From: Sarea resinae
Taxonomy: Eukaryota
Assembly (NCBI GenBank): GCA_026026165.1
Contig: JAPEUD010000046.1
Location: 186,001-206,399 of the forward strand
Direction: 5' to 3'
DNA: 20,399 bases
Shown: piece after piece, positions 1 through 20,399 of the stretch
Numbering within the stretch: the first letter of the stretch is position 1
Layout: the number at the start of each line of letters is the position of its first letter
The notes under the pieces: generated by a model
Told to the model about the DNA's origin: nothing
The model's database searches: none
The model's input: the letters and a program-made list of their open reading frames with translations, nothing else
Translations under genes and position numbers: made by a program

Positions 1-105
1 TCCACATCCACATCCACACTTATGCCACCCCATCTTATCCCATTGCATCCTATTCCGTGCGACCTTCTTCCTTCCAGCATCATCACAGACAGCCCTAGGC
101 TCCGA

Positions 106-123
106 ACACACGCACACAGACAC

Positions 124-154
<31 letters not shown>

Positions 155-163
155 TACATACAC
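106..163. repeat. Compound CA / (CACATA)n microsatellite
   Basis: Six CACATA units at 121-156, flanked by CA-rich degenerate units. Confidence 0.9.
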
Positions 164-681
164 GCCGCCCAGCGTCGCCCGCCCGCTGGCTCCTTTGATT
201 CTCTGAGGAGCGCTAGAGCGGGTGTATGAATAGTTTGCTATGCTATGCTTGATTTATTTTATCTTATCTTATCTTGATTGCTGTTATTGCTGTTGTTGTT
301 CTTATCCTTGTTGTGATGCAGCTACCTAGTTAGTGCTTTTGATTCCCAAGTGTTGTTGAGTTTGATTCATATCGAGGAGTAAATTGACGATTTGAATTGC
401 GTGCTTGCTTGACCCTGGCTGTGATATATATTCTTTTCACGATTTGCTCTTCTCTTCGCTCTTATTGATGACTTATTAATTGAATGCTTGATTTATTCAG
501 ATAAGAAGATGAGGATTCATGTCTATTGGTTTATGTACAGGGTATCGTATCATACATCACACTTGATAGAAAGGGGAAGAAACAAAGGAGACCAGCGAGT
601 CCTCCGTTTCAAGCCAGCGTTGGCCCATATATACAGTGACCGCTGGAAGCGCTGCTGGCCGGATTACTTCAAAACAAGACT

Positions 682-707
682 ACACACACACACACACACA
701 CACACAC
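682..707. repeat. (AC)13 microsatellite
   Basis: Perfect AC run about 150 bp downstream of the GT90 stop codon. Confidence 0.95.
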
Positions 708-860
708 CCAAAAGCATCGTTTCAAGGGAAACTCACCAGGACTGCTTTTCAGGCCCCAAGTTTGTTCGTTTCCTTCTTCCGTCCTTCCGACCAAGCCACA
801 CTAACACCCCGAACAGCCTCAGGCCCGACAATACACACTCCTGGCCACAGCGCATTATTA

Positions 861-2365
861 TCAATAAGGATCCCACTCCAGTCGGCCCTCTAACGCATAA
901 CTCTCAAACGGCACTCCTCGCCACTTCTTCGTGCCATCCGGGGCCACGTCGTAGAAACGGGGCTCGAAACTGACGTTGGCCCATCCCTGGATCAGTCGCC
1001 GCCAGTAGCAGACCTCGGCCGCCGGCGTCAAGTAGCGCTCGCGAAACGTGCGCACGTTGTTCTCGGCGATCTTCTCGGCTTTCTTGTCGTCCTTGAGCAG
1101 CGCCTGGATGCTGGCTTCTAAGTCCTCAAAGTCCCGTCGCACCTTGACGTAGTTCTGTCCCGGGCCCGACGACGCCATCAGAGGCGACTGATGTTGCAGC
1201 CAATCCATGTCGTGGGCCACGATGACGGAGCGGCAATTCTGCAGGTATTTCAGCCGGCCCGAGTAGCTGTTGCCTTCGGTGTGCATGAGGTATTTGTATT
1301 GGCAATGCTCCGACATGGATTTCAGGTCCGTTGACATCGAGGACTTGTCGTGCCAGTCGAGCGCCTTGACATCGGCCCATGGTTTGCTGGCTGCCACGCG
1401 CACGAGCGCTTCGCGGAGGGGCAGCGACATCGTGGCACCGCGCCAGAGGAGCCGTGGAACTTTCTTACCCCAGGACCACGATGATGGCACGGAGGGATTG
1501 GGGGCTAGGGCATCGCTGGATTTATGATCGCCTCCATTCTGTCCTTCGTCACTGCCCTGCTCCATCTCGATAGCCTTTCGCTGCACCTCGCCATATGCGC
1601 CGACCTTCGTCTCCGGCCAGCTCCAGTACCCGAAATCAGGCATGAGCCAGGTCTGCCGATCTTCCGTCTTCCGCGCAAATGCCCATTGCGATTGTGGAGG
1701 CAGCCAGTCGTCGACGCTGAAGGTGAATTCGATGTTGGGGAGGGGCGTCGGCGAGGTGATGAGGGCGCGGTGCAGCGCGTGCAGGACCGCCATGCCGCGC
1801 GAGTAGATCTTGCCTTGTGTGCTGATTATGTAGAGCTGTTTTCGCCACGGGGCGCTGGCATTAGCTTGGCTGGCATTGGCTGTCATGGTAGCACCGATTG
1901 GAAACCAATTTGCATCGGAGAGCAATGCGTGCAGAGAGAGGTAGGATTTGAATGCAGTGGCCAAAAACTAACCTCTTGATCGAAGACCATGGCGCGCACA
2001 TATCCATTCCGTTTGGGAATCGCGTCTACCTCCTCAACTGTGATGTTCTTTCCCATGCGATCCTTGACGGCCCTCTCGACCTCCTCGAATAAGCCCGGGA
2101 AGGCGGCATCACATTCGGCCGGACTCAAGAGTAGATCCCTGGCATCGCGGCGATAGTCCCAGACCCCATCGAATCGTTGTCGAGGCTGGAATGGCTTGGG
2201 ATTCCTGAATTGCGGCGCAGCAGCAGCAGGGGCGCCGGGGTTGGAGCTGGACTGCAGACGATACGTCAGAGCCACTAGCACGAAAGCGAGGACCAGGATG
2301 CCCGTGATGAGTTGCGGCCGGAGCCTTCGTTGAAGGTGAAGGTCTTTGATCAAGGGGATTTGCAT
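861..2365 (-). CDS. Glycosyltransferase family 90 / CAP10-domain protein, 455 aa, 2 exons (2365-1973, 1835-861)
   Basis: N-terminal membrane anchor LITGILVLAFVLVALTY. GT90-type motifs NIEFTFSVDD, WLMPDFGYWSW, KLLWRG-like RLLWRGA and EHCQYKYLMHTEGNSYSGRLKYL. Phase-0 intron 1972-1836 (GTTAGT...GCTAAT...CAG) joins VFDQE to LYIIST in frame. Confidence 0.9.
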
Positions 2366-2674
2366 TTCATTTGATGGACTGATAGATGGTGTACGAGTAT
2401 GGGAATGGGATTGAACAATGATGTCGTTGAGGCTCTAGGGCTAGACTATGGGGCTAGGAATCTTGGCCAAGGTAGGCAGGCGGTGCGTTTGGCTTGGCGT
2501 GGGACGGCGCCTTTAGCGGGGCGGGAATGTGTGGCGCGTGAACATGAGGTTCGCGCAACGAGCATGAGATGGCAGTAACCCCAGTCATACAACCACAAGC
2601 ACGGTGGCAATCGACAGAGACGACGATGCGCAATCAATAGACTAGGCCCAGCGAGGTACTGGATATCCGGCGAT

Positions 2675-4271
2675 TCAGTAGCTACAATGACCGCAATACC
2701 CACAGCCTTCAGCTGAGCAAGCCGTGAAATCTGGCTCGGACGTGTCGGAGCCATTATCCCAGTCACGCAGCTTTTCTTCCGCTGATAGCCATCCATCGTC
2801 CGATCCGGCTTCCTGCTCCCTTTCCTTCTCATGGGATACATCATGTCCAGCGACCTTACCTAAACCACCTTCAAACTGTCTTGGCTTCTCGCCCTCTACC
2901 CAGTGCGCCTTGATATGAGGCAGAAGCGTGGCGTATCTGTCTGCCTGCTCCCGTATTTCGAGCACATCATGATCGACGCAGCGAACCTCGAGTCTCTCGC
3001 TGTCGCTACTCTTCGCAAAGCCGATAATCTTTCGGATGAGCGCTGTGAGTAGGCGAAGATTATGTTGATTTAACAGCTCCCAAGCGTCAATCTCCTTGCG
3101 GACATTGCGTATGCGAATGTCTTCGAAAGAGCCGGATTTGTGGTAGGCAACGATGAAATTGGGTATTTGTCTGACCCAAAGACGAGCAATCTGGTCAGAG
3201 AGCAAATCGTGATCCTTTCTCCAGGCGGAACGGGTCTTGAGCTCGAAAACCGCCTCCTGTGGGATTCGTCGCCCGCCCGTTTTGATCGTTAGCTCCTTTG
3301 CAGGCAAGGAAGGCTTCATGTCCAACGATGTAACAGCAAGCAGCGTATCGAAAGATGCGGGAATTGGTTCGTCGATGTTCGCTGTCGTCTGTGATAAGCT
3401 TGGCTGTTCTGGCTCGCCGGGCTCGGGGTCAGAGACAAGATCTTTCTGGTACCCATCGCTTTCGAACCGCACAAGAAAGCTCAGTCCGCCGAATTTGTAC
3501 CTTATAATGCGCTGGTGGAATTCCGATCCTTTGACGTCGGCGTCCCAAGTCGTATAAGCCTCGGGGAAACTATGTCCGTATCCTCGAACGTCCGGAATGG
3601 TCTCTGTTGGGGAATTTTCTCTCCGAACGAAGAAAACGGTATTCCCAACCATTTCGACGAGGAAACGAAAGGGCTTTGTATCCCTCTGGATGAAACGAAG
3701 TAGATTGCCGATGGTACTACCACACCCGAAGACGTCAATTGATGTCGTTGGGAAGCCTTCGTGTTCAGCGAGAAGGGCTCGAACAGCTGGCTCGATCGGA
3801 TAGCTGGGATAGCGAGCGGCATTTGGATCACGAAAGTAGGTTCCACTGTCTTCTTTGAGCGGGACGGCGGCGTGTAGTGGCGTCCAAGTTGGTGGTTTGC
3901 CTGCAGCGGCAATTAGCTGTGCCTTTGCTGGAGGAGAAAAAGGTGAACTTACCGGGAACGAGGATGGTAGGTTCCTTCTCGTTCAACCAGCTGTAGGAGG
4001 CGATGCACTCGCAGTCGGTGATCTTCGCCGGGCGCTCTCCTGGGCCATCCGAAGCTGCGAGGTCCTTGGTGCTCCATGTAGTTAAGACCGGGCCAAGCGG
4101 CGGTGATGGAGGGCGTTGAGGCGGCTCACTCCTCCCACGCCACGGCTGGCCCGGACGAGAAGTCGGCAGGGCATTGCCTCGACCCTTGCCCCGGCCAGAG
4201 TCATTGCTTCTGTATCCATTGCTTTGATGGCCCCTCGTACGCCACGGGTGTCCTGTCCCATAGGCAGACAT
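2675..4271 (-). CDS. Conserved fungal hypothetical protein, 514 aa, 2 exons (4271-3953, 3900-2675); putative Rai1/DXO-like PD-(D/E)XK nuclease fold
   Basis: Phase-1 52-nt intron 3952-3901 (GTAAGT...GCTAAT...CAG) gives ILVPG-KPPTWTP, then an open frame to TGA at 2677-2675. Motifs: ASYSW, DVFGCGSTIGNLL, FLVRFESDG, VFELKTR, RLWVRQIPNFIVAYHKSG. RG-rich N-terminus and a C-terminal CSAEGCGYCGHC. The gene model is well supported; the nuclease call is inference. Confidence 0.8.
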
Positions 4272-4764
4272 GGTAAAGAGATACTACGCAGTTCAACCGC
4301 GATGATCTCCGTCGTGGATGATTGATGTTGAATAGAACGGAACAGCAGAGAAGAGGGGAGATTTGCTCTCGTGCTGGTTTGCAGCCTGTTGCAGCCTGTT
4401 GCAGCCTGTTGCAGCCTGTTGCAGCATTGATACGGCACTGATAAGGCACAGCTGGAACGCATTTGTGTAGCACAGCCATTGGCACAGCCGTCTGTCTTCT
4501 GCCTTCGGCCTTCTGCCTGGTGTCGTGATGTTCTCGAGTGAATGGGTTGCTAACACTTTCCCTCCGCAATTACTTGAACCATCCTACATCCTACTTCACT
4601 GCTCCACCTCAGCCGTCTTTCGTCGTCATTGACCTCAACGTACCTCTTCTGAGGTCGTGTTTACCTTCCAATTGTCTACCTTTACTGAATCCCTTACCCC
4701 TCCACCCCTCCGTGACATCTAAGCGACGATCGGTACTACAAGGCAACAGCTACAGCTGCACCTC
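4272..4764. promoter_or_regulatory. Probable bidirectional promoter region (493 bp)
   Basis: Lies between divergent ATGs at 4271 (-) and 4765 (+). Pyrimidine-rich tracts precede each start on its own strand (about 4340-4365 on -, about 4580-4710 on +). Confidence 0.55.
4379..4425. repeat. 10-bp tandem repeat (GCAGCCTGTT), about 4.5 copies, in the divergent intergenic region
   Basis: Four perfect units at 4381-4420 plus partial flanking units. Confidence 0.9.
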
Positions 4765-7700
4765 ATGGCATCCTCTGCTTTAGATCAGCAATCGTCTCGG
4801 TCGGCAAGGTATTCCAAGTTCTTTGGCCAGATCCTCCACGGTAATCGGATCCTCAAAAATGCGGCAGACGCGAAGCTGTTCCTGGAAGCCATCTGCGACC
4901 AAGGCGACCCTGCAAACTGCGTCGAAAGAATCGTGGCGAGCTCTCCAGCTCTGGAGTCGCTGAGACTTGGCCTGAGGTTCGATACTTCCACTTCCTTTAT
5001 CAATGGAACAGTCGCACCATTTCTCAAATACCTGTCGAATCCGGCGGTGAAACAAATATGCAGTGGCCAGTTTCTCCAGCAGATCTTACGGATCGTCGTG
5101 GATCCTCCAACATTATGGGACGCCCTGCTCCAGTCATTCAAAGACCGAGTATTGACTCCAGACTCGGTTTATCCGTTTGCCTGGCTACTATCGGAACTCT
5201 TAGCCAGACCGGTGATCGACGTCTACGAGGATGCAAAATCGGTGACGACGGAACGCTCTCTTCTTGACAATCCATCCCACGAGGTGCGAGCATTTGGCAA
5301 TAAGATCCAGCATCTGTTGCTCATGCGCATTTCTGACACACCGGTGGAGGCGGACAATGGAGCCGGAGGACGTCATGATAACGACTTTGCGAATCATCGC
5401 GAGATTGCCGTCTTTCCTACTGCAGACGAGTTGACTTCTGCCGAAGAACCGTTCTATCGACGGGCAGAGGTATTGGGAGAAACGAAAGAGGAACATCGGG
5501 CCATCGTGCATTTAGACAACCAATTTCGTCTTCTCCGAGAGGAAATGTTGGGTGAATTTCGGAATGACCTCAAAATCGCCACGGGCAAGCAGAAAGGAAG
5601 ACGATCAAATCCGACGCTTCATAGACTGAGTCTACATGGCATTGATTGTGGAATTGAAAAGAAACGGAAACCCTGTACTTTGACTCTTCGCTGCGAAGCC
5701 GGACTCCCTCAGCTGTCCCGTCTCTCTCAATCTAAACGAAAGGCCTTTCTCGTCGACAATCGATCATTCTTGAGGCATCAATGTCTTGGTTGTTTGATGA
5801 ATGGAACTGAGATCATTGCCTGTGCTACTGTCGACAGGGACGAAGCGTTACTCATCGATAGCCCTCCAATCGTCTCGTTGCAATTCGCCGAAGAGGCTGC
5901 ATTTGAGAAAGCACTTCTCGCGATCAAGCTATGTGGAATGCTCGACTTTGTGATGGTTGATACAGCTATCTTTGCCTATGAACCAGTGCTCAAACGTCTC
6001 CAAGACATGACGGATCTACCTTTGGCCGAAGAACTATTGTCCTCAAACCATACACTCAAAATGCGAGACATGACCCCGCTTTTGGCTAATACAGTCCGAA
6101 GTATAAGAATGATGGGGAATGACGATTTTCAAGATCTTCTGGGTACTCCTATGCCTGTACAGCTTGACGAGTCACAAGCAGAGTCTCTACTAGCTGGATT
6201 GACCCAGACATTGAGCCTGATTCAGGGTCCTCCAGGTATGTTATACTTTTCTCGACTCTTCCATTAGCCTAACTTTATAGGTACTGGCAAGTCATTTATA
6301 GGCGCATTGCTTGCGAAAACCCTATTTGATTTCACTCACGAGACGATCTTGGTCATATGCTACACAAATCATGCACTTGATCAATTCCTCGAAGATCTCC
6401 TGGACATTGGAATCCCACCCGATGAAATGCTACGGCTCGGCGCAAAGTCTTCTGACCGAACAAAGTGTTTGAATATATCCGAGCAATCAGTTAGCTCCAA
6501 GCGCTCCAAGGCATCGTGGATGACTATTGACAGAATGAAAATTGAAACCAATGAGCTCGAGCACCACCTACTTCAAAGTTTCACGTCTTTTTCAAGATCT
6601 CGGGTCACAATCAACGAAATACTCGAGTACTTGGAATTCTCCGACCAGGATGCACATTTTTATGATGCCCTGAGTACGCCCGTGCAAGGAGATGGTATGA
6701 CTAGAGTCGGAAGGAAGGGTAGAGCCATTGGTCCTAATTACGTCTTTGAACGGTGGTCAAAAGGCGAAAATGCTGGTGTGTTTGCGAGCGAAAAATCACG
6801 AGAGCATGCTACGGTCTGGAAGATGGAAGCCTCTTCCCGACGAGCTTGTATAGACCGCTGGAGTCTTGCTTTGCTAAAAGAGCACATCAGCGGGATTCGC
6901 GGGCTGGTCAAACATTACAATTCGAGCCAGCGTCAATTGAAAGAAGTTTTTGAAGAACAGAACGCAGATATCATCAAACGTCGGCGCATCATCGGGTGTA
7001 CCACGACCGCCGCGGCGAAGTACACACGAGCACTTCAGGGGGCATCTCCAGGCGTGGTTCTTGTCGAGGAAGCGGGCGAAATCCTCGAGAGCCATGTCCT
7101 CACTGCCATGACGCCAGAGACGAAACAGTTGATTCTCATCGGAGATCATAAGCAACTTCGGCCAAAGGTGAACAACTACGCTCTCACAGTCGAAAAGGGG
7201 GATGGGTACAACCTCAACCAGTCCCTCTTTGAGCGGCTTGTTTTGTCAGGATTTCCTCACACAACGCTCAGTAAACAGCATCGCATGTGCCCCGAGATTT
7301 CTTCCCTTATTCGGCACTTGACCTACCCCGATTTACAGGATGCGCCCAAAACTTTGGGTCGTCCTCGTCTTCGAGGTCTCCAAGATCGAGTCATTTTCTT
7401 CGACCATGATCATCCGGAAGTTCAGGCAGAAGAAATATCTGACCGGCGAGATGAAGGCTCTAAAGTCAGCAGACAGAATCTTTTTGAAGTCGAAATGGTG
7501 CTTAAAGTCGTGCGTTATTTGGCACAGCAGGGCTATGGGACGGACAAACAGGTTATTCTTACCCCGTATCTTGGCCAACTACATCTTCTTCGTCTCCACC
7601 TCAGTAAGGACAACGATCCGATCTTGAACGACCTTGATTCATTTGATTTGGTGCGAGCCGGTCTGCTGTCTTCAGCAAGTGCCACGCAATCAAAGCGTCC

Positions 7701-10700
7701 TATCAGAATCTCTACAATTGGTAAATTACTAGGCTCTTTCCAGCAACACATGTGGCCACAACATTATGGACCGTTATGGCTAACTCTTGGTAGATAACTA
7801 TCAAGGAGAAGAGAGCGATATTGTCATTGCCACACTTACTCGTAGTAACGCGGTGTCCGACATTGGATTCATGGCCGCTCCACAGAGACTCAACGTTCTA
7901 CTATCAAGAGCTCGAGATGCCTTGATCATGATCGGAAACGCAAATACTTTCAGGACGAGCCGGAAAGGCAAAGAGTCGTGGGTCCCGTTCTTGGACTACC
8001 TCGGCAAGCACGACCACCTATACAGTGGAATACCAGTGCAATGTGAACGTCACCCGACAAAGAAGGCACTCCTTCAATGTCAACAGGATTTTGAGACAGT
8101 GTGTCCTGATGGTGGATGTTCTGCGCCTTGGTAAGTTGGATATACCGTATTAGTAGACGGACCACTGATGATGTTGAAAGTGGAAAAATCCTTGGCTGCG
8201 GTGTTCACGAGTGTCCTCAACGATGTCACCAATTGTCTGATCATTCGAAAGTCCCTTGCCAAAAGATACTGGACTCGGCCTGCCCACGGAATCACAAAAT
8301 TACCTGGTTTTGCCATCAGCAGCGTCCTGCCAGCTGCAAGGAATGCGACGATGAAAATCGCAAGCTGGAAAAGAAACGGCAGAGGGATCATGAACTCGAA
8401 GCCAAACGCCGAGCGAAGCAAGACGGGTATGCTCGACAATTGGCTGAATTACAGGACGAGATTGCCCACGAAAGATTCTTACGCAAGGATCAATTAGAGA
8501 GCAATGAGATGGAGAACAACCTGGCACAACACCGAGCTGATCTATCGAGACTAAAATCAGCCGAAAATCAACGCCCGCCAACTATGCCCGAGTCAATCAT
8601 GAATCAGCAGACTGGAGATGGCACGGAAAGCACGCGTTCAGATCACTCTAGAACGAGCCAATCTGAACCAGAACTCGATACTTCTCTCAATCACGCGAGC
8701 AAGCCTCTGAGCGTTCTGGACTCTGGCGCAAAAGACGAGTGGGAATATCAGAAAAAGTATCAGGGGGCAGACAATGATACTCTTGACACTCTTATGAGCA
8801 TGATTGGGCTAGAGGCCGTGAAGGATCAGTTTCTCTCGGTCAAAGCAAAGATTGATGTTGCTGTCCGCCAGAATGTCGACATGAAGCACGAGCGGTTTAG
8901 TGCTGCTTTGCTTGGCAATCCTGGAACGGGTGAGCTCTGACCAATTCCTGCGTTTATATTGGCTTATGATTCTAGGTAAAACCACCGTGGCTCGTCTTTA
9001 CGCCCAATTCCTAACATCCGTTGGCGCTCTACCCGGTAACTTCATTGTCGAGACAACTGGGTCGAGGCTTGCAAACGAAGGGGTATCCGGGTGCAAGAAG
9101 CACATCGAAGAGATCTTGAACAAGGGTGGCGGTGCATTATTCATTGATGAGGCGTATCAACTGGCTTCAGGCCAAGGCTATGGCGGAACCCAAGTTCTCG
9201 ACTTTCTTCTCGCCGAGGTGGAAATCCTCACCGGCAAAGTGGTCTTCATCTTAGCGGGCTACAACAAGCAGATGGAAGCATTCTTCGCCCACAATCCGGG
9301 GCTGCCGAGCCGATTCCCGCGCGAACTACAGTTCAAGGATTATGAAGATACCGAGCTTCTCCAGATCTTAGCATACCAGATTGACAAGAGATACAAGGGG
9401 CATATGAAGATCGAAGACGGCGTCGGTGGCCTCTACACCCGCATCGTCGCACGTCGGATTGGCCGGGGTCGAGGCCGCGAAGGATTTGGCAACGCTCGCG
9501 CCGTGGAGAATGTATTTGCCCGTATCTTAGAGCGACAAGCCAAGCGCCTCCGACAAATCAGAAGAGCTGGTGAGAGCTCAGATGATCTTCTGCTCACCAA
9601 AGAAGATCTACTCGGTCCGGAGCCTTCACTTGCTCTTAAGAATAACGCTTCCTGGTCGAAACTTATGCAGCTGACTGGGCTTGATACTGTCAAACAGTCA
9701 GTCCAGGCGCTATTGGATAGCATCCAATACAACTACCGCCGGGAGTTGGAGGAGAAACCGCTTGTTGAGTATTCTTTGAACAAAGTCTTTCTTGGTTCAC
9801 CTGGAACCGGCAAGACATCTGTGGCGAAGCTCTATGGCCAAATTCTCGCCGATATTGGCCTCTTATCTGCCGGCGAAGGTTTGTGTTTGAAGCTCACGCT
9901 TTCCGAGTACTGGATGCTAACGAGACCAGTGGTTGTCAAAAATCCATCCGATTTTGTCGGCGGAGTTCTCGGCGAATCGGAGAAAAACACAAAAGGCATC
10001 CTAGCATCTACTGCCGGCAAGGTGCTTGTTATCGATGAAGCATACGGACTCTATGGAAGCTCACAAACAGACCCATATAAAACAGCAGTCATCGATACAA
10101 TCGTGGCCGAGGTTCAGAGCACTCCCGGAGAAGACCGCTGTGTTCTTCTACTTGGATACAAGGATCAGATGGAAGAGATGTTCCAGAACGTCAATCCCGG
10201 ACTGACGCAAAGATTTGCCCTTGACTCGGCCTTTGTCTTTGAGGACTTTACCGATGCTGAATTACGAGAGATTCTCGACCTGAAGCTAGGTCAGCAAGGA
10301 TTCCAAGCGACCGACCAAGGCAAAAAGGTGGCTTTGGAAGTCTTACAGCGGGCACGAAACCGTCCACATTTTGGCAATGCCGGTGAAGTGGATATCCTTC
10401 TCGACGGCGCAAAATCCCGCCATCAGCAGCGCCTCTCTTCTGGAAGATTGGTTAGGGCAGGCATTCTCGAGCCACAAGACTTTGACCAAGACTTTGATCG
10501 TGCTAAACGTGCCGAGACCAACGTGCAGGCCTTATTTCAAGGTGTCGTGGGTTGCGAGGATATTGTGGCGCAACTAGAAGGGTATCAGCGGACCGCAGCC
10601 AACATGAAGGCGCGAGATATGGATCCTCGAGAGCAGATTCCCTTTAACTTTTTGTTCCGTGGTCCTCCTGGTCAGTATTATTGTCTTTTCGTAATATCTA

Positions 10701-11991
10701 CTAATGTCAGGTAGGAACGGGAAAGACAACGACCGCTCGAAGAATGGGCAAGGTGTATTATGACATGGGGTTTCTTGCTACCGCCGAGGTGGTGGAATGC
10801 TCTGCTACAGACCTGGTCGGCCAATATGTCGGCCAAACAGGGCCGAAAACACAGAAGCTGCTCGAGAAAGCACTGGGAAAGGTTCTTTTCATCGATGAGG
10901 CCTATCGCCTTGCAGATGGCCCTTTTGCTAAAGAAGCTATGGATGAGATTGTTGACTGCCTTACGAAGCCGAAGTTTGCGCAAAAGCTCGTTACTATTCT
11001 CGCAGGCTACGACGCCGATATTAATCGACTCATGTCTATGAATCCAGGATTAACCAGCCGCTTTCCAGAGACTGTCGTTTTCAGAAGTTTCAGTTCGAAA
11101 GAATGCGTGGAGCTCTTGACTAGATTGCTCCAGCAGAAAAAGATTGACGTTGGATTCTTCGAGCAGCCTTTTTCATCTCAAGGTATTCGACAGCGATTTG
11201 ACGAGCTTTCGAAACTAGCAAATTGGGCAAATGCCCGAGACGTCCAGACTCTGGGAAAAGCCATCTTCGGGAAGATGATCAAATCTGCCACCAAATCGCA
11301 AACCACTTTGGTTGTCTCAGGGGATGCTGTACTTGAGGAACTTGATTCTATGATATCGGAGCGGGCACACAGAGACCAGGACCGAGAGTCGATGGGGCTT
11401 CAACAGTTGCAGCTCTCTGACTACCCACTTGCTCCTCCACCTACTTTGTTCGACCGACCCCAAGTGAGGAAAACCGGTCAAACTACTACCACTGCAAAAT
11501 CCGAGGCCCCGCCTACTAAACCCATTACGGCCAATGGGGAGGAGCGAGACAGTGATGTAAGCGACCAAGTATGGGAACGCCTGCAACAAGACAAAGCCCT
11601 AGCCGAAGAACGAGAGAGGGAATTCGAAAATCTACGGCAGCAAGAACGAATGCTCAAAGAGTCGATAGCTGTATCTGACAAGGAGGAAGCCGCCAAGGTT
11701 GCCCTTGAAGAGGCGAATGCTGCTGCCGCTGCCGCCGAAGACGACGAGATGCGACGGCGTGAGGAAGCACGTCTCAAGCACGAGCTTGAACGACGAGCCA
11801 GAGAAGCAGCGCTTGACGAGATAAACCGGAAGCGAAAAGAGGAGGAGAGAAAGCGGGAGATGGAAGCCAAAGCGCAGAAGAAATTAAGGGATCTGGGCGT
11901 TTGCTGCGCGGGATTTCGATGGATTAAGCAGGACTCGGGATATCGATGCGCAGGCGGGTCTCATTTTGTCTCTAATGCCCAGCTTGGGTGA
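4765..11991 (+). CDS. ZNFX1-like SF1 (Upf1-like) helicase + NFX1-type Zn finger + three CbbX/CfxQ/SpoVK-type AAA+ domains; 2305 aa, 7 exons (4765-6235, 6281-7720, 7794-8130, 8181-8929, 8976-9878, 9930-10670, 10715-11991)
   Basis: Six GT-AG introns of 44-73 nt give a 6918-nt continuous frame. Helicase motifs: IQGPPGTGKS, CYTNHALDQFL, VEEAGE, LIGDHKQL, QSLFERL, QHRM, TPY, TIDNYQGEE, RLNVLLSRAR. Cys/His cluster at about 8040-8350 (CGVHECPQRCH). AAA Walker A/B pairs: GNPGTGKT/LFIDEAY, GSPGTGKT/LVIDEAY, GPPGTGKT/LFIDEAY, each followed by NPGLxxRF and GNAR/GNAG/ANAR sensor motifs. Confidence 0.92.
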
Positions 11992-12338
11992 TGATGACTA
12001 TGAAAGTCTATATGTTTTAGGTTAGTCATTGCCGTAAGGTTCAATTCAGCCCTAGAATATCCGTAACATATTTCCTTGCACGCCTTCCTATGTACAGCCT
12101 CAGAGATGGCGATTGGGAATTGCGGCGCAGGCTGTGTAGCAACAGTGTTGTCACCAGTAGAAGGAGGTATAAGTTCTCCTAGTCGCGCCTGCGATCCTTG
12201 TATTCCCCATGTGTGATGTGCATACCAGCACGACTGTGTCGGTTGCTCCGTCTTCGCCAAGTCTCCGCTACCACCTACTCAGAGTATACAGTCAGCATAG
12301 GCGATCGCGACGACTGAAGATGTCCAGTTGCACGCACG

Positions 12339-14146
12339 ATGTCTTCAAGGCGGAAGGGGACTTTCGCTGTTCATGGCGCCAACCAGGCAGGCAGAGCGTC
12401 CAAGGTCCCGACTCCAGGGCCAGCGACGCCGCGCAGTGCTGGGAGTGATGACTGCCACGAGCCGAACGAGATGCCCGATGAACTCAACAACGCGGTCGCT
12501 CGAGATGTTCGGAAATTTGACATCAGCTCTTTCCCATACACGCTCCCGCCGGCCATCATAGACACGGCGTCGAGGTACTTTCAACCGGAGCAGAAACGAG
12601 GCTTTACCGCCCTCCCGCTCAAGCCTGACCACCACAATCGGCCGCTGTGAATTGACGGCTGGGGGAAGCTTACTCTGGAGAACTTCCATCCGCTGGCGCC
12701 TCCGGTGCGAGACTTTTTGATTACGATTGCCGAGCCAACGTCACGACCAACATACCTGCACGAGTACAAGCTCACGACCCACAGTCTGTACGCGGCGTTT
12801 TCAGTCGGCCTGGATCCGCACGACATCATGGGAACTCTCGACCTGTTCCTTGAAGAATAAGATGCCGCCCAATGTTATCGAATACATTACACACTGTGGC
12901 AAGAGCTACGGCAAAGTGAAGATAGTGTTGAAGAACAACAGGTACTTTCTAGAGACGACGGATCCAGTGGTATTGCAGATACTGCTGAAAGACCCTGAAA
13001 TAGGTCCTTGCCGAGTCGAAGGCGCCGAGGAAATCACCACGAGCGCTCCAACGACGGTGGTAGAGAACCCGAGGGCAAAGGAGGCATCTACTGCATTATA
13101 TCTTGCATTGGGCGAAGAGGATGACGACAATGACAACGACAATGACCGACATGGCATTCATGCATTCCAGATTGCAGACGAAAAGGTGGGCACGGTCGCG
13201 CAGCGGTGCTTGGCTTTACACTACCCTGCGGTCGAGGAGTATGATTTCAGGAAGGACCATCTTAATGCGGATTTGAACATGGATCTGAGACTGGCGACCT
13301 AGATCCGGCCATACTAGGAACAGAGTCTTAGCAAGATATTCGGTAACGGTCGTGCAAAGAGTGGCATCATTGTCCTTCCTTGCGGAGCTGGCAAGACTCT
13401 GGTCGGCGTCACGGCTGCTTGCACGATTCGAAAAGGAGTTGTCGTTCTGGCCACTAACAACATGTCGGTAGTCCAGTGGAGGAACGAGTTTCTAAAATGG
13501 TCAAATTCAGCCCAGATGATATTGCCATCTTCTCGTCGGACAACAAGTCGCTGCTTACTGGGAATACCGGAATCATCATCACAACCTACTCGATGGTGAC
13601 AAACACACGAGAGCGTGCTCACGAATCGGCTGAGATGATGAAGTTCCTCCAAAGTCGGGAATGGGGCCTCATGCTTTTGGACGAAGTGCACGTGGTACCC
13701 GCAGAGATGTTCCGAAGGGTCATTGGCTCTGTCAAGTCTCATGTGAAGCTGGGCCTAACAGCTACGCTTCTTCGAGAAGATGACAAGATTGAGGATCTAA
13801 ACTTCCTGATCGGACCAAAGCTGTACGAGGCTAACTGGATGGAGCTGTCCCAGCAAGGTCACATTGCAAAAGTCCAATGTGCCGAGGTCTGGTGCGCCAT
13901 GTCGAGCGAGTTTTACGAGCAGTATATGCAGGCAACCAGCCGCTGCGGGAGGCGCCGAAGAGCGGGCTTCCGCCGATGGCAAGGAGAACGGCCGGCGCAC
14001 TGAAGGATCTCAGCGGTGGACAGGATATGGCGTACATTGAGCGGAACCAGAGCGCGAACAAGTCGATGAAGCGGAAGAGTAGCCCGCACAGCGACTTCTT
14101 CAAGTCTCTCAGGAGGGAGAATGAGAGGCGAAGAAAGTTGGCTTGA
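12339..14146 (+). pseudogene. SSL2: Pseudogene of the TFIIH helicase XPB/SSL2/RAD25
   Basis: Recognisable XPB blocks: DFLITIAEPxSRP, HEYKLTx[87 protein letters not shown] and C-terminal LSGGQDMAYIE. Lesions: TGA at 12648-12650, +1 frameshift at about 12849, TAG at 13300-13302 and 13315-13317, -1 frameshift at about 13506, and loss of the second RecA domain at about 13943. Confidence 0.93.
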
Positions 14147-14563
14147 GAATTCTGCCGGCGCCGAAGATTGGAACCGGGATCTAGATCGGAACGACTATAA
14201 TGCTCATTTTCTGCGGCGGTCGCTGGCATCGAAGCCAAAGCGGTGGATGGCCATATAGAGTGCCGAGAGCGTGAGCGTGCAAGCACCAAAAACCGAGACG
14301 GCGCAGACGGACGAAGATAACGACGGCGTGGTGTGCGCATACATTCTTTACTTTGGGTCATGAAGATTGCCGGCGAGGGCCTGGTCGCAAAGGAGATGTC
14401 CAGAGCCCAATGTCTGTACCAAGGAATGGCCAATACCCGGCCCTAGTAACCGGCAGGTTGAGTACGGCCAGCTCAGAATAAACACCGATAGAAGGCCCGT
14501 CGTGAATGCGCAACAGCAGGACAAAATAGGGATAGCTTGAAGCTTTGAGCATGCTCGAACGAA

Positions 14564-14746
14564 TTATGAGTCAAAGGAGTCATAGGTGAACGATTTGCCA
14601 GCTCCGCCCCGACAAGAGCCATAGAAACAGTAGTTCTGGCACGATCCCAAGCTGTTTGTGCAGTCCCAGTCGAAGTTGACCGCCTCTGTGCCAAAAAGGA
14701 ACAACAAAAGAACGGTCACGCGAGCAATGATGGTGGCTGAGGACAT
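14564..14746 (-). pseudogene. 5' fragment (60 aa) of a secreted Cys-rich protein resembling fungal NucA/NucB-type deoxyribonucleases
   Basis: Signal peptide MSSATIIARVTVLLLFLFGTEA, then VNFDWDCTNSLGSCQNYCFYGSCRGG...FTYDS and a stop. I could not find the expected downstream SCDE(Y/F)PFAS catalytic motif. The family call is from recalled N-terminal similarity only. Confidence 0.55.
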
Positions 14747-15636
14747 GATGAAATCAAGCCAAGGTCTTTTGGTTTGCAGCAACTGGGTCGAGAAGACGGC
14801 GAGTGATTTGTGGTCAAAGAAACGATCGATTTGATGTTGAAGTCTGTCGTTTATGTGCTCTTCCCGCTCTTCCCCCTTTCGTGTCTTTTCTACAGCCTGC
14901 TGCGACCAGACGCATGTCCGCGCTCTACCTCACTGCCGCTCTCTGCATCCAAAATCGTGCACCAAAATCGTTTGACGATGCATGTCGGCATTCTCACATT
15001 CCAGTCTGCGCATTTCAGCCGTAGCGTGGCCGTAAGAGGATGATTTCATATCGTACGTTTGTAACGTTTTCGCCCCCAACGATTCCTCCAGGATTCCATT
15101 CCTTTTCCTTTGTATTCTCCTGTCCGTCAAGGCCGACGAATCAATGTGCTAGTAGAGAGGCCGTCATGACCGGCTGCTGCTTATGCCAAGGACATCGTGC
15201 CTCTGTGATGTTGTGCATCTATCCGAGCCAGGGAAGGTGCGGCGGGAGGACGGGGTCACGACCATGTTCTCGATCCATGTTCTCGATAGCCGAGGGCAGA
15301 TCGTCCACCAAACCATTGTCTTGCCGATCAAGATCGAGAGGGGAACGAGATGAGTATCAGTAGAAGGATGGAGCCGCATCGCAGGATTCCAAAGCCGATG
15401 CAGATGCAGATGTCACCTTTGGGGTCTCGTCGACTATATGACCACTCGCTTCGGCATGCTGCCTCCATGGACAACATATCGCAACACTACGATTCAAAGG
15501 AATCTACTACGAAAAGGATTCTACTACGAAAACCGAGTCAATTCATTTCATTCTGATCCCATCCGATCCGATCACAAAAAGAAAAACAGCGCAGCAGAAC
15601 ATAGATTCACCGCGAACGGCAAGGCCAAACTCAATC

Positions 15637-16337
15637 ATGGGTAAATCGCTGATCGCCTTCATCTGCATCCATGACATCTCCGCTCCGGTACGAAGATCTT
15701 CCTCGACCCCACCCTCAATCAGCTCGCTCATGATCTCATCATGCTCATTTTCCTCTGTCTCCTCTTCTGCTCGTTTCCATTCTCACCAGCGGAAACGATG
15801 TAATGCATCAGATTTCGAACGCTGCTGACAATTTCATTCCAGAGTCTCTCCGAAACCCTCACAGCCGCATACAATCAGAGCGACGAGTCCCCAGCGAGTC
15901 TGGTGCTCTTGACGGAGGACTCCCGATCGGCCCTGCAGCACTATACACAAGACTCGTTCTCACGCCCGCCTATAGGCCCCTTTGAATCTCCCTTTCTCGG
16001 CAAGAGCATTCAGGATGTGGCTGGGTTCCTGAACGACAACGCACACGGCACTATTGTCGAGCCGTCGCTGTTTTTCGTCGCGGATGAGCAGACCGCTAAA
16101 GACAACACACTACTCTTAGTGCAAGGGGCCCTAAAGTCGGGAACCCCAGATAATACAATCCAGACAGTACGGCTTGCGGCCGAGTTTGCCAACACAGAAG
16201 CCTTGGCAATATCAGTGGCCACCAAGGGGATCAATGAGTTGCAGACCTTACAGGATGGCGATGGCGTGTATCGGGGCGGGCCTAGGCATGGCGAGCCTCC
16301 GAAGAAGGGCGGTAAAGCGCCTCGGAAGCAGTTGTAA
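15637..16337 (+). CDS. Hypothetical protein, 181 aa, 2 exons (15637-15687, 15843-16337)
   Basis: Phase-0 intron 15688-15842 (GTACGA...GCTGAC...CAG) joins MGKSLIAFICIHDISAP to SLSETLTAAY..., which runs in frame into ORF 15903-16337. Protein-like motifs SPFLGKS and FFVADEQTAKDNTLLLV. An AT-rich 3' region follows. Confidence 0.72.
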
Positions 16338-16994
16338 CTACAGCGCTAAAGGCTAACAAGTAACTTGACTTTCTTATATTGTTAACATTTTTGTGTACCA
16401 GATACAGGATTCTATTTAGATAATCCTTTATTAGTTGCTAGAGGAGAGTAACGGTAGGGCTTAGACCAGTCAGAAATAGTTCGAGAACAAAGTAGAGTAG
16501 AGAGAAGTAATTTAGAGTTTTGAAAGAGGAGAAGAAATGTGAGTAAGAGTAAAAATAAGAATTCCCGTCATGCGCCGCTCGAATTTGTAACGACAGTGAT
16601 GATGTTGTTGTTCTTGTTGCAGGAGCGAAGCATGTGCGGGCACACGTCATCTGTGGCCGTACCTGGCCGCTTCGGCAGCCCTAGTCGTCCTTCCCGTTCG
16701 GGCGGTCCGTCCGTCACAGCTTCGGAAGCATCGGCTGTTCGTTTACGAGACTGGTGCCATTCCGTACCTGATTCTTTTGATGATACAGCTGACCTGGCCG
16801 GACATTCGCCTGCTTTTGGCCGTGAATACGAACAACCATTTATGCCTGAATAGGAATACGAGAAATACGCGAACAGGTCCAAAGAAAACGCGAGCCCAAT
16901 CCGCGTATAAAGATGCATTGCGCTGCTGGAACCCGGGGACGGCTTCGTCGCAGACCTATCCTGCGAACTGTATCTTGTCTCTGACCTCGAAGCG

Positions 16995-18271
16995 ATGTTG
17001 TTTTTCGATAAAGTCCAACGTCGCGGCATTGTTCCGGCTGGGTGCATCGCCACTGTACTGGGCTGGGTTGCTGCCGCAAGTGAAGCACAACCCATTCCGG
17101 ATGGCGTTCTGGTCGTGCCAATCATCCGTATCGAAAATCAGTCGTCGTATGGCATGGAAAGTAGGTTGACCAACCCAAAACACTCTTGGCCAATGCCTAA
17201 TAGATGATCAGTTGGGGTAGGCAATCCGCCGCAGGTCAACATCCTCAAGCTCGACACCGGCAGCTCCACCATCTCCTTTCAAAATCCTCAAAGCAACGAA
17301 TGCCAGCAGTCCAACTCGCCATGCGCCTCGTATGGGAGCTTCGACAATTCTTCTTCATCGACGTCCAAGTTCGTGAGCAGTACTGGCTTCAGCGATCAAC
17401 TCATCGATCATGCTTCGGGTGGCTACCTCAATGATACCTTGCGTTTCGGCGACCAGGTGGTGGATGACATGACTTTTGGGATGCGAGATGTCGTCGGTGC
17501 ATCTTACGACATCCTAGCCCCCGATGCGGCCATTCTTGGTGAGATGCCAAAGCGCTTGATCATGGGTTTTACTTATTGATCGCAGGGTTGGGCCAGGACT
17601 GCTCCGACGAGACTTGCAGTGGCTATAACACGTTTCAGCAACAACTCTACAATAGAGGAATCGTCAACAATCGTGCTTTCGGCATGTACTTTGGTCGCGA
17701 CGAGCTAAATGCTACCGGAAGCCTCATCTTCTCGGGCTACGATCGTGCCAAGCAAGCCGATGACGGATTCACTCTGGATGTCGTGGATCCAGCCTCGTCG
17801 GACGCAAACAACGGCCCGTTCACCGTCAACCTCACATCGTATTCCACCGACATTCAGGGCAATCGGACAACAGTGCCTCTCGACAGCGGTTTCTCCACCC
17901 TGGTCGACACCGGCAACCCCAGGTGGGAGCTGCCGAGCAATGTCCTGTCTATCGTCTGGGACTATCTCAGCGTGAACACGTCCTTGACAGCTTACCAATA
18001 CGGACCATATACCGTCGACTGTAAATTCCGCCGTCCCACAAACGATACCTTGACCGTTGCTTTCACAGATACTAAAAGCATCACCGTGACAATGGACTCG
18101 CTCGTGACGCCGATCGATTCCAATGTCTGTGCCACGTTTGTCGGTCCCGGTCAGAACCTCGGAGATCCTTTTCTTCGCAGTGTATACACGATTTTCGATA
18201 TTGACCGTCACGAGATATCCTTTAGCAAGGTGGCTCACACGGATTATATGAATATTGCTCCGATTTCGTAG
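16995..18271 (+). CDS. Secreted pepsin-like aspartic protease (MEROPS A1), 392 aa, 3 exons (16995-17160, 17212-17538, 17586-18271)
   Basis: Splicing out 17161-17211 and 17539-17585 gives YGMEIGVGNPPQ, LKLDTGS, AILGLG, GSLIFSGYD, LVDTGN and LGDPFLRSVYTIFD. Both catalytic DTG motifs are intact, and a signal-like N-terminus ends AASEA. Confidence 0.9.
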
Positions 18272-18380
18272 TTTTTTTTCTAGTAGACCTTCTAGGTAGT
18301 GAACTATAATAAAGAGAGACTTTAATACTGCCTTGTATAATCGAGCAAATCTAGAGCCTCGATGAAATGAATTGTAAGGA

Positions 18381-18662
18381 GCGCTGCGCAAATAGTAGGC
18401 AAATAGCCATAGCGTAGAATAATTATAGTAGTCTTTAGATGGCACATGTAGGAGCAGGTTGCCTATTTAGTAGGGCTTGTAATATTCTACGTGAATCATA
18501 CCAGGATTTAGCTGTGAGGTGCGCTGCGCTATATAGTAGGCAAATAGGCATAGCCCGGACGAGCCGGGTTATAGTGGTCTTTTTGGATGGCTCACGTGGA
18601 ACAGGTTCGTCTATGTACTGGTCCTCATACCGATTACTAGATCTCGTAATATTCTACGTGAA
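18381..18662. repeat. Diverged direct duplication (copies about 18381-18495 and 18521-18662) in an AT-rich tract
   Basis: Shared blocks in the same order: GCGCTGCGC, ATAGTAGGCAAATAG.CATAGC, TTATAGT.GTCTTT, GATGGC, CAGGTT, GTAATATTCTACGTGAA. Confidence 0.8.
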
Positions 18663-19073
18663 ATTTAGGTTAGATTTGGAAATTTAAAGATTTTTTAATT
18701 ATCACTCTACAATTACATACTCTTTAGATAAGTTGAGAGGCTCTTTCTCTACATTATTTGATTACCTTTATTGAATTTCTCTTATATAAAATATTCTAAA
18801 ATCTCTCGGACTTCTAGCTATGGTAGAGTAGGCTGTCGATGACTAACATAGGGATGCTGCGCGTACCCGATGTCTAAAGAAGTGATGCTTGACGATGATT
18901 GCCAGTGGGCACTGTTTTGTAAATATACTGAACGCTGATTCCAAGTGAACCAGCGTCGCTATGTGGATATATAACCTCATTGCTACAACCATTACTGTAG
19001 GATAGGGCTTGATGGCCTGCGCCACCTGCGCCTCGCCCCTGCGGCACCCCTTTGTCCGTAGCAGCCCTCACAT

Positions 19074-19706
19074 CAAGCGTCAACTTCCTTGCGGACATTG
19101 CACATGCAAAGGTCGTTGAAAGAGTCGGATCTGTGGTAGGCGACGATGGAATCAGGTATTTGTCTGACCCAAAGACGAGCAATTGTCAATCGATGTCGTT
19201 GGGAAGCCTTTGTGTCCAGCAAGCTGGCTCGATCGGATAGCTGGGATAGCGAGCGGCGTTTGGATCATCACCGCCGTCTTCTTTGAGCGGGCCGGCGTCG
19301 TGTAGTGGCGGTTTCCCTGCAGTGGGGATTAGCTGTGCCTTTGCAGGAGAGAAAGGCGAACTTATCGGGATCGAGATTTAGTCGTAGGAGGCGATGCACT
19401 CGCAGTCAGTGATCTCGCCGGGTGCTCTCCTGGCCATCCGAAGCTGCGAGGCCCTTGGTGCCCACGTAGTCAAGACGGGCCAAGCGGGGGTGATGTAGGG
19501 CGTTGAGGCCAAAGCTGCGAGGTTGGTCCACGTAGTCAAGACCGGGCCAAGCGGTGATAATTGAGGGCGTTCAGGCGACTCACTTCTCCGCACCAGAAGT
19601 CGGCAGGTATCGCCTCGACCGTTGCCTTTGTTAGTCATGGCTTCTATATCGTTGCCTCGACCGTTGCCCCGGCTAGAGTCATTGCTTCTTTATCCATTGC
19701 TTTGAT
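19074..19706 (-). pseudogene. Degenerate, rearranged partial copy of the 2675-4271 gene
   Basis: 19074-19182 matches 3081-3190 (e.g. GGTATTTGTCTGACCCAAAGACGAGCAAT). From about 19184 to 19706 it matches 3734-4228 (e.g. AGCTGGCTCGATCGGATAGCTGGGATAGCGAGCGGC, GTAGGAGGCGATGCACTCGCAGTC). Many indels; the intron is retained with a mutated donor. Confidence 0.93.
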
Positions 19707-19793
19707 AGAGCAATCTGATGACGGCGTGACTAGGCCAAATTAGGCACTTGCGACCACACCGAGAATCCTAACCGCATTGCAGGCCGCCATCCG

Positions 19794-19894
19794 AGTAGGA
19801 TTGCGCGGTACGTACCTGGTACGTGCCCTCACCGCCGCGCCCTGATTGGCCGGCCCGACCAGCAGAAAGTAGGATTGCGCCAAGTAGGATTGCG
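19794..19894. repeat. Three copies of AGTAGGATTGCG
   Basis: Copies start at 19794, 19868 and 19883. Confidence 0.8.

Positions 19895-20399: not shown

Follow-up and report, generated by a model that had tools for sequence, protein, structure and literature searches.

A conserved head-to-head gene pair of filamentous fungi encodes a ZNFX1-type helicase with three AAA+ modules and a divergent DXO/Rai1-fold protein, a possible RNA-surveillance machine

Gene models and chromosomal setting

The window, i.e. the whole stretch of 20,399 nucleotides of Sarea resinae DNA analysed here, carries two genes that diverge from a spacer of 493 bp between their ATG codons (4272..4764). Gene A lies on the plus strand (4765..11991, stop codon included) and, as modelled from its splice sites and open frame, consists of seven exons (4765-6235, 6281-7720, 7794-8130, 8181-8929, 8976-9878, 9930-10670 and 10715-11991) encoding 2305 amino acids. 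Gene B occupies the minus strand (4271..2675, stop codon included), where two exons (4271-3953 and 3900-2675), separated by an intron of 52 nt (3952-3901), encode 514 amino acids. All seven introns of the two genes are of the GT..AG type, with lengths of 44-73 nt. The spliced models are identical, letter for letter, to the deposited proteins P0121 for A (2305 aa, 'M1819_004656 [Sarea resinae]') and P0001 for B (514 aa, 'M1819_004655'), which bears out the original prediction of two intact spliced genes diverging from a spacer of this length.

Telomere repeats (TTAGGG) occupy the end of the window (about 20276..20399) and form the context of the module, outside its limits. Since they begin at about 20276, the pair is placed 8.3-17.6 kb from the telomere repeat, with the telomere starting 8.3 kb beyond gene A, in line with the predicted closeness of about 18 kb. 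A gene for an XPB/ERCC3-type helicase, taken by its family to be a housekeeping gene, is located next to the pair on the telomere side. Contigs from wood-decay metatranscriptomes match positions 2621-3361 (2 mismatches each), 11394-11544 and 11826-12084; such RNA-library contigs are not proof of transcription.

Domain architecture of the two proteins

Protein A appears to be a complete ZNFX1-type module, composed of an ARM domain, a UPF1-like helicase and putative Cys/His fingers, to which three AAA+ modules with intact Walker motifs are added. The ARM-repeat domain of ZNFX1 type (residues 21-193, 4825..5343, plus strand) is assigned from the AF2 model (pLDDT 85) and from a structural match: out of 48,161 chains, 9eve_B ('ARM domain of human ZNFX1') ranks first, with 152 of 173 residues aligned, rmsd 3.5 and Z 11.2, a value that helical repeats can reach by chance. 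Since other ARM/HEAT proteins score Z 9-9.5, only the fold class is certain for this region. Between the ARM domain and the helicase core lies the motif GGRHDND (residues 201-207, 5365..5385, plus strand), which is invariant in 56 sequences and likewise in 27 sequences.

The UPF1-like SF1 helicase core, also of ZNFX1 type, spans residues 207-1030 (5383..7972, plus strand), and intron 1 falls within its Walker A motif GPPGTGKS (residues 488-495). Its top PDB sequence match is ZNFX1 (9q9z, E 1.9e-80), with UPF1 and Aquarius at about 1e-27. Residues 207-490, a ZNFX1-specific region upstream of Walker A, align to ZNFX1 416-708, and structural comparison with the helicase core of 9q9z gives Z 10.9. 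Together with the ARM match, these results uphold the predicted membership of A in the ZNFX1 family. The place of the NFX1-type fingers of ZNFX1 is taken by a Cys/His-rich finger region (residues ~1050-1140, 8030..8352, plus strand), in which about 15 Cys/His columns are conserved among 56 orthologues; none of the zinc-finger models in the Pfam set searched passes threshold here. Some database records call A orthologues 'NFX1-type zinc finger-containing protein 1'.

Next come three CbbX-type AAA+ modules in tandem (residues ~1291-2085, 8803..11328, plus strand), defined by Pfam and by motifs and located at about 8803-9658, 9686-10519 and 10547-11328. Each module contains a Walker A motif GxPGTGKT and a Walker B motif hhIDE; the whole of A has four Walker A and three hhhDE Walker B motifs. 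The Pfam matches, i.e. AAA_11 and AAA_12 in the helicase core, and three PF00004 and two AAA_lid_6 in the AAA+ region, agree with the SF1 helicase and triple AAA+ array that had been predicted. At the sequence level, CbbX (3zuh/3syk, E 2e-31) and EccA1 (9lur, 1.5e-30) are the PDB matches of these modules. All 56 orthologues keep the Walker A Lys in each of the three modules. They also all keep the Walker B Asp-Glu of modules 1 and 3, that of module 2 being at least 90% conserved, and a conserved Asn and Arg stand downstream of the Walker motifs in every module. A charged coiled region (11521-11883) precedes a C-terminal Cys/His knuckle (residues 2275-2305, 11896..11988, plus strand), conserved among the 56 orthologues at G2275, C2277, G2280, W2283, G2289, Y2290, R2291, C2292, G2295 and H2297, for which Pfam and PDB sequence searches gave no match. 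Compared between classes, Basidiomycota included, A orthologues are 48-64% identical along 2300 aa, and the alignment columns of the 56 orthologues average 55% identity.

Protein B is, according to its structural model, a divergent DXO/Rai1-fold protein and a putative nuclease, whose acidic and Lys residues match the patterns of motifs III and IV. The core (residues 60-445, 2885..4094, minus strand), delimited by AF2, Foldseek and structural alignment, has pLDDT >90 over most of its length. Foldseek places mouse DXO, Arabidopsis DXO1 and S. pombe Rai1 on top (E ~1e-14, probability 1.0), and VIA-align against 24 Rai1/DXO entries yields Z 23-25 and rmsd 3.3-3.7 A over 283-313 aligned residues, followed by eIF3d at Z 15-16.5 and by the next fold at Z of at most 5.1. 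The predicted kinship of B with Rai1/DXO is therefore retained at the level of fold and not at that of the Pfam family, as the RAI1 model (PF08652) matches 0 of 40 members of the B family at E up to 10. Sequence search of the PDB found no relative of B at the sequence level, and the ESM Atlas places B in a separate, newer family, PF29557. The absence of RAI1 matches in all 40 members implies that B represents a separate sequence family within the DXO/Rai1 fold superfamily.

In the accessible part of PMC4513879, the DXO/Rai1 motifs are given as III (EhD) and IV (EhK), comprising metal ligands and the catalytic Lys, with ...hQ in motif V. We mapped B onto motifs II-V by motif pattern and order and by predicted secondary structure. 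F-E253-x-D255 (E253-x-D255 at 3455-3463) and F-[DE]326-L-K328 (residues 326-328 at 3236-3244), both on the minus strand, fit motifs III and IV by pattern, order and predicted strands, and the E-x-D...ELK motifs of the original prediction are indeed present as E253-S-D255 and E326-L-K328. Among 120 homologues, Asp occurs at position 255 in 119 (Glu in one) and at position 326 in 114 (Glu in 5), K328 is found in all 120, and Q351 (3167-3169, minus strand) in 119. E253 is kept in 96 and replaced in 24 (Gly 11, Ala 7, others 6), so some members may be weak or inactive enzymes. Candidate residues exist for motif I (R175/R185) and motif II (E189/E201/E220); the exact patterns of I, II, V and VI are unmatched. 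Q351 ends a helix (339-350) with no Lys seven residues before it, as against KX4-Phi-hQ in motif V, and G363-x-F365 stands where motif VI reads GhR. A disordered insertion (residues 258-310, 3290-3448, minus strand) interrupts the core.

The RG-rich tail that had been predicted for B turned out to be at the opposite end. The RG stretch corresponds to the N-terminal 50 residues (4122..4271, minus strand), disordered by composition and pLDDT (<50 for residues 1-40 in AF2); residues 1-60 contain 9 R and 11 G, and among homologues the stretch is RG-rich yet variable. The C-terminal region (residues 446-514, 2678..2884, minus strand) is instead an acidic disordered linker followed by a conserved Cys-rich terminal motif, D-[FY]-T-A-C-S-x(2,3)-C-G-Y-C-G-x-C-x-Y-COOH (2678-2731). 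Its cysteines are nearly invariant (C501 115/117, C506 115/115, C509 114/115, C512 115/115), the tail has pLDDT <50 in AF2, and the Cys motif forms the end of the open reading frame in 22 of 43 scanned loci. One clade of paired B proteins is without the Cys tail (L042, L049, L052, L062, L064, L069, L071, L077 and L079). Identity among B homologues is 41-55%.

Conservation of the pair and of its spacer

Conserved divergent adjacency in other fungi had been set beforehand as a check on the pair, and the homologues are not unlinked: of the 37 distinct fungal metagenome loci that extend 2 kb or more upstream of the B homologue, 33 have a divergent A orthologue, counted when its match starts within query residues 1-30, at a distance of 0.4-1.3 kb. 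At a minimum of 1 kb upstream the figure is 38 of 44. B stands without A in the other four of the 37 informative loci (L011, L014, L024 and L074). A and B have consecutive locus tags in at least eight genomes, namely Sarea and seven others from five classes, and comparison of the best 120 A matches with the best 120 B matches gives 19 pairs on contigs of equal size. The head-to-head pair is kept across at least six classes of Pezizomycotina, and each family of flanking open reading frames recurs in at most 4 of 42 loci. Away from Sarea resinae, the pair is found well inside long contigs, e.g. at 154-175 kb of one of 345 kb.

Congruence of the A and B trees, another of the checks set beforehand, is also found: patristic distances of 43 pairs give a Mantel r of 0.85, reached in 0 of 2000 permutations, a degree of agreement that is expected for any two vertically inherited genes. 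The deep clades also agree between the trees, including the divergent L062/L064/L069/L071. Two loci have a reduced A: in L077 the partner of B is without ARM domain and helicase, what is left being the fingers, the AAA modules (all three) and the C-terminus, and in L018 it is reduced to the first 514 residues. Among the matches listed, A orthologues occur in at least four Basidiomycota and all named B matches are from Pezizomycotina, so A can evidently exist where B is not seen. Full-text literature search found no description of the A/B pair or of such a system, consistent with the claim that no characterised system has this composition.

The spacer is presumed to be a bidirectional promoter. 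The gaps between the first HSPs of A and B in other fungi are 392-1269 bp (median 629). The 8-mer CAAGGCTG is present in 19 of 39 A-B spacers, several of them from related taxa, whereas simulations (n=500) gave 1.5 on average and never more than 6, and its density is 0.70 per kb in spacers versus 0.064 per kb elsewhere in the loci. The spacer of Sarea resinae holds four exact tandem copies of CAGCCTGTTG (4382..4421), 111-150 bp upstream of the B ATG, a number reached in 0 of 100 shuffles. This unit resembles the CAAGGCTG of other fungi's spacers, with one extra base.

Proposed function and comparison with known systems

The persistence of A and B in head-to-head order across many filamentous-fungal classes points to an undescribed two-protein RNA-surveillance machine. 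Judging from sequences and structural models, we give slightly better than even chances to the reading that A and B constitute a co-inherited, probably co-regulated machine for surveillance and decay of RNA via its 5' end. The shared spacer would act as a bidirectional promoter, by which both proteins are made together. B, aided by its RG-rich N-terminus, would engage RNA 5' ends, and may remove aberrant or missing caps and/or degrade the RNA in the 5'-to-3' direction, as DXO/Rai1 enzymes do. A would be an RNA-activated 5'-to-3' translocase unwinding structured or double-stranded RNA, and its AAA+ modules might strip or remodel bound proteins so that the RNA reaches B. Since each A chain has three AAA+ modules, two chains could form a six-module ring. 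The RNA acted on may be faulty transcripts of the cell itself or foreign RNA, for instance from mycoviruses or transposons; by analogy, an antiviral role of the pair is plausible.

A narrower version of the 5'-end surveillance reading, namely that the pair is a dedicated innate-immune system induced by mycoviral or transposon RNA and directed against it, a fungal counterpart of animal ZNFX1 plus a DXO/EOL-1-type effector, is given clearly less than even chances. Human ZNFX1, a helicase/E3 induced by interferon and activated by RNA, restricts RNA viruses, according to the accessible parts of bioRxiv 10.1101/2025.09.05.674436 and PMC13710534, and the C. elegans DXO homologue EOL-1 takes part in the intracellular pathogen response in the portion seen of bioRxiv 10.1101/2025.03.10.638824. 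A lead in the same direction comes from Table 2 and the accessible text of PMC6530638, where two C. parasitica genes with consecutive JGI numbers, 342243 ('putative geranylgeranyl pyrophosphate synthetase') and 342244 ('putative aaa family'), are among 73 common DEGs and 342244, a candidate A orthologue, is marked as affected by CHV1 hypovirus. The conserved promoter element also suggests inducible control. However, both proteins evolve slowly, in neither is rapid diversification of the arms-race type seen, and B is nearly always accompanied by A in loci with enough upstream sequence. The match of the A helicase exon to MkoA of the bacterial Mokosh defence system (E 3.9e-30) would be expected for any UPF1-like helicase.

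Other readings dispense with B as an active nuclease or with joint function altogether. CbbX pulls the C-terminal tail of the Rubisco large subunit, and B might by analogy be a client or regulator whose tail is gripped by the CbbX-type modules of A, or only a 5'-end/cap-binding adaptor like eIF3d. The almost invariant and yet disordered tail, as expected of a docking peptide, the partner in L077 with its modules but no helicase, the fold shared with eIF3d and the loss of E253 in 24 homologues all argue for this view. Nevertheless, we consider it unlikely because the conservation of D255, D/E326, K328 and Q351 in 119-120 of 120 would be surprising in an adaptor with a purely structural role, the Cys tail is missing from an entire clade of paired B proteins, and B is far closer to Rai1/DXO than to eIF3d (Z 25 versus 16). 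Constraint alone can preserve divergent genes that share a promoter, so A and B might also be unrelated genes on a hard-to-split bidirectional promoter, as the four loci that have lost the arrangement would allow; this is improbable, since the arrangement is kept in at least six classes while all other neighbours change, both products belong to families acting on RNA, and matching deep clades are found in the two trees. Least probable is the subtelomeric cell-death or heterokaryon-incompatibility pair of the original prediction, or a toxin-like pair. Nuclease-plus-NTPase pairs are found in conflict systems, and the pair is indeed near a telomere in Sarea resinae; elsewhere, however, it is far from contig ends, and even here the XPB/ERCC3-type gene separates it from the telomere. 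Pfam found no HET, HeLo, NACHT/NB-ARC or similar domain in any exon of A or B, which, with the high conservation of both proteins, speaks against membership in an incompatibility or NLR-type system. The homologues compared gave no hint of allelic polymorphism.

The preferred reading of an RNA 5'-end surveillance machine can be compared with several known systems. Mokosh, a two-gene system of helicase (MkoA) and nuclease (MkoB), follows the same logic as A/B; membership was rejected because, although the A helicase exon matches MkoA, B has no match among PADLOC models and adopts the DXO fold, whereas MkoB is a PLD-type nuclease and Mokosh is prokaryotic and without AAA+ modules. The AAA modules of A find their best sequence matches, with AAA_lid_6 lids, in ATPases of the CbbX/EccA1/SpoVK type. 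These are single-module proteins that assemble into homo-hexamers, whereas A has three of them in a row, within one chain that also carries a helicase. RNF213, interferon-induced and with an AAA+ core controlling an RZ-type E3, is likewise a giant with concatenated AAA+ beside zinc-binding modules. Its core is a dynein-like ring of six AAA modules; A differs in having three, of CbbX type, and no RING, CTD or RZ domain was detected in it. Nucleotide-driven modules regulate both RZ-type E3s, ZNFX1 and RNF213, as stated in the accessible text of bioRxiv 10.1101/2025.09.05.674436.

Animal ZNFX1 shares with A the ARM domain and the UPF1-like core, followed in A by the Cys/His-rich region at the place of the fingers, in the order given for human ZNFX1 in the accessible part of PMC13710534. 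It differs in that A carries three CbbX-type AAA+ modules (~800 aa) between fingers and C-terminus and has a finger region shorter than that of human ZNFX1, for which twelve ZnF motifs are reported, and Pfam and PDB sequence searches recognised no Z-RING/RZ E3 module in A. The C-terminal knuckle of A sits at the place of the RZ domain without a sequence match, C2277 and H2297 being 20 residues apart versus 21 for C1860-H1881 of human ZNFX1 (bioRxiv 10.1101/2025.09.05.674436, accessible text). On the side of B, C. elegans EOL-1 and its paralogues are DXO-family proteins linked to a pathogen response and to RNA 5'-end surveillance, for which the accessible part of bioRxiv 10.1101/2025.03.10.638824 reports no helicase partner. 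The nearest non-fungal ESM Atlas cluster to B is a nematode family (215 members, 49% RAI1, TM 0.62/0.78), a lead and not an alignment.

DXO, Rai1 and Dxo1 share the fold of B over ~300 residues, with fitting motifs III and IV and a candidate for the motif V Gln, whereas B adds the RG-rich stretch at its N-terminus, 50 disordered residues inserted between motif III and motif IV, and the Cys-rich tail. Like Rai1 in the Rat1-Rai1 pair, B seems to be teamed with a far larger enzyme that acts on nucleic acid; its partner, however, is a helicase-AAA+ giant instead of a Rat1/Xrn2 exonuclease, and its tie to A is genomic, via the divergent promoter.

Gene models and their chromosomal setting

The window is the final 20.4 kb of a chromosome and closes with TTAGGG telomere repeats (~20276-20399). 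Gene models built from stop-to-stop ORFs and GT..AG junctions yield two head-to-head genes whose ATG codons are 493 bp apart. Gene A (4765-11991, + strand) is split into seven exons by six introns of 44-73 nt and specifies a protein of 2305 residues, and gene B (4271-2675, - strand), with two exons around one 52-nt intron, specifies a protein of 514 residues. Because both translations are identical to deposited proteins with consecutive locus tags from a Sarea resinae metagenome-assembled genome (M1819_004656 for A and M1819_004655 for B), the two divergent genes of the original prediction were correctly described. The RG-rich tail that it assigned to B was misplaced, as the RG-rich region is N-terminal. 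The prediction also drew on the subtelomeric setting; in other fungi the pair is distant from contig ends, and therefore its telomeric position in Sarea is incidental.

Several other features lie around the pair. ORF pieces at 12721-14000 (+; ORFs at ~12318-14442) match Helicase_C_3, ResIII and ERCC3_RAD25_C and suggest an XPB/ERCC3 (TFIIH) helicase gene. With only some 6-8 kb between it and the telomere repeat, such a housekeeping-type neighbour is unexpected at a chromosome end. A DUF6924 ORF (15804-16334, +) and an aspartyl-protease ORF piece (17543-18268, +) are found nearer the telomere, and a Glyco_transf_90 ORF (864-1967, -) is located downstream of B. Between 18 and 19 kb the GC content drops to 0.41. 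The TTAGGG array is immediately preceded by GGTAACCCCCC-type repeats together with a (GTCGTT)n microsatellite (20113-20180 and 20204-20275), and an (ACACAT/ACATAC)n simple-repeat run occurs close to the window start (113-160).

Architecture of the two proteins

Pfam models identify in A both halves of an SF1 helicase (AAA_11 and AAA_12) and three AAA modules, two of which carry AAA_lid_6. In the PDB, the nearest solved structure to the helicase is ZNFX1 (9q9z, E 1.9e-80), with Aquarius and UPF1 at ~1e-27, and the AAA modules are nearest to CbbX (E 2e-31) and EccA1. ZNFX1 residues 416-708 align with A residues 207-490. An AlphaFold model of A residues 1-490 (pLDDT 85, 27-sequence alignment) was searched against 48,161 PDB representatives. 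The ARM domain of human ZNFX1, in its crystal structure, ranked first (Z 11.2, a value that would not settle the matter alone for a helical repeat), and the helicase core of ZNFX1 second (Z 10.9). A conserved Cys/His array follows the helicase at residues ~1050-1140. A coiled region separates this array from the three AAA modules, behind which another, charged coiled region leads to a Cys/His knuckle of 30 residues at the very C-terminus. Across 56 orthologues, including four from Basidiomycota, identity to Sarea A is 48-64%; the helicase Walker A, the Walker A Lys of every AAA module and the sequence GGRHDND between the ARM domain and the helicase are invariant, as is the Walker B Asp-Glu of AAA modules 1 and 3, with at least 90% retention in module 2. 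From the Pfam, PDB and structural matches and this conservation, we conclude that A is a ZNFX1-type protein with ~800 added residues of CbbX-type AAA+ modules.

The ARM domain and helicase core of human ZNFX1 come in the same order as in A and are followed by twelve zinc fingers and, at the C-terminus, an E3 module (PMC13710534). The RZ domain of that module has its catalytic Cys and His 21 residues apart (bioRxiv 10.1101/2025.09.05.674436). The terminal knuckle of A occupies the RZ-domain position, and its conserved C2277 and H2297 are spaced 20 residues. However, the knuckle matches neither RZ nor another known finger in Pfam at E up to 10, and its sole match in the PDB, Her-1 (E 0.67), is a chance one; an E3 function for A is therefore only a lead.

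The tblastn match to A is interrupted at query residue ~491-497 in at least 20 loci, between GPPG and TGKS of the helicase Walker A. This is the exact place of intron 1 of Sarea A (6236-6280), which suggests that the intron position is old and conserved. In L062 and L022, two metagenome loci, A has no introns and is covered by a single HSP over residues 2-2304 and 7-2302, respectively.

Protein B has no Pfam match, and 40 homologues searched at E up to 10 gave neither RAI1 nor any other model. Its family comprises 1055 matches in a word-indexed search and 2718 clusters at E up to 1e-3 in a profile search of 1.84 billion representatives; all named matches are from Pezizomycotina. A 120-sequence profile searched against the PDB gave only a chance match to PurH (E 2.4), and the best 150 hits among the 1.84 billion representatives were only near members of the B family. 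These searches thus provide no sequence bridge to Rai1/DXO on which residues could be mapped through profile comparison.

The fold of B was instead assigned by structure. The AlphaFold model (120 sequences) has a confident core at residues ~50-445, mostly with pLDDT >90, while the N-terminus, an insertion at 258-310 and the final 65 residues are predicted to be disordered. Foldseek matched the core to mouse DXO, Arabidopsis DXO1 and S. pombe Rai1 (E ~1e-14). VIA-align gave Z 23-25 for Rai1/DXO (rmsd 3.3-3.7 A over 283-313 residues), 15-16.5 for the eIF3d cap-binding domain and at most 5.1 for all other folds. The ESM Atlas concurs with this placement under the label PF29557, which is newer than the Pfam release used. 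With the motif definitions in PMC4513879, conserved residues of B appear to fit the EhD (E253 in 96 and D255 in 119 of 120 homologues), the EhK (an acidic residue at 326 in 119, K328 in all 120) and the motif V Gln (Q351 in 119) of DXO/Rai1; motifs I, II and VI have no confident placement in B. Compared with DXO/Rai1, B adds its RG-rich N-terminus and a nearly invariant four-Cys C-terminal motif ending in Tyr-COOH. In databases, the family widely bears the name 'geranylgeranyl pyrophosphate synthetase', evidently a propagated misannotation, since the fold is that of DXO/Rai1 and a prenyl-synthase domain is lacking.

The Cys-rich tail is missing from one clade of paired B proteins (L062, L064, L042, L049, L052, L069, L071 and L079), that of L062 (9553-11086, +) ending in ...DADYLKF. 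In L027, a second short ORF (15904-16065, +) with the same ...DFTACSADTCGYCGRC.. tail ending is located 4.5 kb downstream of B. A second tail-carrying family is disfavoured here, as this ORF is probably a local partial duplicate of the last exon of B.

Linkage, co-inheritance and the shared spacer

The arrangement of the two genes is conserved well beyond Sarea. In two independent top-120 lists, A and B have consecutive locus tags in eight genomes, namely Sarea, Psora, Trichoglossum, two Trypethelium species, Teloschistes hypoglaucus, Bogoriella and Scytalidium, and 19 pairs share contigs of identical size, one of which is a 12-kb Glonium contig. Taxonomic class was looked up for four classes among the genomes with paired tags. 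Sarea belongs to Sareomycetes, and Trypethelium and Bogoriella are presumably Dothideomycetes. A metagenome scan with the B alignment yielded 80 loci in 61 distinct groups. Of the distinct loci, 37 extend 2 kb or more upstream of B, and an oppositely oriented A orthologue is present in 33 of them (38 of 44 when only 1 kb is required); the distance from the A N-terminus (query residues 1-30) to the first B match is 392-1269 bp, with a median of 629. The conserved divergent adjacency on which the original prediction was to be judged is thus observed. The most divergent paired locus, L062, was rejected as a basidiomycete pair because of its 96% identity to an Exophiala xenobiotica protein, and adds Eurotiomycetes; no basidiomycete B was seen. 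No third gene is conserved with the pair, the commonest flanking ORF family occurring in 4 of 42 loci. Larger ORF clusters around the pair proved to be alternative-frame ORFs overlying A and B, not flanking genes.

We compared query-anchored trees of 43 pairs, 26 of them from metagenome loci and 17 from named genomes, after excluding Clohesyomyces, the P0106/P0212 pair and all loci with <70% of A or <80% of the B core. Deep clades are common to both trees, as the prediction would have it, and patristic distances correlate with a Mantel r of 0.85 (0 of 2000 permutations as high); since vertical inheritance alone predicts such a correlation, it demonstrates co-inheritance and not interaction. 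The pairs of Glonium (which we take to be Dothideomycetes), Teloschistes hypoglaucus (likewise Lecanoromycetes) and Scytalidium (Leotiomycetes) group together in both trees, against taxonomy. This grouping might reflect assembly contamination, joint transfer of the two genes or a lineage of paralogous pairs.

Two loci carry shortened partners. In L077, the partner (5596-9450, -), divergent to B at 10263-11336, begins at the Cys/His fingers (query residue ~1039); it retains the C-terminus and all three AAA modules, with no ARM or helicase part, which hints that the AAA half may be the portion of A tied to B. In L018, the partner (4595-6218, -; B at 6729-8136) matches A residues 1-514 only, and 4.6 kb of additional upstream sequence bears no resemblance to A. 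Gene truncation, an insertion or an assembly join could each account for this.

The spacer between the two start codons carries a putative regulator binding site. The 8-mer CAAGGCTG is present in 19 of 39 A-B spacers (L002-L079), where 500 first-order Markov simulations gave a mean of 1.5 and a maximum of 6, and its density is ~11-fold higher in the spacers than in the rest of the same loci (0.70/kb versus 0.064/kb). Many instances take the form ACAAGGCTGAG. The independent cases are fewer than 19, since some of the loci with the motif are relatives of one another: three are near-identical and about eight are Pleosporales-like. The exact word is absent from the Sarea spacer, which contains four exact tandem copies of CAGCCTGTTG (4382-4421); the reverse complement of CAGCCTGTTG is CAAGGCTG with one inserted base.

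Transcript data came from a single run, of a wood-decay metatranscriptome, the sole run containing 7% of the words sampled. Four contigs from it fall on the 3' part of B (2621-3361, 2 mismatches each) and on two short stretches of A, likewise in its 3' part (11394-11544 and 11826-12084, the latter with 15 differences), and none of the four spans an intron joint; gaps in coverage elsewhere in A and B are uninformative. These contigs offer weak support for expression of the pair. In Cryphonectria parasitica, Table 2 of PMC6530638 has 73 genes altered in both sectored mutants, among them the consecutive JGI 342243 ('putative geranylgeranyl pyrophosphate synthetase protein') and 342244 ('putative aaa family'), the latter starred as affected by the CHV1 hypovirus and picked for qRT-PCR. 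By their names and numbering, the two fit as candidate orthologues of B and A.

Possible function of the pair

On the basis of the folds, conserved residues, architecture, linkage and spacer motif, we lean slightly towards A and B being a functionally coupled module for RNA 5'-end surveillance. The two genes would be co-expressed from a bidirectional promoter and their products would act jointly on the same RNA. B would attack the 5' end through decapping, pyrophosphohydrolase or 5'-3' exonuclease activity, and A would be an RNA-activated 5'-3' translocase whose AAA+ modules may remodel a ribonucleoprotein or B itself. ZNFX1 dimerises via its ARM domains on RNA (PMC13710534), and by analogy one may speculate that an A dimer, with three AAA modules per chain, forms a six-module ring. 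Several observations weigh against coupling: B fails the RAI1 sequence model, E253 is replaced in a fifth of its homologues, and A occurs in Basidiomycota, where no B was seen. Moreover, B stands without A in four loci (L011, L014, L024 and L074), and the L077 and L018 partners are incomplete. In the B tree, the unpaired sequences are interspersed with paired ones and keep the catalytic-type residues, and these loci look like sporadic rearrangements or extra copies.

An antiviral role, or one against foreign RNA, is attractive given animal ZNFX1 and nematode EOL-1, as presented in bioRxiv 10.1101/2025.09.05.674436 and 10.1101/2025.03.10.638824, respectively. A conserved surveillance pathway fits the slow evolution of A and B equally well, and a dedicated antiviral or anti-transposon role receives about half of the weight that we place on the coupled module. 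Rather doubtful is the more ambitious proposal of an ancient, Pezizomycotina-wide innate RNA-immunity module. Here the giant A would sense uncapped, mis-capped or double-stranded non-self RNA and hand its 5' end to B as a dedicated DXO-like decapping exonuclease; one promoter would turn on both genes through the conserved CAAGGCTG element, and the Cys-rich C-termini of both proteins might mediate coupling or E3-like chemistry.

The components belong to known superfamilies. In the main articles of open-access full texts, we found no description of the A-B pair, of a fungal helicase-AAA variant of ZNFX1 or of the DXO-like B family, and neither the conserved arrangement of the two genes, nor the joining of ZNFX1 to AAA+ modules, nor a DXO-like partner with such a tail appears to have been described. 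In animals, ZNFX1 and enzymes of the DXO family now have a central place in RNA immunity and in RNA quality control, and to our knowledge their fungal relatives are almost unstudied. The head-to-head pair, retained in several classes of filamentous fungi and of high interest to specialists in RNA surveillance and fungal immunity, is a concrete genetic handle and predicts that a ZNFX1-type helicase cooperates with a 5'-end nuclease. Protein A offers a natural fusion of a helicase with concatenated AAA+ motors for mechanistic study, and CAAGGCTG a candidate cis-element for tracing the regulator. A pair directed at mycoviral RNA would be a second fungal antiviral layer besides RNAi, with bearing on virus-based biocontrol; one directed at self RNA would represent a lineage-specific pathway of RNA quality control. 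At a minimum, a widespread annotation error in the B family is corrected. In animals, ZNFX1 and RNF213 are core interferon-stimulated genes; compared with these two proteins, A, were it a sensor of non-self RNA, would merge both types of nucleotide-driven engine in one polypeptide.
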